A DNA stretch of 64,000 nucleotides, taken from the sequence record PQ671645.1. One strand, 5' to 3'. Numbering within the stretch: the first letter of the stretch is position 1; each line of letters opens with the position of its first letter. This DNA comes from Escherichia phage DCP548. The translations under genes and the position numbers were made by a program. Shown one piece after another: positions 1-64,000 of the stretch. The notes under the pieces are model-generated. The model worked only from the letters and a program-made list of their open reading frames with translations, was not told the DNA's origin and did no database searches.

Positions 1-1065
1 AAAATGGCCGCACTTATTCTTGGTATTGTTATCGGTATTGATTTATTGATAGTCCATTTCAAATATTGGACAGACAAGTTCACTTCTGCCTGGGATTTAT
101 TTGACGAAAACTTTACTAAATTCTCCGATGAAGCTAAAGAGTGGGGTAAATTCTTAAGTGATATATTCACTTCTATTGACTCGATAAAACAATTGTGGGA
201 AGCTGGAGACTGGGGCGGTTTAACCGTTGCTATTGTCAAAGGTGTAGGAACAGCATTAATGAACTTAGGTGAACTAATTCAATTAGGAATGGCTAAACTC
301 TCTGCGTCTATATTGCGTGCTATAGGTTTTGGCGATACCGCGGACGAAATAGAAGGACGTGCTTTAGAAGGATTCCAAGAAACTACTGGGAACAAATTAA
401 AGAAAGAAGACCAAGAGAAAGTCGCTAAATATCAAATGAAACGTGACGATGGGGAATTAGGAACCGTTTCTAAAGGTCTTGATATGTTACAACGCGGCAA
501 AACATTCGTTACTAACTGGGTTCGTGGTAATGACAATAAAGAAGAGTTTAGTACAAGCGATGAGCGTGCTGCGGAATCAGCAAAATTAAAAGAGTTGCCT
601 GAAGAGGAGCGTAAAGAGGCGTATATAAAAGCTAATGAAACTCGTGCGGCACTGGTTAGATTTGAGGATTATATCGATAAAATCGATATGACTAATCCGG
701 AAAATGCTAAAAACGTCGAGAAGTCTTATGCTGATTTAAGTAAACTTATTAAAGACCCTGAACTTAATAAAACTCCTGTTGTTAAAAAGGAAATAGATGC
801 TAGATTTGAAAAGCTAAATAATAAAATGGCTGAAGCCAAAAAGGCCCAGACAACAGTTAAGCCTGAATCTTCGTCTAAATCTCCAGAAGCAAAACAAGTT
901 CAGTCAATAGAGAAAGGACGTGCTTCTGAATCTAAACAACAGCAACCGGTAGCGGCGATTAGTAACACAAATAATGTCGTCAAAAAGAATACCGTAGTCC
1001 AGAATATGACCCCTGTAACAAGTACAACGGCTCCTGGAATTTTCCATGCCACCGGTGTTAATTAA
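1..1065 (+). CDS. 29: Tail tube length determinator / baseplate hub protein gp29, C-terminal part (5' end lies outside the window)
   Basis: Reading frame is open to the window edge; sits immediately upstream of gp48 and gp54 as in T4; Lys/Glu-rich coiled-coil-like sequence. Positional call. Confidence 0.6.
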   Translation, partial: KMAALILGIVIGIDLLIVHFKYWTDKFTSAWDLFDENFTKFSDEAKEWGKFLSDIFTSIDSIKQLWEAGDWGGLTVAIVKGVGTALMNLGELIQLGMAKLSASILRAIGFGDTADEIEGRALEGFQETTGNKLKKEDQEKVAKYQMKRDDGELGTVSKGLDMLQRGKTFVTNWVRGNDNKEEFSTSDERAAESAKLKELPEEERKEAYIKANETRAALVRFEDYIDKIDMTNPENAKNVEKSYADLSKLIKDPELNKTPVVKKEIDARFEKLNNKMAEAKKAQTTVKPESSSKSPEAKQVQSIEKGRASESKQQQPVAAISNTNNVVKKNTVVQNMTPVTSTTAPGIFHATGVN

Positions 1066-1073
1066 GGATTATT

Positions 1074-2183
1074 ATGATTAGTGTAAAAGAAATAGTAGTA
1101 GATGCAAAGGATTTAAATAAAGCAATCCCAGTCTCAGAAAGTGCCGGGCAAAGCACTAAAACAGAAACAACTACTAAAACTTATGTTGCTCAATTTCCTA
1201 CAGGAAGAGCAGCCGGAAATGACTCCACAGGAGACTTCCAGGTAACAGACCTTTATAAGAATGGATTATTATTTACCGCGTACAATATGTCTGCACGCGA
1301 TTCAGGATCCCTCAGGAATTTACGTCCGGCGTATGCCGGGACTTCATCTAATGGTATCATATCAGATTTAACTGATAATGTGAAAGATGCAGTGACTAAA
1401 TTCTCAAATGGATTGCTTCCTGCCGGAGCTAATAAGTCTACTATAAACAAAACTCCTGTTGCTAATATACTTTTGCCACGTTCCAAATCCGACGTTGATA
1501 CAACTTCGCATCGTTTTAATGATGTCGGTGATAGCCTTATTACTAAAGGTGGAGGTACTGCTACGGGTGTTTTAAGTAACATTGCTTCTACCGCAGTTTT
1601 TGGTGCATTAGATTCTATTACTCAAGGGCTTATGGCTGATAATAACGAGCAGATTTATACGACTTCTCGTAGTATGTATGGTGGTGCTGAGAACCGTACT
1701 AAAGTCTTTACATGGGATTTAACTCCACGTTCAACTGAAGACCTTATGGCTATTATAAACATTTACCAGTATTTTAACTATTTCTCATACGGTGAGACCG
1801 GTAAATCACAGTACGCCCAAGAGATTAAAAGTTATTTAGACGAGTGGTACCGTTCAACGTTTATTGAGCCTATGACACCAGACGATGCAGTAAAAAATAA
1901 GACATTGTTTGAAAAGATTACTGCGTCATTAACAAATGTATTAGTTGTAAGCAACCCTACAATTTGGATGGTTAAAAACTTTGGTTATACATCTAAATTT
2001 GATGGATTAACTGACGTATTTGGCCCATGTCAAATTCAAAGCGTACGTTTTGATAAAACTCCAAATGGACAATTTAATGGTCTTGCTGTTGCTCCTAACT
2101 TACCATCAACATTTACGTTAGAGATAACAATGCGAGAAATTATTACATTAAACCGTTCTTCACTTTATGCGGGGACTTTCTAA
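1074..2183 (+). CDS. 48: Baseplate-tail tube junction protein gp48
   Basis: 369 aa (T4 gp48 about 364 aa); position between 29 and 54; start 9 nt after the gp29 stop. Confidence 0.7.
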   Translation: MISVKEIVVDAKDLNKAIPVSESAGQSTKTETTTKTYVAQFPTGRAAGNDSTGDFQVTDLYKNGLLFTAYNMSARDSGSLRNLRPAYAGTSSNGIISDLTDNVKDAVTKFSNGLLPAGANKSTINKTPVANILLPRSKSDVDTTSHRFNDVGDSLITKGGGTATGVLSNIASTAVFGALDSITQGLMADNNEQIYTTSRSMYGGAENRTKVFTWDLTPRSTEDLMAIINIYQYFNYFSYGETGKSQYAQEIKSYLDEWYRSTFIEPMTPDDAVKNKTLFEKITASLTNVLVVSNPTIWMVKNFGYTSKFDGLTDVFGPCQIQSVRFDKTPNGQFNGLAVAPNLPSTFTLEITMREIITLNRSSLYAGTF

Positions 2184-3145
2184 TGTACTCTTTAGAAGAA
2201 TTTAATAACCAAGCTATAAATGCAGATTTCCAACGAAACAATATGTTTAGTTGTGTATTTGCTACTACACCATCAACCAAATCGTCTTCACTAATTTCGT
2301 CAATTGGTAGTTTTGCTTATAATAACTTAGGGTTGGATTCAGATTGGCTAGGATTGTCTCAAGGTGATATCAATCAGGGCGTAACAACCCTGATTACAGC
2401 AGGAACACAGAAATTAATTCGAAAATCAGGTATAAGTAAATATCTGATTGGAGCAATGAGTCAACGTACGGTACAAAGCTTGTTAGGTGAGTTCACAGTA
2501 GGAGCTTATCTGATAGACTTCTTCAATATGGCATATAATAATACAGGTTTAATGATTTATTCTGTAAAAATGCCTGAGAACCGATTATCGTATGAAACGG
2601 ATTTCAACTATAACTCCCCGAACATCCGAATTACCGGTCGTGAAATGGACCCGTTAGTAATAAGCTTTAGAATGGATTCTGAAGCATCTAACTTTAGAGC
2701 AATGCAAGACTGGGTAAACTCAGTCCAAGACCCTGTAACAGGTCTTCGTGCTTTACCACAAGACGTCGAAGCAGATATTCAGGTTAATTTACATGCACGA
2801 AATGGTTTACCACATACCGCTGTCATGTTCACTGGATGTATTCCTGTTAGTGTCTCTTCTCCTGAGTTAACGTATGATGGTGATAATCAGATAACAGTTT
2901 TTGACGTAACATTTGCTTATCGCGTTATGCAATCAGGTGCTGTAAATAGACAGGCTGCTTTAGAATGGCTGGAATCAGGACTTATTAGTAGTGTTTCAGG
3001 AATGTTTGGAAATAATCAGAATGATTCTGGACTAGGAAGTGCAGTATCAAGACTTTCTAGATTAGGTGGGACTGCTGGTGGTGTGTCTAATATAAACACA
3101 TTGACAGGTGTTGTGAATTCTGCGTCAAGAGTTTTAGGACTATAA
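2183..3145 (+). CDS. 54: Baseplate tail tube initiator gp54
   Basis: 320 aa, same length as T4 gp54; start overlaps the gp48 stop; followed by a hairpin at 3151-3169. Confidence 0.7.
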   Translation: MYSLEEFNNQAINADFQRNNMFSCVFATTPSTKSSSLISSIGSFAYNNLGLDSDWLGLSQGDINQGVTTLITAGTQKLIRKSGISKYLIGAMSQRTVQSLLGEFTVGAYLIDFFNMAYNNTGLMIYSVKMPENRLSYETDFNYNSPNIRITGREMDPLVISFRMDSEASNFRAMQDWVNSVQDPVTGLRALPQDVEADIQVNLHARNGLPHTAVMFTGCIPVSVSSPELTYDGDNQITVFDVTFAYRVMQSGAVNRQAALEWLESGLISSVSGMFGNNQNDSGLGSAVSRLSRLGGTAGGVSNINTLTGVVNSASRVLGL

Positions 3146-3149
3146 GAAA

Positions 3150-3170
3150 AAGGGAGACAACGTCTCCCTT
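3150..3170. terminator. Hairpin between convergent genes 54 (+) and the alt-downstream ORF (-)
   Basis: agggagac / gtctccct stem (3151-3158 / 3162-3169); T-run on the minus strand; placed between two convergent stops. Confidence 0.4.
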
Positions 3171-3177
3171 TAGGGGT

Positions 3178-3471
3178 TTATTTACGGAATGAAAGGAATG
3201 CTGGTGCTCTGAATGGAGTATCATCTTTAGAGTATTTAACTAATACGACCATTGGTACCTCTGTTTCTAAATGACCTGTCACTACACCGACAAAAATTTG
3301 ATCAGTGTGCTCAGGGTCACGAAAGTTTTTAAGAGGTTCCATAGCAATATGGAATGCACCTGGGAATACTCGATTCAATTCATCAATCACAGCTTCGTTA
3401 AAAACATCATCCGCTGGGATAGCATCTTCAACTACTAGTTCTTGACCATTAAAGCGAAGCATAGATTTCAT
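3178..3471 (-). CDS. Hypothetical protein downstream of alt
   Basis: Track ORF 3178..3543 trimmed to the internal Met (MKSMLRF) that has a GAGGA Shine-Dalgarno and avoids overlap with alt. Confidence 0.4.
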   Translation of the reverse strand: MKSMLRFNGQELVVEDAIPADDVFNEAVIDELNRVFPGAFHIAMEPLKNFRDPEHTDQIFVGVVTGHLETEVPMVVLVKYSKDDTPFRAPAFLSFRK

Positions 3472-3529
3472 AACGTTTTCCTCATGTTGTTGATGGGATG
3501 ATAGTATCACACATCCATGTGTTTGTAAA

Positions 3530-5617
3530 CTATCCTTGGACAAATTTAAACGGAACTGATTCTAAATCCATTAAAGATGCTAACAATTTCAAACCTTTAG
3601 GTGCACTAGTTTTTTCTACAAATGAGGCAAAAGATACCGGCTCATCTGATTCGATTTCACCTGTCATAGCAACTACCTCGCCTGTTTCCATGAGAACATC
3701 ACCATCATAAATGACAGCTTCATCTAACTGGTCTGAGGACATGACTTCAGCTTGAATAAATTTAAGGTTGGATTCTAAACCTGCACCAGTATCAGATGAC
3801 GCATCTGTAATTTTATTTATCTGCAAGAGAATGCCTCTAGGCAAAATAATTTCTTGCTCATTAGGGTGATTACTCAACTGTCCTGGATAAATCACGTTAA
3901 CTTTATGGGCGCCATCAATAGCCCATCCAACGTTAACACGGATTTGTTCTGGTGCATGCATAGCTGTTCTTACTTGACTAGGAGAAATAGTAACACCTTC
4001 GTCATTATTATCAATGTTAAGCTCTTTGCGAACTTCTTCAGGAGCAAGTCCAAGGGCAACGTTCTCTTTAAACCCGCCGAAAATAATAGGAGCTAGTGAA
4101 GTGGAAACATAGTTTCTGAAGTAGAATACCTTATTTTTAACCATTGCTTCGTAAATAGGCATTCTGATAGACTGAGCTCTATATAACGTTAGTCCTTCAG
4201 GTAAACGGTCTCCATTTAAAAACGCCGAATCAAGACCATCAATAGCGCGTTTAACTTCATCTTCATCTGCAACATCGTAAAAATCTGGTTTATAACGACC
4301 TAACAACATATTATTGATATCGATATACGCAGAAGAGGCATATTCACGAATAGCTCGTTTTTCAGCAACAGAGTATTGTTTAGGGTCCCGATTCATTGTT
4401 ATATTAAAGGTGCCTCTAGCCGATTCCCGTGCATAAGTATACATCACATTAGACAAGAACGCTGATTTACGTTGTTTCCAAGTTCTTTCAGATACTTCAG
4501 CTAAAACGTCGTCGGGCAGTTGGAAATTATCACGTCTAAAATCTTCAAACCATTCGTCTTTAATAGAGTCTGCAATTTCATTTGCAGCTTCAACAAAAGC
4601 AGCTAATGCTTTAACAGATGTTGTTTTTTCAGTTTTAATTTTCTTAGCAAACTTTTCTAAAGTTGGCTTAATAACACTACCATAAGAAACTTCATCGGCA
4701 AATTTAAAGGATTCATCAATACGATTATAAATCTTATTTTCGATATCAGCAACTAAAGTGCCTTTTGCTGTGGACGATGCTTGGGCTAGTACGATTTCAT
4801 ATGCTTCAGGAAGTAATTCGGCTGTAGCCGGGCCACTAACTTCTTTAGCAGAATTTTCGTATTTCTGGAATAACTCACCTTCTTGACGGTCAGCTTCTAA
4901 AGATTGACTTGCTGCAATAGCACGACGAGAAATTTTGGTGCGAGCAATAACAGGTTTATCTTTACGTTTTTCTTCTACCGCGGCAATAGAACCGGCGATA
5001 GCCGTTTCTTTGGTGACCTTTTCACCGGTCTTTTTACTCACATAAACTTCGCCAACATCAGAATCTACTTTCGTGTACAACTCTGTGTTAATGTTAGGGA
5101 TGCCTTTAATATCCTCAATGTTGGCATTTTTACGAACCATCATCACATAGGTGTGTTTACCTGTGAATTGATACATTGCCGACAATACTTTAAAACGACC
5201 ACCGGTTTTAGTAGAAACTAAACGAGCAAGAAGAGTTTGAAGCTGCTGTCCACGTCCTTTCAATTTCTTGGTAGGGAACCGGAACAGAACTGCATCCATA
5301 CGAAGAGCTTTAACCTGTTCATATACTGTATTGAAAATGGTGTTGATTGCATCAATAGGAGCAGGACCAAGGCCATTTTTCAATTCAGCGAGATTACCCT
5401 TTTCAGACAGACTCATAATAACAACATGAGCGTATTTGTCGCCAAGTTTAACTTGTTTTACAGCATCGCCTTCAGAAAGGTAAGAGAATAAGCGAACTAC
5501 GATGTTTGTATCGATATCACCAATTTTCCAGACTTGTGGAACTTTAGCTTTAGGGTTCAAATTGACGACAGGAAGACTGCCTTCAGATTCAAACACTTCA
5601 TTTAATTGTTCAGACAT
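3530..5617 (-). CDS. alt: Alt ADP-ribosyltransferase (virion-packaged; modifies host RNA polymerase)
   Basis: 695 aa (T4 Alt about 682 aa); directly downstream of DNA ligase as in T4; C-terminal region carries YRAQ and Ser-rich ART-like motifs; TATAAAT-like late promoter upstream. Confidence 0.8.
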   Translation of the reverse strand: MSEQLNEVFESEGSLPVVNLNPKAKVPQVWKIGDIDTNIVVRLFSYLSEGDAVKQVKLGDKYAHVVIMSLSEKGNLAELKNGLGPAPIDAINTIFNTVYEQVKALRMDAVLFRFPTKKLKGRGQQLQTLLARLVSTKTGGRFKVLSAMYQFTGKHTYVMMVRKNANIEDIKGIPNINTELYTKVDSDVGEVYVSKKTGEKVTKETAIAGSIAAVEEKRKDKPVIARTKISRRAIAASQSLEADRQEGELFQKYENSAKEVSGPATAELLPEAYEIVLAQASSTAKGTLVADIENKIYNRIDESFKFADEVSYGSVIKPTLEKFAKKIKTEKTTSVKALAAFVEAANEIADSIKDEWFEDFRRDNFQLPDDVLAEVSERTWKQRKSAFLSNVMYTYARESARGTFNITMNRDPKQYSVAEKRAIREYASSAYIDINNMLLGRYKPDFYDVADEDEVKRAIDGLDSAFLNGDRLPEGLTLYRAQSIRMPIYEAMVKNKVFYFRNYVSTSLAPIIFGGFKENVALGLAPEEVRKELNIDNNDEGVTISPSQVRTAMHAPEQIRVNVGWAIDGAHKVNVIYPGQLSNHPNEQEIILPRGILLQINKITDASSDTGAGLESNLKFIQAEVMSSDQLDEAVIYDGDVLMETGEVVAMTGEIESDEPVSFASFVEKTSAPKGLKLLASLMDLESVPFKFVQG

Positions 5618-5636
5618 AGTGTTTTCCTTTTAGTAA

Positions 5637-5644
5637 TAATTTAT
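5637..5644 (-). promoter_or_regulatory. Probable late promoter (TATAAATT, 7/8 of TATAAATA) for alt
   Basis: Plus-strand aatttata reads TATAAATT on the minus strand, about 20 nt upstream of the alt ATG (5617). Confidence 0.4.
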
Positions 5645-5653
5645 ATTTATGCC

Positions 5654-5673
5654 AAAAAGAGCCCGAAGGCTCT
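5654..5673 (-). terminator. Intrinsic terminator-like hairpin (UUCG loop on the transcript)
   Basis: agagcc-cgaa-ggctct with aaaa on the plus side (U-run on the minus transcript), just upstream of alt. Confidence 0.45.
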
Positions 5674-5882
5674 TAATCCACAATCGGGAGCAAAGTACGA
5701 TAAACTTCAAAATTAGGGCCTTTTTCGTACCCATTAACGTTATCTACGAAAACCCGATACGAATTTTCATTAGGAAAATCTAATATAATCTGAGAGCAAG
5801 AGGTGGAAACATCTCCACCATCCTTCTTAGCTACAATAACTGTTTCTAAATAAGCTTTCATTATAAACCTGTCTGGGACCAC
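5673..5882 (-). CDS. Hypothetical small protein
   Basis: 69-aa ORF between ligase and alt; start overlaps the ligase stop. Confidence 0.4.
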   Translation of the reverse strand: MVPDRFIMKAYLETVIVAKKDGGDVSTSCSQIILDFPNENSYRVFVDNVNGYEKGPNFEVYRTLLPIVD

Positions 5883-7354
5883 GGTCCAAATACGTCTTCA
5901 AACGAATCCGCTTCTGTTTTATCAAAACGGAACCCTTTAATAATTGGAAGGAAAATACCTACAGTGCCTTCACGTCCTTTAGAATGAACCCAACCATTGC
6001 ATTCACAATCAGCAATACGTCCAATCAATTTACCTTCACGAGCTTCGGTCATTAATCGTTCACGGTCCAAATCATGACGCTCATCTAAAGGAATAAGAAC
6101 CTTTACACCATCAACTGTTTTATGAGTTGTATCTTTAAACCCTGAACCACAATCGGTTGTAATACGACGACAACGTGATACGAGTTCGACACCACCTAAT
6201 TTGTTAGGGTCTTTAGAGTGTTCATAGTATCCTACAACTTCTAAAGCGATATCAATAACTTCTTTAAATTTAATTAGGTTCTTAGAGCGTTTGTTTTCCC
6301 AGTATGAATCACGGTTTTTAAGGATAATACCTTCAAGACCTTGGTCAACATATTTTTTATAAACCACTTTAGCTTCGTCAAGATTACGAACTAACTGATT
6401 TTCAATTGGCTCAATTCGCTTAAAGCCTTCAGCCATATTTTCAAGAGCAGCAAAACGAACATCGTATTTCTGGCCTTTAATTTTGCCATCAGAATAGACT
6501 TCATCTAAAGGAACATAGTCCCAGGCTTGAAGAACCATACCTTCCGCTTCTTTAGGAGAAATAGTCCCTTGAAGAGATTTATTTGCTAAACCATTTGAAG
6601 TGCTACGGTCTGCAACTTGTACTTCTTCGGATTCTTCATTATCACCAAATAAGAACGACAGGTCATTTCCTGAGCTCACAGCCTTTTTAATATCAAATGA
6701 ATGATAAACTAATTCACCGTCGATTAAAACCCCATTAGGGTGTCTTTCACGAGCTTCTTTAGTCATTTCCATTAGTTCATCCGCTAATAGAGTAAGACCA
6801 TGGTATTCGTTACCGGCACGAGAAAAGAATTGAACACCATCATCGCGAACTTCAGCGAAACAACGAGCACCGTCTGCTTTTAATTGGGCAAATGCTGGCC
6901 ATTTAATATTTTTAGTAATCAATTTCTCATCATATGCAGATGCTAACATCTGTGGTTGCAATTGAATAAGTCCAGGCCACACCTTATTCGCGATAGACAC
7001 TGAAGCACCTACTTCAAGGTCTCGCATCATTACACGACGAAGGACTTCTACATCATCAGGTTTACCGTCAGCGATATAACCCATGAGCTCTTTAATTGCA
7101 GCATTACCAGTGAGTTTACGAGTGGCTAATGTGAACTCAATAAAATCCAACATGTCATCTAATTCAAGAAGACCATACGCTTGAGACCTTTCACCTGGTC
7201 CTGGCCATTTCTTAATATAATACTGGATACCACGTGCATATGTTAAACGATACACACGTTCAAGTAATTTGTTGTCCTTATTTTTCTTAAGGATTTCTTG
7301 TTTTGTTTTAGTAGAACCGATCGCAGCTATTTGGTTTAAAATATCTAAAATCAT
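5861..7354 (-). CDS. 30: ATP-dependent DNA ligase gp30
   Basis: 497 aa; N-terminus MILDILNQIAAIGSTKTKQEI and C-terminal FEDVFG motif closely match T4 DNA ligase (487 aa). Confidence 0.95.
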   Translation of the reverse strand: MILDILNQIAAIGSTKTKQEILKKNKDNKLLERVYRLTYARGIQYYIKKWPGPGERSQAYGLLELDDMLDFIEFTLATRKLTGNAAIKELMGYIADGKPDDVEVLRRVMMRDLEVGASVSIANKVWPGLIQLQPQMLASAYDEKLITKNIKWPAFAQLKADGARCFAEVRDDGVQFFSRAGNEYHGLTLLADELMEMTKEARERHPNGVLIDGELVYHSFDIKKAVSSGNDLSFLFGDNEESEEVQVADRSTSNGLANKSLQGTISPKEAEGMVLQAWDYVPLDEVYSDGKIKGQKYDVRFAALENMAEGFKRIEPIENQLVRNLDEAKVVYKKYVDQGLEGIILKNRDSYWENKRSKNLIKFKEVIDIALEVVGYYEHSKDPNKLGGVELVSRCRRITTDCGSGFKDTTHKTVDGVKVLIPLDERHDLDRERLMTEAREGKLIGRIADCECNGWVHSKGREGTVGIFLPIIKGFRFDKTEADSFEDVFGPWSQTGL

Positions 7355-7620
7355 TTGATGTCCTCGATTTTGGTTACGGTTCTATTATAAGCCACTTCAT
7401 CTAGAAGCGATTTCAGCGTTTTCTGATAAGTGGTAATCCATTTACCGAGTCCTTCAACATAGTATTCTGAAATGTAGATGAACCCTTGTTCAACACACTC
7501 TTTAAATATTTCTGCGTCTTTTACTGAACGAAACAATGGCCAGTCTCGAAAGAACATGTTAACGTGACCGTAGTCACGTGTGGTGTTTTTGCCATCTGTA
7601 ATATCATGAACTACAAACAT
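7351..7620 (-). CDS. Hypothetical protein (30.1 position)
   Basis: 89-aa ORF immediately downstream of ligase with overlapping start/stop. Confidence 0.5.
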   Translation of the reverse strand: MFVVHDITDGKNTTRDYGHVNMFFRDWPLFRSVKDAEIFKECVEQGFIYISEYYVEGLGKWITTYQKTLKSLLDEVAYNRTVTKIEDIK

Positions 7621-7622
7621 AA

Positions 7623-8459
7623 TTAACCCTTAGTTGTGCCGTAACCTTGTGGAACTGCCCAATACGGAGGAACAGGATGTTCGCCTACATTAGTGTATCG
7701 CCAATGAGGCAGCATATCGGTTGGTCCTGGAGTTCGCCAGGTGTACGGATTCGACGGAGCGCCAATTTGATTAGGCCATGCACCTGGACTTGTTGCACCA
7801 GATTCTTTAAGCAAATCCGCCAATCGTTTTAAAAGGTCTTCACGATCTGAATCTGAATTATGCTCGGGTGAAACCAAACGAGATTCAATATCATCCCACG
7901 TGTGTACACGTTGTGCAGTGCGAGGAATATCATCACGTTCACCACGAGCCAACCAATAAATCGGTACATTAAGAATTTCTGCCGCATGGTCACAGTGATG
8001 AGCTAAATCGTCAACGTAACAAATCACGTTATATTTTGTTTTAGCTAGTTCAAATAATTGTTCCTTTGACGAATCATGACCACACATCATTACTTCAGAA
8101 AAAGCGCCTGGGAACAAAGCATTCAAATTAAATTGTCTATTCAATCGAGCATCAATTGAATCACCTAGCGCCGTCACGGCTACAAAATTATAGTCTTCTT
8201 TTAGTTTATTGATAACTCGAAGAGCATCCGAATAAGGCGCTAAGTAACGAATAAAATCAGAGCGATTATATTTTTCTATTAATTGTTTACCGAGGTTATC
8301 ATCGGTATTGAATAGTTTACCAGGAGAAATAAATTTTTCGTCCTGAATCATTTTTAAAATATGTTCTAATGGAAGATTATATTTTTGGGCAAAATAAGGA
8401 AGTCCAGATTGCCAGCTTAAACATACACCATCAATGTCAGTCAAAATAGTAGGCTTCAT
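7623..8459 (-). CDS. HAD-superfamily-like hydrolase with Pro/aromatic-rich C-terminal tail (30.2 position)
   Basis: N-terminal TILTDIDGV matches HAD motif I (DxDG[TV]); later ICYVDDLAHH resembles motif IV; last about 55 aa are low-complexity P/W/Y/G rich. Confidence 0.5.
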   Translation of the reverse strand: MKPTILTDIDGVCLSWQSGLPYFAQKYNLPLEHILKMIQDEKFISPGKLFNTDDNLGKQLIEKYNRSDFIRYLAPYSDALRVINKLKEDYNFVAVTALGDSIDARLNRQFNLNALFPGAFSEVMMCGHDSSKEQLFELAKTKYNVICYVDDLAHHCDHAAEILNVPIYWLARGERDDIPRTAQRVHTWDDIESRLVSPEHNSDSDREDLLKRLADLLKESGATSPGAWPNQIGAPSNPYTWRTPGPTDMLPHWRYTNVGEHPVPPYWAVPQGYGTTKG

Positions 8460-8923
8460 AAAGAGTCTCTTAATAGGTTTAACACATCAATAAATTCAGC
8501 TTCAGTTAATATTGTATCATCTTTTGTTAGGTGGCTGGCCATGCTGTGCTTCAAAATTTTTCCTTTAGAGGCTTGTAAGGCATCGCGAAACCCCTTGTTT
8601 TGGATCGCTGCTTCAAAATATGCATTTGTATATAATTCTTTCCATGCTTCAGAGTATCTTGAAAATGGAACTCCTAACCAGAAGAGAGTCCCATGGTCCT
8701 GAGCTCTTGCATAAGACCTTCCAGCTTGCTGTGCGGCCAGTCCTGACAGCCTAAATATACGTCTTTGTTGTTCAACATTTTTCACCTTACATCCTTGGAG
8801 AAATCCTTCAAGACCTCCGAATTGAATACCATCCATAACGAAAGGCCACTGGGCAAAATTACTTAATGCACATGATGGCCATCTAAAATTGCTTCTAATC
8901 TCTAACTCAGACATCTTTAACAC
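8456..8923 (-). CDS. YbiA/NADAR-like (DUF1768) protein (30.3 position)
   Basis: LSNFAQWPF...DGIQFGGLEGFLQGCK resembles the FSNFAAWP...EHYFQAQK core of E. coli YbiA; second conserved block AYFEAAIQNKGFRDAL. Confidence 0.45.
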   Translation of the reverse strand: MLKMSELEIRSNFRWPSCALSNFAQWPFVMDGIQFGGLEGFLQGCKVKNVEQQRRIFRLSGLAAQQAGRSYARAQDHGTLFWLGVPFSRYSEAWKELYTNAYFEAAIQNKGFRDALQASKGKILKHSMASHLTKDDTILTEAEFIDVLNLLRDSL

Positions 8924-9119
8924 TTATAATTTCAACATCAGCCCAATGACCATAAGCCGGTAGACGGTCTTTGATAGATAATCCACCGTCATATTTCAGC
9001 ATTTTAATTGTTTTAGTATATGGTTCAACTTTTCGGACCCATGGGCTTACATCAGTCACACGATACGTAACTTCAACCATTTCTGTACCTAACAATTTCT
9101 GGATTAATTTATTCAACAT
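8907..9119 (-). CDS. Hypothetical small protein
   Basis: 70-aa ORF in the 30.x block, overlapping neighbours by a few nt. Confidence 0.4.
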   Translation of the reverse strand: MLNKLIQKLLGTEMVEVTYRVTDVSPWVRKVEPYTKTIKMLKYDGGLSIKDRLPAYGHWADVEIISVKDV

Positions 9120-9306
9120 GTTTCAACCCTTTAATAGGAGATAACTCTTTACCCATACGTATGTCAGAAGTCCAATCAACCCATTGAACAGCATACGCTT
9201 CATTGATAATTCCAGCGGCGGTTTTAAATTCAGGGAGAACTTTAAAAATCACCCCAGGAATTCCAACACCTTTTAATTGGACTGTTTGTGCTATTAAAAA
9301 TTTCAT
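9109..9306 (-). CDS. Hypothetical small protein
   Basis: 65-aa ORF preceded by an early-promoter-like cassette at 9331-9361. Confidence 0.4.
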   Translation of the reverse strand: MKFLIAQTVQLKGVGIPGVIFKVLPEFKTAAGIINEAYAVQWVDWTSDIRMGKELSPIKGLKHVE

Positions 9307-9360
9307 ATTTTTCCACTTACTAAAGAAATCATTATACTCTAATCCGTCCTTGGATGTAAA

Positions 9361-9975
9361 CTACTTAATGAAATTAATTTCTACAGGATGAACAACAGGT
9401 TGAGCAGTGATATATTGAGTAATTGCTTTCATGACTAGAGCTTCAGAACCAGGATTTTTCTCAACGAATTCACGTGCTTGGTTATGAGCTTCAAGTTCAC
9501 TTAGTAAACCACTTCGTTGACATCCACGGTCTTGAGTACCCTGTTCAGATAAAAAGGCGACGATGTATTTTTCATCGTCATACGGTTTAGGCAGTTGAGC
9601 AAATGTTCCTTTACTTCCGAAAGGAGAGTTATGTCGCCACATAACGCCGTGAGGAGTTTCAACCTTCGTATATTCATGCGGGCCATTTTTCTTAGTTTCT
9701 TGTTGTGGAACTTCATGGACCTTAGGGTTAGGACATTCAATAAAATGCTCATCTAAATCAGTCGAGAATATTAAAGTAAAACAATTACTGAATTTACCAA
9801 CACCAGCCTGATAAATTTTACCTTCAGAAGTTCTAATTTCACAAACTGAGCCAGCATCAGTAACTTCTAAAACTTCAAAAGGCTCGATAAGGTCATATGA
9901 GAACATGTTTTTAAGGCGTGGAGTAATATCCCCATTTTTAAAATTCATTTTATAAAAAGTATTAACTTTAAACAT
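9361..9975 (-). CDS. Hypothetical protein
   Basis: Track ORF 9361..10005 trimmed to Met MFKVNTF (start codon 9973-9975), which has a GAGGAAA Shine-Dalgarno; the extension would run through the hairpin at 9988-10003. Confidence 0.5.
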   Translation of the reverse strand: MFKVNTFYKMNFKNGDITPRLKNMFSYDLIEPFEVLEVTDAGSVCEIRTSEGKIYQAGVGKFSNCFTLIFSTDLDEHFIECPNPKVHEVPQQETKKNGPHEYTKVETPHGVMWRHNSPFGSKGTFAQLPKPYDDEKYIVAFLSEQGTQDRGCQRSGLLSELEAHNQAREFVEKNPGSEALVMKAITQYITAQPVVHPVEINFIK

Positions 9976-10010
9976 AATTTCCTCAGTGGGAGCCGAAGCT
10001 CCCAATTAAA

Positions 10011-10376
10011 TTAGATATCGAATTCGTTCAGAACTACATCAAAGATTGCTTCCAGGTGTTCAGGTTTAGCTCGGTTACTCAGGATATGACGAATCCAAGT
10101 TTTAACCAGAAGTTTACGATTAACACCGTTCCAGCAAGGATGAGTACCTAAATCACGTTGACGGAAATCGTCATCTAATGCAATTTTGAAGTTGGAACCT
10201 TCCATCGTGATTGAAACCGTGATGCCATTTTCAAATCGCATATAAACGTAATTAGGAGTCATATACTGCTCAATTTCACATACTGAACCGTTTTCGTGTT
10301 TCCACAGGCAAATAACTTCAGAAGAACCAGCGATACCGTTAGAAACATATTTACGTTCGAAGTTGATGTAGTTCAT
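10011..10376 (-). CDS. Hypothetical protein
   Basis: 121-aa ORF; GGAGAA Shine-Dalgarno; early promoter cassette at 10418-10446 immediately upstream. Confidence 0.5.
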   Translation of the reverse strand: MNYINFERKYVSNGIAGSSEVICLWKHENGSVCEIEQYMTPNYVYMRFENGITVSITMEGSNFKIALDDDFRQRDLGTHPCWNGVNRKLLVKTWIRHILSNRAKPEHLEAIFDVVLNEFDI

Positions 10377-10417
10377 TTTATTCTCCAGATGTTTAAGTTG
10401 TTTGTTGGTACAGGTCT

Positions 10418-10446
10418 ATAATAACATAACCTGTACCAAAGTAAAC
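10418..10446 (-). promoter_or_regulatory. T4-type early promoter upstream of ORF 10011..10376
   Basis: Minus-strand -35 GTTTAC (plus 10441-10446), 17-bp spacer, -10 TATTAT; flanked by an 8-bp inverted repeat ggtacagg/cctgtacc. Confidence 0.5.
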
Positions 10447-10450
10447 ATTT

Positions 10451-10822
10451 TTATTTGATTTTTGTCCACTTAGCTGAATCAATAACACCTTTTGCTTTAA
10501 TCTTCTCGATTAATGACTCTGCACGATTTCTAGCATTTTCGTACCATACAACATCTTCAGAGTAACCAGTCTCTTCATCTTCGTAAGTTTTAGAACGAAT
10601 ACAACCATAAACTGTAGAATTCAGACGGTAAATTTCACCAGTGAAAAAGTTTTCGATTTCGATATGATAACAAAAATCGTCTGAAGGGCCATCAGGAGTT
10701 GTACAATAAACCACATCACCTTGAACTGAACGAACCATCCATTGTAACTCGTTAACAACTTGAGATTTATATCCATCATGGTCACGGCATTTAATTGTAG
10801 CATTTAAATTGATAGTGTTCAT
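10451..10822 (-). CDS. Hypothetical protein
   Basis: 123-aa ORF with the same 5' architecture as 10011..10376 (duplicated promoter/SD region). Confidence 0.5.
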   Translation of the reverse strand: MNTINLNATIKCRDHDGYKSQVVNELQWMVRSVQGDVVYCTTPDGPSDDFCYHIEIENFFTGEIYRLNSTVYGCIRSKTYEDEETGYSEDVVWYENARNRAESLIEKIKAKGVIDSAKWTKIK

Positions 10823-10863
10823 TTTATTCTCCGGTTGTTTTATTGATTAGGTGGTACAAGTCT

Positions 10864-10892
10864 ATAGTAACACATCCTACAGGAGAGTAAAC
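10864..10892 (-). promoter_or_regulatory. T4-type early promoter upstream of ORF 10451..10822
   Basis: -35 GTTTAC (plus 10887-10892), 17-bp spacer, -10 TACTAT; surrounding about 70 bp resemble the 10377-10450 cassette. Confidence 0.45.
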
Positions 10893-10925
10893 ATCCTTTT
10901 TAAACTTTTTCTGCCCTAAACGCAC

Positions 10926-10947
10926 AAAAGGGAGACCGAAGTCTCCC
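10926..10947 (-). terminator. Intrinsic terminator after the small basic ORF
   Basis: gggagac-cgaa-gtctccc (10930-10947) followed on the minus strand by UUUUG. Confidence 0.5.
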
Positions 10948-10952
10948 TAAAA

Positions 10953-11132
10953 TTATGCAACAACCTTTCCAAAACGAGAAGCATCATCTCGAAGAACTGC
11001 ACGTGCTCTGCGCATGATCTTCTCAACGGTTTGATTAATACGAGAGTTCGACCCACGCTTGTATCCAGCGCGTTTAGAGGTACCATCAACTTTCTTTTCT
11101 ACTGCTTTCTTTGCTTTAGCTTGTTTTGCCAT
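10953..11132 (-). CDS. Small basic protein (59 aa), not in the ORF track
   Basis: ATG at 11130-11132, stop at 10953-10955; hand translation MAKQAKAKKAVEKKVDGTSKRAGYKRGSNSRINQTVEKIMRRARAVLRDDASRFGKVVA; followed by terminator hairpin 10930-10947. Confidence 0.4.
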   Translation of the reverse strand: MAKQAKAKKAVEKKVDGTSKRAGYKRGSNSRINQTVEKIMRRARAVLRDDASRFGKVVA

Positions 11133-11399
11133 TATAAATTCTCTTTAAATGAAAATGCAGGACTTATTGACATTGCCTGCTCAAGCCCTCAAGGGGAACA
11201 TAGGTTTTGGATATTTAACGTCAGGATAACCATAAACCCGTCATCATACCGACCACGACTTAGACAGATAACCTTTTTCTGACGCGTGATAGTACAAAAT
11301 ACATTCAAGAGGTACACCGTAAAATTGTCGGGGCGGTACTTCAAAACATACCGATTCGCAAATCGATAATCAGACAATTCGACGGCTCCTCGATTTAAC

Positions 11400-11648
11400 T
11401 TACTTCAGGGTAATAACAAAATGACGAACTGCTTTACGTGCTGCAGAAGCCAGAGGCTTAGCATATTTCAATTCATCTTTCTGGACCAGGATATCGCGAA
11501 GATCGGCTTGTGCTGGATTCAGATGTTTGAAATACTGTAAGATTTCAAGAGCTTCAGCTTCAACATCAATAGATGCGCCGTAATTGTCATGGCCATTATT
11601 CCATGCATGGCGTTGCAGTTCAAGAGCGTGTTGTAATTGTTTAGTCAT
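11400..11648 (-). CDS. rIII: rIII lysis-inhibition accessory protein
   Basis: 82 aa, same length and position (just upstream of gene 31 on the map) as T4 rIII. Confidence 0.8.
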   Translation of the reverse strand: MTKQLQHALELQRHAWNNGHDNYGASIDVEAEALEILQYFKHLNPAQADLRDILVQKDELKYAKPLASAARKAVRHFVITLK

Positions 11649-11772
11649 TTTAAATTCTCAATTCGAGATAATATTTAGTAGCCACGTTCTTCTGAATTTC
11701 ACCTTCTTTCGACAAGTCTCTCAGTTGTAGGCTACCGCTTAGAAGAGTGTTCTCTTCATATAGTTATTTATA

Positions 11773-12105
11773 TCACTTATAAAGACATGGAATAGCTTTA
11801 TAGTGGCATGTTACGAATTTCTGTTTAATTTCTTTAGGTTGTTTAAGTCCTAAAGCCACAAATGGATGTGGAACATTTCGAATTTGTCCAACTGGTAGTG
11901 GAGTCAAATCACCGACTTCAACAAAACCTTCAGGAACATCAGGACCTACAGAATGAACTACACATAGTTCAGGAACTTCACCTTGAACACGTTTACCAAT
12001 CACAAGTCCTGATTCGGTAACTTCTTCATCACCTGCTTGAGCGGGTTCAGAAACCAGAATGACATATTCACCAACAGCACGAATTGGGAGTTGTACTTCA
12101 GACAT
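11773..12105 (-). CDS. 31: gp31 co-chaperonin (GroES analogue for capsid protein folding)
   Basis: 110 aa; near-identical to T4 gp31 along its length ([28 protein letters not shown]...[11 protein letters not shown]). Confidence 0.95.
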
Positions 12106-12162
12106 CTTATTTCCTTGTTGTTTGACGATAGATTAATAATACCATACTATTCGTAAAGCATA

Positions 12163-12471
12163 TTACATAAGAAGCAAACGTTCTACCGGAGTGCCATCAA
12201 CCGAAATTACTTTATCAAGGCGGAAAGAACGCCACTGACCTAACTTGGTGTCGAATGCTCGAACTGATTCACGAGGTTCATAACGAACTTCTGTTGCTGG
12301 ATTGTTATTTTCATATTTGACTTCAAGTTCATCTCGCGAAGCAAACATAGTGCGTACCTCGCCGTTAGCCTTTTCAAATACAACACAATGAACGCCTACA
12401 GACAGAATAGTTTTAATACGTTCACGAAGAACCATAGTTTCTTGTTCAGTTAAAATCATATTATTCACCAC
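12163..12471 (-). CDS. Hypothetical protein (31.x position)
   Basis: 102-aa ORF between cd and 31; start overlaps the cd stop. Confidence 0.5.
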   Translation of the reverse strand: MVNNMILTEQETMVLRERIKTILSVGVHCVVFEKANGEVRTMFASRDELEVKYENNNPATEVRYEPRESVRAFDTKLGQWRSFRLDKVISVDGTPVERLLLM

Positions 12472-13042
12472 AAAAGTTTCGGATTTGTTCCCAATTCAGA
12501 GAACGAAGATTATTACGAGAGTACTGAATTACTTCAATACCTGCTTGTTTTAGAATGTCTGCCCAATTTTCAGGAGATCGATCGTATAATTCTGCGTATA
12601 CAACCTTTTTAATACCTGACTGCGTAATAGCTTTAGTGCAATCAGGACATGGAGAAAGCGTCGTATATAACGTAGCACCTTCAATAGAATTACCTTTACG
12701 TGCTGCAAACAAAATTGCATTCAATTCTGCATGGATTTCATTATTAGCAGACCATGCACTATGAGCGGCCCGATGTTCTTTAGCTAAAACAAAATTATCT
12801 GCCCGTCCAAATGCTGTAGTGCCTTCTTTATGTCCAGCAACGATGACCGGGCTTGGTTTATTCTTCAACCAACCATTTTCGGATGCATGTTCACAACAGT
12901 TAACGCCACCTGCTGGTGAGCCATTATATCCAGTAGAGATAATGCGTCCATCTTTTTCAATGACGGCGCCAACTTTCCATGAACAACATTTTGATTCTTG
13001 AGAAATCAAATAAGCAATTTGAAGATATGTGCTAGCTTTCAT
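12461..13042 (-). CDS. cd: dCMP deaminase
   Basis: 193 aa (T4 Cd is 193 aa); zinc-binding deaminase motifs HAELNAI and PCPDC; T4 map position. Confidence 0.9.
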   Translation of the reverse strand: MKASTYLQIAYLISQESKCCSWKVGAVIEKDGRIISTGYNGSPAGGVNCCEHASENGWLKNKPSPVIVAGHKEGTTAFGRADNFVLAKEHRAAHSAWSANNEIHAELNAILFAARKGNSIEGATLYTTLSPCPDCTKAITQSGIKKVVYAELYDRSPENWADILKQAGIEVIQYSRNNLRSLNWEQIRNFCGE

Positions 13043-14034
13043 TATTGAACCTTATTAATATAAGTTAACAGCTCTTTAGTTTGTTCCCAACTGATGCACG
13101 CATCGGTAACGGAAACGCCATAGGACATATTATCAGAAATTTTTTGATTTCCTTCATGTAGGAATGATTCTATCATAATTCCTTTGACCAAATCATTAGC
13201 TGCTAAATTTTTACCAATACCAATTTGATTGATATAATACCCATCAGCGTTTGCATGGCTACAGTCAACCATTACATAATGATTCAGACCTACTGCACTT
13301 GCTTTGTTAGAAGCTTCTTGAATATCAGAAGAATGATAGTTCGGGCCGTTAGTCCCGCCACGCAATACGATATGCGTATTCTGATTACCTTCAGCTTCAA
13401 CAATGCCTACAGTACCATCGACGTCCATACCCATATACCGATGAGGCCAGGCGGCACTATACATCGCGTCTGTAGCTACTTTAATAGAACCATTTGTTGC
13501 GTTCTTGAAGCCTACGCACATCGGTAGACCTGAAGCAATTTCACGATGTGTCTGACTTTCAGTCGTACGGGCGCCAATAGCAACCCATGAGAAAATACCA
13601 GAAAGATACTTAATCGTGAATGGGTCTAATACTTCAGTTGCTAATGGAAGTCCCATACGTAGAAGTTTACGACACAATGTTCGTGCAACTATAAGACCGT
13701 GGTTCATATCAAAACTTCCGTCAAGATATGGATCATTTACAAGACCTTTCCAACCTACGGTAGTTCGAGGCTTTTCAAAATAAACGCGCATCACTAACAG
13801 AACATTAGGAAGACGAGTTTGAAGTTCAGCCAGACGTTTGCCGTATTCAACAGCAGCAATAGGGTCATGAATTGAACAAGGACCTACAACAATAAGTTTG
13901 CGTGGGTCTTCACCATTCATAATCGAATTAACTTGTTCGCGATGAGAAGCCACTTGTGATGCGTAAGCTTCCGACAAAGGAATAATCTCAGCCAGTTCTT
14001 TTGGAGAAATAAGTTTTCTGACGACAGGTAACAT
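13042..14034 (-). CDS. 3-deoxy-D-arabino-heptulosonate-7-phosphate (DAHP) synthase, class I-alpha (AroG/AroF/AroH-like)
   Basis: 330 aa; collinear match to E. coli AroG including VVGPCSIHDP, VMRVYFEKPRTTVGWKGL, IGARTTESQTHRE, GFKN, IVLRGG, CSHAN, ESFLHEGNQ and TDACI blocks; stop shares one nt with the cd ATG (TAATG). Confidence 0.9.
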   Translation of the reverse strand: MLPVVRKLISPKELAEIIPLSEAYASQVASHREQVNSIMNGEDPRKLIVVGPCSIHDPIAAVEYGKRLAELQTRLPNVLLVMRVYFEKPRTTVGWKGLVNDPYLDGSFDMNHGLIVARTLCRKLLRMGLPLATEVLDPFTIKYLSGIFSWVAIGARTTESQTHREIASGLPMCVGFKNATNGSIKVATDAMYSAAWPHRYMGMDVDGTVGIVEAEGNQNTHIVLRGGTNGPNYHSSDIQEASNKASAVGLNHYVMVDCSHANADGYYINQIGIGKNLAANDLVKGIMIESFLHEGNQKISDNMSYGVSVTDACISWEQTKELLTYINKVQ

Positions 14035-14154
14035 AACAATCCTTAGGAGATATAAACAGATTCTGATTCAACAATACCTTTAACCGGATTAGACAGGCTA
14101 AGTTGGTAGTGCTCAGATTTATGACCATTCACGATAGTAATGAGATAGCTCTCA

Positions 14155-14391
14155 TTATAGTGTTCCATATACTCGAGTTGCTTCAACAAGACCATCACTG
14201 CCTAATTTAAGATTAGTAATTTGGTCACCATCTTTAGGATTAACGATTATGAGAAAAGAACGTGGAGATTCTTGAATAACTCGTAATGTTGCATCTTGGA
14301 AACGTTCAGACACTTTATTGATGAGTGCTTGAGCAAATTCTTTTACTTTAATCTGAAATTCGTGTACTGTAATTGGGTTTTCACTTAGCAT
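14155..14391 (-). CDS. Hypothetical small protein
   Basis: 78-aa ORF with early promoter at 14420-14449 upstream. Confidence 0.45.
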   Translation of the reverse strand: MLSENPITVHEFQIKVKEFAQALINKVSERFQDATLRVIQESPRSFLIIVNPKDGDQITNLKLGSDGLVEATRVYGTL

Positions 14392-14419
14392 TTCTATTTC
14401 CTCATTTGTTGGTAGAGTT

Positions 14420-14449
14420 ATAGTAACACAACTCCACCATGTTGTAAAC
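14420..14449 (-). promoter_or_regulatory. T4-type early promoter upstream of ORF 14155..14391
   Basis: -35 GTTTAC (plus 14444-14449), 18-bp spacer, -10 TACTAT. Confidence 0.45.
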
Positions 14450-14451
14450 CA

Positions 14452-14727
14452 TTAAATTGCTTTGCATTCAATTTTTTGTGTACCGAAATTGATATCACAT
14501 TGGATAACTAAATCACCGTCAAGATCAAATACCACTATGACGTGTGCAGACCCAGGGAGAAGAGTAATAGCAATAGAATCTACTTGGTCTGGGAGCAAAG
14601 CATTGAGTACATGAGTTAGTTGAGCATGAACTCTGAGTTCGGCTGCATTATCAAGCACTTCAAACATATTATTGGCAATAATCTGACTGAAGACTACCTT
14701 TACAATTTCAGAATAAGTTGGGAACAT
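14452..14727 (-). CDS. Hypothetical small protein
   Basis: 91-aa ORF in the cd-pseT interval. Confidence 0.45.
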   Translation of the reverse strand: MFPTYSEIVKVVFSQIIANNMFEVLDNAAELRVHAQLTHVLNALLPDQVDSIAITLLPGSAHVIVVFDLDGDLVIQCDINFGTQKIECKAI

Positions 14728-14734
14728 AATTACC

Positions 14735-14959
14735 TCAGTGTACAGTATTTACTTTAACTCGAACAACAAATCGCTCGGTCGGTTCACCTACAGGAACAAA
14801 CTCTACATGATATTCGCCTTTGTAACGAGTATTCAGATCATTACGAATTCCTGTGAGTTTGTTTATTAATGTAGGACTCATATTAAGTCCCACTAGTTTA
14901 CGAAGCATTTTGTATGCTTCATCTTCGATTTCATGATGTTTATCGTACATAGTTTTCAT
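14735..14959 (-). CDS. Hypothetical small protein
   Basis: 74-aa ORF in the cd-pseT interval. Confidence 0.45.
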   Translation of the reverse strand: MKTMYDKHHEIEDEAYKMLRKLVGLNMSPTLINKLTGIRNDLNTRYKGEYHVEFVPVGEPTERFVVRVKVNTVH

Positions 14960-15130
14960 TTAACCATTCAATTGCCTGGTCGACGTTATCAAATATACCG
15001 CCGTCCAAACGTTCTTCATGCTCATAGTCCAGCACATCAATACCGAACCGTCCATTTACTAAAGGCCAGGCTACAAACAAATATTCTTTATGCTGTTCGA
15101 TGGCCTCAACCACTTCATATAATCGTTTCA

Positions 15131-15131
<1 letters not shown>
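14940..15131 (-). CDS. Hypothetical small protein
   Basis: 63-aa ORF whose start overlaps the pseT stop. Confidence 0.4.
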
Positions 15132-16217
<1,086 letters not shown>

Positions 16218-16218
<1 letters not shown>

Positions 16219-16517
16219 TATTTTATTCCTAAGAAAATTTCAAGAATACGAATGTTATGCTCGCGCCGGTCTTTATTAATTTCAACAACGTTTTTATTAA
16301 TTGACGTACTTCTAACGTTTGAAGAAATAAATTTAATCATATGACTTTTGAGTTGTTGCAAATCCAACCCTTTTTCTTTAGCAGCTTTACGAAGAGCTTT
16401 ACCTGCTTCATCTAGTGCCTTTGCTGCATCTTTGTCATAATTGCCGAGTGACATTCCACGACAGATATCAATATACTCATCAGACCGTTTGATGTAATTC
16501 TCTAGTAATGTTTTCAT
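16218..16517 (-). CDS. Hypothetical protein
   Basis: 99-aa ORF with early promoter cassette 16546-16575 upstream. Confidence 0.45.
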
Positions 16518-16545
16518 TTAGATTTCCTCAATTATCCATAGGAGC

Positions 16546-16575
16546 ATTATACTCTGCTCCTGAGAGTTTGTAAAC
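16546..16575 (-). promoter_or_regulatory. T4-type early promoter in a stem-loop cassette upstream of ORF 16218..16517
   Basis: -35 GTTTAC (plus 16570-16575), 18-bp spacer, -10 TATAAT; inverted repeat ggagca/tgctcc around the -10; near-identical copy at 44697-44732. Confidence 0.5.
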
Positions 16576-16799
16576 TATTTTACTAAAGATTCAATATACT
16601 CGTGAAGAGCTTTAGTCGCTACTGCCCACTTATTCTGATATTCATTTTTCAGATTAGCACGAGACTGAACTAACAATCGGTCATTAGTCGGAGGCAAAGA
16701 TTCTAATCGTTGAATCTGGCGCCCATAAATCATAGCCGCCATTTCAGATTCATAGATAAGCCCTTTAATGTATTCATGTTGTTCTTTAGTCATTGGCAT
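16575..16799 (-). CDS. Hypothetical small protein
   Basis: 74-aa ORF downstream of the spanin pair. Confidence 0.4.
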   Translation of the reverse strand: MPMTKEQHEYIKGLIYESEMAAMIYGRQIQRLESLPPTNDRLLVQSRANLKNEYQNKWAVATKALHEYIESLVK

Positions 16800-17080
16800 T
16801 TTTCCTCTTTTAAACCACTACGATAATAACATATCATAGTCTTCTGGTCATGTACATATCTTTTTACATCGTTTAACCAGATACGAAATTCTTGAGAGTC
16901 TTCAAATGGCATTCCAACCCACGGATTACCATCAATAACCTTTACTTGCCATTTCTGGTTATATTCAACAATAGATTCAGGCCACGGCGGATGTAAAGTT
17001 TCTTTAGGGCTTAAGGGCACATCCTGGGCACATCCGGCCAAAATGCCAATAGATAATACAACTGCGGTTAATTTAATCAT
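16790..17080 (-). CDS. o-spanin (outer-membrane lipoprotein subunit, Rz1-like)
   Basis: N-terminus MIKLTAVVLSIGILAGC has a signal peptide and lipobox (LAGC); start overlaps the upstream i-spanin stop; matches the T4 pseT.2 position. Confidence 0.65.
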   Translation of the reverse strand: MIKLTAVVLSIGILAGCAQDVPLSPKETLHPPWPESIVEYNQKWQVKVIDGNPWVGMPFEDSQEFRIWLNDVKRYVHDQKTMICYYRSGLKEEKCQ

Positions 17081-17433
17081 TCTGAGAGCTTCCTGAGGTC
17101 TTCTGCAAAGGAATCGAAGGACCTGTTGATTTGTTTTTCGACCAATCCTGGTTTACTTGCCACCACGTTCTTCTTCTTCGAATCCTTACGGAGCTTTTCA
17201 TTTTCGGCCTTAAGTTGGTCAACTAAAACACGGTTCTTATAAGTCATTTCTTCGATTGACTGATATTGAACCTTGAAGTCGTCTAATACTTTAGCATTGT
17301 TTTTAGCGGTCTCTTTGACAGAAGCTAATTCAGTATTCAACGAATCAACTTTGTTGTTTAAGACAACTATTGTTACCGTAGAAACTAGAGCAAAAGCTGC
17401 TACTATAGCATAAATCGGATTTACTTTAAGCAT
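17077..17433 (-). CDS. i-spanin (inner-membrane subunit, Rz-like)
   Basis: 118 aa; N-terminal transmembrane segment (IYAIVAAFALVSTVTIVVL) followed by a charged coiled-coil region; matches the T4 pseT.3 position. Confidence 0.65.
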   Translation of the reverse strand: MLKVNPIYAIVAAFALVSTVTIVVLNNKVDSLNTELASVKETAKNNAKVLDDFKVQYQSIEEMTYKNRVLVDQLKAENEKLRKDSKKKNVVASKPGLVEKQINRSFDSFAEDLRKLSE

Positions 17434-17921
17434 GTTTTAATAATCTCAATGATTTCATCTCGGGATAATCCATTGATAAGAACGGTTTTCGGACCATCGC
17501 ACTGGATTTTGTACGATTCAAACAATACACACAACTCTTCTGCTGTATGATACGGACTTGAGATTCCGAGACGGTTGAATTTGTCGGTAAGAGGGTCGCA
17601 AATAATGTAGAATTTTATACCTGCAATATGTACGTTTGGTTGACTAATATTAATGAACACATTAGCGTCATATTTAGTCAAATTGTTTTGAAGAAATTCT
17701 ACCATAGCATTAACTGCTTCTGGCATCGCTTCGCGTTTCTCTTCGGTGTAACGTGTTGAATATTCCTTTTGCTTTAACTTCTTTTTAGCATTTTTCGCTA
17801 GAGTAACACGTAGGTCAGTAAGATAACCAACTGGGCGTCCTTTCTTAAAGACTCGGATTCCATCTGTAGAATCACCAAATGCTGCCACAACCATATCGTT
17901 AGTAATCAATTGCATATTCAT
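17421..17921 (-). CDS. alc: Alc (host transcription elongation inhibitor), positional call
   Basis: Track ORF 17421..17984 trimmed to MNMQLI (start codon 17919-17921, GAGGAG SD), giving 167 aa, the size of T4 Alc; the extension would cover the promoter at 17952-17981; lies directly downstream of rnlA. Confidence 0.55.
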   Translation of the reverse strand: MNMQLITNDMVVAAFGDSTDGIRVFKKGRPVGYLTDLRVTLAKNAKKKLKQKEYSTRYTEEKREAMPEAVNAMVEFLQNNLTKYDANVFINISQPNVHIAGIKFYIICDPLTDKFNRLGISSPYHTAEELCVLFESYKIQCDGPKTVLINGLSRDEIIEIIKTCLK

Positions 17922-17951
17922 AATTTTCTCCTCGTGTTGTTGATAAAAACC

Positions 17952-17981
17952 ATAGTAACACCTTCCTTGGTGTTTGTAAAC
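17952..17981 (-). promoter_or_regulatory. T4-type early promoter upstream of alc
   Basis: -35 GTTTAC (plus 17976-17981), 18-bp spacer, -10 TACTAT, in the rnlA-alc gap. Confidence 0.45.
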
Positions 17982-17983
17982 CA

Positions 17984-19117
<1,134 letters not shown>

Positions 19118-19134
19118 TCAGTTAGTTTTTTTAA

Positions 19135-19164
19135 ATTGTACCACAATCCTTGTGGCATGTAAAC
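19135..19164 (-). promoter_or_regulatory. T4-type early promoter upstream of rnlA
   Basis: -35 GTTTAC (plus 19159-19164), 18-bp spacer, -10 TACAAT. Confidence 0.45.
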
Positions 19165-19574
19165 TACTTTTTCTTATGTTGGATATTCCAAGGCGGGTTG
19201 AACTTTTTGATAAAAAGCGGTTCTTCAAGGTCCATTGTTGCGATGGTCATTGAACCAAGTTCGTTGGTGACTGAAAGGTCAAAACATTGGCGGGCCCAGA
19301 ATTCAACCTTTTTGCCTTGCATTAAGGCATCCAAAATCATAAGTGATTTTCTTGAATCTGAAGTCTGGTCTTTTCGATTTATGGCTGTTCGATAATAGTT
19401 AATGCGTTTCTTTAAATTCTTGGTTTTACCAATATACACAAGTTCGTCATCTATAGCAATAGCGTATATGACATTTTTCTTATTAGGGACATCAACTGTT
19501 TTAATTGTTGCATCTTCTAATAGCTCCAATTCTGTATATTTAATAAAGGAATATTCGGCGGCAATATCTTTCAT
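19164..19574 (-). CDS. denA: Endonuclease II (GIY-YIG-like)
   Basis: 136 aa, same length as T4 DenA; VYIGKT...L..R...Y GIY-YIG-like core; T4 map position between rnlA and nrdB. Confidence 0.8.
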   Translation of the reverse strand: MKDIAAEYSFIKYTELELLEDATIKTVDVPNKKNVIYAIAIDDELVYIGKTKNLKKRINYYRTAINRKDQTSDSRKSLMILDALMQGKKVEFWARQCFDLSVTNELGSMTIATMDLEEPLFIKKFNPPWNIQHKKK

Positions 19575-19577
19575 AAT

Positions 19578-19596
19578 AAAGTGGGACCGAAGTCCC
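19578..19596 (-). terminator. Hairpin between nrdB and denA
   Basis: gggac-cgaa-gtccc (19583-19596) with a U-rich tail on the minus transcript; may be attenuating rather than fully terminating. Confidence 0.4.
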
Positions 19597-19600
19597 GTCC

Positions 19601-20740
19601 TTAGAAATATTTTTTGTATGAATTGATTACATTTTGGTCTACATCATTATCAATTTGTGCGACAAGATAAGAACTGATTTCAACTTCCTGAGGAGCTGCT
19701 TGAACTAAATCAGAGTTCAGATATTCACGAATCCAAGGATACGGATGCTTGGTCGGAGCATCAGTGATTGGGCATGGCAAACCACACTGTTTCATACGAG
19801 ACACAGTCAAGTAATCAACAAAAGCACACATACTCTGCGTATTGATACCTGGGCATGTACCGTCTTTAAAGAGGTGTGCAGCCCATTCCTTCTCTTGTCT
19901 ATTTACTTCCATAAAAATGTCAACTGCTTCTTGTTCACATTCTTTAGCAATTTGAACCCACTCATCACCATCAGTACCAGATTGAAGTTGACGGATAATG
20001 TACTGAGTACCCTTGAGGTGGAGTTGTTCGTCACGAGCAATGAACTTCATAATCTTTGCATTACCTTCCATAATTTCCATATTTTTATGGAAGTTGAAAG
20101 TACATGCAAATGATACGTAAAAACGAATAGCTTCCAGAGCGTTGATTACATGCAGACAGAGGTAAAGAGAACGCATTAGTTCGTATTTAGCCTGTTTTAC
20201 GCCTTCGCTAAACTCGTGATATTCTTCTAAAGCATTCTGGTAAAGGCGAGTCTTGACTAGAACATCATCGTAATATTTACCTATTGATTCAGCTCGTTTC
20301 ATGATTGCTTCGTCTAATACAATTTCATCAAATACCTTAGATGGGTCTGTATAAAGATTTCGCATAATATGAGTATACGAACGAGAGTGAATAGTTTCAC
20401 TGAATGTCCATGTTGCAACCCATGTATCTAATGAAGGGTCGGAAATCAGTGCCATAAGTACCGCAGATGGGGCCCTGCCTTGGATAGAATCTAATAATGA
20501 TTGATACTTAAGATTGTTTGTAAAGATGTCCTGTTGGAACTGAGGAAGCTTATTGAACTGCGCAGAGTCCAACATCAAGTTTACCTCTTCGGGACGCCAG
20601 AAAAATGACAAGGATTTTTCTATAAGTTCTTCAAAAACTTTATGACGCTGAATATCATACCGTGCGAGGCCAAGACCAGAACCAAAGAACATTGGTTCAT
20701 TCAAAACATCGACTTGTTGTGTGTTAAAAACTGTACTCAT
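19601..20740 (-). CDS. nrdB: Ribonucleotide reductase small (beta) subunit
   Basis: 379-aa uninterrupted ORF with di-iron/tyrosyl-radical R2 features; T4 position; no intron interruption. Confidence 0.9.
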   Translation of the reverse strand: MSTVFNTQQVDVLNEPMFFGSGLGLARYDIQRHKVFEELIEKSLSFFWRPEEVNLMLDSAQFNKLPQFQQDIFTNNLKYQSLLDSIQGRAPSAVLMALISDPSLDTWVATWTFSETIHSRSYTHIMRNLYTDPSKVFDEIVLDEAIMKRAESIGKYYDDVLVKTRLYQNALEEYHEFSEGVKQAKYELMRSLYLCLHVINALEAIRFYVSFACTFNFHKNMEIMEGNAKIMKFIARDEQLHLKGTQYIIRQLQSGTDGDEWVQIAKECEQEAVDIFMEVNRQEKEWAAHLFKDGTCPGINTQSMCAFVDYLTVSRMKQCGLPCPITDAPTKHPYPWIREYLNSDLVQAAPQEVEISSYLVAQIDNDVDQNVINSYKKYF

Positions 20741-20793
20741 TATATTTTCTCACTTAGTTTAACTCATCCATGAGTAAATTATAATCAAAAGTC

Positions 20794-23049
20794 TTAAAGC
20801 TTACAAGCAGAACAATCTTCAGCTTTAGGTGTTTCTAATTCATAGTCATCTGTACCTGACCCATCACGAGTGTTATGATAGTAGAGGTTTTTTCCGCCAA
20901 AGTACCAGAAGTAAAGTAGATCGTCAAGCATTACTGACATTGGTACTTTACCTTTCTCAAATACTGCAGGGTCATAGTAAGTATTAGCAGAAGCAGATTG
21001 GCACACCCATTTCAACATGATAGCAACTTGGGTCAAATAAGGTTTATTACCTTTCTTAGCAAGTTTCCACGCATAGTCGTAAAGACTCATATTATGTTCG
21101 ATATTAGGAACAACCTGTCGGAAGTTGCCTTCTTTAGATTCTTTAATACTTACTGGACCGCGTGGGGGCTCAATCCCGTTTGTAGAGTTAGATACTTGAC
21201 TGCTTGACTCACACGGCATGAGCGCGGACAACGTTGAGTTACGAATTCCATGTTCTTTGAGTTCAGCTCGAAGTTCTTCCCAGTCACAGACGTAGTTCGG
21301 GGCTGCGATTTGGTCAATCTTTTTATTGTACCAGTCGATAGGTAATTCGCCTCTAGACCATTTAGTGTCTGAATAATACTCGCAACATCCTTTTTCTTTG
21401 GCGAGTTTGATTGATGCTTTGATAAGGCCATATTGCAATCTCTCAAACAATTCATGAGTCAAATCGTTAGCGTCTTCATATGAAGCAAAGTTAGAAGCTA
21501 ACCATGCAGCGTAGTTCGTAACACCAACACCAAGATTACGACGCTTTTTAGCTTTTAAAGCTTCTGGAACCGGATAATCTTGATAGTCTAACAGGTTATC
21601 AAGTGCACGTACTTGTACTTCGGCAAGTTCATTAATTTTATCTTGGTCTTGCCAATCAAATTTATCTAATACAAAAGCAGATAATGTGCATAAACCAATT
21701 TCAGCATCAGGACCATTCACATCATTAGTTGGAATAGCGATTTCACAACATAAGTTACTCTGACGAATTGGAGCTTTTTCACGAATAAACGGAGTGTAGT
21801 TATTCGTGTTATCAACAAACTGTGGATAAATTCGAGCAGTGCCAGAACGTTCAGTCATGAACAATTCAAAGAGTTCTAGTGCTTTGATTCTTTTCTTTCT
21901 GATTGTTGGGTCTTTTTCAGCTTTCTCATAAAGCTCACGGAATTTATCTTGATCTTCAAAGAACGAGTAGTATAGTTCGCCTGACATTTCGTGAGGGCTA
22001 AATAAAGTAATATAATCATTTTTACCAAGGCGTTCCATCATAAGGTCATTAATCTGAATTCCGTAGTCCATATGTCGAATACGGTTTTCATCCACACCTT
22101 TATTATTTTTCAGAACTAATAGGTTCTCTACTTCTAAGTGCCACATCGGATAATACGCTGTAGCAGCACCACCACGAATACCACCTTGAGAACAAGATTT
22201 TACTGCAGTTTGGAAATGTTTCCAGAATGGAATAACACCCGTATGTCGAACTTCACCCATACCGATCTTAGAACCTTCTGCACGAAGCATACCAACGTTG
22301 ATACCTATACCAGCTCGTTTAGAAATATATTCAATAATTGATGCTGAAGTTTTGTTAATAGATTTTAACGAATCACCGGCTTCAATAACTACACAACTAG
22401 AGAACTGGCGAGTTGGAGTACGAGCACCTGCCATAATTGGAGTAGGCAATGAAACTTGATGAGTAGAAACGGCATCATAAAAACTAATAATATGTTTCAA
22501 ACGGTCATGAGTTTCGTCTTGATGTAAGGCCATACCAATAGCCATGATAGCAAACTGGGGAGTTTCATAAATCTTACCAGTTGTTTTATCTTTAACCAGG
22601 TATTTTTCTTTAAGCTGCATAGCACCAGCATAAGTCAGGTCGAAATCTCGCTCGTGTTTAATCTGAGAATCAAGATAAATGATTTCTTCTGCAGAATATC
22701 TAGACAACAACTCGGGATCGTATTTGCCTTCATTAACACAGTAAGAAATATGGTCGATAAAAGCAGGAGGTTCAAACTGTCCATATACATCTTTACGAAG
22801 TGCAAACATTAATCCTTTAGCGGCAACATATTGATAATCGGGTTCTTCGACAGAAATCGAGTTAGCTGCAACTTTAATACAAATCTTCTGAATATCTTTG
22901 GTGCTCATCCCATCGACAAGATGGGTCTTAATTTCTTCGTACAATTCATATGGGTCAATTTGTGTTCCTTCACATTGCCAAGTTAAGACTTGAATAATTT
23001 TCTGTACATCAAAATTTTGGGATACACCACTGCTCTTAGTTACTTGCAT
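20794..23049 (-). CDS. nrdA: Ribonucleotide reductase large (alpha) subunit
   Basis: 751 aa (T4 NrdA 754 aa); class Ia R1 features including the C-terminal redox cysteines (CSACKL). Confidence 0.9.
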   Translation of the reverse strand: MQVTKSSGVSQNFDVQKIIQVLTWQCEGTQIDPYELYEEIKTHLVDGMSTKDIQKICIKVAANSISVEEPDYQYVAAKGLMFALRKDVYGQFEPPAFIDHISYCVNEGKYDPELLSRYSAEEIIYLDSQIKHERDFDLTYAGAMQLKEKYLVKDKTTGKIYETPQFAIMAIGMALHQDETHDRLKHIISFYDAVSTHQVSLPTPIMAGARTPTRQFSSCVVIEAGDSLKSINKTSASIIEYISKRAGIGINVGMLRAEGSKIGMGEVRHTGVIPFWKHFQTAVKSCSQGGIRGGAATAYYPMWHLEVENLLVLKNNKGVDENRIRHMDYGIQINDLMMERLGKNDYITLFSPHEMSGELYYSFFEDQDKFRELYEKAEKDPTIRKKRIKALELFELFMTERSGTARIYPQFVDNTNNYTPFIREKAPIRQSNLCCEIAIPTNDVNGPDAEIGLCTLSAFVLDKFDWQDQDKINELAEVQVRALDNLLDYQDYPVPEALKAKKRRNLGVGVTNYAAWLASNFASYEDANDLTHELFERLQYGLIKASIKLAKEKGCCEYYSDTKWSRGELPIDWYNKKIDQIAAPNYVCDWEELRAELKEHGIRNSTLSALMPCESSSQVSNSTNGIEPPRGPVSIKESKEGNFRQVVPNIEHNMSLYDYAWKLAKKGNKPYLTQVAIMLKWVCQSASANTYYDPAVFEKGKVPMSVMLDDLLYFWYFGGKNLYYHNTRDGSGTDDYELETPKAEDCSACKL

Positions 23050-23136
23050 ATATTCCTCAGTATAGGTTGATAGACATTACTCCAAACGGGATAGTATTTA
23101 TCCCGTTAATTTATTATACACTTTTAAACTGAAGCG

Positions 23137-23391
23137 TTAATTATTCTTAGCAATAATTTCTTTGTATTCTTTAGGAGTCAAAACTGTGATATCGAAATAA
23201 ACCAATGGTTCTTTTTCCATACCGTAACCACCACAAAATTCACGATATTCATAAATTCGTTCATGTGAATAGCAAATGAATCGTTCACCTTTAACTGTGA
23301 TTTCACTATTTGGCGAAGGGATATCTAGTTCTGTAGGATTTTTCATTTCAAAAATTGTGGTGCCATATGAATTAATAAAACGTAAAATCAT
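23137..23391 (-). CDS. Hypothetical protein (nrdA.1 position)
   Basis: 84-aa ORF between td and nrdA. Confidence 0.45.
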   Translation of the reverse strand: MILRFINSYGTTIFEMKNPTELDIPSPNSEITVKGERFICYSHERIYEYREFCGGYGMEKEPLVYFDITVLTPKEYKEIIAKNN

Positions 23392-23392
23392 T

Positions 23393-25078
<1,686 letters not shown>

Positions 25079-25080
25079 AA

Positions 25081-25329
25081 TTATTTCCTCAGATTTTTCT
25101 TAACAACTTTCCAATCAGCTTTAAACTGATCGACGTCAGAATGATAAATCCAGAATCCTGCACTTTCACCATCTTCGTAGAGTGGACATCCATCACATTC
25201 TTCGTTCCAACCCATTTCTCGTAAAGCTTCTTCAGCTTGTTCAAGGAGTTCAGCGTCTTTACCGACGATGTTGAAGTACCATTTACCTCTAACTTCCGAA
25301 TCTTTGATGCTCTGGCGTTGCAATCTCAT
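25081..25329 (-). CDS. Hypothetical small protein (frd.x position)
   Basis: 82-aa ORF with early promoter at 25365-25394 upstream. Confidence 0.45.
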   Translation of the reverse strand: MRLQRQSIKDSEVRGKWYFNIVGKDAELLEQAEEALREMGWNEECDGCPLYEDGESAGFWIYHSDVDQFKADWKVVKKNLRK

Positions 25330-25364
25330 TTTATTCTCCGCTTCACTTTTGATTTGATAGGGCT

Positions 25365-25394
25365 ACTATAACATAACCCTATCTGATTGTACAC
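25365..25394 (-). promoter_or_regulatory. T4-type early promoter in a stem-loop cassette upstream of ORF 25081..25329
   Basis: -35 GTGTAC variant (plus 25389-25394), 18-bp spacer, -10 TATAGT; inverted repeat gataggg/ccctatc (25356-25383) brackets the -10. Confidence 0.45.
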
Positions 25395-25798
25395 TACTTT
25401 TTAAAAGTTTTTTGCAAAAGTTTGATGATTTCGTCGACGTTGGTTTCATCTACGATACAATGGATTTTTGTTACACCTAAAGTTATACCTTCGTTAGTAG
25501 GTTGAGGCTTTTCTAAAGTTACCTCAGTAAAGTACTCAATAAAGTATTTGAACTCGTCAGGATAAATCTCAAAATAAGTTTCAATTTCACCACCGGCAGA
25601 ACATACAGTACCATCTTCCATAGTTACACTTACTACGTTTGACGTATCGCTATCATAATCAGGTTCCATTCCGTTTACAACAAAACTAGGCCCGTGGAGT
25701 TCAATCAATTTTAACATCTTAGCGTTATTGTGTGGTGCTTCTTGAACAAAGTCGTCTTTAAATAAAGGGTTAATGATATAAGATTTTCCGATTTCCAT
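25394..25798 (-). CDS. Hypothetical protein
   Basis: Track ORF 25394..25897 trimmed to Met MEIGKSY (start codon 25796-25798) preceded by a GAGGAAA SD. Confidence 0.45.
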   Translation of the reverse strand: MEIGKSYIINPLFKDDFVQEAPHNNAKMLKLIELHGPSFVVNGMEPDYDSDTSNVVSVTMEDGTVCSAGGEIETYFEIYPDEFKYFIEYFTEVTLEKPQPTNEGITLGVTKIHCIVDETNVDEIIKLLQKTFKK

Positions 25799-25808
25799 TT
25801 TGATTTCC

Positions 25809-26060
25809 TCATTTGTTGATGTGTTGTAATAAAGATTCTGCAAACGTCTCATATGATTCCAGGTGTTCTTCTTTAATGCGAACTGCATGATTATCACCCG
25901 AAGAATAGAACATCTGTACGATAAGAGCTTCGTAATCAGACGAAATACATGCTACGTTTTCCGACTTCAGGCATTCATTGTATGTCGCAACTGGGTCAGT
26001 GAAAGCTGCAACGTTTTTGCTACCGCAGTAATCCATACTTCTTTGAATAATAAAAATCAT
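25809..26060 (-). CDS. Hypothetical small protein
   Basis: 83-aa ORF immediately downstream of the gene 32 terminator and the promoter at 26091-26119. Confidence 0.4.
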   Translation of the reverse strand: MIFIIQRSMDYCGSKNVAAFTDPVATYNECLKSENVACISSDYEALIVQMFYSSGDNHAVRIKEEHLESYETFAESLLQHINK

Positions 26061-26090
26061 TTTATTTTCCTCTCATTTGTCGATAAGTCT

Positions 26091-26119
26091 ATAGTATCAT
26101 GTTTAAAGGAAAAGTAAAC
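26091..26119 (-). promoter_or_regulatory. T4-type early promoter upstream of ORF 25809..26060
   Basis: -35 GTTTAC (plus 26114-26119), 17-bp spacer, -10 TACTAT; just downstream of the gene 32 terminator. Confidence 0.45.
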
Positions 26120-26146
26120 AACTTTTTCGGCAATTTACAGATACTC

Positions 26147-26168
26147 AAAAGGGAGACCGAAGTCTCCC
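26147..26168 (-). terminator. Intrinsic terminator after gene 32
   Basis: gggagac-cgaa-gtctccc (26151-26168) followed by UUUUGAG on the minus transcript, 7 nt after the gene 32 stop. Confidence 0.6.
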
Positions 26169-26174
26169 AATTTA

Positions 26175-27074
26175 TTATAGACCAGCTAACAGGTCATCGA
26201 GGTCGCCATCGTCAGAAGACGAGGAACTCATGAAGTCATCTTCAGTTTTTGCAGAACCAAAGGCTTCCATGTCTTTATCAAAATCATCAAGGTCAGAAGC
26301 AACTTTATCTGCAACAGAAGCTGCTGCGGCTGCTGCACCACCAAGAGCGGCAGTACCAAGAACTTGATTAAATTTAGTATTCAATTCTTCAAACGATTTG
26401 AACTTATCTTTAGAAGTCATTTCAGAAAGGTCGACCATTTGTTCGAACAATTCTTTCTGGAAAGATTCATCATCAATGTTTGGAATCGCAGATTGATTCA
26501 GGAATTTAGATTCATCGTAGTTACTGAAACCAGAAACCTGTTTAACTTTCAGCACAAAGTTAGCACCTTCCCATGGGCAAGTTACATCAACAGGAGTTTC
26601 ACCCATTTCAGTATCGACTGCAATCATTGCATTGATTTTGTCCCAAATCTTTTTACCGAAACGATATTTGAATACTTTACCTTCATTATCTGGAGCTTGT
26701 GGGTCTTTAACAACCAGAATATTAGCCCAATAAGAAGTTTTACGTTTCAGTTGAGAATATTCAGTTTTGTTGGTATTGTACAGGTCATTTTTACTAATGT
26801 ACTGACATACAGGACAAGAGTCATAATCGCCGTGTGTAGATGAACAGGTTTCAATATACCATTTACCATTTTTCTTGAACCCGTGGTTAACAAGAATTGT
26901 AAACGGAAGTGCGTCATCTGTTTTTGCCGGCAGGAAACGAATTACCGCTTGACCATTACCGGATGCATCGAGTTTCAGCTTCCATTCACCTTTATCTTCT
27001 GAAGAGAAACCTTTGTTACCATTCAGTTTAGCCATCTGAGCTGCGAGGTCTGCGGTACTTTTACGTTTAAACAT
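26175..27074 (-). CDS. 32: Single-stranded DNA-binding protein gp32
   Basis: 299 aa (T4 gp32 301 aa); near-identical N-terminus [23 protein letters not shown], zinc-binding Cys/His cluster, acidic C-terminal tail. Confidence 0.95.
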
Positions 27075-27191
27075 TTTATTTGCCTTTATTTAGATTATTA
27101 ATTAAATTTTACAGTTGGTTGCTACGACACTTATACCTCGTAGCTGGTATGTTTTATTTATACGGTAATTCTAACACAGATAAAATAAAGC

Positions 27192-27845
27192 TTAATACTT
27201 ACATGATTTTATTGTTTCTATGAACAATTTCTTAGCAGCATTTACATCGATTTGAAGTATTTTTCGATATGCCTTTAATTTGGTAGAATAATTTTGCCAG
27301 ACTAAATTGTCAGTGAGTTCGTCGTGCTTATCTATAATATTCAAAAATGAATCCAACAACAAGAAGGTTTCAAATGAAATTATATTGCTTTGTAGCAATT
27401 TAAATATGTAGCTCGACTGAACGTTGTTATTATAATCAAATATCTCTTGAAGCGCACTAACTTCAACTTTCTTACTGAAATAGTAGATGTTACGTACGTC
27501 TTCAGCAAACGTCTCTTTAGCTTGTTTGAGACGTCCAATATATTCCCTATAGAAAACTAATGCATCAGCGTCTGATATCTCACCAATCCATGCGTCTTGG
27601 TTAGCAACTAAGTTGCTTATGAATATCAAGGTGAGTTCCTTCAATTTATATTTCTCTGCTAGTTTTTCAAAGAAATATTTATCTCGGCGTTTTTGATACG
27701 CATTATCCGAAACACGCATGCACCAGTTATATTTGATTACGTCATACCGACCATTAAAATGTTGTTTGCACATCAAGTATAGTTTGTATACCGATTTTCC
27801 GTTAATATAACGTTCTCCATCAGGAGGCATGCGTATTTTAATCAT
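27192..27845 (-). CDS. 59: gp59 helicase-loading protein
   Basis: 217 aa, same length as T4 gp59; near-identical N-terminus MIKIRMPPDGERYINGKSVYKLYLM. Confidence 0.95.
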   Translation of the reverse strand: MIKIRMPPDGERYINGKSVYKLYLMCKQHFNGRYDVIKYNWCMRVSDNAYQKRRDKYFFEKLAEKYKLKELTLIFISNLVANQDAWIGEISDADALVFYREYIGRLKQAKETFAEDVRNIYYFSKKVEVSALQEIFDYNNNVQSSYIFKLLQSNIISFETFLLLDSFLNIIDKHDELTDNLVWQNYSTKLKAYRKILQIDVNAAKKLFIETIKSCKY

Positions 27846-28180
27846 AATAAGAAATCTAACGTATTAGTTTTTTCACCACGAGCAACTGACGGGCGAAGCA
27901 TGTTTTCGTCAATTGCTTCGCTTGTAATTTTTTCAACAATTCCTGTAGGAATAAATTTAGCAAATTGTGTTTCTGGAATAGAATTTTCTTCCAAGAAAGC
28001 AGTTGTTGCTTCTAAATAAGACATACCAAATTGTTCAACCATAGATTCGATAATGAATCCGTTTTCTTGACGGTCAAGCAATTTAGCGATATCATCTTTA
28101 TCATGTTTTACTGCTAATTCTTGTTCAGATAAACCGGCCTCATCAACCGGTTTAATATCACTTAGTGAAAACTGTGTCAT
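27842..28180 (-). CDS. 33: gp33 late-transcription co-activator
   Basis: 112 aa, same length and position as T4 gp33 (between 59 and dsbA). Confidence 0.75.
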   Translation of the reverse strand: MTQFSLSDIKPVDEAGLSEQELAVKHDKDDIAKLLDRQENGFIIESMVEQFGMSYLEATTAFLEENSIPETQFAKFIPTGIVEKITSEAIDENMLRPSVARGEKTNTLDFLL

Positions 28181-28427
28181 AAAGCTCGACTACCTCTTCA
28201 TTTTCAGCTTCAAATTGGTCACGAGCGTCTTTATGATAAAGAGCTAACAAACGATTAAACATTTTTCCATCGACGCCAAGCTCTTCTTTAGCACGAGTAC
28301 GAATGTCTTTAATCAGTTCATTATAACCAGAAATTTTAAGTTTGTTATCGGAAGCTTCCTTGACTAGTTTAGCCAGTTCTTCACCATGCACATCTTGATT
28401 AAATTCAACTGCTTCTTTCTTAGCCAT
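28158..28427 (-). CDS. dsbA: DsbA double-stranded DNA-binding protein
   Basis: 89 aa, same length and position as T4 DsbA (between 33 and rnh). Confidence 0.7.
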   Translation of the reverse strand: MAKKEAVEFNQDVHGEELAKLVKEASDNKLKISGYNELIKDIRTRAKEELGVDGKMFNRLLALYHKDARDQFEAENEEVVELYDTVFTK

Positions 28428-28434
28428 GTTTACC

Positions 28435-29352
28435 TCAGAATTCGTTAATTACACTTGTTAATTTAGAAAGACCCGATTTTACAAAGTATGAATAAATCTT
28501 GCCTTTAGGTTGTTGTTTATACGAGTTATAATACTCTATAATGGTTGAAGCAATATTATCAGGGATATAATCAAAATCAATGAGAACCAAATTTTCTTGA
28601 TACCGTTTATATTCTTCTGCACTTAATAATACTTCAGCTTGAGAACGGTCGTTAGCAATTGCTTCAATAATTGATGTTTTCATGCTTGGAGTTCGTTCAC
28701 CTTCAACTCGAGTAAACCAGAAGTCACCACGAACTCGAACAGATGCAACACCATCCTTACGGTCACCTTTAAGAATTTTAGTCATGCAATCAATTTCAGC
28801 AGAACCGTTCTTAATTTTAACCCATTTTTTCTGTGGTGGCGACCACTGTTTAACGTTAGGATATTTGTGTAATTGTGTAAAGTCACCATCTGATGCAACA
28901 ATACATACCTTATGTCCAGCTAATGACAAATATTTAGTTAATACACCAATATGGTCATCCGCTTCATACTTGTCAATATCCATTACAACGTATGGCATGT
29001 ATTTCTTAATCTCATCAACAACTTGATGGAGTGCAGTAAAATATCCTTCCCAATCCCACTTTGAAGCTTCACGATCGGTTTTACGATTTTTCTTGTAATA
29101 GTAAGCAAAGTCACGACGCCAATAACCTGAAGTAGCATTATCCATACACAATACAAATTTTGTATAGCCTTGCTTACGGAACATCACTACGTTTTTACGA
29201 ATTGAATTCAAGATTACATGTCGAACCATTGGAACAGTAATTTTATCACCGTCTTCAAAGTTGTTTAATGCGGCTGCCAACGCAATGTTACTAAAGTCGG
29301 CAAGTGCAATACCTTCTTTGTAATCTTCATCCAACATCATTTCTAAATCCAT
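28435..29352 (-). CDS. rnh: RNase H (5'-3' exonuclease / flap endonuclease)
   Basis: 305 aa; near-identical to T4 RNase H (MDLEMMLDEDYKEGI..., DIDKYEADDHI, C-terminal SYFVK.GLSKLT). Confidence 0.95.
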   Translation of the reverse strand: MDLEMMLDEDYKEGIALADFSNIALAAALNNFEDGDKITVPMVRHVILNSIRKNVVMFRKQGYTKFVLCMDNATSGYWRRDFAYYYKKNRKTDREASKWDWEGYFTALHQVVDEIKKYMPYVVMDIDKYEADDHIGVLTKYLSLAGHKVCIVASDGDFTQLHKYPNVKQWSPPQKKWVKIKNGSAEIDCMTKILKGDRKDGVASVRVRGDFWFTRVEGERTPSMKTSIIEAIANDRSQAEVLLSAEEYKRYQENLVLIDFDYIPDNIASTIIEYYNSYKQQPKGKIYSYFVKSGLSKLTSVINEF

Positions 29353-29384
29353 ATGAACCTCTTGTTCAGTTAGTCAACTTGTCT

Positions 29385-29414
29385 ATAGTAACACACTCAT
29401 TTGAAAGCGTAAAC
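29385..29414 (-). promoter_or_regulatory. T4-type early promoter for rnh
   Basis: -35 GTTTAC (plus 29409-29414), 18-bp spacer, -10 TACTAT; its -35 is 3 bp from the plus-strand late promoter of gene 34. Confidence 0.45.
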
Positions 29415-29417
29415 TGG

Positions 29418-29425
29418 TATAAATA
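29418..29425 (+). promoter_or_regulatory. Late promoter TATAAATA for gene 34
   Basis: Exact TATAAATA 31 nt upstream of the gene 34 ATG (29456). Confidence 0.7.
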
Positions 29426-29455
29426 AGTATTATTGAAACAATAAAGGAAAAACGA

Positions 29456-32400
29456 ATGGCCGACATCAAACGTAAGTTCAGAGCCGAAGACGGTCTGGAC
29501 GCCGGTGGCGACAAGATTGTTAACGTAGCATTAGCCGACCGTACAGTAGGTACTGATGGCGTAAACGTTGACTTCCTGGTACAAGAAAACACCGTTCAAG
29601 TATATGATTCTACGCGTGGATATAACAAAGGATTTGTTGTTCTTTATGACAACCGTTTATATCAAGCAATAAATGATATTGTGTCTCCTTCCGGGGCATT
29701 TAACCTTTTACAATGGCGTGCAGTTCGTACTGATGCACAATGGATAACTGTCGCTTCTGGGACTTATCAACTTTCTTCAGGTGAATCGATTTCGGTTAAC
29801 ACTGGTGCCGGCAATGATATGGTTTTCACGTTGCCAAATGCGCCGGTTGATGGTGACACTATTGTTTTGGCTGATATTGGTGGAAGAACCGGGGCAGTTA
29901 AAGTACAGATTAACGCGTCTGTGCAGAGTATTTTAAACTTTAGAGGCGAACAAGTTCGTACAGTTTTAATGACGCGTCCGCGTTCACAACTAGTGTTTGT
30001 GTTTAGTAATCGTTTGTGGCAGATGTATATCATTGATTACGGTAAAGAATCAATCACTGTTACACCTGCTACACCATATCAAGCGCAAGCAAACGATTTT
30101 ATTGTTCTTCGTTTTACTAGTGCAGCACCAATCAACATTACACTTCCACGTAATGCTAACAATGGTGATATAATCAGCCTAGTTGATTTAGATAAATTAA
30201 ACCCACTGTATCATACGATTATTAAAACATTTGATGATACAACGTCTATTGGCGAAGTCGGGACTCATATCGTCGAAGGTAGAACTTCTTCTGACGCGTT
30301 TTTTGTTTTTGATGCTGCAAATAGTTTATGGCGTATATGGGAAGGCGACCAGAAATCACGTCTTCGTATTATCCGTACAGATTCAAATATTCGCCCAAAT
30401 GAAGAAGTTCTTATTTTTGGTACAAATAACGCTACAGCAGAAACTATTAACCTTACGCTTCCTACAGGAATTTTGACCGGTGACACTGTTAAAATTTCAA
30501 TGAACTACATGCGTAAAGGCCAAACAGTAAAAATTAAAGCTGCCGAAGGTGATACAATTGCTTCTTCTGTCGCATTACTTCAGTTCCCTAAACGTTCTGA
30601 ATATCCACCTGATACTCAATGGGTCTCTGTTACTGAACTAGAATTCAATGGCACTACTTCATATGTTCCTGTATTAGAATTAGCGTATATCGAAGACACC
30701 GATTCTGACACTCATTATTGGGTTGTGCAACAGAATGTCCCTACGGTAGAACGTGTTGATGCTGGAAATGATGCTACACGAGCTCGTTTAGGTGTTATTG
30801 CTCTCGCTACTCAAGCGCAAGCAAATGTTGATTTAGAGAATACTCCGGCTAAAGAAGTGGCTATTACTCCTGAAACGTTGGCAAATCGTACAGCAACTGA
30901 ATCTCGACGTGGTATCGCCAAAATTGCTACAACAGCGCAAGTTAACCAGAATTCCACAGCATCATTTGTAGACGATACTATTGTTACGCCTAAAAAACTA
31001 AATGAGCGTACAGCAACTGAAACTCGTCGTGGTCTTGCTGAAATTGCTACTCAGGCTGAAACTGATGCCGGTCTTGATGACACAACAATTATTACACCTA
31101 AGAAATTGCAGGCACGTCAGGGTTCTGAAACACTATCTGGTATAGTTAAATATGTATCAACTACTTCTGCTACACCTGCCGCGACTCGTGGAGCTGCAGG
31201 CACTAATGTTTATAATAAAGACACATCCACGTTAACTATTTCTCCTAAAGCCCTTGACCAATATAAAGCAACTTATGCTCAACAAGGTGCAGTAATTTTA
31301 GCTGTTGATAGTGAAGTAATTGCTGGACAATCTCAAGCAGGTTATTCTCATGCTGTAGTAACTCCTGAAACACTACATAAGAAAACTTCTACTGATGGAC
31401 GTATTGGTTTAATTGAAATTGCTACGCAAGCAGAAACTAATGCTGGGACTGATTATACACGTGCAGTAACGCCTAAGACGTTAAATGATAGGAGAGCGAC
31501 GGAAGGATTATCCGGCATAGCCGAACTTGCTACGCAAGTTGAATTTGATACTGGAACTGATGATACTCGTATCTCGACTCCACTGAAAATTAAAACTCAT
31601 TTTGATTCTTCTGACCGTACCAGTGTTAATTCTGATTCCGGACTTATTGAAGAAGGAACCTTGTGGAACCATTATACTCTTGATATTTCTAAAGCAAATG
31701 AAACACAACGTGGTACACTTCGCGTAGCGACTCAGGCAGAATCTAATGCAGGAACTTTAGATGATGTTCTTATTACTCCTAAAAAGCTTTTAGGGACTAA
31801 GTCCACTGAAACGTCTGAAGGTGTAATTAAGGTTGCTACTCGGGCTGAAACTGTAACAGGAACTTCTGCTAATACTGCTGTATCGCCTAAGAATTTAAAA
31901 TGGATTGTCCAGAATGAACCAACATGGGCTGCTACTATGGCAATTCGTGGATTCGTTAAAACTTCATCCGGTTCTATTACATTCGTTGGTAATGATACAG
32001 TTGGTTCAACACAACCTTTAGAATCATATGAAAAAAATAGCTATGCTATATCTCCATATGAATTAAACCGTGTACTTGCTAACTATTTGCCATTAAAAGC
32101 AAAAGCCGCTGACGCAAATTTATTAGATGGCATAGATTCATCTCAGTTCATTCGTAGGGATATTGCACAGACGGTTAATGGTTCACTAACCTTAACGAAA
32201 CAAACTAATCTGAGTGCCCCTCTTGTATCATCTAGTACTGCTACGTTTGGTGGGTCAGTTTCGGCAAATAGTACATTAACTATTTCTAATACTGGAACGG
32301 CAACTCGTCTGATTTTTGAGAAAGGACCTCAAACTGGAACTAATCCAGCACAGACGATGACTATCAGAGTTTGGGGAAATCAGTTTGGTGGCGGATCAGA

Positions 32401-33331
32401 TACAACACGTTCTACTGTATTTGAAGTTGGTGATGAAACGTCTAATCATTTTTATTCTCAACGTAATAAAGATGGGAATATAGCGTTTAGCATTAATGGT
32501 ACTGTGATGCCAATAAACATTAATGCTTCCGGTTTGATGAATGTTAATGGCGTTGCAACATTCGGTCGTTCAGTTACTGCTAATGGCGAATTCATTAGTA
32601 AGTCTGCAAATGCTTTCAGAGCAATTAGTGGTGATTACGGATTCTTTATTCGTAATGACGCTGCTAATACCTATTTTATGCTCACTGCATCAGGCGATCA
32701 GACTGGCGGATTTAATGGATTACGTCCTTTAGCTATTAATAATGCATCCGGTCAAGTAACGATTGGTGAAGGCTTAATCATTGCCAAAGGTGCTACTATA
32801 AATTCAGATGGTTTGACTGTTAACTCTAGAATTCGTTCTCAGGGTACTAAAACATCTGACTTATATACTCGTGCGCCAACATCCGATACTGTAGGATTCT
32901 GGTCAATTGATATTAATGATTCAGCCACTTATAACCAGTTCCCTGGTTATTTTAAAATGGTTGAAAAAACTAATGAAGTGTCTGGACTTCCATACTTAGA
33001 ACGTGGCGAAGAAGTTAAATCTCCTGGTACATTGACTCAGTTTGGTAACACACTTGATTCGCTTTACCAAGATTGGATTACTTATCCAACAACTCCGGAA
33101 GCACGTACCACTCGCTGGACTCGTACATGGCAGAAAACTAAAAATTCTTGGTCAAGTTTTGTTCAAGTATTTGATGGGGGTAACCCTCCTCAGCCATCTG
33201 ATATTGGTGCTTTACCTTCTGATAATGCAACAATCGGAAACTTGACAATAAGGGATTTCTTAAGGATTGGTAATGTCCGCGTTATTCCAGACCCTGTGAA
33301 TAAATCTGTTAAATTCGAGTGGATTGAATAA
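29456..33331 (+). CDS. 34: Long tail fibre proximal subunit gp34
   Basis: 1291 aa (T4 gp34 1289 aa); TATAAATA late promoter at 29418-29425; internal repeated ATE.RRG.AEIATQAE...ITPKKL motifs. Confidence 0.9.
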   Translation: MADIKRKFRAEDGLDAGGDKIVNVALADRTVGTDGVNVDFLVQENTVQVYDSTRGYNKGFVVLYDNRLYQAINDIVSPSGAFNLLQWRAVRTDAQWITVASGTYQLSSGESISVNTGAGNDMVFTLPNAPVDGDTIVLADIGGRTGAVKVQINASVQSILNFRGEQVRTVLMTRPRSQLVFVFSNRLWQMYIIDYGKESITVTPATPYQAQANDFIVLRFTSAAPINITLPRNANNGDIISLVDLDKLNPLYHTIIKTFDDTTSIGEVGTHIVEGRTSSDAFFVFDAANSLWRIWEGDQKSRLRIIRTDSNIRPNEEVLIFGTNNATAETINLTLPTGILTGDTVKISMNYMRKGQTVKIKAAEGDTIASSVALLQFPKRSEYPPDTQWVSVTELEFNGTTSYVPVLELAYIEDTDSDTHYWVVQQNVPTVERVDAGNDATRARLGVIALATQAQANVDLENTPAKEVAITPETLANRTATESRRGIAKIATTAQVNQNSTASFVDDTIVTPKKLNERTATETRRGLAEIATQAETDAGLDDTTIITPKKLQARQGSETLSGIVKYVSTTSATPAATRGAAGTNVYNKDTSTLTISPKALDQYKATYAQQGAVILAVDSEVIAGQSQAGYSHAVVTPETLHKKTSTDGRIGLIEIATQAETNAGTDYTRAVTPKTLNDRRATEGLSGIAELATQVEFDTGTDDTRISTPLKIKTHFDSSDRTSVNSDSGLIEEGTLWNHYTLDISKANETQRGTLRVATQAESNAGTLDDVLITPKKLLGTKSTETSEGVIKVATRAETVTGTSANTAVSPKNLKWIVQNEPTWAATMAIRGFVKTSSGSITFVGNDTVGSTQPLESYEKNSYAISPYELNRVLANYLPLKAKAADANLLDGIDSSQFIRRDIAQTVNGSLTLTKQTNLSAPLVSSSTATFGGSVSANSTLTISNTGTATRLIFEKGPQTGTNPAQTMTIRVWGNQFGGGSDTTRSTVFEVGDETSNHFYSQRNKDGNIAFSINGTVMPININASGLMNVNGVATFGRSVTANGEFISKSANAFRAISGDYGFFIRNDAANTYFMLTASGDQTGGFNGLRPLAINNASGQVTIGEGLIIAKGATINSDGLTVNSRIRSQGTKTSDLYTRAPTSDTVGFWSIDINDSATYNQFPGYFKMVEKTNEVSGLPYLERGEEVKSPGTLTQFGNTLDSLYQDWITYPTTPEARTTRWTRTWQKTKNSWSSFVQVFDGGNPPQPSDIGALPSDNATIGNLTIRDFLRIGNVRVIPDPVNKSVKFEWIE

Positions 33332-33339
33332 GAGGTATT

Positions 33340-34467
33340 ATGGAAAAATTTATGGCTAAGTTTGGACAAGGATATGTCCAAACGCCATTTTTATCGGAAA
33401 GCAATTCGGTACGATTTAAATTAAGCATAGCGGGCTCTTGTCCGCTATCAACATCTCCTGCTTATATTAAGTTCCAAGATAATCCACTTGGGTCCCAGGT
33501 TTTTTCTGTTGGATTAAACGTTTGTGTAATAAATCCTACAACAGGTGCAGTAGTTGAATCTAAGTCATATAATTTCTCTACTGAAAACGACGCCACGTCA
33601 AGTGCATTTGTTACTTTCATGGACACATATGCTTCAAATTTTATATTTGCTCTTGTTACTAACGCTAAAACAAACTTTCCACCCGAAGTTCTTACATGGT
33701 TTAATAAAGCCGGAAGTTCTGCTATTCCATTAGCTCAACAAGTTTTAAATATAGTGGACATTTCTTATTCTGCGTTTTATATTTCTGGTAAGAATGCTAT
33801 AGCACTAGAACATATTAAGTATAGTAATAAGAAAACTTCAACCGACTATAGTACACCACTTGATGTTGTGTACGACACGATCGATGATATTGGTGCTACC
33901 GGCTTCCCTAGACGTACGTACGAATCGACAGACACATTTTTATCTGCTGTTGGAGGTGCTAATAATGAAATTAAAAGGATGCCTACAACATCCATTATTA
34001 CACCTCTCGCTGGGTATAAATTGAAGCCTGGAGATTTCCTTTATATGAAATTCCAACTAATGGCCGATGCCGATTTGTTAGCACAAGGGACGACACGACT
34101 TTCTATTCGTTTCTTTAAATCTCCTTCTACTTCACCTATTTCATTTAAGGATACAAACTTTGATGGGGCTGCAGGTGAATGGAAGATATATGAAGACTAC
34201 ATAGAAATTCCTGCTGGTGCTGACGGGTTCACGATTTATTGTTATCGTACAGCTCCAGTCGGGCAAGGTGGATTAAGAAACGTTATATTCACTGAAGTAT
34301 CATGTAATGGAAGCGTTTCAAAACCTGCTGAGTTTGGTGTAAATGGTATTCGTGTAAATTATGTTTCAGAATCTTTAAGTGCCCCAGACATAATGACATT
34401 ACCTACTCAATCTTCAACTGATACTGGTAAGGTATTTGGACAAGAATTTAAAGAAGCATCGGAATAA
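33340..34467 (+). CDS. 35: Long tail fibre hinge protein gp35
   Basis: 375 aa (T4 gp35 372 aa); immediately follows gene 34; terminator hairpin at 34473-34496. Confidence 0.8.
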   Translation: MEKFMAKFGQGYVQTPFLSESNSVRFKLSIAGSCPLSTSPAYIKFQDNPLGSQVFSVGLNVCVINPTTGAVVESKSYNFSTENDATSSAFVTFMDTYASNFIFALVTNAKTNFPPEVLTWFNKAGSSAIPLAQQVLNIVDISYSAFYISGKNAIALEHIKYSNKKTSTDYSTPLDVVYDTIDDIGATGFPRRTYESTDTFLSAVGGANNEIKRMPTTSIITPLAGYKLKPGDFLYMKFQLMADADLLAQGTTRLSIRFFKSPSTSPISFKDTNFDGAAGEWKIYEDYIEIPAGADGFTIYCYRTAPVGQGGLRNVIFTEVSCNGSVSKPAEFGVNGIRVNYVSESLSAPDIMTLPTQSSTDTGKVFGQEFKEASE

Positions 34468-34472
34468 ATTTA

Positions 34473-34496
34473 GGGAGACTTCGGTCTCCCATTTTT
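34473..34496 (+). terminator. Intrinsic terminator after gene 35
   Basis: gggagac-ttcg-gtctccc followed by attttt; 6 nt after the gene 35 stop and just before the gene 36 late promoter. Confidence 0.6.
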
Positions 34497-34497
34497 G

Positions 34498-34505
34498 TAT
34501 AAATA
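34498..34505 (+). promoter_or_regulatory. Late promoter TATAAATA for gene 36
   Basis: Exact TATAAATA just after the gene 35 terminator, 25 nt upstream of the gene 36 ATG (34530). Confidence 0.7.
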
Positions 34506-34529
34506 TGGTATACATATAAGGAGACAACT

Positions 34530-35195
34530 ATGGCCGATTTAAAAGCTGGTAGTACAACTGGCGGTGCTGTCATATGGCATCAAGGTAATTTCCCTTTAAT
34601 GCCAGCAGGTGATGACGTCCTGTATAAAACGTTTAAACTCTATTCAGAATATAATAAACCACAAGCGGCTGATAACGATTTCGTTTCTAAAGCTAATGGT
34701 GGTACGTATGCCGCTCGAGTAACATTTAATAATGGTGTGCAAGTACCTTATGCCGTAAATAACACAAATCAAAGTGGTATTTATCCTGGCAATGGCGATG
34801 CTGCTACTTTTGATACAGCAAATATTGATATTGTTTCATGGTATGGCATTGGTTTTAAATCATCACAAGGATCTGCAGGTAGAACTGTTGTTGTTAACAC
34901 TCGTACTGGTGATATCAGCACTAAAGGTGGTATTTATGCAACTGGTCCTGTCCGTTCTAACGCTACTGCTCCGGTTGCAGCAAATGATCTCACAAGAAAA
35001 GATTATGTTGATGGACGAATAAATATTGTTACGGATAACGCAAATTCCCGTGTATTGCGTAAAGGCGATACCATGACTGGTACTTTAACAGCACCAAACT
35101 TTTTCTCACAGAATCCGGCGTCTGAGGCTAATCATGTTCCTCGTTTCGACCAGATTGTAATTAAAGATTCTGTTCAAGATTTCGGCTATTATTAA
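34530..35195 (+). CDS. 36: Long tail fibre distal connector gp36
   Basis: 221 aa, same length as T4 gp36; TATAAATA late promoter at 34498-34505 and AAGGAG SD. Confidence 0.8.
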
Positions 35196-35203
35196 GAGGA
35201 CTT

Positions 35204-38200
35204 ATGGCTACATTAAAACAGATACAATTTAAAAGAAGCAAAGTAGCAGGAGTTAATCCTACTGCAGCACAATTAGCCGAAGGCGAATTAGCGATAAACT
35301 TAAAAGATCGAACTCTTTTTACTAAAGATGACCTCGGTAATATTATTAGCCTAGGCTTTGCTAAGGGTGGGGATATTAACGGTAATGTAACTCAAACTGG
35401 TGATTATTTACAAAACGGCACGTATAATCTCAATGGAAATCAGTTTGTTTATGCAGGAAAATACATTGAATTTTTACCTAAAACCACTGGAAATGGCGCT
35501 TGGGCTAACCAACATTCGAATAAAGCCCCTATCTTTACAGATTTAAGTTCAACTACTTCTGTTTCAGAATACCATCCGCTGATTAAACAACGCTATAAAG
35601 ATGGAACTTTTTCTGCTGGTACATTAGTAAACGAAGGTAGTTTTAAATTCCATTATATTGATGAAACCGGGACTTCAAAATACTGGACTTTTAATCGAAA
35701 CGGTAATTTTCAAGTTGATTCCGGAAGTTTATTAGTATCTAATGGATATTTAGTTACTCAAAGTAATATTGAAACTAAAGCTGGTTCTTTAATTGGTCCT
35801 AAAGTTATTACCAAAAATATCAATGTGAGCACTAAATCTTGGGACACTAATATTGATACTGCATATGATTTAGTTTCATTACCGACTTGGCAGTATACTC
35901 CAACCGAAACGGATTTGGATACTAATGGTATAAACTACCTTCGTAAATTCCGCGGACATGTTTCTTCTGCTATTTTCCATGAAGTTGCTGATGCTCGTTC
36001 AGGTAAACCACAGAATATTTCGTATTGGACGGGACGTAATGCTGAAGTTTATCAATGGTCTTATACCACAGATGGGCGTATGTCTGTTGCTAATTCGATA
36101 GGTATAGGTCTTGCTGATGTTGGTGACCAAGGACGTTATCCATTGGTTTCGTTTGGTAAAGGTATTGCAATTGGTGACAATGATACTGGTATTAAATGGG
36201 TTCGTGACGGGGTTATCGATTTAGTTGCGAATGGTATTTCTGCCGGCACTATTCTTAATAACGGTATTAACAGTACTAAAAAATTGATGGTTGGTTATAG
36301 TCGAGATTCTGGTTCTACTTGGGATTACCCAAATAACAACCAAGCAATGTTTACTGCGCGTACCGATGTTGATGGTAATAATAACGGTGACGGTCAGACT
36401 CATATCGGTTATAGCAGCAATTCTAAAATGTATCACTATTTCCGTGGTACAGGTCGTATGTCCGTTAGTATGGGCGATGGGCTTCTTGTTGAGCCGGGTA
36501 TTTTAGATATTAAAACAGGTTCAAATACATTAAGTTTGCGTGCTGATGGTACCGTCGCTTCTGTTCAAACATTAAAGCTTAATAATGGATTATATTTTAA
36601 TAGTGATGGAACTAACGCTTCTCTAATTTTTAAAGCAGCTTCAGGTATTGATGGTACTAAGCAAATTTTGTGGGAAGGCGGTACCCGAGCGGGCCAGAAT
36701 AAGAGTTATGTAACTGTTAAAGCATGGGGTAATTCATTTAACGCCACCGGCGATAAAGCTCGCGAAACGGTTTTTGAAGTAGCTGATAGTCAAGGTTATT
36801 ATTTTTATTCTCAACGCGTAGCTCCGAGCGGTTCCGAAACTACTGGTCCTGTTGTAACCCAGTTTGCGGGAGCTGTTAACGCTAGAGGAAGTATTATTAC
36901 TGATGGAAGTTTTAAAGTTAATGGATTAAGCACTTTAGTCGGTAATGTTACTATGTCTAACGGTCTGTTTGTCCAAGGCGGTTCTTCTATTCTTGGACAA
37001 GCTAAATTTGGTGGAACGGCAGATGCATTAAGAATTTGGGATGCCGAATATGGTGCTATTTTCCGTCGTTCTGAAGATAAGCTTTATATTATTCCAACTC
37101 CGCAGAATGCTGGTGAAACAGGTGGCATTTCTAATTTACGTCCGTTCTATATTACATTAAGTAATGGTAAAGTTTCCATGGATCATGATGTAGATATCGG
37201 CGGCGGTAGATTTAAAGTAGATACAACCGGTACTACGGCTGGCCAACGTATTACAGTTAATACTGCCTCCGATGCTATTAGAATAAATGCCCCAACACAA
37301 GAATCTTCTAACTTCATCCAAGGACGTAAAGCAGAGGTTCCGAAATGGTATTTAGGTATTGGCGATGGCGGTAACATCGTTCGTATGCACAGTTACACCT
37401 ACTCCCACGGTATTGCATTAAACTCTGATACGGTTGATATAGCTAAACCTCTTAAAGTCGGTAATGCTCAATTCGGTACTGACGGTAATATCACTGGTGG
37501 TTCTGGTAATTTTGCTAACTTGAATACCACAATAAATAACCTTAAGATAGATATTGTGTCGAGTTATCCAATTGGTGCTCCGATTCCTTGGCCTACTGAT
37601 ACACCTCCTGAAGGTTATGCCGTCATGGAAGGCCAGACGTTTGATACTGACTTGTATCCTAAGTTAGCTGCGGTGTATCCTTCCGGCGCTCTGCCTGATA
37701 TGCGTGGTCAAACTATCAAGGGTAAACCATCTGGGCGTGCTGTATTAAGTACAGAAGCAGACGGTGTTAAGTCACATAGCCATAGTGCAAGTGCATCAAA
37801 CACGGATTTGGGTACTAAGACCACTTCTAGTTTTGATTACGGTAGCAAAACGACTTCAAGCTTTGATTATGGTACTAAGACCAGTAATACCACTGGTAAC
37901 CATAACCATACAGTGAGCGGTAATACTAGTTCCGCCGGTGCGCACCAACACGCGCGTTCAGGCCCTCAGATACAAGCCGGCATACCCAATAACATATTCT
38001 ATGACGGATATAATAGTGTAGGTGCAAACGCCAACGCTAAATTCACTGGAACCGTGAATGGTGCTACTGCAGGGTCGAATATAGCCAAAACTTCTTCAGA
38101 TGGTGCCCACACTCATAGTTGGTCAGGAACTACTAGCGCTACGGGTAACCATGCTCATACTGTGGGTATTGGTGCTCATACGCATACTGTGGGTATTGGT

Positions 38201-38320
38201 GCTCATTCTCATACTGTTGCAATTGGTTCCCATGGACATACAATAACTGTAAATGCCACAGGAAATACAGAAAACACAGTTAAAAACGTTGCTTTTAACT
38301 ATATCGTTCGTTTAGCATAA
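35204..38320 (+). CDS. 37: Long tail fibre distal subunit gp37 (receptor-binding tip)
   Basis: 1038 aa (T4 gp37 1026 aa); C-terminal His-box repeats ([16 protein letters not shown]...) and C-terminus [11 protein letters not shown] typical of T4-type gp37. Confidence 0.9.
38171..38251 (+). repeat. 27-bp tandem repeat (3 copies) encoding the gp37 His-box motif
   Basis: ggtgctcatacgcatactgtgggtatt / ggtgctcattctcatactgttgcaatt / ggttcccatggacatacaataactgta; encodes [27 protein letters not shown]. Confidence 0.6.
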
Positions 38321-38326
38321 GGAGAA

Positions 38327-38345
38327 GGGACTTCGGTCCCTTTTT
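38327..38345 (+). terminator. Intrinsic terminator after gene 37
   Basis: gggac-ttcg-gtccc followed by ttttt; 7 nt after the gene 37 stop. Confidence 0.6.
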
Positions 38346-38350
38346 ATAAT

Positions 38351-38902
38351 ATGAAACTCTATCACTATTATTTTGACACTAAAGAATTTTACAAAGAAGA
38401 AAATTATAAACCATTAAAAGGCGTAGGATTTCCGGCTCATTCGACACCAAAAAAACCTTTAGACCCTAAAGAAGGCTATGCTGTTGTATTTGATGAACGC
38501 GAACAAGAATGGGTATATGTCGAAGACCATCGTGGAAAAACAGTATGGACTTATGATAAGCAAAAAATTGTTATTGACACTCCAGGTACTCTTCAAAATG
38601 TTACTACAGAAGAACCTGGTGAATTTGACATTTGGTCCGGTGACGGGTGGAAGGAAGATGAAGCATATAAACGCGTAGTTCAACGTGACAAGAAAATTCA
38701 TGAACTCTATAAATTATTCGGTGTTTTAAGTTCTCTTATTGACGCAGAGGTTGCTAATAGAGAAGAAAAACGAAAATTTAAAGAGCTCAAAAAATTCTTT
38801 GCCCTTTTAGAAAAACATGAACATCTTGGCGGCGAATTCCCTAAATTCCCTGACCTTGAAAACAAATCTATTTTCAAAGCGATTATAAATATCTTTAAGT
38901 AA
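38351..38902 (+). CDS. 38: gp38 tail-fibre assembly chaperone (T4 type)
   Basis: 183 aa; strong match to T4 gp38 (MKLYHYYFDTKEFYKEENYKP...FALLEKHEHLGGEFP), not the T2-type adhesin form. Confidence 0.9.
   Translation: MKLYHYYFDTKEFYKEENYKPLKGVGFPAHSTPKKPLDPKEGYAVVFDEREQEWVYVEDHRGKTVWTYDKQKIVIDTPGTLQNVTTEEPGEFDIWSGDGWKEDEAYKRVVQRDKKIHELYKLFGVLSSLIDAEVANREEKRKFKELKKFFALLEKHEHLGGEFPKFPDLENKSIFKAIINIFK
38884..38891 (+). promoter_or_regulatory. Late promoter TATAAATA for holin t
   Basis: Exact TATAAATA inside the 3' end of gene 38, 21 nt upstream of the t ATG, followed by AAGGAGG. Confidence 0.7.
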
Positions 38903-38911
38903 GGAGGTATT

Positions 38912-39571
38912 ATGGCAACACCAAAAGTGTCATTTTCACCTAGTGATATTCTATTTGGGTTGCTAGATCGTATTTTCAAAGATAACGCTACTGGAAAGGT
39001 TTTAATGTCACGAGTAGCGGTAATTATTCTTTTGTTCCTAATGGCACTAATATGGTACAAAGGAAGTATTTTGCTGGATTATTATGTAAGATCTAAGTAT
39101 GATACTTATACTGAAATAATCCAAAAAGAACGAGCTTTACGTTTTGAATCTGCGGCTCTAGAACAACTGCAAATAGTTCATATCTCATCTGGTGCAGATT
39201 TTAGTGCTGTGTATTCTTTCAGACCTAAAAACTTAAATTATTTCGTCGACCTTATAGCTTATGAAGGCAAACTGCCTAGCACAATTTCTGAAAAGTCCCT
39301 TGGCGGATTCCCAGTAGATAAAACGGCCAATGAATATATAATTCATTTAAGCGGCCGTCATTTCTCATCTAAATCAGAATTTGCATTTTTGCCTACAAAA
39401 TCTAAGACCGCCGAACTTTCTTATATGTATAGTTGCCCATACTTTAATTTGGATAACATCTATGCTGGAACTGTGACGATGTATTGGTATAAGGGGAGTA
39501 ATATACTTGAGGAAGACCGCTTAGCGGCTATATGCAACCAAGCGGTCCGAATACTAGGAAGGGCTAAATAA
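38912..39571 (+). CDS. t: Holin
   Basis: 219 aa; near-identical to T4 T holin (SFSPSDILFG..DRIFKDNATGKVL, C-terminal RILGRAK); late promoter 38884-38891 and AAGGAGG SD. Confidence 0.95.
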   Translation: MATPKVSFSPSDILFGLLDRIFKDNATGKVLMSRVAVIILLFLMALIWYKGSILLDYYVRSKYDTYTEIIQKERALRFESAALEQLQIVHISSGADFSAVYSFRPKNLNYFVDLIAYEGKLPSTISEKSLGGFPVDKTANEYIIHLSGRHFSSKSEFAFLPTKSKTAELSYMYSCPYFNLDNIYAGTVTMYWYKGSNILEEDRLAAICNQAVRILGRAK

Positions 39572-39844
39572 TTAGTTGTTAGAATACATCGCTAAATGAC
39601 GATAAATATTTTCAAAACCTTCATTGAATTCACTAATCAGTGTTTTCTTTTCTTCGGCAGTTAAATTTGTAATTAGTTTTCTGAACGAATTCTGATTTAG
39701 CTGCCGACCATCTTTTTTAATTCCAATCTCATTCAAGAATCCGATGAAACTTGCTCGGTCTTCAACAATATCTTCCCTAGAGAATTTAATCAAAATAGAA
39801 GCAATAGTAATAATTTCACGTACGATTTCAATATCTTTATTCAT
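39572..39844 (-). CDS. asiA: AsiA anti-sigma-70 factor
   Basis: 90 aa; close match to T4 AsiA (MNKDIEIVREIITIASILIKFSREDIVE...). Confidence 0.95.
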   Translation of the reverse strand: MNKDIEIVREIITIASILIKFSREDIVEDRASFIGFLNEIGIKKDGRQLNQNSFRKLITNLTAEEKKTLISEFNEGFENIYRHLAMYSNN

Positions 39845-39890
39845 AACGTTTTATTCATTCCACTTAGTTGGTATGGATATAGTACCATTA

Positions 39891-40106
39891 TCAGTGTTGA
39901 TTGTAAATGGCTTTTTCTACGCTTTTAACGTAATTGGTATAGTCTTCCTGTTCATACGAGTGTAAGGCCAAGAACTGAACTAATAGTTCATTATAGACTA
40001 AAGCCTCACGCTCACGTTCGGCCTCTACTACGTTCTGAAGATTATGACTCATATCGTTCCTTATAACTATCAATATAGTCCTGTATGTCGAAGAATGATA
40101 TTTCAT
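39891..40106 (-). CDS. Hypothetical small protein
   Basis: 71-aa ORF; overlaps the following ORF, so one of the two starts is probably wrong. Confidence 0.3.
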   Translation of the reverse strand: MKYHSSTYRTILIVIRNDMSHNLQNVVEAEREREALVYNELLVQFLALHSYEQEDYTNYVKSVEKAIYNQH

Positions 40107-40341
40107 ATTCTAGGGCATTAAGAGCCCGTTCTTCAGTATAGTCAGAACCAAAGACGATAGTGATTTCGCCAGGCTTCATGTGATTGAAATCAACACTAAA
40201 AGGAATACGAGAACATACTTCGTCTGCCATATCTGCAACAACACTACGATATACTTCTCGGTTAACCTGATAAAGCTCTGCAAGTTCTTCACAACGAATA
40301 ACAAGTTCAGTGGCAGGATTTTCTTTGATTTTAGTAAGCAT
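40042..40341 (-). CDS. Hypothetical acidic protein
   Basis: 99-aa strongly acidic ORF in the asiA-motA interval, where T4 encodes the DNA-mimic Arn; similarity to Arn not established. Confidence 0.4.
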   Translation of the reverse strand: MLTKIKENPATELVIRCEELAELYQVNREVYRSVVADMADEVCSRIPFSVDFNHMKPGEITIVFGSDYTEERALNALEYEISFFDIQDYIDSYKERYES

Positions 40342-40415
40342 AGTCTTTACCCTTATGTTTTTGTTTGCGTTTAGATTGAAGTTCTGATTTCTTCTTGTCC
40401 TTATGAACAGAAGCC

Positions 40416-40643
40416 TTATTGAAATCGTGTTTTGCTACAAGATTGTTCATAATGATTTATAACCTCATTTAAACATTTATCGGTAAAAGAAAACTTTTTA
40501 GCCACAGAACATTCGATAATGTGCTCTTTCAAATCTTTAGAGTCGGTATATCCCATCTCAGTAATAAAGTGGCGAATTAAAGCTTTATTCTTATCATTAA
40601 CAGAATTAAAATAATCTGCTTTAGAATCAATTATTCTCATCAT
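40416..40643 (-). CDS. Hypothetical small protein
   Basis: 75-aa ORF. Confidence 0.4.
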   Translation of the reverse strand: MMRIIDSKADYFNSVNDKNKALIRHFITEMGYTDSKDLKEHIIECSVAKKFSFTDKCLNEVINHYEQSCSKTRFQ

Positions 40644-40908
40644 CTAATTTCCTTAATTGATATTGCAACGAGCTAATAATTTCTTCGTTCATTTTAATAT
40701 ACATGTCACGCAAGAAAGGTTTTAACCCATCACGAATAATTGCTAATGTATCACCTTTACATAAATTAACCAAATAAGGATGGTCTAAAGCGTCCCAACC
40801 AGGCTGATTAGCATACATACCATAGTTTTCTTCCATCATATGATTAAGACGTTTGATATCTTGGATACGTGATTCAATAGCATCTTTCTGGAGTTGTTTA
40901 ATATTCAT
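40627..40908 (-). CDS. Hypothetical small protein
   Basis: 93-aa ORF; stop overlaps the next start. Confidence 0.4.
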   Translation of the reverse strand: MNIKQLQKDAIESRIQDIKRLNHMMEENYGMYANQPGWDALDHPYLVNLCKGDTLAIIRDGLKPFLRDMYIKMNEEIISSLQYQLRKLDDENN

Positions 40909-41369
40909 TAATAAAGGTCCTCTGAATAAAGTTCTTTCTCACTTCCGCCACGTTCAATACGTACCTGTCCAGCATACGTTGCAATAATCATTGCTTCTTC
41001 ACGAGTCCAGTAATTAGAGTATTGGTCGATAAAGCCTTGGTCGTCACCACAAACTTGTTGCGAGACTAATTGAGGACCAACTATATCAAGTACTTCAGCC
41101 ATATCTTTAGAGTAATGACGAACTCCAGGAATAACCAGAGTTCCACCACTCTTCAATTTAAACCTATTAGCTGCACATACTATAACACGTTGAACTTTTT
41201 GGTCATTATTCCAATAGCACGTTTGCCAACAGATTTCAGGAACTTCATTCATTATATCATCAGCAGAATAATTATAACCGTAGGACTGGAATTTTTCTGC
41301 TAGACTTTCAGGGGTCTCACGAGACAAGGCCAAATCTAATAGCTCTAAACGTTCTTTAAATGATTTCAT
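40908..41369 (-). CDS. Hypothetical protein
   Basis: 153-aa ORF; start overlaps the upstream stop. Confidence 0.45.
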
Positions 41370-41710
41370 TTAAACCATTCCTTAATACGTTGCCAAATAG
41401 ATTTTTGTGCTTGTTTATTTACACCAATCGAACGAATAACCGGTTGTGACTGCTGATATTCTTTATAATCTTCTTTATAGATTTCGTAAGCGGCATCAAC
41501 AAATGAACTGATCGCTGCCATAAAGTTTTTACGTATACCGCCAGGAGCTACTCCATTAGGGAATTCAGAATTTTCGCGAATAATTAAATATAACCCAGCT
41601 TTAACTTTAACTATAGTTCCAAGATAAGCCCCGTGGTACCAAATATCCCATCCTTCCTGAGTAGGTTCTGCACATTTACGAAGTTCGTTAATAATATTCA
41701 GCTTATTCAT
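41366..41710 (-). CDS. Hypothetical protein
   Basis: 114-aa ORF directly downstream of motA. Confidence 0.45.
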
Positions 41711-41720
41711 TATGTATTCC

Positions 41721-42353
41721 TCACAATACGTTAGTTACAAGGGTAATGATTTCTTTGGACACATTAGGGAAGTCAATGTAAGTATATTTACCACCGATCT
41801 TAATCTTAACATCATTTTCAAGAGAAGTAAACAGCTTTGATTCAGTTTCTGACATGTTGTATGCAAAGATTCTAAGAGAACCATCTCGACGAATTTCGAT
41901 CTGACGAATACCTAGAACTCGTTTTGCAAATCGAACTTCCAAGTTACTACGGTTTTCACCGATTTCTTTAACTTCAACTTTATCTTTAATATTTTCAAAA
42001 ACAAAGTTTGCTAGTTCATGCATTTCAGGAGTAACTCCACGTGCTTTTCTGGTGTTACGTTTCTGAAGAAGTTCTGGAGCATTTTCTTGGGCAAAAAGGT
42101 CTGCAGCTTTTTGGATAATATCCATTGCTTCGCCTGTTGCTATAAGTCCATCACCAGATTTTTCGACTAAACCTTTCTTAATCAATACACCAATGTTAGA
42201 GTTAACAACCGATGCATTGTATTCCGCTTCCAGAGCTTCACGGACATTGGCAGCAGTGGTGAAGTTGTTCTTAATGATATAAACCATTATTGCAGCAGTT
42301 TTTTCATTCAGAGCGTTTTCGGAAGCTTTGATGATGTAAGCAACTTTAGACAT
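41721..42353 (-). CDS. motA: MotA middle-transcription activator
   Basis: 210 aa (T4 MotA 211 aa); strong N-terminal match (MSKVAYIIKAS...VVNSNIGVLIKKGLVEKSGDGLI). Confidence 0.9.
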   Translation of the reverse strand: MSKVAYIIKASENALNEKTAAIMVYIIKNNFTTAANVREALEAEYNASVVNSNIGVLIKKGLVEKSGDGLIATGEAMDIIQKAADLFAQENAPELLQKRNTRKARGVTPEMHELANFVFENIKDKVEVKEIGENRSNLEVRFAKRVLGIRQIEIRRDGSLRIFAYNMSETESKLFTSLENDVKIKIGGKYTYIDFPNVSKEIITLVTNVL

Positions 42354-42392
42354 TTTATTTCTCCAATTTGGTTGTTTTGTTTTGATAGGTCT

Positions 42393-42421
42393 ATAATATC
42401 ATGTTTGAAGCACATGTAAAC
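42393..42421 (-). promoter_or_regulatory. T4-type early promoter for motA
   Basis: -35 GTTTAC (plus 42416-42421), 17-bp spacer, -10 TATTAT; preceded on the transcript by the terminator hairpin at 42451-42466. Confidence 0.5.
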
Positions 42422-42446
42422 TGTTTTGTGAGAAAAAAAAATGCAC

Positions 42447-42466
42447 AAAAGGGAGCTTCGGCTCCC
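42447..42466 (-). terminator. Intrinsic terminator after gene 52
   Basis: gggagc-ttcg-gctccc (42451-42466); on the minus transcript it is followed by UUUUGUGCAUUUUUUUUU. Confidence 0.5.
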
Positions 42467-42542
42467 TAATCATGTTTGTCCAACCAATACAGCCAAATCA
42501 CTAGTACAGCTATTGCACCGAGAAATCCTAAGGCTATGGCAC

Positions 42543-43868
42543 TCAAAGTGCCTCCAAGTCTTTAGTGTACTCTGTCACAACATCAGTAGACTTCCAATAC
42601 TCATTTTCTTCTTTCTTAGCTTTAGCTTCTTCCGCTAGTTTACGTGCTTCGTCAGAAGTGATATGGAAGATGTTAAGGCCTACCAGTTTATCGACATGTT
42701 CTTTATACATTTCGATTTGTGCTAGCTCTTCAGTCAAAGCTTTACGAGTCTTGCCCTGAATCACAATTTCGCCACTGATAACTTTTTTGATGAAGTGTGC
42801 CTTAGCAAAAGCCAGTTTAAATGCTTTTTCAGATTCAAGGATTTTGTTGTCAATACGTTTCTGAACGTAAGTCTTACGGACTTCAACAAAATCTTTGATT
42901 AAGTCCACTACATTATCATAGACTGCTAATTTACCCTTTTCATTAATCACTGTGATGTTTTGTGAACGACGTTCGATGAGACTAAAATCTTTCATGATTT
43001 TTTCATGACGTAGCTCTTCATCATCAGGAAGCGAGTACTCTTTACGGAACTTCACCTTAAACCCAAAGCCGTGTTCACCGCAATCATCTTCCCATGAGAT
43101 TAGACCTTTGTCTTCCAACGGGTCAAGAACCTTACTCACATACGTTTCACGGTCAAATTTATATGGGATTTCAGTTATCTGCATTTGAGTGCGAGATGTG
43201 AACTTATATGTTCCGTGAATCTCATAACGCCCATCAACTTCATGTACTTCACCACGGAATTCTGGGAATTCAACTTTTGGCTTAGTAACATTTTTACCTT
43301 GAAGAGCTTGTAATACAGCCTTTTTGACTGATTTAAAACTATGAGGCAGAATATTTGTTGCGTAACCGGTTGCAATACCAGAGACACCATTCAAAAGAAC
43401 TGTCGGAATAATAGGAAGATAGAATTTTGGTGGAATGTGTTCTTTATCTTCATGAGCTGGAGCATATTCAGTATCTTTATATACGTTATAGAAATTTTTA
43501 CTTACACGAGCAAAAATATAACGAGATGCTGCAGCTTTTTGGACTGTTCTAGAACCAAAGTTGCCTTGGCCATCTAACAGTGGATAGTTGTTGTTCCATG
43601 TGTTAGCCATCAATGCACCTGCATCTTGTGCAGAGATTTCACCATGGTGATAACCTAAATCTGCAACACCGCCTGCAATTGACGCAAGTTTATGAAATTT
43701 TTCTTTATTACCACGAGCCAAATCTAACGCACGATGAACCACAAAACGTTGAACCGGCTTAAATCCATCAATCATGTTTGGGATTGCACGGTTTTCAACG
43801 GTGTACATCGCATATGCTAAGGCTTCGTTATCAATAATACTTTTTAGATTACGAGAATTCAATTGCAT
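42543..43868 (-). CDS. 52: DNA topoisomerase II medium subunit gp52 (GyrA-like)
   Basis: 441 aa (T4 gp52 442 aa); GyrA-type features (AIPNMIDGFKPVQR) with an active-site Tyr region. Confidence 0.9.
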   Translation of the reverse strand: MQLNSRNLKSIIDNEALAYAMYTVENRAIPNMIDGFKPVQRFVVHRALDLARGNKEKFHKLASIAGGVADLGYHHGEISAQDAGALMANTWNNNYPLLDGQGNFGSRTVQKAAASRYIFARVSKNFYNVYKDTEYAPAHEDKEHIPPKFYLPIIPTVLLNGVSGIATGYATNILPHSFKSVKKAVLQALQGKNVTKPKVEFPEFRGEVHEVDGRYEIHGTYKFTSRTQMQITEIPYKFDRETYVSKVLDPLEDKGLISWEDDCGEHGFGFKVKFRKEYSLPDDEELRHEKIMKDFSLIERRSQNITVINEKGKLAVYDNVVDLIKDFVEVRKTYVQKRIDNKILESEKAFKLAFAKAHFIKKVISGEIVIQGKTRKALTEELAQIEMYKEHVDKLVGLNIFHITSDEARKLAEEAKAKKEENEYWKSTDVVTEYTKDLEAL

Positions 43869-43872
43869 ATTT

Positions 43873-44013
43873 TCACCATATTAATGAACGAATAACCATT
43901 ATAACATCTGAAATGAAAAGCACTACTTGGATTAGCCCAAACATCACACCGTAGTACAGAACCGTAAGCAAAAACAAGAGCCCGAAGGCTCCTGCTAAGA
44001 TTTTCTTAATCAT
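43873..44013 (-). CDS. Small hydrophobic membrane protein (46 aa), not in the ORF track
   Basis: Hand translation MIKKILAGAFGLLFLLTVLYYGVMFGLIQVVLFISDVIMVIRSLIW; its ATG overlaps the stop of the next small ORF (ATGA). Confidence 0.35.
   Translation of the reverse strand: MIKKILAGAFGLLFLLTVLYYGVMFGLIQVVLFISDVIMVIRSLIW
43898..43922 (-). promoter_or_regulatory. Candidate MotA-dependent middle promoter for gene 52
   Basis: Minus strand reads TGCTTTTCA (MotA-box-like), 12 nt, then TATAAT, ending about 30 nt upstream of the gene 52 ATG. Confidence 0.35.
43974..43991 (-). terminator. CGAA-loop hairpin inside the small membrane ORF 43873..44013
   Basis: gagcc-cgaa-ggctc (43978-43991) with a U-rich tail on the minus transcript; embedded in coding sequence, so function is uncertain. 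Confidence 0.25.
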
Positions 44014-44159
44014 TGCTCGCCTTTTAATACGTTAAGAAGAGCTAAGACCGCTAAGGTACCTTGTGACACAGCCTGTTGAAATACTGTTGTTTCGCCTGTA
44101 ACTAAAGTGTTAACGAATAAAAACGACCAACACAGCAATGCAATAATCCATGCTACCAT
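44010..44159 (-). CDS. Small hydrophobic membrane protein (49 aa), not in the ORF track
   Basis: Hand translation MVAWIIALLCWSFLFVNTLVTGETTVFQQAVSQGTLAVLALLNVLKGEQ; lies between ndd and 52, where T4 carries small membrane-peptide genes. Confidence 0.35.
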   Translation of the reverse strand: MVAWIIALLCWSFLFVNTLVTGETTVFQQAVSQGTLAVLALLNVLKGEQ

Positions 44160-44211
44160 TTTAATTACCTCAAAAATAAATTAAAGGCCTAACTTAATAG
44201 GCCCGTATAAA

Positions 44212-44658
44212 TTAGTAACTCTGCAGAACGAATTTGAAATTATCTGCCAGAAGACGGTTCATTTCAGTGAGTGTTTGATATTCTGATGTATGATTGCGAG
44301 TGAATGCCAGAGCCAATTGTCCTTTACCATAACCAGTAGTCAGGGGTTTCATGTTCTTAGCTGCAACAAAGATTACATCATATTCAATATTGTTAGTGCC
44401 CATAGTACGGGCTAGTTGCGAACGGCCTTGACGAATGTGAGAAAGAATTGCATCCAACCCTTGTTTAGAACGTTGACGTCCTACAAAGAATCGTGCTGCT
44501 ACTTGTCGCCAGTCAGATGAACCTTTAACAAAGAAGTAAAAACCTTCACGAGAACGAAACTCTTTAGAAACTTCAGAACCGTATTCGCCATTACGAACTA
44601 CTGCAACAACTTCACCGCCAACTGCCAGAAGGTCTTTACGAGTTAAATATTTGGACAT
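44212..44658 (-). CDS. ndd: Nucleoid disruption protein (Ndd), positional call
   Basis: 148 aa (T4 Ndd about 151 aa); position between denB and 52; basic protein. Confidence 0.5.
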
Positions 44659-44702
44659 GCTAATTTCCTCAATTGATTAATGTTTTTGTAATCCATGAGA
44701 GC

Positions 44703-44732
44703 ATTATACTCTGCTCTCAAGAGTTTGTACAA
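44703..44732 (-). promoter_or_regulatory. T4-type early promoter in a stem-loop cassette upstream of ndd
   Basis: -35 TTGTAC variant (plus 44727-44732), 18-bp spacer, -10 TATAAT; inverted repeat gagagca/tgctctc; near-identical to 16541-16575. Confidence 0.45.
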
Positions 44733-44734
44733 TT

Positions 44735-44935
44735 TTATTCGGCTATATCAGAACGTTCAAAAAGCTCTTCAATAGTTAAACATTCAGTGTCATCTTCAAT
44801 AAAGAATCGAGTCCAACACGTTGGGGCGATACAGTTATGAGTTTGTCCGGCGATAGAAGCTACACGAATAAGCTGCTGACCATTATTCAGAACAAATTTT
44901 TCACCAATTTCAACATCTTTAAAAAGCTTAGCCAT
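44735..44935 (-). CDS. Hypothetical small protein
   Basis: 66-aa ORF with early promoter cassette 44964-44993 upstream. Confidence 0.4.
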   Translation of the reverse strand: MAKLFKDVEIGEKFVLNNGQQLIRVASIAGQTHNCIAPTCWTRFFIEDDTECLTIEELFERSDIAE

Positions 44936-44963
44936 TTTGTGTTCCTCATGTTTCAGTAGGACT

Positions 44964-44993
44964 ACTATACCATAATCCTACCGTGATGTAAAC
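44964..44993 (-). promoter_or_regulatory. T4-type early promoter in a stem-loop cassette upstream of ORF 44735..44935
   Basis: -35 GTTTAC (plus 44988-44993), 18-bp spacer, -10 TATAGT; inverted repeat gtagga/tcctac brackets the -10. Confidence 0.45.
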
Positions 44994-44995
44994 AA

Positions 44996-45106
44996 TTAAA
45001 TTACATTAAAATATGTTAAAGCCAACCATGTTCCAGTGAACGAACATGCGATGTAAAACCCCGTATCACAAATTGTTCTTAGTACAATAAGAAGTGCATT
45101 TTTCAT
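44996..45106 (-). CDS. Small hydrophobic peptide (36 aa), not in the ORF track
   Basis: Hand translation MKNALLIVLRTICDTGFYIACSFTGTWLALTYFNVI; its ATG overlaps the stop of the upstream small ORF (ATGA). Confidence 0.3.
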   Translation of the reverse strand: MKNALLIVLRTICDTGFYIACSFTGTWLALTYFNVI

Positions 45107-45189
45107 AAGTACCTCAATACAATTGAAAATATTATACAAATCATAGGGATACTAAGCAACCATATTCCGATCCACATTTTAGAGCTCAT
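45103..45189 (-). CDS. Small hydrophobic peptide (28 aa), not in the ORF track
   Basis: Hand translation MSSKMWIGIWLLSIPMICIIFSIVLRYL; its ATG overlaps the stop of ORF 45186..45449 (ATGA). Confidence 0.3.
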   Translation of the reverse strand: MSSKMWIGIWLLSIPMICIIFSIVLRYL

Positions 45190-45449
45190 ATCTCAACTTC
45201 CGCGAGTTCCATATATCCTTTGTTGATAACCTCTTTAAGGTCTTTAGAAAGAATAACACTAAAATGGTCGTTCATATGTCCATTAACCAGACGAGTTATT
45301 TCGGCTTCAGATGACATATAAGGCACGTCTGAGTCCCAATGAGATAGACCCAAATGGGTATAAATCATCCCTTCGTCATCTGCAGTGTTGTACATTGAAA
45401 CAAATTCGCCTGTTACTTTATGTTTTGCGTAGAAAAATTTAAATTTCAT
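45186..45449 (-). CDS. Hypothetical protein
   Basis: 87-aa ORF with early promoter cassette 45476-45505 upstream. Confidence 0.45.
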   Translation of the reverse strand: MKFKFFYAKHKVTGEFVSMYNTADDEGMIYTHLGLSHWDSDVPYMSSEAEITRLVNGHMNDHFSVILSKDLKEVINKGYMELAEVEI

Positions 45450-45475
45450 GATGTTATCCTCTTTTAGATAGGACT

Positions 45476-45505
45476 ACTATATCATAGTCCTACTTAGTTG
45501 TAAAC
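45476..45505 (-). promoter_or_regulatory. T4-type early promoter in a stem-loop cassette upstream of ORF 45186..45449
   Basis: -35 GTTTAC (plus 45500-45505), 18-bp spacer, -10 TATAGT; inverted repeat taggact/agtccta (45469-45492). Confidence 0.45.
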
Positions 45506-45517
45506 ACTTTTATGAAA

Positions 45518-46075
45518 TTAAAGTTGAAGATACCACCCGTTGTAGTTGCTCTTGCGGACGATTTTCTTTAGGTCTTCATGGTCTCCCACGAACTTTATAG
45601 AATAAGAGAAGACGTCAGGTGAGGTTTCTTTGACATCTAATATAATAATGCAATCTGCGACTCGATGGTTCAAGAAGGGCCCTATGTTGATTCCGTTGCC
45701 GCCTGGATAATCACCACTGTATCCTGTGGTAACAGAAATCCATTTAGAATCCATCTGATGTGTCTTGACTTCTACACGAATTCCACAATATTTGGGATGG
45801 GCCAACACGTCCCATGCATACGTGTACGGGTCTTCTACATCTTCAATACCTTTATTAACATATCCGTCTAGCCAATTTGCTACTACATACTCTGCAAAGA
45901 CTGCAACCTTACAACGTCGAACTACATCTTCTTTGTTTTGGTCTGGATTTTGGCTCAACGAATATCGAGCAGTGTCAGCAATCTTCACCTTCATTTCACT
46001 AGTCAAAAACTCATTCGACAGGATAAATGTCGGAAGACTCTTCAGTCTCAACAATCCCAAGTTCGTCTTTACCAT
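45518..46075 (-). CDS. denB: Endonuclease IV-like (DenB), positional call
   Basis: Track ORF 45518..46138 trimmed to Met MVKTNLG (start codon 46073-46075), giving 185 aa, the size of T4 DenB; start choice is uncertain. Confidence 0.4.
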   Translation of the reverse strand: MVKTNLGLLRLKSLPTFILSNEFLTSEMKVKIADTARYSLSQNPDQNKEDVVRRCKVAVFAEYVVANWLDGYVNKGIEDVEDPYTYAWDVLAHPKYCGIRVEVKTHQMDSKWISVTTGYSGDYPGGNGINIGPFLNHRVADCIIILDVKETSPDVFSYSIKFVGDHEDLKKIVRKSNYNGWYLQL

Positions 46076-46349
46076 AGATACCTCTGATGTGTAGTTCGCC
46101 AAAATAAATGCGGTCACCTTCTTCAAGATATTCAGCATCTACAGGTGGAATTTCATTAACAACTTCGTCGCATTCTAACCAGCCATAGTGTGCATCACCT
46201 GGGTGTTTTACCAATTTAGCACAATAAACCGATTTACACTTATGATGACCACGAAGATTAGCAATTTTGGATTCTGATACGTCAAATGGATGAATCATAA
46301 TTACCCCTAAAGAAAAAGGGGACCGAAGTCCCCAATTATTATTCTGCAA
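46011..46349 (-). CDS. Hypothetical protein (between rIIB and denB)
   Basis: 112-aa ORF; overlaps the proposed denB start by about 65 nt, so one boundary is probably wrong. Confidence 0.3.
   Translation of the reverse strand: MQNNNWGLRSPFSLGVIMIHPFDVSESKIANLRGHHKCKSVYCAKLVKHPGDAHYGWLECDEVVNEIPPVDAEYLEEGDRIYFGELHIRGIYGKDELGIVETEESSDIYPVE
46313..46333 (-). terminator. Intrinsic terminator after rIIB
   Basis: ggggac-cgaa-gtcccc (46318-46333) followed on the minus transcript by UUUUUCUUU; 6 nt after the rIIB stop. Confidence 0.55.
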
Positions 46350-47286
46350 ATAATTCAGTAACGTCTGAAATTACTTCATAACGACAAGTACGCATCTTAG
46401 CATCGCCATAGTCAACTGGGATGGACACAACATCACGTGGATGAACTTTAACCTTAACAACTTTATCTGAGCTAGAACCAAAGTAACGAATATACGATTT
46501 AGCGCAAACATGTAGACCACGGGAGCAGGTTTGTGTATCATCATCGTTAACACGAGTACGAGGCATTGAAACAACTTTACCTGGTGAGTTATCAAATGTA
46601 CCGCTATAGCAATCTAAATAATCTTTACGAACTACTTTCCACGCGTAGAAATGCCCATCTTCAGTGATTTCAATATCATTTGCAACCAAGAAGTCGAATA
46701 AACGTTGTACAGCTTTTTCGCTTGGGTTTTCTAACAGGTTTTCAAGGAACGGTAGATAGAATTTAAAGTCTTCGCCTTTTTCCATAGAATCAATAATACG
46801 ATTAACCAGACCAGAACGAATCTCTATACCTTGATAAAATAAACTACCACCTTCAATAACAACATTACCGTCAACAAACTTACTAATAGCTTTCTTGATG
46901 TTAATAAGTTCGACAGCTTTACTAAGGTTTCCTGCGACCAGATTAGCTTTAATTTCTTCAAAATTTGCATGACTTGATGGAGTCGCATTGTATGCTACGC
47001 GTCCTTCAATAATTGAAATAAATTTAGATGACGCGTTCCATACGATTTCAGGACGATGTCCGCCGATAATAGGTTCATCATTTTCTGGAACTTCTTCGAT
47101 TACATAAGAGGCATCGTTTGCTTCAGGGACAACGCCTTCTGCTTTAAAATTCTTAACAATCTTACGAAGAGTATCTGTTGAAATGTCGAAGTAATCGGCA
47201 ATTTCTTTACGAGTCCATTTGCCTGATTCAACCAGGCCGTAAGCTTCTAACTGTTCTTCTTGGGATAAGCATTTGATATTGTACAT
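46339..47286 (-). CDS. rIIB: rIIB membrane-associated protein
   Basis: 315 aa (T4 rIIB 312 aa); near-identical N-terminus MYNIKCL and C-terminal half (DGNVVIEGGSLFYQ...VNDDDTQTCSRGLHVC...VHPRDVVSIP). Confidence 0.95.
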   Translation of the reverse strand: MYNIKCLSQEEQLEAYGLVESGKWTRKEIADYFDISTDTLRKIVKNFKAEGVVPEANDASYVIEEVPENDEPIIGGHRPEIVWNASSKFISIIEGRVAYNATPSSHANFEEIKANLVAGNLSKAVELINIKKAISKFVDGNVVIEGGSLFYQGIEIRSGLVNRIIDSMEKGEDFKFYLPFLENLLENPSEKAVQRLFDFLVANDIEITEDGHFYAWKVVRKDYLDCYSGTFDNSPGKVVSMPRTRVNDDDTQTCSRGLHVCAKSYIRYFGSSSDKVVKVKVHPRDVVSIPVDYGDAKMRTCRYEVISDVTELFAE

Positions 47287-47295
47287 AATGTTTCC

Positions 47296-49509
47296 TTATT
47301 TGGCCGCTTCCACGGCCTTCATGAATTTAACGATTTGAGCGACCTGTTCTTTGGAAAGAGTACCACGTCGTCCCATGTATTCTGACACAATATGATAATT
47401 GGTTTCGAATTCAATAACCATTTTATCATCATTATCGTAAGCATTATCTTTAAGCTTATCGAAAATTTTAGCACACAATTCTAACTTCTTATTCAGGTCT
47501 GTATTAGTAGCACCTGCGAATCGATTCCATCCCCAACGATTATTTACTGTTGAGAGTTTTGCAAAATCTTTACTGATTTCTTTGTTTTTAGAGCTAAAAT
47601 ACTTACTAAGGAAGTTAAGCTCTTCATTACGAGTAATATGATTCAAATAAGGCTGTGCTCTACGACTTGGTGATACATACTCATCATAATCCACTTTATC
47701 GATTAGCGTAATATAGTCATTAATTGATTTTTCGAACAAGCATTCTACTTCACCAAGTTTACGAACTTTCTTAGCAATCTGTGGACGAACTACAGTGAAC
47801 TCTTTAATACCTGACAAATCAGCAATACGGGTCAAGAAATTGGAGTCATAGTTCAACCAACCTTTATCTGCGTCAAGACATTCGGCATTAGAACGATTAC
47901 GAACTATAGCATAACCTTGGATTTCATCTGCTTCACTTGCCGGAATAAAGAGGTCTTCTGATACCCAAACATCGTTTTCATTCTTAAAGAATCGATGAGC
48001 ACTCGGGGATTTAGGACGAGGCTCATTAGTCCGTTTCCTGACTTCAATCCATGGCTTAACGATTTGTAAAAGCTCTGAAGTCTTGTACATGTTAATGTTG
48101 TCGCCATCAAAGATAACTTTAAGGCGTTCCAGAAGTTTCATTGCATCTTCGTCTGTAGGGTCAACGAATAGTACGCTTTTACCAAAACCGCGTGGAACTT
48201 TACCGGATAATTTAACCTCGTCTTTAGACATTTCAATTGAATTAAGAGCTCGCATTAATGGAACGCGTCCCTTAACATCGTCAATAACAATTTCAACGTT
48301 TTTAATGTTAATGCCAATCAGGCTGTTAATTGAAATGGTTGATGATGAGCTACCACTTTCACGAATACGACGAAGACGAGGGGATTCAACGATATCGTAT
48401 ACGACACCAAGATTACACCACTCAGGTCCCATTTTAAAACGTTTGTACAACTCAGAATAAGTTAGTTGTTCTTTAGAGTATTTCAGTGATTCAATATTAG
48501 ACCCGGCCTTTTCCATGTATTTACGAGCGGTATAACCAAGAGAATCAATTTCGCGGAACACATGTCGTGGGTATTTACAATCAATCCATTTCTTAGAATC
48601 TTCAGCGAACAATTTAGAATCGATTTCTGCAACGCGTTTATGGATATTTGCTACTGTACGTTTATCAAATGACAATGCTTCGCGAGACGGAGCAACATCT
48701 AGTTCACCCATTGGGAATTTAATATAAGCTGTAGTGCATCGTGTCATCATCCATGTTTGTTCTTTAATAACACTTCCGATTGGATATACAATACCGCCAT
48801 AAACAGCCATGATATTACCACGTTCACCCCATGGAGCTTCCTTGGCCAAATATACATCATCAAATTCTGGGAAGTATTTAATATCTTTAACACCACGAAC
48901 TTCTGCAATATCACCTAGAGGACGCATAACATATGCAATTTCGGATGCAAACTTTTCAAAATCTTCCGGGTTAACCGGTACAACTACTTCTACACCCGTA
49001 CGGTCATCAGGACCCATCTTATCTACAAAGGTCGGCTTAATCTGTGGACCTGTGTCATCTTGGTAGATTACGTAACCACGAACTTCACCATTATGATAAG
49101 ACGTAAGGTTAAACGTATCAGTATATGCTAATGGAGCTTTAGAGCCGAGTCCGAATCCACCAATGAAATCGTTACTCGATGTTTTAGTTGAAGCAAAATA
49201 TGAGTTATAAATTCCTGGCTCTTCGTCATTACCACGAATAGTGAAATCACTCATACCAGGTCCAAAATCACGAACTACAAAACGTGGGTCTAAACGACCT
49301 GGAGCCTGAACAATAAACTTATCAGTGCAACCATTAAGAATTTGCCCATCAATACAGTTTGTGATTAATTCACGTACACAAGCCAATTCTTTGTTTGTAT
49401 AAAGGTCATTAGACAAAATCTTATAAACTTTGCTATTGCCTTGAATAGTAAATGCTGTGCTCTTACCGCCTGAACCAATAATCGTTTCTTTAGCCGTTTC
49501 AATAATCAT
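47296..49509 (-). CDS. rIIA: rIIA membrane-associated protein
   Basis: 737 aa (T4 rIIA 725 aa); GHKL ATPase-like N-terminal region; immediately upstream of rIIB. Confidence 0.9.
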   Translation of the reverse strand: MIIETAKETIIGSGGKSTAFTIQGNSKVYKILSNDLYTNKELACVRELITNCIDGQILNGCTDKFIVQAPGRLDPRFVVRDFGPGMSDFTIRGNDEEPGIYNSYFASTKTSSNDFIGGFGLGSKAPLAYTDTFNLTSYHNGEVRGYVIYQDDTGPQIKPTFVDKMGPDDRTGVEVVVPVNPEDFEKFASEIAYVMRPLGDIAEVRGVKDIKYFPEFDDVYLAKEAPWGERGNIMAVYGGIVYPIGSVIKEQTWMMTRCTTAYIKFPMGELDVAPSREALSFDKRTVANIHKRVAEIDSKLFAEDSKKWIDCKYPRHVFREIDSLGYTARKYMEKAGSNIESLKYSKEQLTYSELYKRFKMGPEWCNLGVVYDIVESPRLRRIRESGSSSSTISINSLIGINIKNVEIVIDDVKGRVPLMRALNSIEMSKDEVKLSGKVPRGFGKSVLFVDPTDEDAMKLLERLKVIFDGDNINMYKTSELLQIVKPWIEVRKRTNEPRPKSPSAHRFFKNENDVWVSEDLFIPASEADEIQGYAIVRNRSNAECLDADKGWLNYDSNFLTRIADLSGIKEFTVVRPQIAKKVRKLGEVECLFEKSINDYITLIDKVDYDEYVSPSRRAQPYLNHITRNEELNFLSKYFSSKNKEISKDFAKLSTVNNRWGWNRFAGATNTDLNKKLELCAKIFDKLKDNAYDNDDKMVIEFETNYHIVSEYMGRRGTLSKEQVAQIVKFMKAVEAAK

Positions 49510-49521
49510 ATTTTTCTCTCA

Positions 49522-49722
49522 TCACAAGTTACGTTTAAAAATTTCTGCTACTTCAAGAAGTTCTTCTTTAGTAGCTGTATCGGTTTGTATTTTATATCGA
49601 ATTTCTTTAAAGCGTTCTTTAAAGGACTCTGCTGACTCGATATCAAAAAATCTTTGGATAAGCCGGAATTCCCGGAGTACAGCTTTATCAAAAAGTTCCA
49701 AGTCCACGTTATATGTTCTCAT
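49522..49722 (-). CDS. Hypothetical small protein (rIIA.1 position)
   Basis: 66-aa ORF directly upstream of rIIA. Confidence 0.45.
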   Translation of the reverse strand: MRTYNVDLELFDKAVLREFRLIQRFFDIESAESFKERFKEIRYKIQTDTATKEELLEVAEIFKRNL

Positions 49723-49814
49723 AATATTCTCTTCAGTAGATTCCTAGGGCACTATTACTAAAGACCATATAATCTATCATCTTATGTGTAATAGTGCCTC
49801 AGGCTATTCAGGAT

Positions 49815-50915
49815 TTACGCTGTGAAGATTTTATCCCACATCGCAACAACTGCATCTCGGTTATACTTCTTCCATACTGCTTCAGCACGTTTAACTCGAG
49901 CTTCGTATGTGTCAGTGAATTCTAATACAGCTTTTGTGTAAAGCGCAACTACTTCTTTCTTAGGAGTAGAGGAATCAATTTCTACACGCACAGTATCTGG
50001 GTCGTATTCGAATGTCGCATGAGGATAATCCTTAAAAACTAACTGGATTACAGGGACACCTTTAGAGATGGCTTCAATAGAACTATTCTCTACCGTACCT
50101 GTGTCAGGACACGTATTAATAAGTGCTTTAGCTGTTTTAAGACGTTCCATGATTTCACTGTGTGGAGCATCAATAATAACAGGATATTTAGCTGGTGGCG
50201 CCCATTTGCTTGGGCAGTATCCTGCACCATTTTCGCCTAGTGCTTTAATCGCTTCAAGAGCAACATCAGTACGACGCATTTTAGTGTCATAACGTTGTGC
50301 ACTAATAATCAGATCCGTCGCCGGAAGAACTTCAGGTTTCTCATTCAAACAAATAACCGGATAATCTTCGGCTTCAAACAACGGATTTGCTCGCCAATAA
50401 TCGTAATCAATTTTGTCAGTCAGACCTGAAGTCATATAACAATATTTGCGTTCAAATTCACGGAAGGCTTTAGTAGGAGCATAACTCTTACCACCATTCT
50501 TATGAATTTGAATAGTCTGGTCCCAAATTTGAACAATGCCACGAGATACCGGTTCAAATGGTGTTGCCATAAAATTCTTATGAACTTTAGAGAGACCTGC
50601 GTCTTTAATTGCCTGAACGGTTAGTTTAGTCGGTTCCATAGTAACAACAAAATCGTATTCATGGATGCCGGCTAGTTCAACAATCTTACGAGCCATAGTA
50701 TAACTCATACCTAGACTGAATTTAGTCAGATGACCAACAGGATGGTGTGTAACTTTCCAGTCACCAAACGTGTCGTTATCAAAGCCGATATAATCAATAT
50801 CAGCACCGATGGACACAAGATATTTCAACACGTTCAAATGAACCGCTTCAAGACCACCTTGTACACGTTCTGGGTTAAATGGGACTGCGCGAGATGGGAT
50901 AAACATAACTTTCAT
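49815..50915 (-). CDS. Putative GT-B fold glycosyltransferase (family 4-like)
   Basis: 366 aa; N-terminus MKVMFIPS...GGLEAV typical of the GT-B N-domain; C-domain has TGTVENSSIEAISKGVPVI resembling the GT4 E-x7-E / ...EAMA.G.PVI motif region; lies where T4 has gene 60 and mobA. Confidence 0.45.
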   Translation of the reverse strand: MKVMFIPSRAVPFNPERVQGGLEAVHLNVLKYLVSIGADIDYIGFDNDTFGDWKVTHHPVGHLTKFSLGMSYTMARKIVELAGIHEYDFVVTMEPTKLTVQAIKDAGLSKVHKNFMATPFEPVSRGIVQIWDQTIQIHKNGGKSYAPTKAFREFERKYCYMTSGLTDKIDYDYWRANPLFEAEDYPVICLNEKPEVLPATDLIISAQRYDTKMRRTDVALEAIKALGENGAGYCPSKWAPPAKYPVIIDAPHSEIMERLKTAKALINTCPDTGTVENSSIEAISKGVPVIQLVFKDYPHATFEYDPDTVRVEIDSSTPKKEVVALYTKAVLEFTDTYEARVKRAEAVWKKYNRDAVVAMWDKIFTA

Positions 50916-50930
50916 AATTAAGCCTTATTA

Positions 50931-50959
50931 AAATTAAAATGAAGCTCCCGAAGGAGCTT
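50931..50959 (-). terminator. Terminator-like hairpin after gene 39
   Basis: aagctcc-cgaa-ggagctt (50942-50959) overlapping the gene 39 stop, followed on the minus transcript by a U-rich tract. Confidence 0.45.
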
Positions 50960-52775
50960 AGGACATCCATTCTTTACGAAGTTCTGAATCATCACCCATC
51001 AACATTTCAAAGAGTTCTTTCCAATTTTCAGGAAGTTTAACTACGTCGTACACAGGGTTCTGAATCATTTCACGATATTCTGACTTTTCAAGGGAGCCTA
51101 ATCCCTTGATGTATCGAATACTATGCTTAGGCAGTGTATCTTTAACTTCTTCATACTCAGCTACAGTATAAAACCATTTTTGAGTTTTGCCAATTTGTGC
51201 AATAATTACAGGCGTTTTAACAAAGCGAATACGTCCTTGTTCAAACAATTCAGGCCAATTACTAAAGAAAGCAAGCAAAGCCGGATAGATACTTCCAAGA
51301 CCGTCATGATCGGCATCGGTCATAATTGCAATATTACGATAGTTCGTATTCTCTGCCTTTTCACCAAGAATAAGACCTGTGATAGCACAGATATCGAAGA
51401 GCTCTTTGTTCTTCATCATATCGGCATATGACATACCCCAGCTATTCATCACCTTACCACGTAATGGGAATCCACCGTGTAGTTCACGGTCACGAACATC
51501 AATGAGATAACCAATTGCCGAATCACCTTCTGTTAAAAACAATGTCGTATCTGCATCTTTACCACATTGGTTAGCTTTAATATGCTTATGAACCTTAGCT
51601 TTAGTTGCCTTTTTAGCTGCTTTAGTTTCTGCAGCCTTTTCTGCTGCCAATTTACGAGCTAATGCTGCTTCAACAATAGGCATAATCAAGGCTTCGTTTT
51701 TAAGAAGTGCCTGAGCAATTTTCTTAGCATCTAATTGGATATGATTACGAATATCGCCATACGTTGACGTTAAACGTTCTTTAGTCTGAGAATCAAAACG
51801 CATGTTGCTCATGTCTCTAATAAACATCAACATTGTGAGACATTCTTTAACACGAGCTTTAGTGACTTCAATACCCTTATATTTCTTTTTAATACCCGGC
51901 AAAAGATGTTCGCAGATATCATCCATTACACATTCAACATGATGACCACCATTTTTAGTATGGATGTTATTCACATAAGTTAAATGACGGAAGCCGTCCG
52001 GCGATGTTGTGAATGCTATAGAGACTTTATCATTTTCTTGAATGATGCTATCTTCGCCAAATTGTTTAGCAAATCGTTTAAAATTACCATCAACCTTTTT
52101 ACCATTAAATGTGAACTTGATATCAGGATAAACGACTGCCAATGTTTGAAGTCGGTCTAAAGTAATATCTAAATAAATTTGAGATAAATTATGCTCTTCA
52201 AATGAAGAGAAATCAGGAGTGAAGATTACTTTAGTGCCTTTACCTTTAGATTTCTTAGAAGACCATGATTTGTTTTCCATTCCGTTTGAACAGTTAACAG
52301 TGATTTCATTTTCGCCATCTGACGTGATGCCTGTAAACAACGTAGAGAAGATATTAGTTAAACTACTCCCGACGCCGTTCATACCACCAGTCTTGCGTTC
52401 AGAGTCATCACCAAAGTTACCACCGGCCTTTGGAATAGTCCAGGCCGCTACAGGCCCAGGAATTTGTTCACCTGTTTGGTCGGTAACTAAACCTTGAGGA
52501 ATACCACGCCCGTTATCTTCCACTGAAACTTGATTATTTTTAATTTGCACATCAATTTTATTTGCAAACTTAAATGATGTACGAATAGCTTCATCAACCG
52601 AGTTGTCAATAATCTCATCGATTAATTTAACCAGACCAGGAACATATTCAACTTGTTGATATTTACCAAACAAAAAACGCTCGTGGGCTTCTTTAGCCGA
52701 AGAACCAATATACATACCACTACGTTTCTTAATATGTTCTACATCTGACAATACCTTAATTTCATTTTTAATCAT
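50958..52775 (-). CDS. 39: DNA topoisomerase II large subunit (GyrB-like), uninterrupted gp39+gp60 form
   Basis: 605 aa; N-terminal GHKL ATPase; C-terminal 130 aa (IAIMTDADHDGLGSIYP...KLPENWKELFEMLMGD) match T4 gp60, so the protein is contiguous with no bypass element. Confidence 0.95.
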   Translation of the reverse strand: MIKNEIKVLSDVEHIKKRSGMYIGSSAKEAHERFLFGKYQQVEYVPGLVKLIDEIIDNSVDEAIRTSFKFANKIDVQIKNNQVSVEDNGRGIPQGLVTDQTGEQIPGPVAAWTIPKAGGNFGDDSERKTGGMNGVGSSLTNIFSTLFTGITSDGENEITVNCSNGMENKSWSSKKSKGKGTKVIFTPDFSSFEEHNLSQIYLDITLDRLQTLAVVYPDIKFTFNGKKVDGNFKRFAKQFGEDSIIQENDKVSIAFTTSPDGFRHLTYVNNIHTKNGGHHVECVMDDICEHLLPGIKKKYKGIEVTKARVKECLTMLMFIRDMSNMRFDSQTKERLTSTYGDIRNHIQLDAKKIAQALLKNEALIMPIVEAALARKLAAEKAAETKAAKKATKAKVHKHIKANQCGKDADTTLFLTEGDSAIGYLIDVRDRELHGGFPLRGKVMNSWGMSYADMMKNKELFDICAITGLILGEKAENTNYRNIAIMTDADHDGLGSIYPALLAFFSNWPELFEQGRIRFVKTPVIIAQIGKTQKWFYTVAEYEEVKDTLPKHSIRYIKGLGSLEKSEYREMIQNPVYDVVKLPENWKELFEMLMGDDSELRKEWMS

Positions 52776-52821
52776 GTTGTCTCCTCGTTATGAAGGTATT
52801 CTATCATCCGAAATCTAAAGC

Positions 52822-52838
52822 AAAAAGGGCCGAAGCCC
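52822..52838 (-). terminator. Intrinsic terminator-like hairpin after ORF 52839..53264
   Basis: gggc-cgaa-gccc with aaaaa on the plus side (U5 on the minus transcript). Confidence 0.45.
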
Positions 52839-53264
52839 TTATTTAAATTTAATTTTCTGAAGTGCATCAATTGCAGCCAAACGCCCTTGTTCACTTTTAA
52901 CTGTAATGACCACATCGCCTGATACGATCACCGAACCATCAACAAATTCTATAGAGCCTTTTTTGAAATCGACAGCTGTATCTGGTTCCGGAACTTCTTC
53001 AAAGAATTTAAATTCTGCACCATAAAGCAGAATATCACCTTGCATACTATGAATAGTTCGGCCATAATCGCCTACGGCTTCTACAGCAATAACCGAAACG
53101 CCGTAACCAATCATCTCTTCCACAATAAAATCTTTGGACAATAAAGTAGTATGCAGATTAGTATTAAGACGCTTACCAGTCGTATTAAGAATTCTCAAGA
53201 AATTATCTTCCTGTCCTTTGATAATACGATATTTCTTACCAACTTCAAAACCTTTAAAAGCCAT
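52839..53264 (-). CDS. Hypothetical protein
   Basis: 141-aa ORF followed by a CGAA-loop terminator hairpin at 52827-52838. Confidence 0.45.
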   Translation of the reverse strand: MAFKGFEVGKKYRIIKGQEDNFLRILNTTGKRLNTNLHTTLLSKDFIVEEMIGYGVSVIAVEAVGDYGRTIHSMQGDILLYGAEFKFFEEVPEPDTAVDFKKGSIEFVDGSVIVSGDVVITVKSEQGRLAAIDALQKIKFK

Positions 53265-53266
53265 AA

Positions 53267-53446
53267 TTAACCCTTCTTAAGTAAGTCGTAAAAACCACCG
53301 TTCACATGTTTAGGAGCAGAAACCCGACGAGTAGACAGACGATGACATTCAGGGCAAACATCGTTTTCTCGTTCAGAAATTCTTTTAATTTTTTCATATT
53401 CATGGCCACAATCTTCAGATTGACATTTATAGTCGTATAACGGCAT
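53267..53446 (-). CDS. FmdB-family zinc-ribbon protein (59 aa), not in the ORF track
   Basis: Hand translation MPLYDYKCQSEDCGHEYEKIKRISERENDVCPECHRLSTRRVSAPKHVNGGFYDLLKKG; MP.Y.Y.C..CGH.FE ... CP.C signature of FmdB-type regulatory zinc ribbons. Confidence 0.55.
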   Translation of the reverse strand: MPLYDYKCQSEDCGHEYEKIKRISERENDVCPECHRLSTRRVSAPKHVNGGFYDLLKKG

Positions 53447-53448
53447 TA

Positions 53449-53877
53449 TTATTCCTTAAAATGTGCTTTCAACATTTGATACAAAGACCATGCCTGGTCG
53501 TTATTTTCGATAGTAATCGTCATCACCGGAAATTCAGACAATTCGTCAAGTTCACCAGAATCTTGCTCTTCGGACGCTAGATATGGATTTTCAACTTCGT
53601 CAAAGAACTCTGCTTCATTCGTGGAGAGCCAGATAAAGTTTTCATCAAGGATATCACCGCCTGTTGCGTATCCAACCGTGCCAGTAGATGTCACAATTTT
53701 AGTAGGACGACCAAGATGGTCAACATCTAATACTTTAAATGGTTCCATGCCAAGACGTCGTGCATAAATCCCATTATCAGTGTGGTCTTTAATAAACTCT
53801 TCTTGGGCACGTTTATCTATAAATTGATACCATGAGTTAACGCGGAATTTATTAGCCATTAGTAAGTTTCCTTCCAA
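53449..53877 (-). CDS. Hypothetical protein
   Basis: 142-aa ORF; true start may be the downstream Met (MANKF). Confidence 0.45.
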
Positions 53878-54086
53878 TAAGTTGTACCATTTTCAGTGAT
53901 TTCACGGAAGATACCATAGATAGGCATTTTGTCGCCTAGTTTTTCGTAAACGTAAACCACTTCAGTGTAGCATAAAAATTCAGTCCAGTTTTTCTGTACA
54001 ACAACTAAATCAGGATTAAACAGAACATCTTCAAACTCATCGATGTTTGAATCAGTAGTTACGTTTTTAATGATTTGACGTTTCAT
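53859..54086 (-). CDS. Hypothetical small protein
   Basis: Track ORF 53859..54131 trimmed to Met MKRQI (start codon 54084-54086; AGGAGAA SD), because the extension covers the promoter at 54115-54144. Confidence 0.4.
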
Positions 54087-54114
54087 AATATTCTCCTCTT
54101 GTTTTGATAGGTCT

Positions 54115-54144
54115 ATAGTATCATAGACCATAGTTGTTGTACAT
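54115..54144 (-). promoter_or_regulatory. T4-type early promoter upstream of ORF 53859..54086
   Basis: -35 ATGTAC variant (plus 54139-54144), 18-bp spacer, -10 TACTAT; near-palindromic ggtctatagtatcatagacc. Confidence 0.4.
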
Positions 54145-54668
54145 CATTTTAGCAAAATAAAATCAACTTGTTCTGCCAATGAACGTCTGAACATTAATTG
54201 ACAACTTCCGAGGATGAAATCAGGTGCTTCATAGACCGCGATGTAGTATCCTTTAGCTTTCAAGAGTTCAACATCCACCTGGTCATCAAACCATGCATAA
54301 ACCGCGTCAACACTTTCAAATCCAAAATAGAACCCTTGAGCCCAATCTTCACTCAGTTCAAATGTGTAATCAATTCTATAGTATCTTAAGATATTTTGTT
54401 CAAGGAGTTTGTCTTCATTTACTGTAGGACGATTAGGGACATTGTAGTTGTCGCCGTGATGGTAGAAGTTACCTGAGATTATTCCATGTTTATCAAGGAA
54501 CTCCCATGTTTCTTCAGAGTTGTCGGTGCCCGACCAGCCGTACGGCGAACGAGGTTCTTTATTCCAAGAGGTTTCCCAAATTCTGACGGCTTTACCGTCT
54601 TCGATAGCAATTCCTGGTAATGATTCACGTTGAGTACAAAAACTACGTTCTACGCGGTAAACTAACAT
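54144..54668 (-). CDS. Hypothetical protein
   Basis: Track ORF trimmed to Met MLVYRVERSF (start codon 54666-54668; GAGGAGAA SD); early promoter 54695-54723 upstream. Confidence 0.45.
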   Translation of the reverse strand: MLVYRVERSFCTQRESLPGIAIEDGKAVRIWETSWNKEPRSPYGWSGTDNSEETWEFLDKHGIISGNFYHHGDNYNVPNRPTVNEDKLLEQNILRYYRIDYTFELSEDWAQGFYFGFESVDAVYAWFDDQVDVELLKAKGYYIAVYEAPDFILGSCQLMFRRSLAEQVDFILLK

Positions 54669-54694
54669 ATTATTCTCCTCTGGTTGATATGGAT

Positions 54695-54723
54695 ATAATA
54701 TCAAAACCAGAGGAGAAGTAAAC
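54695..54723 (-). promoter_or_regulatory. T4-type early promoter upstream of ORF 54144..54668
   Basis: -35 GTTTAC (plus 54718-54723), 17-bp spacer, -10 TATTAT. Confidence 0.45.
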
Positions 54724-54727
54724 AACT

Positions 54728-55147
54728 TTATGCAAAAGATGCTGGGCAATATTTTTTGATTTGGAACTCAGGAACTACCATGAACTGACCAGCGAAAACG
54801 ATGTTATAAAGCTTAACACCATCTTCTACCCAACGGTCGCTAATAAATCCGGCGATTTGCTTAGTTTTCCACGGCGTTCCATCAGTTGCCGCAGCAATAG
54901 TGAATTCATGGTCTTTTACAACTAAAACAGACCTGCACAGTTTCCATTTGAACACACGTTCTTCTGACTCAATGAATTGGCTTTTAACATAACCAATGTT
55001 ACCATCAGCGTCACGAACTTTAACTTCGTTACGTCCAAAAACCGGATCACTCACAGAAAGAACTTCAACCAACTTCCCGGCAACTTTAGAGCGAGAAGCA
55101 ACAGATACATATACGTAATCACCTGTAGAGAGATTTACAATATTCAT
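54728..55147 (-). CDS. Hypothetical protein, member A of a three-gene tandem paralogue family
   Basis: 139 aa; shares N-terminal (..VASRSKVAGKLVEV..) and C-terminal (GFISDRWVEDGVKLYNIVFAGQF.VVPE) blocks with the ORF at 55157..55654. Confidence 0.5.
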   Translation of the reverse strand: MNIVNLSTGDYVYVSVASRSKVAGKLVEVLSVSDPVFGRNEVKVRDADGNIGYVKSQFIESEERVFKWKLCRSVLVVKDHEFTIAAATDGTPWKTKQIAGFISDRWVEDGVKLYNIVFAGQFMVVPEFQIKKYCPASFA

Positions 55148-55156
55148 AATAATTCC

Positions 55157-55654
55157 TTAAGCTTTAAGAGGAGACACATAGCGAGTGATTTCAGATTCTT
55201 TAACAACTCGGAAGTCACCTAAGAATACGATATTGTATAACTTTTCACCATCTTCAACCCATTGGTCACTAATGAAGCCACACATGATATCGGTTGTGCT
55301 TGGATAACCGTATTCGTCGATGTAATCGAATTCTTTATCGGTTATAAATTCAACGCCTTTACACAAGGCCCATTTGAACTGTACATTAGGCTCAACGATA
55401 TCGCTTGAAGCAAAGTGTGCAGGTGCAACTTCTTCGCTTGAAGCAAATTGGACTCGTATATGTTTTTCCAGGAATTTAGGACTTACGTAAGCATACTGGG
55501 CATCTTGTCCGCCAAAACTGGGGATGATTCGAACTTTAACTTCTTTAACACGTCCCATGCCGTTAGTACGAAGCCCTGCTACTTCAACCAGACGACCTGC
55601 AGCTTTAGAACGAGAAGCAGGAGATACACGAAGGATTTCACCAATAGTAATCAT
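55157..55654 (-). CDS. Hypothetical protein, member B of the tandem paralogue family
   Basis: Track ORF trimmed to Met MITIGEIL (start codon 55652-55654); C-terminal block GFISDQWVEDGEKLYNIVFLGDFRVVKE; promoter 55685-55714 upstream. Confidence 0.5.
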   Translation of the reverse strand: MITIGEILRVSPASRSKAAGRLVEVAGLRTNGMGRVKEVKVRIIPSFGGQDAQYAYVSPKFLEKHIRVQFASSEEVAPAHFASSDIVEPNVQFKWALCKGVEFITDKEFDYIDEYGYPSTTDIMCGFISDQWVEDGEKLYNIVFLGDFRVVKESEITRYVSPLKA

Positions 55655-55684
55655 ATTTTTTCTCTCTTTGTTTAAGTTGAATTC

Positions 55685-55714
55685 ATTATACTCCATCCAT
55701 CCTTGGATGTACAA
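55685..55714 (-). promoter_or_regulatory. T4-type early promoter upstream of paralogue B
   Basis: -35 TTGTAC variant (plus 55709-55714), 18-bp spacer, -10 TATAAT; shares the attatactcc...ccttgg motif with cassettes at 9331 and 56243. Confidence 0.4.
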
Positions 55715-55716
55715 CA

Positions 55717-56211
55717 TTAATTTAGAATATTAACTACTGCACTACGTGGAACCACACTAAAATCACCGGCATGAACAACGTTCAGAAGTTCAACCCCATC
55801 TTCAATCCACTGGTCAGTTACCCATCCATTTACCGGACCATCGAATGGGCGTCGAATTGAAACATATTTACACAACAAATCAGTAGGCTCAATAGGCTTA
55901 ATCAGAGTACCGTACATACAAACGATATCCATATCAAAGTGGAGACCATCTTTAACAGGTGCTTCTTCAATCAACAGTTCAAAGTCGGTGCTTGGAATGG
56001 CAGTAGTAGAAATTGTACCGTATGAATTTTTAATTTCTAAGAATAACCAAGGGCCTTCAACTTGTTTGATGAAGTTAACAATAGTGAAACTATTACCTTG
56101 AGTGGCACCTAAAATTTCACAAAACTTTTCATAAGCTCGCACTGAAGCACCGTACCAGTTGATTTGTTTTTCGTCTTTCAGGATGTAAGTAGCCATAGTA
56201 TTGATATTCAT
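55717..56211 (-). CDS. Hypothetical protein, member C of the tandem paralogue family
   Basis: 164 aa; C-terminal block GWVTDQWIEDGVELLNVVHAGDFSVVP is shared with members A and B; promoter 56243-56272 upstream. Confidence 0.5.
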   Translation of the reverse strand: MNINTMATYILKDEKQINWYGASVRAYEKFCEILGATQGNSFTIVNFIKQVEGPWLFLEIKNSYGTISTTAIPSTDFELLIEEAPVKDGLHFDMDIVCMYGTLIKPIEPTDLLCKYVSIRRPFDGPVNGWVTDQWIEDGVELLNVVHAGDFSVVPRSAVVNILN

Positions 56212-56242
56212 AATGTTTTTCCTGTTTGGTTAAGATAGAAAG

Positions 56243-56272
56243 ATTATACTCCAACCGTCCTTGGTTGTAAAC
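56243..56272 (-). promoter_or_regulatory. T4-type early promoter upstream of paralogue C
   Basis: -35 GTTTAC (plus 56267-56272), 18-bp spacer, -10 TATAAT; same cassette family as 9331-9361 and 55685-55714. Confidence 0.45.
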
Positions 56273-56277
56273 TGGTT

Positions 56278-56955
56278 TTATCGCTGTTTTACACTTAACG
56301 GGTCAGGATTCTCAGGGACATCTTCAAGACCAAGCGCATAACGCTGAGCATATTTTAACATCAAAATATCTTTAGCACAATCATGAATACTATCATGGGC
56401 AACGAATCCTTTTAGCGTACCCATCGGTAATGGACACATACTTAATCCTCGTGTCAACGAGTAAGCTTCGATTGCCGTACGAATATCACGTTGAGCCCAG
56501 AATTTAACCGGTTCTAATTTATCAGTATCAATCTCTGGTTCAGGAACACCTTCATCACGATAGAGGTCACGAATCAAATCGACCAATATCGGGAAGTCAA
56601 AGCTCATACCACGGCACCACATCTGTGATTTCCATTGGTCAACTTTATTAGCTCGGCAATAGTCTAAAAAGATTTTAATGCCTTCAAGCGTAGTGACATC
56701 ATCTTCAGACGGAGCAAGGTTTTTACGTGCTTCTGCTGATTGTTCTTTCCACCATTTCATAGTGGATTTAGCGAAAACTCGCTTCCCTTTCTGAGAAGCT
56801 AAATTAAATTTAATTCGCTTACCTCGTTGAACAAGTTCTTCAAATGATTCAACAACTTCAGGGTCGGAATTATATGCAATAACCGCAAGGTCAATAACAG
56901 CCGCTTTTGATGTATTGCCGAATGTTTCAAAATCTATAATAACATCAGTGCTCAT
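56278..56955 (-). CDS. dexA: Exonuclease A (DnaQ-like 3'-5' exonuclease)
   Basis: 225 aa (T4 DexA 227 aa); N-terminal IIDFETFG exo motif I; position immediately downstream of dda. Confidence 0.8.
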   Translation of the reverse strand: MSTDVIIDFETFGNTSKAAVIDLAVIAYNSDPEVVESFEELVQRGKRIKFNLASQKGKRVFAKSTMKWWKEQSAEARKNLAPSEDDVTTLEGIKIFLDYCRANKVDQWKSQMWCRGMSFDFPILVDLIRDLYRDEGVPEPEIDTDKLEPVKFWAQRDIRTAIEAYSLTRGLSMCPLPMGTLKGFVAHDSIHDCAKDILMLKYAQRYALGLEDVPENPDPLSVKQR

Positions 56956-56964
56956 AATTTTCTC

Positions 56965-58278
56965 TCAAATAAAATGGACGTCAAACCGACCACGAGTTGT
57001 GCCAACATACAATAACTGTTTAGCTAATTCTGAATCGGCATAATGGATACACGGTGTATAAACAAAGGCTGTGTCAACAGACATACCCTGGGCCTTATGG
57101 AAGGTTGATACTGGTAGTGCCTTCACCTTAGTGAACATGCGTTTAGCATCCCAGAATTCGCTCCATGGAGCTTTACCACCTTTATTCCAGAATTTGTATG
57201 TTTCTGCGGTCTTAGCCAAAAACAAATTGAATTTATAAAGCTCTTCTTCAGAAGAAATAACCTTTATATCTTCGCGGATGTATTCTTCATCATCCCCATA
57301 TGTTTCTACTGTAAGATTCCAGTATCGTATCATATATTCGCCTGAAACGCCACGTGCTTTAACGAATGTAGACGTTTCTACAGCATCTCGAATACGAACG
57401 AATTGCCCGTTATTGAAAAGCATTTCGGTCATATTTTTACCATCTAGCTTATATGTCTTAGTAAATGGCTCTTGTAGAACAATGACTTCATCTTTAATAA
57501 ATGGTTTTTCTGTTTCAAGAAGTTTTCGGCGAATAATTGAATTTAACTTGTCCACCGACTTATTTGTGAATGCCATCATTCGATTTTCGAAAAGGTCTTC
57601 AGGAGTTTTAACAACGTTAAAATAGTTCATCATATACGATTTAAGGTCTGTATATCCATGAACACCGTGCCCATCAACTACTTTATCGTAAATCCATTTG
57701 CCATTACGAATATCAGTCGCAACATCAATAATTGGCGCATTGCTACGTTTAACTTCTGTAAGGTCGCATTGCACGAAGTCTTTGTGAGTGAAGAAAGGAC
57801 TTAGATACGCAGTTGATTCGCCTGGGTCTACCGGACGAATCTGGCATCGGTCGCCGATTCCAATTACTGTACACCATTTAGGGATACTAGCTAACATTAT
57901 TTTAAACAGAGAACGGTCGCACATTGACGCTTCATCAAATAACAGTACACGACACAAGGCTAAGTCTGGAACCTTTTTCTGTTCAAATAATACGTTTTCT
58001 TCGTATGTAGTTGGGTTGATTTTAAGAATGCTATGAATAGTCGATGCTTCTTGACCAGCAAGTTTGCTTAGAACCTTTTTAGCGGCATGTGTAGGGGCTG
58101 CTAAAATAATACCTGATTCTCCAGAAGAAATAAGGGCTTCAACGATGAATCTAGTAAGGGTTGTTTTACCTGTACCAGCAGGTCCATTAATAGTTACATG
58201 ATGTTTCTTTTCTTTAATAGCTTCCATAACAACGTTGAAGGCGTTTTTCTGGCCTTCAGTCAAATCATCAAATGTCAT
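56965..58278 (-). CDS. dda: Dda DNA helicase (SF1B)
   Basis: 437 aa (T4 Dda 439 aa); N-terminus MTFDDLTEGQKNAFNVV and Walker A GPAGTGKTT match T4 Dda. Confidence 0.9.
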   Translation of the reverse strand: MTFDDLTEGQKNAFNVVMEAIKEKKHHVTINGPAGTGKTTLTRFIVEALISSGESGIILAAPTHAAKKVLSKLAGQEASTIHSILKINPTTYEENVLFEQKKVPDLALCRVLLFDEASMCDRSLFKIMLASIPKWCTVIGIGDRCQIRPVDPGESTAYLSPFFTHKDFVQCDLTEVKRSNAPIIDVATDIRNGKWIYDKVVDGHGVHGYTDLKSYMMNYFNVVKTPEDLFENRMMAFTNKSVDKLNSIIRRKLLETEKPFIKDEVIVLQEPFTKTYKLDGKNMTEMLFNNGQFVRIRDAVETSTFVKARGVSGEYMIRYWNLTVETYGDDEEYIREDIKVISSEEELYKFNLFLAKTAETYKFWNKGGKAPWSEFWDAKRMFTKVKALPVSTFHKAQGMSVDTAFVYTPCIHYADSELAKQLLYVGTTRGRFDVHFI

Positions 58279-58586
58279 CGTAAAGTCCCTGCAATTGGAA
58301 TACTAACAATACGGCCTGTGTCCAGGATTCGTTGATACAATTTTTGCGTCTCCGCATCTAGTTTAATGTGTTTCATTTCAAGCTTATTAAACCAGAACTT
58401 ACGCGGAGTTTCGACCATTCTTAGAACTCCCATTTTTAAATCTGTTTTATACTGTGTTTTCAAAGTATCGAAAACTTTATCTGCAATATCCTTTCTAAAA
58501 AATACTGCAGGACGATGCTCATCAAGTGGAACCGGGACAGTAAATCCTTCCATATCTCGATAAACTATTGCATATACATAAACCAT
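58275..58586 (-). CDS. Hypothetical protein (dda.1 position)
   Basis: 103-aa ORF; stop overlaps the dda start. Confidence 0.45.
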   Translation of the reverse strand: MVYVYAIVYRDMEGFTVPVPLDEHRPAVFFRKDIADKVFDTLKTQYKTDLKMGVLRMVETPRKFWFNKLEMKHIKLDAETQKLYQRILDTGRIVSIPIAGTLR

Positions 58587-58588
58587 AA

Positions 58589-59335
58589 TTAACCTTTAAT
58601 CAGTTGGAATAATGATGCGCTAAGTGGTAGGCCACGTTTCAATTTTAATTTACCAATGAAACCGATCTTTTCAAAACGTTGCAGACCTTGGATAACTTTA
58701 TCATATGTATCGAAAAGCGATTCAGCATCAGTTAATTTAGTTTTAGTTTTCCAGTCAGAGCCTTTAAGAAGAACGTTGAGTTTAGTAAGTTCATGGCCTT
58801 CTGCTTGATGTGAGCCATTAATGCGTGCTTTCAAAGCAACAATTCTAAGTTTAGATTCGTTAGATAAAGGTTGATTTTTCATCATGTTCGCCATATGCTT
58901 AACACGGTTTTCACGTTTTGCTCGGATTTTTAAAATAGTACCATAAACCTTTTTAATTTGGGCCCATTTCTTCTCGTCGAGATTAAGTTTCTCTACTTTA
59001 CGGGCAGAAGGATTAGCGATACGTCTTGCAATGGCATCACGTTTCTCAATAAGTTCTTCTAATGTTAAATCAGAACGAGCCGTGTTATATTTTTTCTTAA
59101 CTGGGATAACATTACCTTTAATGTAGCCGATATCATTATTAAAACGTTCTAAGGATAATTTCTCACCTTCAACAGAGTTATTGAAAGATTCACCTGAGTA
59201 AGCGCAGACCTTTTGATCAAGAATGTTTTTAAGGTAATTAAAGTCTAAGTTAAAATCCTTAGAGCGTCTCTTCGCAGAAGCTCTGGTGTGGTCAAGACGA
59301 CGATTAATTTTGTTAATTTTATTATTTGATAACAT
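58589..59335 (-). CDS. Hypothetical basic protein at the T4 srd position (Srd-like by position only)
   Basis: 248 aa, Lys/Arg-rich; lies between dda and modA where T4 has srd; no motif-level confirmation. Confidence 0.4.
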   Translation of the reverse strand: MLSNNKINKINRRLDHTRASAKRRSKDFNLDFNYLKNILDQKVCAYSGESFNNSVEGEKLSLERFNNDIGYIKGNVIPVKKKYNTARSDLTLEELIEKRDAIARRIANPSARKVEKLNLDEKKWAQIKKVYGTILKIRAKRENRVKHMANMMKNQPLSNESKLRIVALKARINGSHQAEGHELTKLNVLLKGSDWKTKTKLTDAESLFDTYDKVIQGLQRFEKIGFIGKLKLKRGLPLSASLFQLIKG

Positions 59336-59385
59336 AATATTTTCCTCTGTCTTACGGACGTTAAGGTCATTTAGCTGATAAGCTT

Positions 59386-59414
59386 ATAATATCATGCCCT
59401 CAGGTAGTGTACAC
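59386..59414 (-). promoter_or_regulatory. T4-type early promoter upstream of the srd-position ORF
   Basis: -35 GTGTAC variant (plus 59409-59414), 17-bp spacer, -10 TATTAT. Confidence 0.4.
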
Positions 59415-59488
59415 TCTTTTTTCATAAAATGCTTTAATTTTTTATGTGTTATAATGGTTCTGAGTTCCATCCGGTTATTCCAATTCAG

Positions 59489-60097
59489 TCAGTAACTGAC
59501 AATAGACAGATTCCAGATTGTATAACGTCCATCCTGAATAATAGAATCTACACGCAGTGTAGTCCCTATAGGGAGCATAAATTCACATTCGTCAGATATA
59601 AGTCTAGCATTAGACCGTCTTGTCGCTTCAGGGAAAGCTCCATTGAACTCACAAGATGGCGCAGCCAGAATCATGTTAAGCATATGTTCACGGAAGTTGA
59701 AAGCAAATGGTGCATCTTTGATGCAGAACATATTAAATGTTCCGTAAAAATTATACGAAGCAAAGTTACGTGCTACACCGAACACTGGGCTGAAGCTCAT
59801 TACTCTGTCAAATTTAATAATACTACCAATACCTTTATCATCGAGTGTGGCCATAGTTTTCTTAGAGATTCCACGATACATTGTCTCAGGAACAGAAGAC
59901 GTCCAATTTCTACGAACGATTGAACTTAACTCCTGTTGAATACAGTCTGGCTTGTTTTCCATACACTGCCACAGTACACTTTGTTCAATGTCGCTGAATT
60001 GACTATCAATTTCGTACTGCAATACATCTTGATATTCGGGGTTTTGAGCACGACGAACCATTTCTTCAATTTCACACTCGTTATACGGCATAAACAT
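59489..60097 (-). CDS. modA: ModA-like ADP-ribosyltransferase
   Basis: 202 aa (T4 ModA about 200 aa); ART-like R / S-x-S / E-x-E elements (MYRGISK, SFSPVFG, ECEFML); tandem paralogue of the next gene. Confidence 0.6.
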   Translation of the reverse strand: MFMPYNECEIEEMVRRAQNPEYQDVLQYEIDSQFSDIEQSVLWQCMENKPDCIQQELSSIVRRNWTSSVPETMYRGISKKTMATLDDKGIGSIIKFDRVMSFSPVFGVARNFASYNFYGTFNMFCIKDAPFAFNFREHMLNMILAAPSCEFNGAFPEATRRSNARLISDECEFMLPIGTTLRVDSIIQDGRYTIWNLSIVSY

Positions 60098-60127
60098 TTA
60101 GGTTTCTCCTCACGTTTCGATAAAGTA

Positions 60128-60157
60128 ATCATAACACCGTCTGTGGTGGTTGTAAAC
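60128..60157 (-). promoter_or_regulatory. T4-type early promoter upstream of modA
   Basis: -35 GTTTAC (plus 60152-60157), 18-bp spacer, -10 TATGAT. Confidence 0.4.
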
Positions 60158-60738
60158 TAAAAATTCAACATCTTTAAGTGAATGATTTTGTATACTCGAG
60201 ACAAAGGGTCATACTCTAACTCTTCGATTTCCACAATCTCAAATCTAGAGATACTTGAAACCATGTACTCTTGTTCAGATTCAATCATATCTAGGACATC
60301 AACACGTGTTTCTTCCATAACATGCTTAGGGTTCTTTCCGGCGAGTACAATATTAACCATGTTTTGGTAGTAATCAAAAATGAATGGAGCATTCCTGAGA
60401 CTAAGAATAGTGTACGTCTGATATTCCCATCTCCCAGAGAATTGACGAGCTGTACTGAAATCAGTTGTGAACGATGTTACTCGTCCAGGAGACCAATGGC
60501 ATCCAACAGAAAGAAGGGAAAGACGTTCTACTTCTTCTGGAGTTACACCACGGTAGAGTTCTACTGGTACTGCAGAAGTCATATGCTTACGAACAAGATG
60601 GTCTAATTCATAGTGGAAATCCGGGTCTTCCTTAGAATCGGTGCAAGCCCAGAGAATGTTTTGTTCTTGGTGGGTGAATTTGCTATCAATCAGATTTGTT
60701 AGGTATTCACGTTCTTGAAGTTCAGATTGACATGTCAT
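60157..60738 (-). CDS. modB: ModB-like ADP-ribosyltransferase
   Basis: 193 aa; paralogue of the adjacent gene (LYRGVTP, SFTTDFSTARQF); T4 map position. Confidence 0.6.
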   Translation of the reverse strand: MTCQSELQEREYLTNLIDSKFTHQEQNILWACTDSKEDPDFHYELDHLVRKHMTSAVPVELYRGVTPEEVERLSLLSVGCHWSPGRVTSFTTDFSTARQFSGRWEYQTYTILSLRNAPFIFDYYQNMVNIVLAGKNPKHVMEETRVDVLDMIESEQEYMVSSISRFEIVEIEELEYDPLSRVYKIIHLKMLNF

Positions 60739-60765
60739 GATAGACCTCCATTTAAAGATAAGCCT

Positions 60766-60794
60766 ATCATAACACGAGAGGAGGGAATGTAAAC
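60766..60794 (-). promoter_or_regulatory. T4-type early promoter upstream of modB
   Basis: -35 GTTTAC (plus 60789-60794), 17-bp spacer, -10 TATGAT. Confidence 0.4.
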
Positions 60795-60954
60795 TATTTT
60801 TTAAGCTTTCCTACTAAAGGTCCATCAGGACTAGGTTGTTCTAACATGAATAAGGATGCTTTAAAAAGCAATGTCAACCCTTTCACCATTCGATACCATG
60901 TCTCAAAGTCTTTTTCCTTGATTTCTAGTAAGAATTTCTCTTTCAATTTCTCTT

Positions 60955-61146
60955 TCATTTCCAAGGACTCCATGGTGGAGGGTCGTCATAATAAGATGCA
61001 AGGTCTTTCAGGGCTTCAACAGGTAAACTAAAGCCGTGTCGTTGTATAATACTATCTAGTTCATCAACAAGTTCACTACGATGCACTTTAGGAGCCTCAA
61101 CTTCAGGCTCGTCAAACATACTCATAAGGTCCATATTATTCACCAA
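60955..61146 (-). CDS. Hypothetical small acidic protein
   Basis: 63-aa ORF in the modB-soc interval (T4 has srh/mrh here); not confirmed. Confidence 0.35.
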   Translation of the reverse strand: MVNNMDLMSMFDEPEVEAPKVHRSELVDELDSIIQRHGFSLPVEALKDLASYYDDPPPWSPWK

Positions 61147-61600
61147 GATAAAAACTAGCCGGTTCAGAGAATGTTTCTAGTGCTACACCTTTTGTCTTAA
61201 AAAATTTCCAAATAGCTCGCTGCAAATGGATTAAATCTGCTAATGATGTAATAAAGTATTTTTTGGCAAAGTACTTATGGTCTCGCTTTTCAAACAGGTC
61301 TAAACGCTTTTCAGGATTCACATAAACTGCATTTTCAGTAGATTCATAACCTAAATCCTTTATGCCTTCTTCAAGACTAAACGGAGAATTTTTAGAACGA
61401 GTAATAGCTCCAACTCGCTCTACACGAATTTTGTAACCTTTAGGAATCTGCAATTTGCAGAATTCTTCTACGATATATTGCGGATTATTTAGACTTTTGT
61501 TAATGAGAATAGCTATTTCTAGTGGAGTCTTATCTTCTACTGGTATATGTTTAAACGACTTGGCTTCAAGCAAATACATTTTAAATAACATAGCATCCAT
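61136..61600 (-). CDS. Hypothetical protein
   Basis: 154-aa ORF in the modB-soc interval, roughly the size of T4 Mrh; positional only. Confidence 0.4.
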   Translation of the reverse strand: MDAMLFKMYLLEAKSFKHIPVEDKTPLEIAILINKSLNNPQYIVEEFCKLQIPKGYKIRVERVGAITRSKNSPFSLEEGIKDLGYESTENAVYVNPEKRLDLFEKRDHKYFAKKYFITSLADLIHLQRAIWKFFKTKGVALETFSEPASFYLGE

Positions 61601-61806
61601 TATAATTTCCTCGATGGTTCACCCATATAAAGTTTTACAATACGTTCGCCTTCATCTTCGACGAGCTTTTCTTCATGTTTCTGGAATTCTTTAGCCATAT
61701 TCTCTTCAAGAACATCCAGCCAATCTTCCGGACCGACACCATCGTCCCAGCTTTTAAACCATTTAACTATCTTGTTCATTCGCAGCTCCCTGAGCTTGAA
61801 CCACAA
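61600..61806 (-). CDS. Hypothetical small protein
   Basis: 68-aa ORF; start overlaps the next ORF. Confidence 0.35.
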   Translation of the reverse strand: MWFKLRELRMNKIVKWFKSWDDGVGPEDWLDVLEENMAKEFQKHEEKLVEDEGERIVKLYMGEPSRKL

Positions 61807-61964
61807 TCAGAATAACTTGACCCGGAATCGCCGGACCAGGATGATACGTAAGAATGATTATAACTTGAAGAGCTTGAAGCAGACTTAGGACGAATAACTT
61901 CTTCCATCATGCCGTCACCGATATATTCCCAACTTTTTTCGTGTGTATCAGGAATAGGCATCAT
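61776..61964 (-). CDS. Hypothetical small protein with Ser-rich C-terminal tail
   Basis: Track ORF 61776..62087 trimmed to MMPIPD (start codon 61962-61964) to avoid a 110-nt same-strand overlap; C-terminus SASSSSSYNHSYVSSWSGDSGSSYSDCGSSSGSCE. Confidence 0.3.
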   Translation of the reverse strand: MMPIPDTHEKSWEYIGDGMMEEVIRPKSASSSSSYNHSYVSSWSGDSGSSYSDCGSSSGSCE

Positions 61965-61977
61965 ACCTTCGCCTGGT

Positions 61978-62205
61978 TTAACAGCAAACAACTTCTTCAG
62001 TATCGTAAGCATTAATTGTTCCTCGAACAAAACGAACACCACCGTCATCCCAACGGATTTCGGCATTAAATTTGACGTCTTCACCATCCATCATGAATGA
62101 GTGTACGACTACATCATCGTAATATCCAAGACCGTATTTCAACGAAACTTCTTGAGCAATCAAAGCACCTAATGTGTTATTAGGTTTAATCCAACGATTT
62201 AACAT
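61978..62205 (-). CDS. Hypothetical small protein
   Basis: Track ORF trimmed to Met MLNRW (start codon 62203-62205) preceded by a strong AGGAGA SD. Confidence 0.4.
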   Translation of the reverse strand: MLNRWIKPNNTLGALIAQEVSLKYGLGYYDDVVVHSFMMDGEDVKFNAEIRWDDGGVRFVRGTINAYDTEEVVCC

Positions 62206-62272
62206 ATTATTCTCCTCTTGAGTAAGTAAGAATATCTTAACACAGTTTTTAGTGGTTGTAAACTGTAGAAAC

Positions 62273-62303
62273 AAAAAAAAAAAGGAATCCCGAAGGATTC
62301 CTT
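62273..62303 (-). terminator. Strong intrinsic terminator after soc
   Basis: aaggaatcc-cgaa-ggattcctt (62282-62303) followed on the minus transcript by U11 (plus-strand A-run 62273-62283). Confidence 0.65.
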
Positions 62304-62310
62304 AAATTAT

Positions 62311-62547
62311 TTAACCGCTTACTGGTGTAGGGGTAAACATTGCAGCGTTCTTAGTTTTCCAATCAGCTGCATCAGAAACTACAGTAGAATATGCTGCCTT
62401 TTCTGACGGAAAGATTTGATAATGAGAATCAGCAATCCGATGTTCGTTTGAATAAATCTCAAACGGCACAGAAACTTCCATACCTTTAACTTCTTTACCT
62501 TCACCAGCAGGATGCGTAAAGGTTTTGATGTTTACATAACCACCCAT
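62311..62547 (-). CDS. soc: Small outer capsid protein
   Basis: 78 aa; matches T4 Soc (GYVNIKTF..., HYQIFPSEKAAYSTV); TATAAATA late promoter at 62579-62586; strong terminator downstream. Confidence 0.9.
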   Translation of the reverse strand: MGGYVNIKTFTHPAGEGKEVKGMEVSVPFEIYSNEHRIADSHYQIFPSEKAAYSTVVSDAADWKTKNAAMFTPTPVSG

Positions 62548-62549
62548 AA

Positions 62550-62774
62550 TTAACTCCTTTGTTGTTTAATTACAGGTGTATTTATAATGAATTTCTTCGG
62601 GACAATAAAATATCCGAATTTAGCTAATATAACAACATCACCGTTAATTATTACCGGAGAATAATCATCTGGAGTATTAAATTTCCAGTGGAGTCTAGTA
62701 TTATATCCATCAGAGCCGAATGCTTTATTAGCCGGTCTCCCGGCTTTTTGCCATGCATAAAAATCAAGTTTCAT
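62550..62774 (-). CDS. Hypothetical small protein
   Basis: Track ORF 62550..62870 trimmed to Met MKLDFYAW (start codon 62772-62774); contains the soc late promoter. Confidence 0.35.
   Translation of the reverse strand: MKLDFYAWQKAGRPANKAFGSDGYNTRLHWKFNTPDDYSPVIINGDVVILAKFGYFIVPKKFIINTPVIKQQRS
62579..62586 (-). promoter_or_regulatory. Late promoter TATAAATA for soc
   Basis: Plus-strand tatttata is TATAAATA on the minus strand, about 32 nt upstream of the soc ATG (62547). Confidence 0.65.
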
Positions 62775-62937
62775 TTGCAACCCAATCAACCATATGTAGA
62801 TGGTCTGATAATTGACTAACATGCTGAAGCTGATTAGATAGGAGCTTACAAATAAGCTCACTGTTATCATTTTTAAATAGCTGGTCGATACGTTTCTTGT
62901 GGGCTTTCTTAAGCTGTCGTTTATTTAAACGAGCCAT
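62764..62937 (-). CDS. Small basic protein (57 aa), not in the ORF track
   Basis: ATG shares one nt with the gene 56 stop (TAATG); hand translation MARLNKRQLKKAHKKRIDQLFKNDNSELICKLLSNQLQHVSQLSDHLHMVDWVANET; its stop overlaps the next ATG. Confidence 0.3.
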   Translation of the reverse strand: MARLNKRQLKKAHKKRIDQLFKNDNSELICKLLSNQLQHVSQLSDHLHMVDWVANET

Positions 62938-63473
62938 TAGTAACCTCGGTCTTGGCGGGAGAAGTTTTCAGCATTCTTCAAGTAATACAGTTTAAAGATT
63001 TCTTCAGCAGAAAGACCCAGACCTTGGAACATGTTCAGGACAAAGTGGAGGATATCAATCATCTCGAATTTAATTTCAAGCTGGTCTTCAGGAGACAGTT
63101 CATCGATACGACGATTTCGATATTCAGCATGTTGCGCCTTCCACGGCTTCCATACAGAGCTAGCTGCTTTTTCACCATTGCTCATACCACCAAGTGAAGT
63201 CAACAGTTCACGGAATTCATCATCAATATAATCTTTCTGATTACGCAGCCAGTCAACAACATCACCAGCAGTAGCCAATTCATCAGGATGTTTGTTATGT
63301 TCAGGCTTGTCATTTGCCAGACGAACCTGTAAAGATTTCTGCATATCAAGCATTACCTGCAGAGGGTCTTTATCTTCGTGAATCAGAGCATTAAAATAAG
63401 CTTCTTCTGCTTTATCAACACCAGAAATAAGTTGTGAACATTCGTTAAAGTGCGCCATTATTTTTCCTTTCAA
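62937..63473 (-). CDS. 56: dCTPase/dUTPase gp56
   Basis: 178 aa (T4 gp56 171 aa); close match (MAHFNEC...LQVMLDMQ...ETAGDVV.W...IDDEFRELLTSLG, C-terminal FKLYYLKN.ENF.RQDRGY). Confidence 0.9.
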   Translation of the reverse strand: MKGKIMAHFNECSQLISGVDKAEEAYFNALIHEDKDPLQVMLDMQKSLQVRLANDKPEHNKHPDELATAGDVVDWLRNQKDYIDDEFRELLTSLGGMSNGEKAASSVWKPWKAQHAEYRNRRIDELSPEDQLEIKFEMIDILHFVLNMFQGLGLSAEEIFKLYYLKNAENFSRQDRGY

Positions 63474-63547
63474 TTCAGTATAAGAGAAGTTAATTCTAAC
63501 ATTAATTTTATAAAGCGTAATAAATAATAGGTAACTAAGGAGATATT

Positions 63548-63745
63548 ATGTTTAAACTTCCATCGTTAATCAACGCTATTAAAGGCAATAAAAAGAAAAC
63601 TGCTATCGCTGCAATAGTTGTAGGTGGCATTATTTCATGGAACTTCGGGATTGCACCATTGTTAGTTGCTAATGGTATTATAGTTCCTTCTGTTCCATTG
63701 GATACTGTAGTTGATTTGGCCTTTGCTATTATAGGGCTTGTTTAA
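63548..63745 (+). CDS. Small membrane protein (plus strand)
   Basis: 65-aa ORF with AAGGAG SD 8 nt before the ATG; two predicted hydrophobic segments; divergent from gene 56. Confidence 0.45.
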   Translation: MFKLPSLINAIKGNKKKTAIAAIVVGGIISWNFGIAPLLVANGIIVPSVPLDTVVDLAFAIIGLV

Positions 63746-64000
63746 ATCTTCGAATAACGAGATAATCTCATTTTAGCATGCAACCCACTTGAAATATTCT
63801 GTTTCATATATTCTAAAATTTCTTGTGGTGTTGCATTTTCTTTCATTACCATATCATTCACATCCTTTGATCTCCATGGAGCTCGGTCCCAGAACATGAC
63901 ACGTTCGCCTGCATCAACTAATCGCTTCATGCGAGCTATAGTATCCGGATGCCTAGGTTCATTATCCATTACCCATACCCGACGTTCTTTAAATGGTACC
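63742..64000 (-). CDS. Hypothetical protein, 5' end beyond the window
   Basis: Reading frame stays open upstream of the track's Met through the window edge; identity unknown. Confidence 0.35.
   Translation of the reverse strand, partial: VPFKERRVWVMDNEPRHPDTIARMKRLVDAGERVMFWDRAPWRSKDVNDMVMKENATPQEILEYMKQNISSGLHAKMRLSRYSKI

Follow-up and report, generated by a model that had tools for sequence, protein, structure and literature searches.

Gene layout of the region

The four small open reading frames (ORFs) considered here, of 46, 49, 36 and 28 aa, are all located on the minus strand of the window, that is, the whole stretch of 64,000 nucleotides from Escherichia phage DCP548 (PQ671645.1) that was analysed. 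The window belongs to a Mosigvirus, a T4-like coliphage; the region is 99.5% identical to that of the Mosigvirus phage ST0 and is matched by 164 related phage records. The sequence-only reading that drew attention to these ORFs did not mention the strand; all four were found at exactly the positions that it proposed, but a fifth coupled small hydrophobic ORF, at 42466..42546, had been overlooked. The T4 gene order is kept (denB, ndd.6, ndd.5 and others, then ndd.1, ndd, stp, ac, 52.1, 52 and motA.1). Three of the four ORFs are the counterparts of T4 ac, 52.1 and ndd.6, genes that have had their names for decades; the fourth, of 36 aa, is a Mosigvirus-only orphan that is already present in public records. 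One T4 member of that gene order, stp, has no homologue in the window. The features of the region are, in window coordinates:

42450-42467, strong terminator hairpin after the 26-aa ORF
42466..42546, minus strand, coupled small hydrophobic ORF of 26 aa, whose TTG start overlaps the gene 52 stop (TTTGA)
42543..43868, minus strand, gene 52, topoisomerase II medium subunit, directly preceded by the ac-52.1 pair
43873..44013, minus strand, gp52.1 orthologue, 46 aa (DUF7396; PF24129, phrog_3595)
43973..43996, minus strand, ten-pair hairpin with UUCG loop and U-run, inside 52.1 codons 6-14 (z −2.5)
44010..44159, minus strand, Ac (acridine-sensitivity protein) orthologue, 49 aa (phrog_2501)
44185..44204, minus strand, terminator-like hairpin in the 52-nt ndd-ac gap, at the T4 stp position (z −1.4)
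44212-44658, ndd, with its own promoter-like site
44735-44935, ndd.1, with its own promoter-like site
44957..45010, minus strand, second PeSL-like cassette (repeat copy 1), with promoter TTTACA-17-TATAGT at 44992-44964 that would drive ndd.1
44996..45106, minus strand, 36-aa orphan ORF (phrog_18561, E 1.4e-29), at the T4 ndd.5 position
45103..45189, minus strand, Ndd.6 orthologue, 28-aa predicted single-transmembrane peptide (phrog_8851, E 3.7e-11)
45186..45449, minus strand, 87-aa soluble ORF (phrog_2390), first gene of a three-gene coupled unit
45469..45522, minus strand, PeSL-like cassette (repeat copy 2), upstream of the 87-aa ORF

The four ORFs had been taken for a single chain. They form instead two separate pairs, ~840 nt apart, with ndd and ndd.1 and their promoter-like sites in between. 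It had further been proposed that their location corresponds to the stretch from which T4 makes its small membrane peptides, and this is borne out by the orthologues of 52.1, ac and ndd.6. Identity, synteny, coupling signals and selection were established in this analysis, while early transcription, dispensability and the acridine phenotype are taken from the T4 literature.

Junctions and translational coupling

The plus strand reads TCAT at three junctions, in each of which the stop of one ORF and the start of the next share an ATGA in the direction of the genes. These are 44010-44013, from the 49-aa to the 46-aa ORF, 45103-45106, from the 28-aa to the 36-aa ORF, and 45186-45189, from the 87-aa to the 28-aa ORF. 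The claim that each start overlaps the preceding stop as ATGA thus holds for three of the four ORFs but not for the 49-aa one, whose start (44159) overlaps nothing and is preceded by a 52-nt spacer with a hairpin and by GAGG 9 nt upstream. Ribosome-binding motifs, GAGG or GGAGG, are located 5-9 nt upstream of the starts; GAGG lies 7 nt before the start of the 36-aa ORF, and GGAGG precedes the TTG start of the 26-aa ORF, which is annotated in phage HX01 as D299_gp206 and occupies the motA.1 position of T4 with no similarity to motA.1. When ORFs of at least 25 aa were counted, the minus strand held 13 ATGA junctions, compared with 3.1 ± 1.9 in Markov simulations, and the plus strand held 3. The abundance of ATGA is a genome-wide style of gene packing and no peculiarity of these four ORFs.

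The junction between ndd.6 and the next ORF is ATGA in Mosigvirus and in T4, and ac meets 52.1 in ATGA here (4 nt), in TAATG in the majority of Mosigvirus phages and, in T4, by an overlap of 8 nt, so that coupling, by ATGA or by an equivalent overlap, is kept in related phages. Ribosomes that end on one ORF would reinitiate on the next at such short overlaps, and reinitiation of this kind would allow very short genes to be expressed without free-standing initiation sites.

Hydropathy and predicted structure

All four ORFs had been predicted to encode hydrophobic membrane peptides. By the best 19-residue Kyte-Doolittle window, for which the usual threshold is 1.6, this holds for the 46-aa ORF (2.52), for the 28-aa ORF (2.62) and, in its N-terminal helix only, for the 49-aa ORF (2.19), but not for the 36-aa ORF, which reaches 1.56. 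Hydropathy and the helices predicted by AlphaFold2 are compatible with small membrane peptides; AlphaFold2 was run on single sequences, and its models give helices only and are uninformative on membrane insertion or partners. The products would be small helical peptides that enter the host inner membrane early in infection, and we infer their membrane targets, as well as the topoisomerase link considered below.

The Ac orthologue

Family assignments were run both ways, with window proteins and T4 proteins each compared with the profiles. The phrog_2501 profile recognizes the 49-aa ORF with E 2.9e-22 and T4 Ac (51 aa, "acridine resistance protein") with E 2.2e-25, and the two proteins have the family, the slot and the size in common. 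The gene is found downstream of ndd and immediately upstream of 52.1, which it overlaps, and the exact window sequence is present on 22 contigs, deposited as "acridine resistance" protein. The Q-G of T4 G38 is conserved. Within Mosigvirus ac is under purifying selection (omega 0.28, P 0.014). The AlphaFold2 model (pLDDT 78.5) consists of helices 2-21 and 25-46, a predicted helical hairpin; T4 Ac has the same shape of two hydrophobic helices with a short polar turn (bioRxiv 10.1101/2025.06.30.662393).

[quoted passage not shown] Acridine sensitivity is the sole experimentally grounded function among the four ORFs. With no more than 32% identity between the Ac of the window and that of T4, it is by inference that this phenotype is carried over to the Mosigvirus protein. 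That Ac acts on AcrAB-TolC efflux, as one preprint proposes from T4, has about an even chance of being right.

E. coli AcrZ (49 aa, inner membrane), a small partner of AcrB, offers a functional analogy only, in that a membrane peptide of ~50 aa is proposed to act at AcrAB-TolC; AcrZ is a single helix that supports efflux, and Ac, predicted to be a two-helix hairpin, is proposed to block it. Relatedness of the two was rejected, since BLASTP gave no alignment at E ≤ 100.

The position that stp takes upstream of ac in T4 is occupied here by the terminator-like hairpin, and the record of phage NBG1 annotates a terminator at this place. No TGCTT box of a MotA middle promoter was seen by eye before ac in minus-strand 44330-44150. 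A partial MotA-type box, TGCTTAC, off consensus, is located inside 52.1, directly after the hairpin of that gene.

Ndd.6, the 87-aa ORF and the promoter/stem-loop cassettes

The 28-aa ORF is identical to T4 Ndd.6 in 16 of 28 residues (57%; alignment score 88, full length), and phrog_8851 is the family of both. The two peptides share length, position and the ATGA junction to the next ORF, and the sequence match is accompanied by the single hydrophobic helix of 25-29 aa downstream of denB. Matches to ndd.6 were obtained by tblastn in 758 phage records, and purifying selection on the gene is indicated by a pN/pS of 0.41 across genera and an omega of 0.15 within the genus. Ndd.6 would be a conserved single-pass peptide. 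The database label "outer membrane protein" for Ndd.6 is an old prediction, not a result. In contrast to T4, ndd.6 of the window is coupled to an upstream 87-aa ORF that T4 lacks; this ORF is present in the T4 relatives L015-L019 (with 87 aa in L016) and has an omega of 0.03 within Mosigvirus.

The unit is preceded by a cassette in which an early-type promoter (TTTACA-17-TATAGT, 45504-45476) is combined with a stem-loop (45469-45492) over the -10 element. A second copy follows the unit, its promoter beginning 4 nt after the stop of the 36-aa ORF, and the two copies form a 54-nt direct repeat (D1) of 80% identity that flanks a 512-nt cassette. This architecture, termed PeSL (promoter-early stem-loop), was published for the variable regions of T4-type phages (PMC2839356; PMC4122927), and the class definition was taken from these reports (Arbiol et al., 2010; Comeau et al., 2014). 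The copies found here share with PeSLs the strong sigma-70-type early promoter with a stem-loop over the -10, the intergenic placement from the stop of a small ORF to the next ribosome-binding site, the location in a variable region and the direct repeats around a small-ORF cassette, and they differ in the -10 element, which is TATAGT here and TAYWAT in the published T4/PST consensus. Mosigvirus, T4 and the relatives of T4 do not all carry the same set of cassette genes.

The 36-aa orphan: gene or spacer

The 36-aa ORF belongs to phrog_18561 and T4 Ndd.5 (32 aa) to phrog_5011, a different family. Ndd.5 is the positional equivalent only: the starts of both ORFs fall within the last part of ndd.6, at a conserved ...GAGGT..TTATGAAAA junction, and nucleotide homology with T4 extends through ndd.6 up to TTATGAAAA and ends there. 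Comparison of the two peptides gave a score of 27, against 29.6 ± 3.9 for shuffled queries, with no similarity in any frame, and descent of the 36-aa ORF from ndd.5 or another T4 ndd gene by frameshift or divergence was likewise discarded, as the scores were no better than shuffled. Matches to the ORF were found in 152 phage records, all of Mosigvirus type, and over 100 phage contigs in the public databases list it as a hypothetical protein. The orphan would be genus-specific, and recombination at the conserved junction would have put it in the place of ndd.5.

One may ask if this ORF has a product at all. It could be a non-functional spacer, left open by chance after the recombination of cassettes, with a frame that is read only because the ndd.6 junction (GAGG and ATGA) delivers ribosomes to it. 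Its omega of 0.59 (P 0.29) is indistinguishable from neutral, with variable sites distributed 6/2/4 by codon position, as compared to 0.03-0.11 for the 87-aa ORF, ndd.1 and ndd in the same genomes. A frameshifted copy occurs in PECP20, the sub-threshold hydropathy is equalled by 17% of background ORFs in the window, and an exhaustive search of 1.84 billion representatives returned the ORF's own cluster only. AlphaFold2 gives a single helix (residues 2-35), the hydrophobic stretch of which is interrupted by R10 and D14. However, the frame is open at ≥90% identity in 151 of the 152 records, the only other length variant seen being an in-frame deletion of one codon in p000y, and the in-frame ratio (0.62) is below the off-frame ones (0.95 and 1.19). 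Moreover, T4 carries a different ORF, ndd.5, coupled identically at the same slot, which suggests that the slot serves a product. The spacer is the somewhat unlikely explanation, and the 36-aa ORF is, on balance, probably translated.

gp52.1: peptide or leader

The 46-aa ORF scores 79.3 bits with PF24129 (gathering cutoff 27), which covers residues 1-46 of 46, and its product is 72% identical to T4 gp52.1, of the same length. Its start overlaps the stop of ac and its stop is located, likewise as in T4, 4 nt before the start of gene 52; at many enterobacterial T4-like loci a member of this family, of 44-46 aa and W-terminated, precedes gene 52 by 1-11 nt. The C-terminal half is near-invariant between the window and T4, whereas the N-terminal hydrophobic stretch differs (AGAFGLLFLL here, GYSLALAALL in T4), and with it the RNA hairpin that is encoded. 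Purifying selection on 52.1 is specific to its frame, with a pN/pS of 0.24 as compared to 0.84 and 1.04 for the two alternative frames; within Mosigvirus alone the omega of 0.43 (P 0.13) is below significance.

The hairpins give some ground to the view that 52.1 is mainly a regulatory leader for gene 52, in which translation coupled to ac controls a 5' hairpin (a terminator, an attenuator or an RNA-stabilising element) and delivers ribosomes to gene 52, the peptide being secondary. They occur at codons ~6-18 in two unrelated versions at the same place (z −2.5 for the window version, −3.4 for that of T4), the one in the window being followed by a U-run and flagged as terminator-like. Across 11 distinct T4-type sequences none of the 143 pair cells loses its pairing, and one double change is compensatory; only 9 of 500 shuffles came up to this level. 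Codons 1-5 are near-invariant at the nucleotide level, and the distance from the 52.1 stop to the gene 52 start is 4-8 nt in Mosigvirus, T4 and the related loci examined. Nevertheless, the 27 C-terminal codons (20-46) are under strong constraint at the peptide level (pN/pS 0.13 at pS 0.48), and the motif LF(I/L)..V with the terminal W is kept down to 33% identity, conservation that is not expected of a mere leader. Furthermore, the U-run is interrupted in close relatives such as HX01, the structure was picked after the sequence had been viewed, the covariation evidence is thin, and an Rfam scan of 42300-46500 at E ≤ 1 gave no match. The leader is therefore considered unlikely, and gp52.1 would be a functional peptide and not merely a leader. 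That it acts together with the adjacent topoisomerase subunit is a doubtful proposal; gp52 and gp39 may fractionate with membranes, and a search of the literature on T4 topoisomerase and the membrane found no report.

Early accessory genes or exclusion factors

The four ORFs are very probably ordinary, already catalogued early accessory genes, at home in the variable region that would extend from rIIB/denB to topoisomerase gene 52 in T4-like coliphages. In the proposed organization, an early promoter in the upstream PeSL cassette would transcribe a first minus-strand unit of coupled ORFs (the 87-aa ORF, ndd.6 and the 36-aa orphan), the second copy would drive ndd.1, and ndd would follow from its own promoter. 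After the hairpin, ac, 52.1, gene 52 and the 26-aa ORF would form a second coupled unit, closed by the terminator. The T4 counterparts are early-transcribed and dispensable, as stated in the T4 literature: their transcripts were classed "early", with the proteins undetected by LC-MS (PMC9697503, supplement file 4), and the T4 sa-delta-9 deletion, from 52.1 through denB, produces phage at ~50% of the wild-type rate (PMC6071114). For ndd.1-ndd.6, 52.1 and motA.1 the Kutter review and one omics supplement were all that a literature search yielded, and a search on T4 ribosome profiling and small proteins found nothing on these genes.

It had been suggested that the peptides serve in superinfection exclusion or modulate a toxin, a reading that may be widened to host abortive-infection systems. 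Such a role would suit membrane peptides that are small and made early, T4 Imm and Sp being small membrane proteins. In the slot directly ahead of 52.1 and gene 52, taken by Ac here, different genera carry several unrelated hydrophobic ORF families, two of them of 53-54 aa, a pattern that is compatible with an arms race. In addition, T4 Stp, encoded in the same interval, triggers the PrrC nuclease (T4 record note). Yet there was no PHROG, Pfam or other match to families of this kind even at E ≤ 1, and stp is absent from the window: in six frames the best Stp-like score was 35, with a self score of 143. Ac has a different documented phenotype, and T4 that lacks the whole interval is viable on laboratory strains, the review section on this deletion making no mention of an exclusion phenotype (PMC6071114). 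A role in exclusion or toxin modulation is thus very improbable, and accessory genes remain the preferred reading.

Two bolder readings may be set beside it, that the slot is a rapidly exchanging one for small membrane peptides with two helices that disable host envelope transporters, or that the 52.1 hairpins couple gene 52 expression to peptide translation. Taken jointly they are decidedly unlikely; if either were true, these "hypothetical" mini-genes would become a defined host-takeover module.

Annotation of the small ORFs

The ORFs were described as unannotated, which is correct in so far as three of the four are missing from the ST0 record. All four, however, are coding sequences in the RefSeq record of HX01 and in that of phage 55; PHROGs and Pfam include the ORFs as well, and GenBank accessions exist for their exact sequences. 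With three T4 orthologues and a fourth ORF already deposited, the value as a discovery is small. T4-like phages repeatedly swap tiny membrane peptides in this part of the genome. The practical value lies in annotation, as gene callers omit such ORFs unevenly: ST0 is annotated without three of the four, and NBG1 and p000y without 52.1.

Gene layout and existing annotation

Across 43800-45500 the sequence shares 99.5% identity with Escherichia phage ST0 and 98.4% with HX01. It has matches in 164 phage records, nearly all of them from Mosigvirus phages (Straboviridae, Tevenvirinae) of Escherichia or Shigella. All genes of the stretch are carried by the minus strand. The four small ORFs that the sequence-only reading described as one unannotated, translationally coupled chain are all present where it placed them, on the minus strand.

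Small ORFs and their T4 counterparts
43873-44013, minus: 46-aa ORF, 52.1; 72% identical to T4 gp52.1; phrog_3595; Pfam DUF7396, 79.3 bits (cutoff 27)
44010-44159, minus: 49-aa ORF, ac; 32% identical to T4 Ac; phrog_2501
44996-45106, minus: 36-aa ORF; no T4 counterpart; phrog_18561
45103-45189, minus: 28-aa ORF, ndd.6; 57% identical to T4 Ndd.6; phrog_8851
45186-45449, minus: 87-aa ORF

In the reverse check, T4 gp52.1, Ac and Ndd.6 match the same three PHROGs profiles as the window ORFs. The T4 reference record gives, on the same strand and in the same order, rIIB, denB.1, denB, ndd.6, ndd.5, ndd.4, ndd.3, ndd.2a, ndd.2, ndd.1, ndd, stp, ac, 52.1, 52 and motA.1. No homologue of ndd.2, ndd.2a, ndd.4, ndd.5 or motA.1 was found anywhere in the 64-kb window.

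The ORFs are not unannotated, since all four are CDSs in RefSeq HX01, where the 49-aa ORF is labelled 'Ac acridine resistance protein', and in phage 55; the ST0 annotation omits three of them. The exact 36-aa, 28-aa and 49-aa sequences have accession numbers in public databases, the 36-aa one on 116 contigs. The original observation is partly confirmed and its interpretation partly supported, and the finding is already known. Annotation of the region is erratic: NBG1 and p000y lack 52.1, the 28-aa ORF is mostly left out, ndd is labelled 'naphthalene 1,2-dioxygenase' in SCS57, and Ac 'nuclear disruption protein' in vB_Eco_F31.

Coupling and conservation

The ATGA overlap attributed to each start holds for three ORFs: plus-strand TCAT, the coding-strand ATGA, joins 49-aa to 46-aa ORF (44010-44013), 28-aa to 36-aa ORF (45103-45106) and 87-aa to 28-aa ORF (45186-45189). 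It does not hold for the 49-aa ORF, whose start overlaps no ORF; it follows a 52-nt gap with a hairpin (44204-44185), and GAGG lies 9 nt upstream of its ATG. The ORFs therefore form two pairs and not a single chain; the pairs are separated by ndd (148 aa) and ndd.1 (66 aa), both of which have a promoter-like site of their own. The gap between ndd and ac (44160-44211), the place of stp in T4, holds the hairpin only, stp being absent from the whole 64-kb window. ATGA junctions are this genome's general packing style (13 on the minus strand vs 3.1 +/- 1.9 simulated).

The coupling by short overlaps is conserved in relatives. ATGA joins ndd.6 to the next ORF in Mosigvirus and in T4. Between ac and 52.1, the window, HX01 and ST0 have ATGA and most other Mosigvirus phages TAATG, whereas in T4 the two genes overlap by 8 nt. 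Many enterobacterial T4-like loci have a 52.1-family ORF (44-46 aa, terminal W) 1-11 nt before gene 52, with identity dropping to 33-36%; in more distant loci unrelated hydrophobic ORFs of 52-61 aa take this place, and many of the most distant ones (metagenome contigs, gp52 41-44% identical) have no 52.1-like small hydrophobic ORF, gene 52 directly following the large topoisomerase subunit. Homologues of Ac occur in 282 phage records and those of Ndd.6 in 758. Other T4-like genera have unrelated hydrophobic ORFs of 53-54 aa just ahead of 52.1 (comparison loci L008, L010-L013, L020 and L021, about 3440-4160). These are of the types 'MVILVFIELIMAIV...' and 'MQPIYTFIWLV...', and their ends overlap the start of 52.1 by some 5-8 nt (in loci checked 8 nt, as in T4 ac); L010 and L011 carry an Ac-like ORF together with the 53-54 aa type, plus a duplicated stp fragment.

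Coding evidence and membrane character

Synonymous and non-synonymous changes were counted, as pN/pS across genera and as omega within Mosigvirus.

Substitution counts
52.1: pN/pS 0.24 (other frames 0.84 and 1.04; codons 20-46, 0.13); omega 0.43, P 0.13
ndd.6: pN/pS 0.41; omega 0.15, P 0.045
ac: omega 0.28, P 0.014
36-aa ORF: omega 0.59, P 0.29; variable sites 6/2/4 by codon position
87-aa ORF, ndd.1, ndd: omega 0.03-0.11

By these counts 52.1, ndd.6 and ac are clearly genes, and the 36-aa ORF is a plausible, unproven one; it is frameshifted in one relative (PECP20) and has an in-frame codon deletion in another (p000y). As to the predicted membrane peptides, the top 19-residue hydropathy windows reach 2.52 for 52.1, 2.62 for ndd.6, 2.19 for Ac (N-terminal helix) and 1.56, under the 1.6 threshold, for the 36-aa ORF. 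For Ac, single-sequence AlphaFold2 predicts two helices (2-21 and 25-46, pLDDT 78.5) that form a hairpin, and for the 36-aa ORF one long helix.

Stable RNA hairpins lie in codons ~6-18 of 52.1, in the window (43973-43996, minus, z -2.5) and in the T4 locus L004 (about 3297-3333, minus, z -3.4), as two unrelated sequence versions. Among 11 different T4-type sequences no pair is lost, and the single compensatory double change also alters two amino acids. Ahead of gene 52, these hairpins could terminate or attenuate transcription or stabilise the RNA; covariation support is weak.

The 36-aa ORF and its cassette

The 36-aa ORF occurs in 152 records, all Mosigvirus-type (151 at >=90% identity; tblastn, 50,697 phage records), and HMMER, run exhaustively against 1.84 billion cluster representatives, matches it to its own cluster only. 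It belongs to a different family (phrog_18561) from T4 Ndd.5 (phrog_5011), with which it shares the ribosome-binding site, the ATGA junction and the first two codons. The nucleotide sequence stays homologous to T4 across ndd.6 as far as ...GAGGT..TTATGAAAA, where homology ends, and the ORF body resembles the T4 ndd region in no frame (score 27 vs 29.6 +/- 3.9 for shuffled queries), so that all but the shared start region has been replaced relative to T4. The 36-aa ORF is an orphan confined to this genus, and its function is uncertain.

Three early-type promoter matches (10/12 positions) occupy minus-strand intergenic gaps, at 45504-45476, 44992-44964 and 44731-44703. The first two lie in a 54-nt direct repeat (45469-45522 and 44957-45010, 80% identical) with a stem-loop that spans the -10 element, and the copies bracket a 512-nt cassette of the 87-aa ORF, ndd.6 and the 36-aa ORF. 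This is the architecture of the published PeSL (promoter-early stem-loop), an early promoter and stem-loop around small ORFs; such cassettes flank orphan genes in T4-type variable regions and mediate shuffling (PMC2839356, PMC4122927), which fits the gene replacement at the 36-aa ORF and the gene presence/absence differences among T4, its relatives and Mosigvirus.

Function

The four ORFs belong to the known early accessory genes and specify small peptides of the inner membrane, which would be made by coupled translation from short early transcription units. A dual-omics study of T4 puts the transcripts of 52.1, ac, stp, ndd.2-ndd.6 and motA.1 in the 'early' class and did not detect the proteins (PMC9697503, supplement). 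T4 carrying the deletion sa-delta-9, and so lacking 52.1, ac, stp, ndd, ndd.1-ndd.6 and denB, is still produced at about half the rate of the wild type, but the stimulation of phosphatidylglycerol synthesis that follows infection is lost (PMC6071114).

Deletion of T4 ac, or G38R, gives acriflavine resistance, and E. coli expressing Ac is more sensitive to acriflavine and ampicillin; blockage of AcrAB-TolC by Ac was proposed in the same 2025 preprint (bioRxiv 10.1101/2025.06.30.662393) and repeated as an assumption in a 2026 PNAS paper. The G38-equivalent glycine is kept in the window Ac, and Ac has no similarity to AcrZ. Efflux inhibition is a plausible, unproven mechanism. gp52.1 is a constrained peptide, and its invariable position beside gene 52 suggests a possible role together with the topoisomerase; Ndd.6 is a conserved, uncharacterised peptide. 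The roles first suggested, superinfection exclusion or toxin modulation, find no support, and the window has no counterpart of Stp, which in T4 triggers the host PrrC nuclease (T4 record).

Neighbouring ORFs

A fifth coupled hydrophobic ORF (26 aa, 42466-42546, minus), overlooked at first, is annotated in HX01 as D299_gp206. It starts with a TTG that overlaps the stop codon of gene 52 (TTTGA), and GGAGG lies just upstream; it sits at the T4 motA.1 position, with no similarity to motA.1. A strong hairpin and U-run after it, a terminator at 42450-42467, closes the ac-52.1-52 unit.

The denB ORF (45518-46138, minus) is open for 206 aa, the T4-equivalent start being its residue 22, and some records have 158 aa only. 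A TTG-start ORF of 112 aa (46011-46349, minus; 95 aa in the annotation of relatives) overlaps the long version. T4 ndd.3 (26 aa) and ndd.2a (40 aa; L004 4433-4629) correspond to one 65-aa ORF in the close T4 relatives L015-L019 (about 2409-2608); here the T4 reference seems to be split or to carry a frameshift.

Follow-up and report, generated by a model that had tools for sequence, protein, structure and literature searches.

Hairpins between the cistrons of T-even and related phages have been described in several forms. The sites cut by RNase III or RNase E and the hairpins that act as barriers to decay, such as the T7 early sites and the stabilising hairpins of T4, are long, imperfect and intercistronic, with neither a promoter nor a U-tract; RNase III accepts stacked pairs interrupted by internal loops, as at the phage T7 sites. 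Hairpins that sequester a ribosome-binding site and contain an internal promoter (T4 e, soc, 49 and I-TevI) are large and lie 5′ of genes reached by read-through, and the UUCG terminators of T-even phages are placed directly after stop codons. The PeSL cassettes (promoter-early stem-loops) of T4-type phages occupy variable junctions beside lineage-specific genes (Arbiol et al. 2010, PMC2839356; Comeau et al. 2014, PMC4122927); stem-loops from T4-like variable regions terminate transcription in reporter assays (PMC2839356), and a role of such motifs as recombination targets is a speculation of the PeSL literature.

The hairpin described here, between ORF003c and rIIA.1 of Escherichia phage DCP548, belongs to an ordinary class, the intercistronic hairpins, but its location is new. 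With the described processing and stability sites it shares a long imperfect structure free of promoter and U-tract, and with T7-type RNase III sites in particular it shares about 24 predicted stacked pairs with internal loops and a greater stability on the coding strand; it differs from them in having no sequence or Rfam relationship to such sites and no covariation support. As with PeSL cassettes, it lies at a variable junction beside a lineage-specific gene, but it has no early promoter, its stem is not a short GC-rich terminator stem and it is not repeated. Like the hairpins that sequester a ribosome-binding site, it stands 5′ of a gene reached by read-through; unlike them, it has no promoter inside and leaves the Shine-Dalgarno sequence and AUG of rIIA.1 outside the stem. 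Its placement directly after a stop codon recalls the T-even UUCG terminators (at 50942-50959, 52825-52840 and 46318-46333), from which it is set apart by a 29-nt loop, an AU-rich stem and the lack of a U-tract.

The whole stretch of DNA that was analysed (the window; 64,000 nucleotides, record PQ671645.1) comes from a Mosigvirus, an RB69-like T-even phage. The minus-strand gene order is gp39, RB69 ORF003c, the hairpin, rIIA.1, rIIA and rIIB, with the following features at and around the junction:

46318-46333: UUCG terminator-like hairpin with a U-tract, after rIIB
46339-47286, minus strand: rIIB
47296-49509, minus strand: rIIA
47420-47443: MotA-type middle promoter inside rIIA, just 5′ of rIIB
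49522-49722, minus strand: rIIA.1 (Pfam PF24210, E = 2e-30), ATG at 49722
49723-49814, minus strand: 92-nt intercistronic spacer between ORF003c and rIIA.1, without a promoter or U-tract terminator
49743-49803, minus strand: complete stem-loop, with a 16-position outer stem and a 29-nt structured loop
49788-49803, minus strand: RNA 5′ arm, CCUGAGGCACUAUUAC, 0 of 16 positions variable among 14 distinct haplotypes
49759-49787, minus strand: loop of 29 nt, with predicted inner helices of 5 bp and 3 bp and a 5-nt apical loop
49743-49758, minus strand: RNA 3′ arm, GUAAUAGUGCCCUAGG, holding all 5 variable stem positions
49815-50915, minus strand: ORF003c homologue of 366 aa, candidate hmC-arabinosyltransferase of the GT-B fold class
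50942-50959, minus strand: UUCG-tetraloop terminator-like hairpin after gp39, at the far edge of the ORF003c segment, equivalent to the published RB69 TransTerm terminator 3649-3662
50958-52775, minus strand: gp39, fused topoisomerase large subunit
52798-52822, minus strand: MotA-type middle promoter 5′ of gene 39 (TGCTTTA, 12 nt, TAGAAT), equivalent to the published RB69 Pm:5538
52825-52840: UUCG terminator-like hairpin with a U-tract, preceding gene 39

RB69 ORF003c has been proposed to be an arabinosyltransferase that makes arabinosyl-hydroxymethylcytosine (PMC6024577), and one database record labels it 'putative hmC-arabinosyltransferase'; the protein had no Pfam match at E values up to 0.01. 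Its relatives form two groups, one in Mosigvirus at about 95-100% identity and one in Acinetobacter phages at 41-43%, and no relative of intermediate identity was found among 5.8 billion proteins. Downstream, rIIA.1 has a weak Shine-Dalgarno sequence, GAAGAG, 6-11 nt 5′ of its ATG.

Reading of the sequence confirmed the 11-bp inverted repeat that had been noticed in a preliminary description: GGCACTATTAC (49748-49758) is the exact reverse complement of GTAATAGTGCC (49788-49798), with 29 nt between them, and the plus strand of the loop, and that strand only, holds tataat at 49768-49773. The placement given there, between a glycosyltransferase-like gene (the ORF003c homologue) and rIIA.1, is also right, as the repeat falls within the 92-nt spacer. 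Repeat finding lengthens the arms to 16 nt (49743-49758 and 49788-49803, 88% complementary). The predicted fold of the minus-strand RNA consists of four outer pairs, a 1x1 A.C mismatch, 11 perfect pairs of which five are G-C, an internal loop, helices of 5 bp and 3 bp and a 5-nt apical loop; the stem overall is AU-rich. This structure takes up 61 of the 92 nt of the spacer, and the stem ends 20-25 nt 5′ of the rIIA.1 AUG, its base (49743) being 20 nt away.

The minus-strand RNA folds far better than shuffled controls (z = -4.4 to -6.8), the comparison by which the preliminary description had proposed to judge the hairpin. A 55-nt RNA reaches -23.0 kcal/mol (z = -6.8; 0 of 200 shuffles equal), a 67-nt RNA -28.5 kcal/mol (z = -6.05) and the entire 92-nt spacer -28.6 kcal/mol (z = -4.4). 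Among 42,628 sliding 60-nt folds covering both strands of the 64 kb, the hairpin ranks second in stability, and over another 50 kb, taken from the RB69 early region, -24.2 kcal/mol was reached by only 4 of 16,647 overlapping minus-strand windows, at two loci. The window contains three perfect inverted repeats of at least 11 bp with a loop of at most 40 nt, against 0.81 expected from Markov simulations; the 11-bp repeat alone is not rare, and it is the complete structure that is exceptional. The coding-strand RNA (-28.5 kcal/mol) is about 6 kcal/mol stabler than the antisense RNA (-22.6 kcal/mol) because of G.U pairs. By the usual measure for an RNase III substrate, about 20 or more stacked pairs and usually an internal loop, the predicted fold would qualify.

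Transcription signals were sought in the surrounding region. Of the T4-type early-promoter pattern (GTTTAC, 16-18 nt, TAnnnT) the window has 21 copies, where 3.4 would be expected; only one is on the plus strand, and none falls between 45505 and 54695. A position-weight matrix was built from 18 early promoters of the window, whose training scores were 24-37 bits. In its scan, with listed sites confined to the minus strand, the spacer reached -6.4 at best and nothing between 46 and 53.5 kb exceeded 7. The spacer is also without a MotA box (TGCTT) or a late-promoter box (TATAAATA), and a sigma-70 scan of both strands called no promoter in spacer or loop. Terminator scans called nothing at the hairpin while calling the nearby UUCG hairpins, and directly 3′ of the stem stands CCCUAGGAAUCUACUG / CCCTAGGAATCTACTG, with no U-tract. 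Published predictions for RB69 (Nolan et al. 2006 supplements) place middle promoters at Pm:156 and Pm:5538, terminators at 3649-3662 and 5535-5546 and the first early promoter at 6863, with no promoter or TransTerm terminator at the ORF003c/rIIA.1 junction.

Several candidate functions fall away on these data. An early promoter in the loop is ruled out by the matrix, the sigma-70 scan and the published RB69 promoter list, and a MotA-dependent middle promoter or a late promoter by the missing boxes. An antisense promoter based on the plus-strand tataat was rejected, as no usable -35 element can be read and the sigma-70 scan is negative. An intrinsic terminator does not fit a hairpin with no U-tract, a loop of 29 rather than 3-8 nt and a stem that is not short and GC-rich, and none was called. 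No match to Rfam 15 was found at gathering score anywhere in the window, and at E values up to 10 there were only chance snoRNA-type matches, none over the hairpin, so that a known RNA family was rejected also. A 15-codon open reading frame that begins in the loop (MIDYMVFSNSALGIY, picked out by eye on the minus strand) was not taken as coding, since it has no convincing Shine-Dalgarno sequence and most substitutions alter its amino acids. A pairing between the loop (49762-49772) and the rIIA.1 start-codon region (49709-49719) is no better than eight chance pairs within 2 kb and is broken in phage MM02.

The nearest predicted promoter upstream of the hairpin is the MotA-type promoter at 52798-52822. 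From the map of promoters and terminators it follows that rIIA.1 and rIIA transcripts in Mosigvirus must start 5′ of ORF003c and read through the hairpin. For the genes from 39 to rIIB (46339-52775) only MotA-type middle promoters are predicted and no early promoter, and ORF003c, rIIA.1 and rIIA therefore appear to need read-through of the terminator that follows gene 39. Between gp39 and ORF003c, the 42-nt spacer with this UUCG hairpin (50916-50957) has no variable site in at least 10 genomes, while ORF003c varies at 13.5% of its sites.

We consider it unlikely that the hairpin is an attenuator, pause site or partial terminator that reduces read-through from ORF003c into rIIA.1 and rIIA, as the preliminary description had suggested among other roles. 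A very stable nascent-RNA hairpin between cistrons would suit such a role, and the terminating stem-loops of T4-like variable regions offer a precedent (PMC2839356). However, the stem runs into CCCUAGGAAUCUACUG instead of a U-tract, the loop is long and the stem AU-rich, and both our scans and the published RB69 TransTerm list are silent here yet call the UUCG hairpins flanking gene 39, leaving the suggestion poorly supported. Moreover, rIIA has no predicted promoter of its own 3′ of the hairpin, so that efficient termination would starve it of transcripts.

The hairpin was found in all of the related genomes recovered (154 of 154); a lack of conservation was among the signs that the preliminary description would have counted against its reading. 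In these 154 Mosigvirus genomes its identity is at least 97%, with no insertion or deletion. An 801-nt query matched 154 phage records at 90% identity or more and 153 at 95% or more, including APCEc01, JS09, mar005P1 and SF, and a 111-nt query further added RB69 and HX01. Homology to Tequatrovirus (about 800 Tequatrovirus and other records) covers rIIA.1 only and stops at about 49731, a point 9 nt 5′ of the rIIA.1 ATG and still 11 nt short of the stem base. The hairpin thus lies wholly within the Mosigvirus-specific segment that also carries ORF003c.

In T2, rIIA.1 follows gene 39 after 54 nt, ORF003c is absent, and the spacer is an early promoter (GTTTAC, 18 nt, TATAAT); the only hairpin within it is a small one of 7 bp. 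The corresponding spacer of Klebsiella phage Roth21 contains a terminator and then a MotA-type middle promoter, and in JS98, S16, Q7622 and CHI14 the place is taken by other small ORFs or by a homing endonuclease. These differing contents mark the 39/rIIA.1 junction as a variable spot. In phage AV114 (L017, 1-558) an annotated homing endonuclease lies directly 5′ of ORF003c, where the window has gp39, which is more evidence for a variable junction. In this comparison the hairpin is part of a Mosigvirus-specific insert that replaced a promoter.

Outside Mosigvirus, ORF003c homologues occur nearly all in Acinetobacter T4-like phages (about 42% identity), with one further Tegunavirus record. The Acinetobacter genes are tandem paralogues in a different gene context, with ordinary UUCG hairpins 3′ of them. 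In phages Acj61 (L015, 2620-2676) and Apostate (L016, 2623-2677) the paralogues lie between a thymidylate-kinase-like gene and gp40, with a UUCG hairpin after the first paralogue; the Acj61 hairpin overlaps a TATAAATA late-promoter-like box.

The proposal that the hairpin is a scar of the insertion that brought in the glycosyltransferase-like gene was borne out in part. The hairpin does lie inside the ORF003c segment, and T2, which lacks the gene, has a promoter and no such hairpin, but neither a donor, nor a target-site duplication, nor a residue of the T2 spacer could be demonstrated. No donor sequence was found, flanking direct repeats or a target-site duplication were not seen by eye, and local alignment to the T2 spacer scored 12 against a shuffle mean of 13.5. 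The arm sequence has no other copy in the window and is found at one place each in almost all phage records, and the hairpin sequence had no match in 5,426 E. coli genomes. A host-derived or repeated mobile element was rejected on the lack of an E. coli match, the essentially single copy and the lack of flanking direct repeats. Taken together, a promoter, a canonical terminator, an origin, a known RNA family and a mobile repeat are each excluded or unsupported.

It is highly improbable that the hairpin embeds a promoter of its own or is a decayed copy of the T2 early promoter. The T2 promoter does stand at the equivalent position, the promoter-in-hairpin architecture recurs in the window at 54673-54717, 10405-10439 and 60718-60777, and a weak ATTACA, 17 nt, TATGGT (8 of 12 positions) can be picked out by eye in the 5′ arm and loop. 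Against these stand a matrix score of -6.4 where true sites reach 24-37 bits, a sigma-70 score below threshold, a published RB69 list with no early promoter below 6813, a Shine-Dalgarno sequence and AUG that lie outside the stem, and the T2-spacer alignment, which falls below that of shuffled sequence.

Variation was compared among 14 distinct haplotypes, taken from GenBank phages, IMG/VR and metagenomes. The RNA 5′ arm is invariant, and the five stem positions that vary all lie in the 3′ arm. In RB69 a U>C change creates an A.C mismatch in the core (+3.9 kcal/mol), in GADS24 a G>A change removes the closing pair (+3.2), and in NHEP36 and TH58 a G>C change removes the outermost pair (+2.4); changes in the loop cost +3.0 kcal/mol in MM02 and +0.9 in HX01. 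In AV109, AV116 and AV114 an adjacent CU>UC change replaces the A.C mismatch and a G.U wobble by Watson-Crick pairs, so that the stem is perfect over 16 bp and the fold reaches -35.3 kcal/mol. All haplotypes fold at -24.6 kcal/mol or lower, and a hairpin at -24 kcal/mol would probably still work. The single-lineage changes, among them one double substitution, cost +0.9 to +3.9 kcal/mol, where the mean of all possible single changes is +2.4.

With several genomes picked for their divergence at this site, 8 of 61 hairpin sites are variable, as against 39 of 201 third-codon sites (p = 0.34); under the same biased choice of genomes, this is about 10-fold more than the 6 of 402 first- and second-codon sites (p = 9e-5). 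Within a genus that is 95-99% identical, the 11-bp core has two pair-breaking and no compensatory changes among the 14 haplotypes, and the outer stem of these close relatives has one double change that restores two pairs. More divergent relatives that might show covariation were not found, the IMG/VR and metagenome scans giving only near-identical copies. The data suggest neither covariation nor measurable constraint on the hairpin, in a shallow sampling of the genus that makes for a weak test of low power. The AV double change fits selection for pairing and templated quasi-palindrome correction equally well; the latter is a DNA-level process known from T4 rII genetics.

Two readings are the most likely: an ordinary hairpin for mRNA processing or stability, and a palindrome without function at the acquired gene's edge. 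We favour the former, an intercistronic mRNA processing or stability element, at a probability of roughly 40%. Under this model it would be a cis-acting stem-loop of the polycistronic minus-strand mRNA running from ORF003c through rIIA.1 to rIIA, acting after transcription and, at the 3′ edge of the genus-specific ORF003c segment, marking the boundary between cistrons. It could bar 3′-to-5′ exonucleases and so shield the ORF003c message; alternatively it could be a double-stranded target of RNase III, or stand beside an RNase E cut that would give the rIIA.1-rIIA mRNA a structured 5′ end. That the RNA form has any activity, and which nuclease (if any) is involved, we only infer, and searches of the published literature found no Mosigvirus transcriptome, RNA-seq or transcript-end data. 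This reading is favoured by the extreme stability of the fold (0 of 200 shuffles, rank 2 of 42,628) and by its predicted 16 + 5 + 3 stacked pairs with internal loops, the kind that RNase III accepts. It is also consistent with the published RB69 predictions, which agree in showing nothing at the junction, so that upstream transcripts must cross the hairpin, and with a spacer that holds neither a promoter nor a canonical terminator.

The other of these two readings, a functionless quasi-palindrome at the junction of the ORF003c segment, is tentative but to be taken seriously. It would have arisen by inverted duplication or a template switch in recombination or replication, and would persist only because the genus is young. 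Its position suits this origin, about 11 nt from the point where Tequatrovirus homology resumes and at a junction whose contents differ in every genus examined. The variation is what a neutral sequence would show, and it also counts against an mRNA element: the hairpin varies at a near-synonymous rate, close to that of third-codon positions, and its changes destabilise the fold as random ones would. The confinement of the five variable stem positions to one arm, and the AV109/AV116/AV114 CT-to-TC change that makes the arms exact complements, a signature of templated correction, again suit a neutral palindrome. An mRNA element is further disfavoured by the lack of any compensatory change in the 11-bp core, by the tolerance of broken pairs (the core A.C mismatch of RB69 and the closing pair of GADS24) and by the lack of an Rfam family match. 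Other observations weigh on the opposite side. A 92-nt spacer free of other signals, with 61 nt given over to the hairpin, is unusual in so compact a genome; no insertion or deletion has entered the hairpin in 154 genomes, and all haplotypes still fold; and the coding-strand RNA has an advantage of about 6 kcal/mol over the antisense. Each of these argues for an mRNA element and against a neutral palindrome, for which, in addition, no donor, target-site duplication or second copy was found.

Two further models were considered alongside the mRNA element. Distinctly unlikely is a more speculative form of that element, a clamp that couples translation of rIIA.1 to that of ORF003c. Folding away 61 of the 92 spacer nucleotides would bring the ORF003c stop codon near the rIIA.1 start, and in a 141-nt fold UCUUCA, from the last ORF003c codons, pairs with UGAAGA, over the rIIA.1 Shine-Dalgarno sequence, in a weak 6-bp helix at the foot of the hairpin. 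The rIIA.1 site might then stay closed until a ribosome completes ORF003c or a nuclease cleaves the hairpin, and an acquired DNA-modification gene would gate the rII locus in place of the early promoter of T2; a 6-bp match of this sort, however, easily arises by chance. Very unlikely is a role at the level of DNA, whether in binding a dimeric protein, in forming a cruciform, as a recombination hotspot or as a replication origin. The arms are palindromic across 16 bp, and the proposal that stem-loop motifs serve as recombination targets would accommodate them, but the hairpin is present in a single copy per genome with no family of related sites, and a strand-asymmetric fold has no meaning for duplex DNA. 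A 29-nt spacer disfavours cruciform extrusion, and a replication origin was rejected because oriA of T4 lies near soc, at a different locus.

Were the hairpin to act in processing or stability, it would show how an acquired DNA-modification gene was fitted into the 39-to-rII transcription unit, in which Mosigvirus, unlike T2, lacks a dedicated rIIA promoter. The gene in question, the candidate hmC-arabinosyltransferase, sets the RB69-like phages apart from other T-even phages, and the hairpin would also offer a convenient handle for the engineering of phages of the RB69 type. If the hairpin is instead a neutral quasi-palindrome, its value lies only in the natural templated palindrome correction of AV109, AV116 and AV114. 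The stakes are modest, and neither outcome opens a long-standing question.

The double change in AV109, AV116 and AV114 (L003, L004 and L017; CT to TC within 49743-49752) also abolishes an in-frame TAG. As a result, rIIA.1 is annotated in GenBank for these phages as 231 nt instead of 201, with a GTG start in the 3′ arm, which is probably an annotation artefact.

Elsewhere in the window, short inverted repeats flank the -10 element in many of 20 listed early promoters. The stablest local fold of the window is a 13-bp perfect inverted repeat at 54673-54717 on the minus strand (-25.3 kcal/mol for the plus strand, -23.9 for the minus), which reads, in minus-strand order, GTTTAC, the 5′ arm, the loop TATTAT, the 3′ arm AACCAGAGGAGAA and taat ATG. 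It is an early promoter with its -10 element in the hairpin loop, and its 3′ arm carries the Shine-Dalgarno sequence of the next ORF; the ribosome-binding site would be hidden in read-through transcripts and free in those of the promoter itself. A second promoter-in-hairpin on the minus strand (10405-10439) has 11-bp arms flanking TATTAT at 10418-10446, and a third (60718-60777, minus strand) has its -10 element, TATGAT, in the 5′ arm, and its 3′ arm includes the start ATG of the gene that follows. A near-twin of the 54673-54717 hairpin lies upstream of regB in RB69 (L026, 45298-45357).

Follow-up and report, generated by a model that had tools for sequence, protein, structure and literature searches.

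A gene encoding a 366-amino-acid GT-B glycosyltransferase was identified between rIIA.1 and gene 39 of Escherichia phage DCP548 (PQ671645.1), in a stretch of 64,000 nucleotides that was analysed as a whole and is referred to below as the window. The encoded protein is probably (probability about 0.8) a soluble enzyme that adds a second arabinofuranose to arabinosylated phage DNA. In the proposed pathway, cytosine would be replaced by 5-hydroxycytosine via 5-hydroxy-dCMP, the product of a thymidylate-synthase homologue, and a first transferase of the RB69 gp46:47 type, with its gene some 20 kb distant and beyond the window, would attach alpha-D-arabinofuranose to O5. The window enzyme would then use UDP-arabinofuranose to place a second, beta-linked D-arabinofuranose on O3 of the first sugar after replication, giving beta-D-Araf-(1->3)-alpha-D-Araf-5-hydroxy-dC. 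This bulkier disaccharide would give the DNA additional protection against host nucleases. The beta-(1->3) linkage is presumably made by the window protein itself. Observed directly here were the ORF, the identity of its product to RB69 gp3 and the phage HY126 enzyme, the GT-B fold, synteny and distribution. The gene and its neighbours are as follows.

49815..50915, minus strand: GT-B glycosyltransferase gene, 366 aa; its orthologues are RB69 ORF003c/gp3 and the HY126 glycosyltransferase gene (product in PDB 9IQZ/9IR0)
50923..50926, minus strand: Shine-Dalgarno-like AAGG, 7 nt 5' of the ATG of the ORF, read from the sequence
49522..49722, minus strand: rIIA.1, 66 aa, downstream neighbour of the ORF (ORF list and RB69 comparison)
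47296-49509: rIIA, near the ORF beyond rIIA.1 (ORF list)
50958..52775, minus strand: gene 39, 605 aa, next to the ORF on its upstream side; encodes the topoisomerase II large subunit as an unsplit 39+60 protein

The ORF on the minus strand of the window (49815-50915) starts with ATG and encodes 366 aa, as read from the sequence and the ORF translation. Its N-terminus is MKVMFIPS...GGLEAV, and residues 272-290 of the C-domain are TGTVENSSIEAISKGVPVI. The preliminary description had reported a 366-aa ORF between rIIA.1 and gene 39, and its coordinates and both of the motifs that it quoted were found in place. With full-length homologues at 40-42% identity and about 130 invariant columns, the ORF is far beyond chance. 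No signal peptide or membrane segment was evident on inspection of the protein sequence. The GC content of the ORF is 0.38-0.42 and that of the flanks is not clearly different; base composition thus gives no hint of a recent transfer.

The window protein is identical to RB69 ORF003c/gp3 (NP_861693.1) at 363 of 366 positions, the three substitutions being E16D, T56N and T327I. The RB69 gene occupies the same slot between rIIA.1 and gene 39, has the same length of 366 aa and carries the same flanking hairpin. Over the surrounding 11 kb, the window is 98.2% identical to Escherichia phage ST0 (Mosigvirus), the closest complete genome, which encodes both an orthologue of the window gene and a gp47 homologue. 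The exact sequence of the window protein is on record solely from one 7.8-kb Logan contig. When the window protein was compared by tblastn with 50,697 phage records, the gene family was detected in 211 of them, all Mosigvirus-type or Acinetobacter phages: about 155 were RB69-type Escherichia/Shigella phages at 95% identity or more, and 56 were Acinetobacter phages at about 42%. The profile of PHROG 8302, annotated as 'unknown function', matches residues 1-366 of 366 (E 3.9e-222), and the protein belongs to this family by full-length homology to RB69 gp3 and DLP3 gp76-77. Two of the homologues, Lazarus_073 and Lazarus_072 of Acinetobacter phage Lazarus, show 42% and 40% identity, respectively, to the window protein over the full length and have the invariant motifs in common with it.

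No match to the window protein was found in Pfam (E<=10) or NCBIfam (E<=1). An exhaustive HMMER search of 1.84 billion representatives returned only 16 proteins at E <= 0.001, and a word-indexed search returned five clusters; the family thus stands apart in sequence, and a deep alignment is impossible. In the 253-member cluster at 90% identity that contains the window protein, nearly all of the named members examined are labelled 'hypothetical protein'. Other labels on record are 'ATP-binding protein' and 'GDP-mannose-dependent alpha-(1-2)-phosphatidylinositol mannosyltransferase', and the Acinetobacter homologues are called 'DNA alpha-glucosyltransferase' in some records. The gene, fold, structure and proposed role have all been published already, so the assignment is correct but not new and opens no new question. 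Its practical value lies in annotation and phage engineering, and a correct label would help the databases.

A PDB sequence search, with both the profile and the single sequence, returned one entry pair, 9IQZ/9IR0 (E = 6e-250), released on 2025-07-16. These entries contain the glycosyltransferase of phage HY126, the chain of which is identical to the window protein at about 361 of 366 positions (about 99%), with about five residues differing. Entry 9IQZ is the apo form and 9IR0, according to its title, the UDP complex, which indicates that the HY126 orthologue binds UDP. The window protein has the two Rossmann-like domains and the nucleotide-sugar site in the C-terminal domain that characterize GT-B enzymes. 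The preliminary description had called the gene glycosyltransferase-like, with GT-B hallmarks, and this is borne out by the solved structure of the nearly identical protein and by the literature, which assigns RB69 gp3 as an arabinosyltransferase.

The two-Rossmann fold is common to the window protein and to retaining GT-B enzymes of the GT4 type (PimA, WaaG, WaaB, BshA and sucrose-phosphate synthase), as is the C-domain motif ...E-A-(I/M)-S/A-x-G-x-P-V-I. Identity to these enzymes, however, is only 9-16%, and the published product linkage is beta. The E-x7-E motif of GT4 is not intact. Its second Glu is the invariant E281 (IEAISKGVPVI), whereas the position of the first Glu is occupied by T272; the family-invariant E276 stands in place of this first Glu and produces an E-x4-E spacing. 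The window protein does not reach the gathering threshold of Pfam Glycos_transf_1 (PF00534), and the Acinetobacter relatives give only sub-threshold GT4-conflict matches. A distant relative that aligns to residues 248-352, one of the 16 proteins from the HMMER search, passes PF00534 at 34.6 bits. An AlphaFold model built from six sequences had a pLDDT of 63.9 and was poor over residues 109-188 (pLDDT about 30). The same residues form the densest family-invariant run, including R125, W131, H138, K139, K143, D170, Y173 and W174, and may constitute an N-domain insert, peculiar to the family, that binds the acceptor or DNA.

The nearest structural neighbours in the fold search were GT4 enzymes acting on LPS, lipids and small molecules (PimA, WaaG, WaaB and BshA). 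These neighbours suggest another role, mentioned as an alternative in the preliminary description, in which the acceptor is not DNA but, for example, a virion protein or a glycan or lipid of the host envelope. At only 10-15% identity, however, they are uninformative on the acceptor. The homologues are active on DNA in vitro and their genes are part of a DNA-modification cluster, the distribution of the family fits di- and tri-arabinosyl DNA, and the protein lacks an evident signal peptide or membrane segment. A glycan or virion target is unsupported and is a most improbable reading.

The chemistry of the modified DNA has been described in several studies. Arabinose was found in RB69 DNA by Thomas et al. 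2018 (PMC6024577), and ORF003c was named as the RB69 arabinosyltransferase from HMM, HHpred and Phyre2 evidence for a GT-B fold, its similarity to 1XV5 being detected only at the HHpred level (PMC6024577). Lee et al. 2026 reported that cytosine in RB69 is replaced by 5-hydroxycytosine, not hmC, and that this base bears alpha-D-Araf or beta-D-Araf-(1->3)-alpha-D-Araf, whereas the 5-hydroxycytosine of Acinetobacter phage DLP3 bears an arabinose trisaccharide (PMC13326640). The nucleotide 5-hydroxy-dCMP is made by a flavin-dependent thymidylate-synthase homologue (PMC13326640). The DNA of phage NP, a Mosigvirus of the Durham collection, contains mono- and di-arabinosyl-dC at a ratio of 1:4, or about 80% disaccharide (PMC13390438). 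The preliminary description wrongly assumed a background of T4-type hmC glucosylation; for Mosigvirus DNA the literature gives arabinosylated 5-hydroxycytosine and not glucosyl-hmC (PMC13326640, PMC13390438).

The role of first transferase was proposed for RB69 gp46:47, and that of 'beta-arabinosyltransferase 2' for gp3 (PMC13326640); gp3 has been taken to transfer the second, beta-linked arabinose to DNA that already carries one (PMC13326640, PMC13390438). In the papers examined, among them PMC6024577, PMC13326640 and PMC13390438, no direct assay of RB69 gp3 or of the window protein was found. He et al. 2026, on the Afh pathway of HY126, is cited for a hydroxylase structure and for UDP-arabinose synthesis. 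Mahler et al. 2025, as cited in a T4 paper, reported that deletion of the Bas46 arabinosyltransferase (Aat) confers sensitivity to a defence system.

The 2018 study proposed that ORF003c is the first, base-proximal arabinosyltransferase acting on the hydroxylated cytosine, having chosen it as the best glycosyltransferase candidate by HMM and HHpred, and the label 'putative hmC-arabinosyltransferase' in the BASEL records conforms to this role. That analysis, however, missed gp46:47 owing to a frameshift by which the gene is split in the RB69 record. The first transferase, represented by the N-terminal half of RB69 gp46:47, was detected in 348 phage records, which span Mosigvirus, JS98-like, Klebsiella, Enterobacter, Serratia, Proteus, Edwardsiella, Yersinia, Acinetobacter and Shewanella Thanatos phages, and in every group gp46:47 is syntenic with the 5-hydroxy-dCMP synthase. 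The ORF003c family, in contrast, occurs only in groups reported with di- or tri-arabinosylated DNA. Thanatos, with its mono-arabinosylated DNA, and JS98, which is reported or predicted to be arabinosylated, have a gp46:47 homologue without any member of the ORF003c family. The number of ORF003c-family copies follows the number of sugars, with no copy in phages with mono-arabinosylated DNA (Thanatos), one in those with di-arabinosylated DNA (RB69 and NP) and two in those with tri-arabinosylated DNA (DLP3-type).

In Lazarus, two homologues of the window protein are encoded in tandem, adjoining genes for a ThyA homologue, a kinase, an arabinose-5-phosphate isomerase and an NDP-sugar pyrophosphorylase. 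The order of genes directly before the tandem homologues is thymidylate-kinase-like gene, first-transferase candidate, ThyA homologue, phosphatase, pyrophosphorylase/kinase and arabinose-5-phosphate isomerase. The first-transferase candidate, Lazarus_075, showed no similarity to the window protein. Gene context, distribution and copy number together favour a chain-extending enzyme over the base-proximal transferase of 2018, which is a very unlikely role for the window protein. The addition of a second sugar to modified DNA had been suggested in the preliminary description, and the literature assignment agrees with these three lines of evidence in supporting it.

The homologues in DLP3 provide a further comparison for the chain-extending role. 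The proteins gp77 and gp76 of DLP3 (equivalent to Lazarus_073 and Lazarus_072), named arabinosyltransferases 2/3, use UDP-Araf and act on arabinosylated DNA. Unlike the window gene, they are encoded by tandem paralogues inside the arabinose cluster, away from the junction of rIIA and gene 39, and both are required for the third arabinose in a phage that makes a trisaccharide. When purified gp76 and gp77 are combined with UDP-Araf in vitro, RB69 DNA gains a third arabinose, whereas each protein alone is inactive (PMC13326640). Since these homologues work only as a pair, the lone Mosigvirus copy might need a partner. The window protein would then be a non-autonomous subunit that extends the chain only together with a partner such as gp46:47, or that supplies binding to DNA or to the acceptor in place of catalysis, and residues 118-174, which are highly conserved, family-specific and poorly modelled, could be the interaction or acceptor surface. 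Phage NP, however, reaches its high proportion of disaccharide although Mosigvirus has one family copy, and the nucleotide-binding motif of the C-domain is kept in a protein that was crystallised with UDP. Dependence on a partner is therefore considered unlikely.

A chain-extending arabinosyltransferase at this locus probably sets whether one or two arabinoses are carried per cytosine in Mosigvirus DNA. How sensitive the phage is to restriction, to CRISPR and to type IV systems is in turn influenced by this number (PMC13326640, PMC13390438, PMC13216743).

The arabinose cluster would lie beyond the end of the window. The window corresponds to RB69 up to about 16.5 kb and the RB69 arabinose cluster is located at 24-30.6 kb, which places gene 56 inside the window and the cluster outside it. 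No match to RB69 gp45-gp55 was found in the window, which ends about 8 kb before the RB69 location of the corresponding genes. Gene 56, the dCTPase of which is counted as a pathway member in Table 1 of PMC13326640, is the sole other component of the cytosine-replacement pathway within the window.

62937..63473, minus strand: gene 56 dCTPase (tblastn with RB69 gp56, 98.8% identity)

The glucosyltransferases a-gt and b-gt of T4 are GT-B enzymes like the window protein and likewise glycosylate phage DNA once it has been replicated, with a UDP-sugar as donor. Their acceptor, however, is the hydroxyl of hmC instead of the hydroxyl of a sugar, their donor is UDP-glucose, and the genome positions differ. 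Membership of the window protein in the a-gt/b-gt family was rejected, as no sequence relation was detected by blastp or tblastn (E>3) or by hhalign of the family profile (probability 0.2%). A tblastn search with a-gt and b-gt also returned no match in the window or in RB69 1-50 kb, so the enzyme is not 'extra' to T4-type hmC glucosyltransferases as was initially supposed. In RB69 the a-gt slot (47 to a-gt.2) is empty, and the b-gt slot (uvsX to the gene 42 homologue) holds gp45-47, including the first arabinosyltransferase.

The closest functional analogue is the beta-1,6-glucosyl-alpha-glucose transferase (ba-gt) of T2 and T6, which makes gentiobiosyl-hmC by adding a second sugar to a sugar already carried by DNA. 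Unlike the window enzyme, ba-gt uses glucose on an hmC base and has 280 aa. The ba-gt enzyme appears in Table 1 of Thomas 2018 (PMC6024577).

The junction between rIIA.1 and gene 39 has four different contents in the phages compared. In T4 it holds 60, 60.1 and mobA, in RB69-type phages the present transferase, and in Serratia phage CHI14 two small hypothetical genes. The JS98 junction (NC_010105.1, region coordinates 2437-3024) consists of 588 nt without an annotated gene; two ORFs are present there on the minus strand, one of 107 aa (2423-2746) and one of 53 aa (2821-2982), and both are unrelated to the transferase. The presence of gene 60 and mobA at the T4 junction, as first described, was verified by the T4 order rIIA.1 - 60, 60.1, mobA - 39, and the four contents make the term 'hotspot' a fair one. 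No remnant of the transferase gene or of its hairpin was found at the T4, JS98 and CHI14 junctions, where the sole match was the 3' end of gene 39/60. Over its last 36 nt or so, gene 39 matches the end of T4 gene 60 (T4 2467-2502) at 86%, which confirms that the T4 split and insertion are absent and that the transferase lies downstream of an intact gene. The distance between the transferase gene and the other pathway genes is about 20 kb in Mosigvirus, but in Acinetobacter phages the gene is part of the cluster.

The ORF is bracketed by two hairpins, and a promoter-type motif is present upstream of gene 39.

50942..50959, minus strand: upstream hairpin, separating the end of gene 39 from the start codon of the ORF; its 7-bp stem is closed by a UUCG loop, and CAUUUUAAUU comes after it
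49743..49803, minus strand: downstream hairpin, located after the ORF stop and before rIIA.1 begins, with 16-nt arms and a 29-nt loop containing an inner stem
52798..52824, minus strand: MotA-box-type middle promoter, TTTGCTTTA-N12-TAGAAT, about 25 nt 5' of the gene 39 start (pattern scan, consensus match only)

The arms of the upstream hairpin are at 50942-50948 and 50953-50959, and its stem overlaps the stop codon of gene 39. Its stability is modest (dG -10.5, z -1.8), and it was the only terminator-like site in the local scan. A terminator hairpin of gene 39 had been described at this position; the structure is present with its U-rich run, is only modestly stable and may be terminator-like or attenuating.

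The downstream hairpin has arms at 49743-49758 and 49788-49803 that are 88% complementary. Its RNA fold has an energy of -28.5 kcal/mol (z -5.15), which was equalled by none of 200 shuffles. The 11-bp inverted repeat previously noted at 49748-49798 is exact and extends to these 16-nt arms. The hairpin is kept in RB69, with one non-compensated mismatch, and in Bas46. No U-tract follows the stem, no Rfam match was obtained for 49400-51300 at E<=1, and no second copy of the hairpin arm was found within the window.

Apart from the MotA-box match, 49400-53000 yielded no T4-style promoter motif upstream of the ORF. A sigma-70 scan returned no more sites than in shuffled sequences and none positioned to drive the ORF, and scans for T4 early and late promoter motifs gave no match near it. 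In the simplest reading, the ORF would be transcribed by read-through from the middle promoter of gene 39 across the weak hairpin; gene 39 is the probable source of this transcription. It is doubtful that the gene and its two bracketing hairpins form a self-contained cassette that was moved from the arabinose cluster, the present location of the Acinetobacter-phage homologues, into the variable slot between rIIA.1 and gene 39, with the very stable 3' hairpin and the weak 5' terminator tuning expression and thereby the ratio of mono- to di-arabinose in virion DNA; comparative support for this is confined to near-identical Mosigvirus sequences.

Shigella phage JK45 (MK962757.1) carries an exact tandem duplication at this locus (region coordinates 1307-1606 and 1810-2109, spacing 503 bp). 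The duplication covers the 3' third of the transferase gene and the hairpin spacer, leaving one full copy and one partial copy of 136 aa, and it could be either a real recent event or an assembly artefact. The taxonomy line of JK45 gives Tequatrovirus, yet the region is Mosigvirus-like (99.4%).

Follow-up and report, generated by a model that had tools for sequence, protein, structure and literature searches.

Gene 39 of Escherichia phage DCP548 (sequence record PQ671645.1) lies on the minus strand at 50958..52775 of the 64,000-nt stretch of DNA that was analysed here as a whole and that we refer to as the window. The ORF listing, BLASTP, Pfam, phmmer and PHROG 543 assign it to the large, GyrB/ParE-like subunit of a type IIA topoisomerase. 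In the ORF listing the gene is one ORF of 605 aa that starts with ATG and ends on TAA, and when it is read codon by codon no in-frame stop precedes this terminal TAA, confirming that the gene is single and uninterrupted, as an earlier sequence-only reading had claimed. The ORF matches the PHROGs family "DNA topoisomerase II large subunit" (PHROG 543) over its entire length, and residues 1-605 match T6 gp39 (PDB 8YLU; phmmer, E=0).

The N-terminal GHKL ATPase domain (aa 47-189; 52209..52637, minus strand) is recognised by the Pfam model HATPase_c (PF02518) with 43.9 bits against a cut-off of 26.4 (E=3.6e-11). It is followed by the transducer domain including the QTK loop (aa 249-385; 51621..52031, minus strand), which DNA_gyraseB (PF00204) identifies with 53.5 bits against a cut-off of 27 (E=2.6e-14) and in which SQTKERL is seen in the translation. 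The Toprim domain (aa 411-519; 51219..51545, minus strand) is contiguous, with LTEGDSA (residues 415-421) and MTDADHDG (residues 485-492) standing on one chain; EGDSA and DADHD are the metal-binding motifs, providing the catalytic Glu and the DxDxD motif. These motifs were taken from the alignment, and the Pfam match to Toprim (PF01751) is below the curated cut-off (17.5 versus 23.1 bits), as are the matches to TOPRIM_C (27.8 versus 29 bits) and GyrB_C (17.3 versus 29.8 bits). Sub-threshold Pfam scores are usual for divergent phage enzymes, and the full-length match to T6 gp39 outweighs all three of them.

The gene for the partner cleavage subunit, gp52, is found within the window about 7 kb from gene 39. 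This gene 52 homologue (42543..43868, minus strand) encodes a GyrA/ParC-like protein of 441 aa (Pfam PF00521, E=2.7e-77). By analogy with T6 gp39 and gp52, for which both structures and assays are available (PMC11461880), gp39 of the window would be expected to carry out ATP-dependent strand passage and to assemble with the subunit stoichiometry of the T6 enzyme.

On the same strand, gene 39 is followed by a glycosyltransferase (GT) gene of the GT-B type (49815..50915, 366 aa), by an rIIA.1 homologue (49522..49722; Pfam PF24210, E=2e-30), which forms the conserved downstream anchor of a variable interval, and by rIIA (47296-49509) and rIIB (46339-47286), the last two taken from the ORF listing. 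This minus-strand early block is of the T4 type and also contains a 141-aa ORF, a 59-aa zinc-ribbon ORF (39.2-like), goF, cef, small ORFs, dexA and dda. The terminator scan placed a hairpin with a UUCG loop, AAGCTCC-TTCG-GGAGCTT, over the stop codon of gene 39 (50942..50959, minus strand), with a T-rich tract behind it; it has the appearance of a terminator or of a hairpin that stabilises the RNA, and the record of PhAPEC2 annotates the corresponding hairpin as 'terminator'. Another hairpin from the same scan (52825..52840, minus strand) is located upstream of gene 39, after the ORF at the 39.1 position, and is followed by TTTGCTTTA (52816-52824) and TAGAAT (52798-52803). The former resembles a MotA box, and we take the two together to be a candidate middle promoter, based on the T4 middle-promoter consensus.

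For the comparison with T4, gp39 and gp60 were built from NC_000866, with gp60 joined across the 50-nt gap, and aligned with the window protein by BLASTP. Residues 1-474 correspond to T4 gp39 1-473 (375 of 474 identical, 79%, E=0) and residues 473-605 to T4 gp60 27-159 (116 of 133 identical, 87%, E=7e-88), so that the alignment proposed as a check of the earlier reading is collinear and ends in a gp60-like C-terminus. The gp60-homologous part (50961..51359, minus strand) is indeed in frame with the gp39-like part, but comprises 133 residues and not the 130 given previously. Neither T4 gp39 474-516 (its ~43 C-terminal residues) nor gp60 1-26 has a counterpart in the window according to BLASTP, and the last ~43 aa of gp39 and the first ~26 aa of gp60 have been described as insert-derived extensions, termed CTE and NTE, respectively (bioRxiv 10.1101/2022.08.31.505936).

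The position at which the T4 gene is split corresponds to window residues ~474-478, and the T4 take-off codon, Gly46, corresponds to G492. Based on the alignment and on published coordinates (bioRxiv 10.1101/2022.08.31.505936), the site that matches the insertion of the T4 MobA/bypass cassette (codons 474-492; 51300..51356, minus strand) is empty. Insertion of MobA divides the metal-binding site (bioRxiv 10.1101/2022.08.31.505936). Accordingly, whereas the two Toprim motifs of T4 are divided between gp39 and gp60, both are present in one chain in the window.

The sequence-only reading had also excluded a translational bypass element and had suggested searching near residue 475 for take-off or landing codons and for a stable hairpin with an in-frame stop. 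Nothing of this kind was found, although the equivalent of the take-off codon is G492 and not a residue around 475. At this position the window reads GAT CAT GAC GGT CTT GGA AGT in frame, with GGT encoding G492, whereas T4 has GAT GGA TAG, then a hairpin and the 50-nt gap, and then GGA TTA GGT; at the equivalent site of the window there is neither a stop codon nor a 50-nt gap. The RNA fold of the 151 nt around the window site is ordinary (z = -0.62), whereas the equivalent T4 fold shows a 10-bp take-off hairpin capped by UUCG, and a search of the entire 64-kb window for the motif of this hairpin, allowing up to three mismatches, gave 0 matches. Scanning the complete 64 kb against Rfam at gathering thresholds did not yield any match either.

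MobA was sought in the window by tblastn with every ORF of the T4 insert. The sole match was a segment of homR (20 aa, 70% identity), and blastn of the T4 insert against the window likewise returned only a 45-nt match to homR (76% identical). Because homR is itself homologous to the topoisomerase, we conclude that there is no MobA in the window. The two phages share a homologous enzyme and a neighbourhood of rIIA, rIIA.1, 39.2, goF, cef and dexA. They differ in that T4 has, and the window does not have, the split, the gp39 CTE, the gp60 NTE, mobA/60.1, the GGA-UAG take-off site with its hairpin, and the 50-nt gap. The absence of the T4 split, of the 50-nt hop and of mobA, as claimed earlier, is thus borne out by BLASTP, by the in-frame codons, by tblastn and by the hairpin search.

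The window phage is a Mosigvirus of the RB69/JS09 type. About 150 Mosigvirus (RB69-like) genomes match the region with 98-99% identity, and the near-identical DNA matches listed are all collinear with the window. The DNA topoisomerase II large subunit of JS09 is 100% identical to that of the window at the protein level, and RB69 (AY303349) is 98.7% identical at the DNA level over the 3' 785 nt, with the same neighbours (GT, rIIA.1 and rIIA); differences between these two phages and the window are restricted to a few synonymous or conservative substitutions. The RB69 record labels the gene "60plus39: large subunit topoisomerase II", and the record of Aeromonas phage 44RR2.8t does likewise. In total, 146 database records encode a protein with at least 95% identity. 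The continuous frame could in principle be an artefact of assembly or sequencing that masks a frameshift, a stop codon or a short gap, yet the same frame is found in all of these 146 independently sequenced records, and in view of this concordance and of the 100% identity to JS09 we regard the probability of an artefact as negligible.

Homologues of the large subunit are present in 1,799 phage records (tblastn). Those inspected are single full-length genes and come from at least seven genera, and unsplit full-length homologues are found in Tequatrovirus, Marfavirus, Bragavirus, Lazarusvirus, Biquartavirus and others. Only about 43 records contain the T4-type insert, consisting of mobA, 60.1 and the bypass, with an identity of at least 95%, and diverged T4-type inserts occur in a few dozen more from Salmonella, Proteus and Acinetobacter phages. 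The earlier reading had described the window against T4 as the baseline, and while the absences that it listed are correct, the unsplit gene is the overwhelmingly common state and is the one termed "parental" in the work on MobA (bioRxiv 10.1101/2022.08.31.505936). Enzymes with two subunits are known from T2 and T6, and T4 is described as the sole three-subunit case (PMC11461880).

A reversed polarity, in which the split is ancestral and the ORF of the window is a secondary fusion of separate genes 39 and 60, has to be considered because the choice between 'gene-fusion or gene-separation' was left formally open in the study of the T6 enzyme (PMC11461880). However, the arrangement is contiguous in some 1,750 of roughly 1,800 phage records from many genera, bacterial GyrB/ParE and eukaryotic Topo II are also contiguous and align across the junction, and the split always accompanies a mobile endonuclease cassette or the remnants of one. 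Since contiguity is universal in phages, bacteria and eukaryotes and the split is tied to endonuclease cassettes, a secondary fusion is contradicted, and we assign it a very low probability.

Gp39 of T2 and T6 is likewise a single polypeptide of 605 aa with an identical domain order, and cryo-EM structures of T6 gp39 have been solved (8YLU and others; PMC11461880). T2 and T6 belong to another genus, Tequatrovirus, whose homologues are about 82% identical to the window protein; the alignment also shows indels of one codon each, near residue 301 and at the C-terminal end. A codon alignment with gp39 of the Tequatrovirus FelixPlatter contains only one internal indel, of 3 nt, which is far from the MobA site. 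Alignment with fused homologues of other T-even phages, the second comparison called for by the sequence-only reading, therefore gave collinearity with both T6 gp39 (8YLU) and FelixPlatter gp39, and the window protein conforms to the unsplit ('parental') Topo2L in being collinear with T2/T6/RB14-type gp39 and free of CTE/NTE remnants.

The missing remnants also bear on a 'hit and run' history, in which a MobA cassette once split the gene and was later excised, restoring the single ORF. Such a course has been proposed for an Aeromonas phage clade, and the 1.1-kb MobA element has entered codons ~466-491 in at least 10 independent insertions (both bioRxiv 10.1101/2022.08.31.505936); MobA elements moreover circulate among phages of the hosts of the window phage. 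The Aeromonas cases, however, keep CTE/NTE residues, whereas the window has no extra residues at codons 466-492, its length of 605 aa is that of T2/T6 gp39, the Tequatrovirus codon alignment is gapless near the MobA site, and no MobA insert was found among the sampled Mosigvirus matches. Invasion followed by excision is accordingly quite improbable for this gene, if slightly less so than a secondary fusion.

Given the uninterrupted frame, the full-length T6 match, the frequency of the unsplit state and the presence of gp52, gene 39 of the window is therefore almost certainly an intact, never-invaded 'parental' large subunit of the Mosigvirus standard type that is conventionally translated. Sequence continuity, domain content, homology and the absence of every cassette component are direct observations. 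One polypeptide bears the GHKL ATPase, the transducer, the contiguous Toprim domain and a C-terminal tail, and presumably pairs with gp52 to form an A2B2 enzyme as in T2 and T6. The three-subunit enzyme of T4 is the derived form, having arisen when a MobA homing-endonuclease cassette entered the Toprim region; this cassette consists of the endonuclease gene, the sequences for the CTE and the NTE, and the 50-nt bypass, and it is lacking from the window phage. No feature of the sequence speaks against this reading.

The window phage is thereby confirmed, by gene content, to have the standard two-subunit T-even topoisomerase II. The uninterrupted gene 39 is already known, and the description of it is accurate but ordinary; that the T4 split and the ribosomal hop belong to a mobile cassette and not to the enzyme is likewise already established. 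For annotation, the gene should be named gene 39 (large subunit) and not a "fusion".

A second empty site was identified at the 3' end of gene 39. Alignment with relatives that carry an 800-nt Mob-type HNH gene places its insertion point in the last two codons of gene 39 (50961..50969, minus strand). The insert lies between the penultimate and the last codon, the exact insertion point being ambiguous within a repeated TGGATG, and encodes a 265-aa HNH/NUMOD3 homing endonuclease. Carriers are phi25-307, SQ17, phiC120, a20, AV114, AV115 and the Tequatrovirus F1; at an identity of at least 95% the endonuclease is present in 28 records, of which those inspected are close Mosigvirus relatives. The topoisomerase of the carriers other than F1 terminates in ...WMLG as opposed to ...WMS, and the start of the endonuclease overlaps the stop codon (TAATG), an overlap with the upstream stop codon being typical of mob genes (PMC2988022). 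The endonuclease ORF in turn ends on the original TCC TAA of gene 39, after which the UUCG hairpin follows. The closest known counterparts are the free-standing Mob-family HNH homing endonucleases of T-even phages (MobA, MobE and relatives); over its first 71 aa the 265-aa protein shares 61% identity with MobA, and the remainder is unrelated. In contrast to MobA, the 265-aa element leaves the gene unsplit, comes without a bypass cassette and is located at the last two codons instead of in the Toprim domain. In the window, both endonuclease sites are unoccupied.

Of the 50 differences between gene 39 of the carriers other than F1 and that of the window, 31 fall into its final ~190 nt. Among them is a dense patch at columns 1683-1704 of the gene, which changes the protein from SLEKSEYRE to SLQRDEYKE in endonuclease-bearing phages. 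A strict linkage between the patch and the endonuclease was rejected, as the patch is present in 53 records (at least 95% identity) and the endonuclease in 28; JM17 has the substitution patch without the insert. Up to about column 1400 the gene 39 of F1 resembles that of Tequatrovirus, and from about column 1419 to its end that of Mosigvirus. Downstream, F1 has retained the hairpin of Mosigvirus together with the initial ~57 nt of the GT gene, and a duplicated remnant of the Tequatrovirus gene 39 end comes next. This arrangement is the signature expected from homing with co-conversion across a genus boundary, in the course of which the final ~415 nt of gene 39 and the initial ~57 nt of the arabinosyltransferase gene appear to have been transferred into F1.

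It seems to us an evenly balanced question whether 50961-50969 is the empty homing site of a Mob-family HNH endonuclease that is polymorphic in Mosigvirus and has apparently moved into vB_EcoM_F1. If so, the T-even large-subunit gene would be targeted by two Mob endonucleases of unrelated specificity at sites separated by about 390 nt, and for either endonuclease the window phage would be a naive recipient; the patch at columns 1683-1704 would then mark the cleavage or recognition site. The 265-aa endonuclease is already annotated in database records and is mentioned only in passing in the phiC120 genome paper (PMC8022965), and no dedicated analysis of an endonuclease at the 3' end of gene 39 was found in the searchable literature. 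The second Mob-type element and its apparent inter-genus transfer are therefore mildly new, and they concern the relatives and not the window itself. Their side value is modest: they illustrate, in nature, gene flow driven by an endonuclease between T-even genera that are otherwise mutually exclusive, and they single out the window phage as a clean recipient in experiments on homing.

The GT gene downstream of gene 39 is a homologue of RB69 gp3/ORF003c and encodes a putative DNA arabinosyltransferase. The entries PDB 9IQZ/9IR0 ("glycosyltransferase subfamily 4-like") are near-identical to the 366-aa protein (phmmer, E=6e-250), and the homologue in the BASEL phage Bas46 is annotated as "putative hmC-arabinosyltransferase". 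RB69 ORF003c was proposed as an arabinosyltransferase in 2018 (PMC6024577), and a 2026 study lists RB69 gp3 as putative beta-arabinosyltransferase 2 and interprets the modification of RB69 anew, as arabinosylated 5-hydroxycytosine (PMC13326640). Pfam gave no matches for the GT gene or for rIIA; the Bas46 annotation, the match to 9IQZ and the literature nevertheless show that the label "GT-like" given to the gene in the sequence-only reading is right. At an identity of at least 95% the gene is found in about 155 records, mostly from Escherichia and Shigella phages. The GT-bearing records inspected (Bas46, JK45, phi25-307 and SQ17) are RB69-like by sequence, JK45 being filed under Tequatrovirus. 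Acinetobacter T4-like phages have a GT at about 42% identity, which in KARL-1, the one phage compared, is at another genome position. In Tequatrovirus, the genus of T2 and T6, rIIA.1 directly follows gene 39 without a GT gene, and only about 54 nt separate gene 39 (or 60) from rIIA.1.

The GT gene had been taken as a different insertion at the junction next to that of the T4 element. It is lineage-specific and does lie between gene 39 and rIIA.1, but this is not the junction of the T4 element: the MobA site is inside the Toprim domain (codons ~466-491), whereas the GT gene lies beyond the stop codon and the UUCG hairpin overlapping it, about 390 nt farther downstream. We accordingly rejected the GT gene as a marker of the MobA site, the one position being intergenic and the other intragenic.

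The same reading had gone on to call the locus a recurrent insertion hotspot. For such a claim, one cargo gene beside one homing site is insufficient, but other data do show the locus to be variable, among them the second endonuclease at the end of gene 39, its apparent transfer into F1 and the at least 10 independent insertions of MobA. Between the topoisomerase gene and rIIA.1 or rIIA, Tequatrovirus has nothing, Marfavirus an ORF of 108 aa, Klebsiella phage Roth01 an ORF of 50 aa, Lazarusvirus several genes, among them RnlB, and 44RR2.8t five small ORFs. In JK45, a 503-nt tandem duplication repeats GT residues 237-366 as an extra ORF. In one Kuttervirus, an endonuclease is located directly upstream of the topoisomerase gene. 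The locus is thus plastic through several unrelated events at several sites, and the idea of a hotspot is only partly supported, by evidence that was not available to the sequence-only reading.

In 28 database phages, the final two codons of gene 39, which encodes the topoisomerase II large subunit, are separated by an 800-nt gene for a Mob-type homing endonuclease (265 aa, HNH/NUMOD3; in phage phi25-307 at L010:2543-3340), whose reading frame terminates at the original gene 39 stop codon. The carriers inspected among these 28 are Mosigviruses and Tequatrovirus F1, and the last ~190 nt of gene 39 are divergent in carriers of the endonuclease. The endonuclease gene is absent from the window, in which the empty site lies at about 50961-50969. 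In Kuttervirus vB_Sen_ST2, a member of the unrelated family Ackermannviridae, the topoisomerase II large-subunit gene is overlapped by a homing endonuclease gene located directly upstream (L014:669-1517).

The gene 39 of Tequatrovirus vB_EcoM_F1 (MT682712; L012:2365-5157 including the downstream elements) is chimeric, being of Tequatrovirus type to about nt 1400 and of Mosigvirus type from there to its end. On its 3' side come the Mob-type endonuclease and the Mosigvirus hairpin, then the initial ~57 nt of the arabinosyltransferase gene and lastly a duplicate of the Tequatrovirus gene 39 tail. This arrangement looks like the product of homing between genera with co-conversion. The crossover falls within nt 1399-1419, a stretch that has also been reported for insertions of MobA, the endonuclease whose cassette splits gene 39 in T4; this might be a coincidence.

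A dense patch of substitutions at columns 1683-1704 of the gene 39 alignment (window ~51072-51093, minus strand) changes SLEKSEYRE to SLQRDEYKE. The latter version occurs in 53 records; some of these are Tequatrovirus or Yersinia phages, and some do not have the downstream endonuclease (e.g. JM17). This version may represent an endonuclease-resistant allele that spreads independently.

Upstream of gene 39, the minus strand contains, in order, a UUCG hairpin, TTTGCTTTA, a 12-nt spacer and TAGAAT (window 52798-52840). The last three elements resemble the T4 MotA-dependent middle-promoter consensus and constitute a candidate promoter. The Shine-Dalgarno sequence GAGGAG is found 6 nt 5' of the gene 39 ATG.

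The GT protein of the window (49815-50915, minus strand) is nearly identical to the protein of PDB entries 9IQZ/9IR0. Its RB69 homologue, gp3, is listed as putative beta-arabinosyltransferase 2 in a 2026 study that reinterprets the modified base of RB69 as arabinosylated 5-hydroxycytosine (PMC13326640). In Shigella phage JK45, rIIA.1 is separated from the GT gene by an additional 136-aa ORF (L003:1916-2326), in which GT residues 237-366 are copied exactly; this is a tandem partial duplication of ~503 nt or possibly an assembly artefact.

Between cef and dexA, at the motB.1/motB.2 position, the window contains three tandem minus-strand ORFs of 139, 186 and 164 aa (54728-56211). They appear to form a paralogous family and have the C-terminal motif …D.W[VI]EDG..L.N[IV]V..G.F.VV… in common.

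Follow-up and report, generated by a model that had tools for sequence, protein, structure and literature searches.

Gene 39.2 of a T-even phage related to RB69 encodes a small FmdB-type zinc-ribbon protein that very probably modulates host GroEL

Does the short reading frame wedged between two small genes of Escherichia phage DCP548 encode a protein and, if so, what might that protein do? The frame lies on the minus strand of the window, by which we mean the whole stretch of 64,000 nucleotides of record PQ671645.1 that was analysed. The first-pass annotation had presented it as an overlooked gene for a regulatory zinc ribbon of the FmdB family. The features to which we refer throughout are the following.

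53267..53446, minus strand: coding sequence of gene 39.2, 59 codons plus TAA (list of open reading frames, identity to RB69, tblastn, dN/dS)
53321..53446, minus strand: zinc-ribbon domain, residues 1-42 (PF09723, TIGR02605, AlphaFold2 model)
53425..53423, minus strand: presumed zinc ligand C8, invariant in the alignment of 115 family members
53410..53408, minus strand: presumed zinc ligand C13, at least 90% conserved among the 115 members
53356..53354, minus strand: presumed zinc ligand C31, at least 90% conserved among the 115 members
53347..53345, minus strand: presumed zinc ligand C34, invariant in the alignment of 115 family members
53270..53320, minus strand: C-terminal tail, residues 43-59 (SAPKHVNGGFYDLLKKG), predicted to be flexible (pLDDT 60-66), with the motif SAP..[VI][NH]GG[FY]YD
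53453..53457, minus strand: Shine-Dalgarno-like AAGGA, 6 nt 5' of the ATG of 39.2 and within the last codons of goF (read from the sequence)
53449..53859, minus strand: goF (comC-alpha), the upstream neighbour (open reading frame, goF-related PHROGs phrog_13003 and phrog_2980, annotation of relatives)
52839..53264, minus strand: homolog of RB69ORF005c, 141 aa, the downstream neighbour (phrog_622, E = 7e-22, annotation of relatives)
52825..52840, minus strand: terminator-like hairpin AAGGGCTTCGGCCCTT followed by TTTGCTTT, closing the run of small genes before gene 39 (pattern scan and sequence)
50958..52775: gene 39, large subunit of the phage topoisomerase

The reading frame, its orthologs and its neighbourhood

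The frame was found as it had been described, running from an ATG to a TAA and encoding a product of 59 aa (MPLYDYKCQSEDCGHEYEKIKRISERENDVCPECHRLSTRRVSAPKHVNGGFYDLLKKG). It also occupies the whole gap between the frames at 52839..53264 and 53449..53877, leaving two bases on either side: one spacer separates the TAA of goF (53451..53449) from the ATG of 39.2 (53446..53444), the other separates the TAA of 39.2 from the ATG of the next gene (53264). The sequence context of the Shine-Dalgarno element (...TTTAAGGAA.AATA...) is retained in related loci. goF probably starts with the ATG at 53859, where the annotation of relatives places it, and not with the TTG at 53877. At the junction of the two genes the window reads TAA-TA-ATG, and at least one close relative carries CAA in place of TAA, which makes the stop codon of goF overlap the start codon (TAATG). 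Judged from these sequences, the junction is subject to drift, being a 2-nt spacer in the window and a 1-nt overlap in the relative, and both forms would be compatible with translational coupling.

Its product and RB69 gp39.2 (RB69p006, NP_861696.1) are 100% identical, and 1.5 kb around the frame match Mosigvirus genomes, the best being Escherichia phage 348Ecol098PP at 99.0%, where the same frame is annotated; the window itself is identical to none of the records in the phage collection. The frame is thus, with near certainty, the 39.2 gene of a T-even phage of the RB69 type (genus Mosigvirus). Identity amounts to 79% with 39.2 of RB32 and to 82.5% (tblastn) with a T4 record, and the orthologs of the T4 group that carry the same tail are 81-86% identical to the protein of the window. 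Conservation among T4-like genomes, which had been proposed as a check, was borne out: tblastn matches to the frame came from 955 phage records, and in 912 of these the match covers at least 80% of the protein; the frame is also under purifying selection. The gene is annotated in most of the relatives sampled, including RB69, T4 and RB32, and the suggestion of a missed gene does not hold. In the T4 reference (NC_000866.4, 5646..5839) 39.2 is annotated with 45 aa only. Compared to RB32 this record has one extra T (GCTTCCTAAG versus GCTCCTAAG), and its removal yields a protein of 58 aa ending in ...SAPKHGNNGFYDLLKG, which equals the length given by Georgopoulos; the extra T probably stems from a sequencing error or from a frameshift specific to that strain.

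The codon comparisons drew on orthologs taken from viral contigs and on RB32. The Tequatrovirus orthologs differ from the window by 22-28 synonymous and 11-14 nonsynonymous changes, and third codon positions hold 25-28 of the 37-39 differences. With dN around 0.1 and dS above 1.6 or saturated and not computable, dN/dS came to 0.06-0.08. Selection on 39.2 is strongly purifying.

These data bear on the simplest alternative, namely that 39.2 is a chance frame in an AT-rich intergenic gap from which no protein is made. A frame of this length is common by chance: the window contains 147 ATG-started frames of at least 59 aa, about 33 are expected per mononucleotide shuffle of the window, and numerous clearly spurious frames nearby overlap real genes. 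Length alone is hence no proof of a gene. The frame owes its standing as a real gene to the profile matches (PF09723 and TIGR02605, both above their curated thresholds, see below) and to the substitution pattern, with dN/dS far below one at saturated synonymous sites. Its retention in the 955 records, the Shine-Dalgarno element at the right spacing and the tight packing between neighbours also speak against a chance origin, to which we attach practically no probability; the profile matches, the 955 records and dN/dS refute it. An Rfam scan of the whole 64-kb window returned no family at the gathering score. It thus detected neither tRNAs nor RNA genes of any other known kind, and nothing that suggests a structured RNA in competition with the frame.

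The genes follow in the order cef (Pfam T4_Cef), goF, 39.2, the 141-aa frame, the terminator-like hairpin and gene 39, with 39.2 on the same strand as goF and gene 39. RB69 and 348Ecol098PP have the same order from cef to gene 39; that of RB32 is equivalent, and so is that of T4 if the 141-aa gene is left aside. This RB69ORF005c-like gene lies directly downstream of 39.2 in the window phage, RB69 and RB32, whereas T4 has only 39.1 at that place. In Krischvirus ECD7 and Pseudotevenvirus Miller the homolog of 39.2 immediately precedes gene 39, and in Tequatrovirus, Mosigvirus and two further T4-like phage records it is found upstream of gene 39 at a distance of a few small genes. The stretches fetched from Serratia phage Muldoon and Cronobacter phage LPCS28 show different genes around the homolog.

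Both genes flanking 39.2 match phrog_622, the RB69ORF005c-like gene at E = 7e-22 and goF at E = 2e-38, and both match goF-related PHROGs as well. The common segment of the two proteins is short (...FF[ED]EV.[EN]P). A recent duplication was considered and rejected, as pairwise BLASTP gave just E = 0.028 over 17 residues; by their sequences, the two genes bracketing 39.2 may at most be distant paralogs.

Two further small genes of the window

Two other small frames had been listed as missed together with 39.2, and both correspond to known genes.

10953..11132: gene 30.9, 59 aa, 18 K+R versus 5 D+E, pI 11.35
62764..62937: soc.2, 57 aa, pI 9.65, between gene 56 (dCTPase) and soc.1/soc

The frame at 10953..11132 is very basic, as had been stated from the sequence. 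Situated downstream of rIII and gene 31, gene 30.9 has tblastn matches in 1006 phage records and appears as "ORF 31.-2" in an old T4 record; phage JS09 annotates gp30.9 with a note citing RB69 gp30.9 (NP_861910.1). A clean hairpin (GGGAGAC-TTCG-GTCTCCC, then TTTT) is present after the gene at 10947..10926. The roughly 265 nt that precede the gene (11133..11399, after rIII) contain no convincing open reading frame and no Rfam match, and a gap of equal size is unannotated in JS09. In several phages, the homolog of 30.9 bears the implausible label "1,4-alpha-glucan (glycogen) branching enzyme, GH-13-type".

The frame at 62764..62937 had been described as basic, 57 aa long and overlapping start or stop codons on both sides. 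Length and charge were confirmed, and so was the overlap on the 5' side (TAATG, with the stop codon of gene 56); the overlap on the 3' side was not, the start of soc.1 lying 9 nt past the stop codon of soc.2 according to the annotation of a relative. For the next gene, the longest open reading frame (62550..62870, 106 aa) runs into soc.2 out of frame and is probably too long. Only 26 phage records contain a homolog at least 95% identical to soc.2, and the nearest of them is annotated by comparison with T6 and RB14 instead of RB69, so that the soc.1/soc.2 module looks mosaic within Mosigvirus.

Zinc ribbon and C-terminal tail of the 39.2 protein

The proposed assignment to the FmdB-type zinc ribbons was upheld by the profile searches. 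Pfam Zn_ribbon_8 (PF09723) matched residues 1-42 over profile positions 1-40 of 41 with 49.3 bits (gathering score 34.4), and NCBIfam TIGR02605 ("FmdB family zinc ribbon protein") matched residues 1-44 with 48 bits (cut-off 31.3); by the curated thresholds of both, 39.2 belongs to the FmdB family. Among the PHROGs, the protein matched phrog_1076 (E = 1.9e-12). A word-indexed protein search with 39.2 returned just 8 clusters, and an exhaustive search of representatives was needed to reach the wider family: phmmer, run against 1.84 billion representatives, retrieved 252 sequences related to 39.2 at E ≤ 1e-3. The family alignment comprised 115 of these 252 relatives, locus-derived sequences being left out, and was used as input for AlphaFold2.

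The protein opens with MPLYDYKC, which is the N-terminal motif M-P-x-Y-x-Y-x-C of the family. M1, P2, Y4, C13, C31 and P32 are conserved in at least 90% of the 115 aligned members, and C8 and C34 in all of them. The two cysteine knuckles, C8-x4-C13 and C31-P-E-C34, align with the conserved cysteines of the family, and the 4-residue spacing of the first knuckle is a variant that 39.2 has in common with other members written C-x-x-E-D-C. From these four presumed ligands, the protein may be expected to bind zinc. His takes the place of Cys as second ligand of the first knuckle (C-x-x-H-G) in Krischvirus ECD7, in Serratia phage Muldoon and in several relatives from metagenomes. The first knuckle thus reads C-x2-H in some phage relatives and has the longer form C-x4-C in T-even phages, and both the exchange of His for Cys and the difference in spacing indicate that the metal site is variable within the 39.2 subfamily.

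The AlphaFold2 model (mean pLDDT 79) consists of four short strands forming the ribbon, with pLDDT 85-88 over residues 1-40 and a lower confidence of 60-66 in the tail. Among solved structures, the model comes closest in fold to generic zinc ribbons, e.g. those of bL33, RPB12 and MCM, and these matches do not discriminate for or against a regulator. Searching solved structures by sequence gave insignificant matches to bL31 only (E ≥ 0.3) and no relative in the PDB.

Behind the ribbon, the T-even proteins continue with SAPKHVNGGFYD, and the tail motif is identical in the Mosigvirus and Tequatrovirus orthologs. Among the 150 best representatives, 21 have the short tail SAP..[VI][NH]GG[FY]YD, with a protein length of 55-75 aa, and 33 have the bacterial-type tail F-K-G-x-G-[WF]-Y-x-x-D-[YF], which is mostly followed by a longer, often low-complexity extension. 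The phage tail shares alignment columns with the tail of three bacterial-type members; as both types fall into the same columns, the tail looks like a family feature and not like a phage invention.

GroEL modulation and relation to known systems

The sequence of 39.2 itself contains nothing that points to GroEL, and the function proposed here comes from the literature on T4. According to a summary by Georgopoulos of work with D. Ang, T4 39.2 encodes a peptide of 58 aa (NwgI), genetic and biochemical data suggest that NwgI moves GroEL towards an open conformation that binds the host or phage cochaperonin, and T4 phage deleted for 39.2 fails completely to grow on particular groEL mutants of the host (PMC5153855). 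The literature on T4 also credits the protein with suppression of groEL mutant phenotypes. The NwgI-GroEL account is restated by an independent group (PMC4396842), and both papers cite Ang and Georgopoulos 2012 (Genetics 190:989, PMID 22234860). The mechanism is taken here from these two secondary summaries and goes back to the work of one laboratory. Taken together, we consider it highly likely that gene 39.2 of the window encodes a zinc-ribbon protein that modulates host GroEL, the mechanism being transferred by orthology. The selection in the original study by Ang and Georgopoulos reportedly recovered RB69 39.2 first. The sequence search of solved structures yielded neither a physical complex of Gp39.2 with GroEL nor a structure of one.

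The window also encodes the phage cochaperonin.

11773..12105: gene 31, phage cochaperonin (Cpn10 match)

The 59-residue protein consists of a four-cysteine FmdB/Zn_ribbon_8 ribbon (residues 1-42) and a short tail, predicted to be flexible, with a GGFYD motif. Its gene belongs to the leftward run of tightly packed small genes upstream of gene 39, and its translation is probably coupled to that of goF. We propose that Gp39.2 would shift host GroEL to the open state that binds a cochaperonin, either host GroES or phage gp31, and this shift would keep chaperonin-dependent folding going on hosts with suboptimal GroEL. Gene 39.2 would accordingly act as an accessory factor of host range or fitness, and would be neither an essential gene nor a demonstrated regulator of transcription.

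Two other functions have to be weighed against GroEL modulation. The database label "FmdB-like transcriptional regulator" and the PHROGs category "transcription regulation" suggest a small nucleic-acid-binding regulator whose ribbon binds DNA, RNA or RNA polymerase and thereby tunes early or middle expression of the phage, and the neighbours goF, cef and motB are annotated as acting on RNA or transcription. The protein is near neutral, however, with a pI of 7.69, unlike typical nucleic-acid binders. The label "regulator" itself has its origin in a conjecture about fmdB of Methylophilus. A full-text literature search for FmdB retrieved no functional study of the bacterial family, the same search for NwgI/Gp39.2 retrieved citing papers only, and our analysis found no evidence for the name "FmdB-like transcriptional regulator". 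The word "regulatory" in the first-pass annotation is an inherited family name, and the sole experimental work on 39.2, as far as the two summaries relate it, assigns GroEL modulation to the T-even protein (PMC5153855, PMC4396842); we regard a regulator as unlikely.

Alternatively, the protein might serve as an accessory to the type II topoisomerase of the phage or to some other replication protein, its effect on GroEL being indirect or secondary. This reading draws on the position of 39.2, which in Krischvirus ECD7 and Pseudotevenvirus Miller immediately precedes the large-subunit gene and in Tequatrovirus, Mosigvirus and the two other T4-like records lies a few small genes away; such constancy of position beside gene 39 might point to another or an additional role. 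Adjacency to gene 39 is nevertheless weak evidence because gene order is conserved throughout this region of T4-like phages, and the homologs of Serratia phage Muldoon and Cronobacter phage LPCS28 have other neighbours in the stretches fetched. Support for a topoisomerase partner was not found in the literature, and we rate this role as very unlikely, leaving modulation of GroEL as the favoured function.

It is conceivable, if decidedly improbable, that the conserved tail, which aligns with that of bacterial members, is the element of Gp39.2 in contact with GroEL, that the proteins of the bacterial FmdB family are themselves chaperonin modulators and that phage 39.2 is a captured and minimised copy of one of them. 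If this were true, the very large bacterial family of "FmdB regulators" might really consist of chaperonin modulators. Our analysis yielded no support for this reading: no linkage to groESL was seen at the three bacterial FmdB-family genes examined, an anecdotal sample, and in the model the tail is a probably flexible part of moderate confidence. These three genes are located in housekeeping contexts (aspS; folD/gcvT; galU-like/tsaD), whereas 39.2 is carried by phage genomes.

As a discovery the frame has little weight, since 39.2 is already known, its annotation dating back to the RB69 genome record and its function having been studied in T4; the practical value is curatorial. Should the source record be devoid of coding sequences for 39.2, 30.9 and soc.2, they ought to be added, which would close a gap in one record. 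For the product, "gp39.2, GroEL modulator NwgI-like zinc-ribbon protein" would be a better name than "FmdB-like transcriptional regulator". Implausible labels also occur among the relatives of 39.2: T2 (AP018813.1) calls it "kilA: anti-repressor protein", and a matching region of a jumbo phage is labelled "type I antifreeze protein".

Compared with the systems already described, the closest counterparts of the protein in the window are RB69 gp39.2 and T4 NwgI, which share its length class (58-59 aa), its tail motif and its genomic slot between goF and gene 39. Like gp31 of T4 and RB69 and CocO of RB49, Gp39.2 would be a phage protein that adapts the host GroEL machine. The means differ, in that gp31 is a GroES-like heptameric lid with a Cpn10 fold, whereas Gp39.2 is a zinc ribbon of 59 aa that lacks similarity to Cpn10 and is reported as a modulator and not as a lid. 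The bacterial FmdB family (PF09723 Zn_ribbon_8; TIGR02605 CxxC_CxxC_SSSS) resembles 39.2 in the N-terminal MPxYxYxC, in the two cysteine knuckles and in the aromatic, glycine-rich motif directly after the ribbon. The two differ in the first knuckle, which is C-x4-C in 39.2 and C-x2-C in the bacterial family, and in the tail, which in 39.2 is a short SAP..VNGGFYD plus 5 residues and in the bacterial proteins F-K-G-x-G-W-Y-x-x-D-Y with a long extension rich in Ser, Gly, Ala and Lys.
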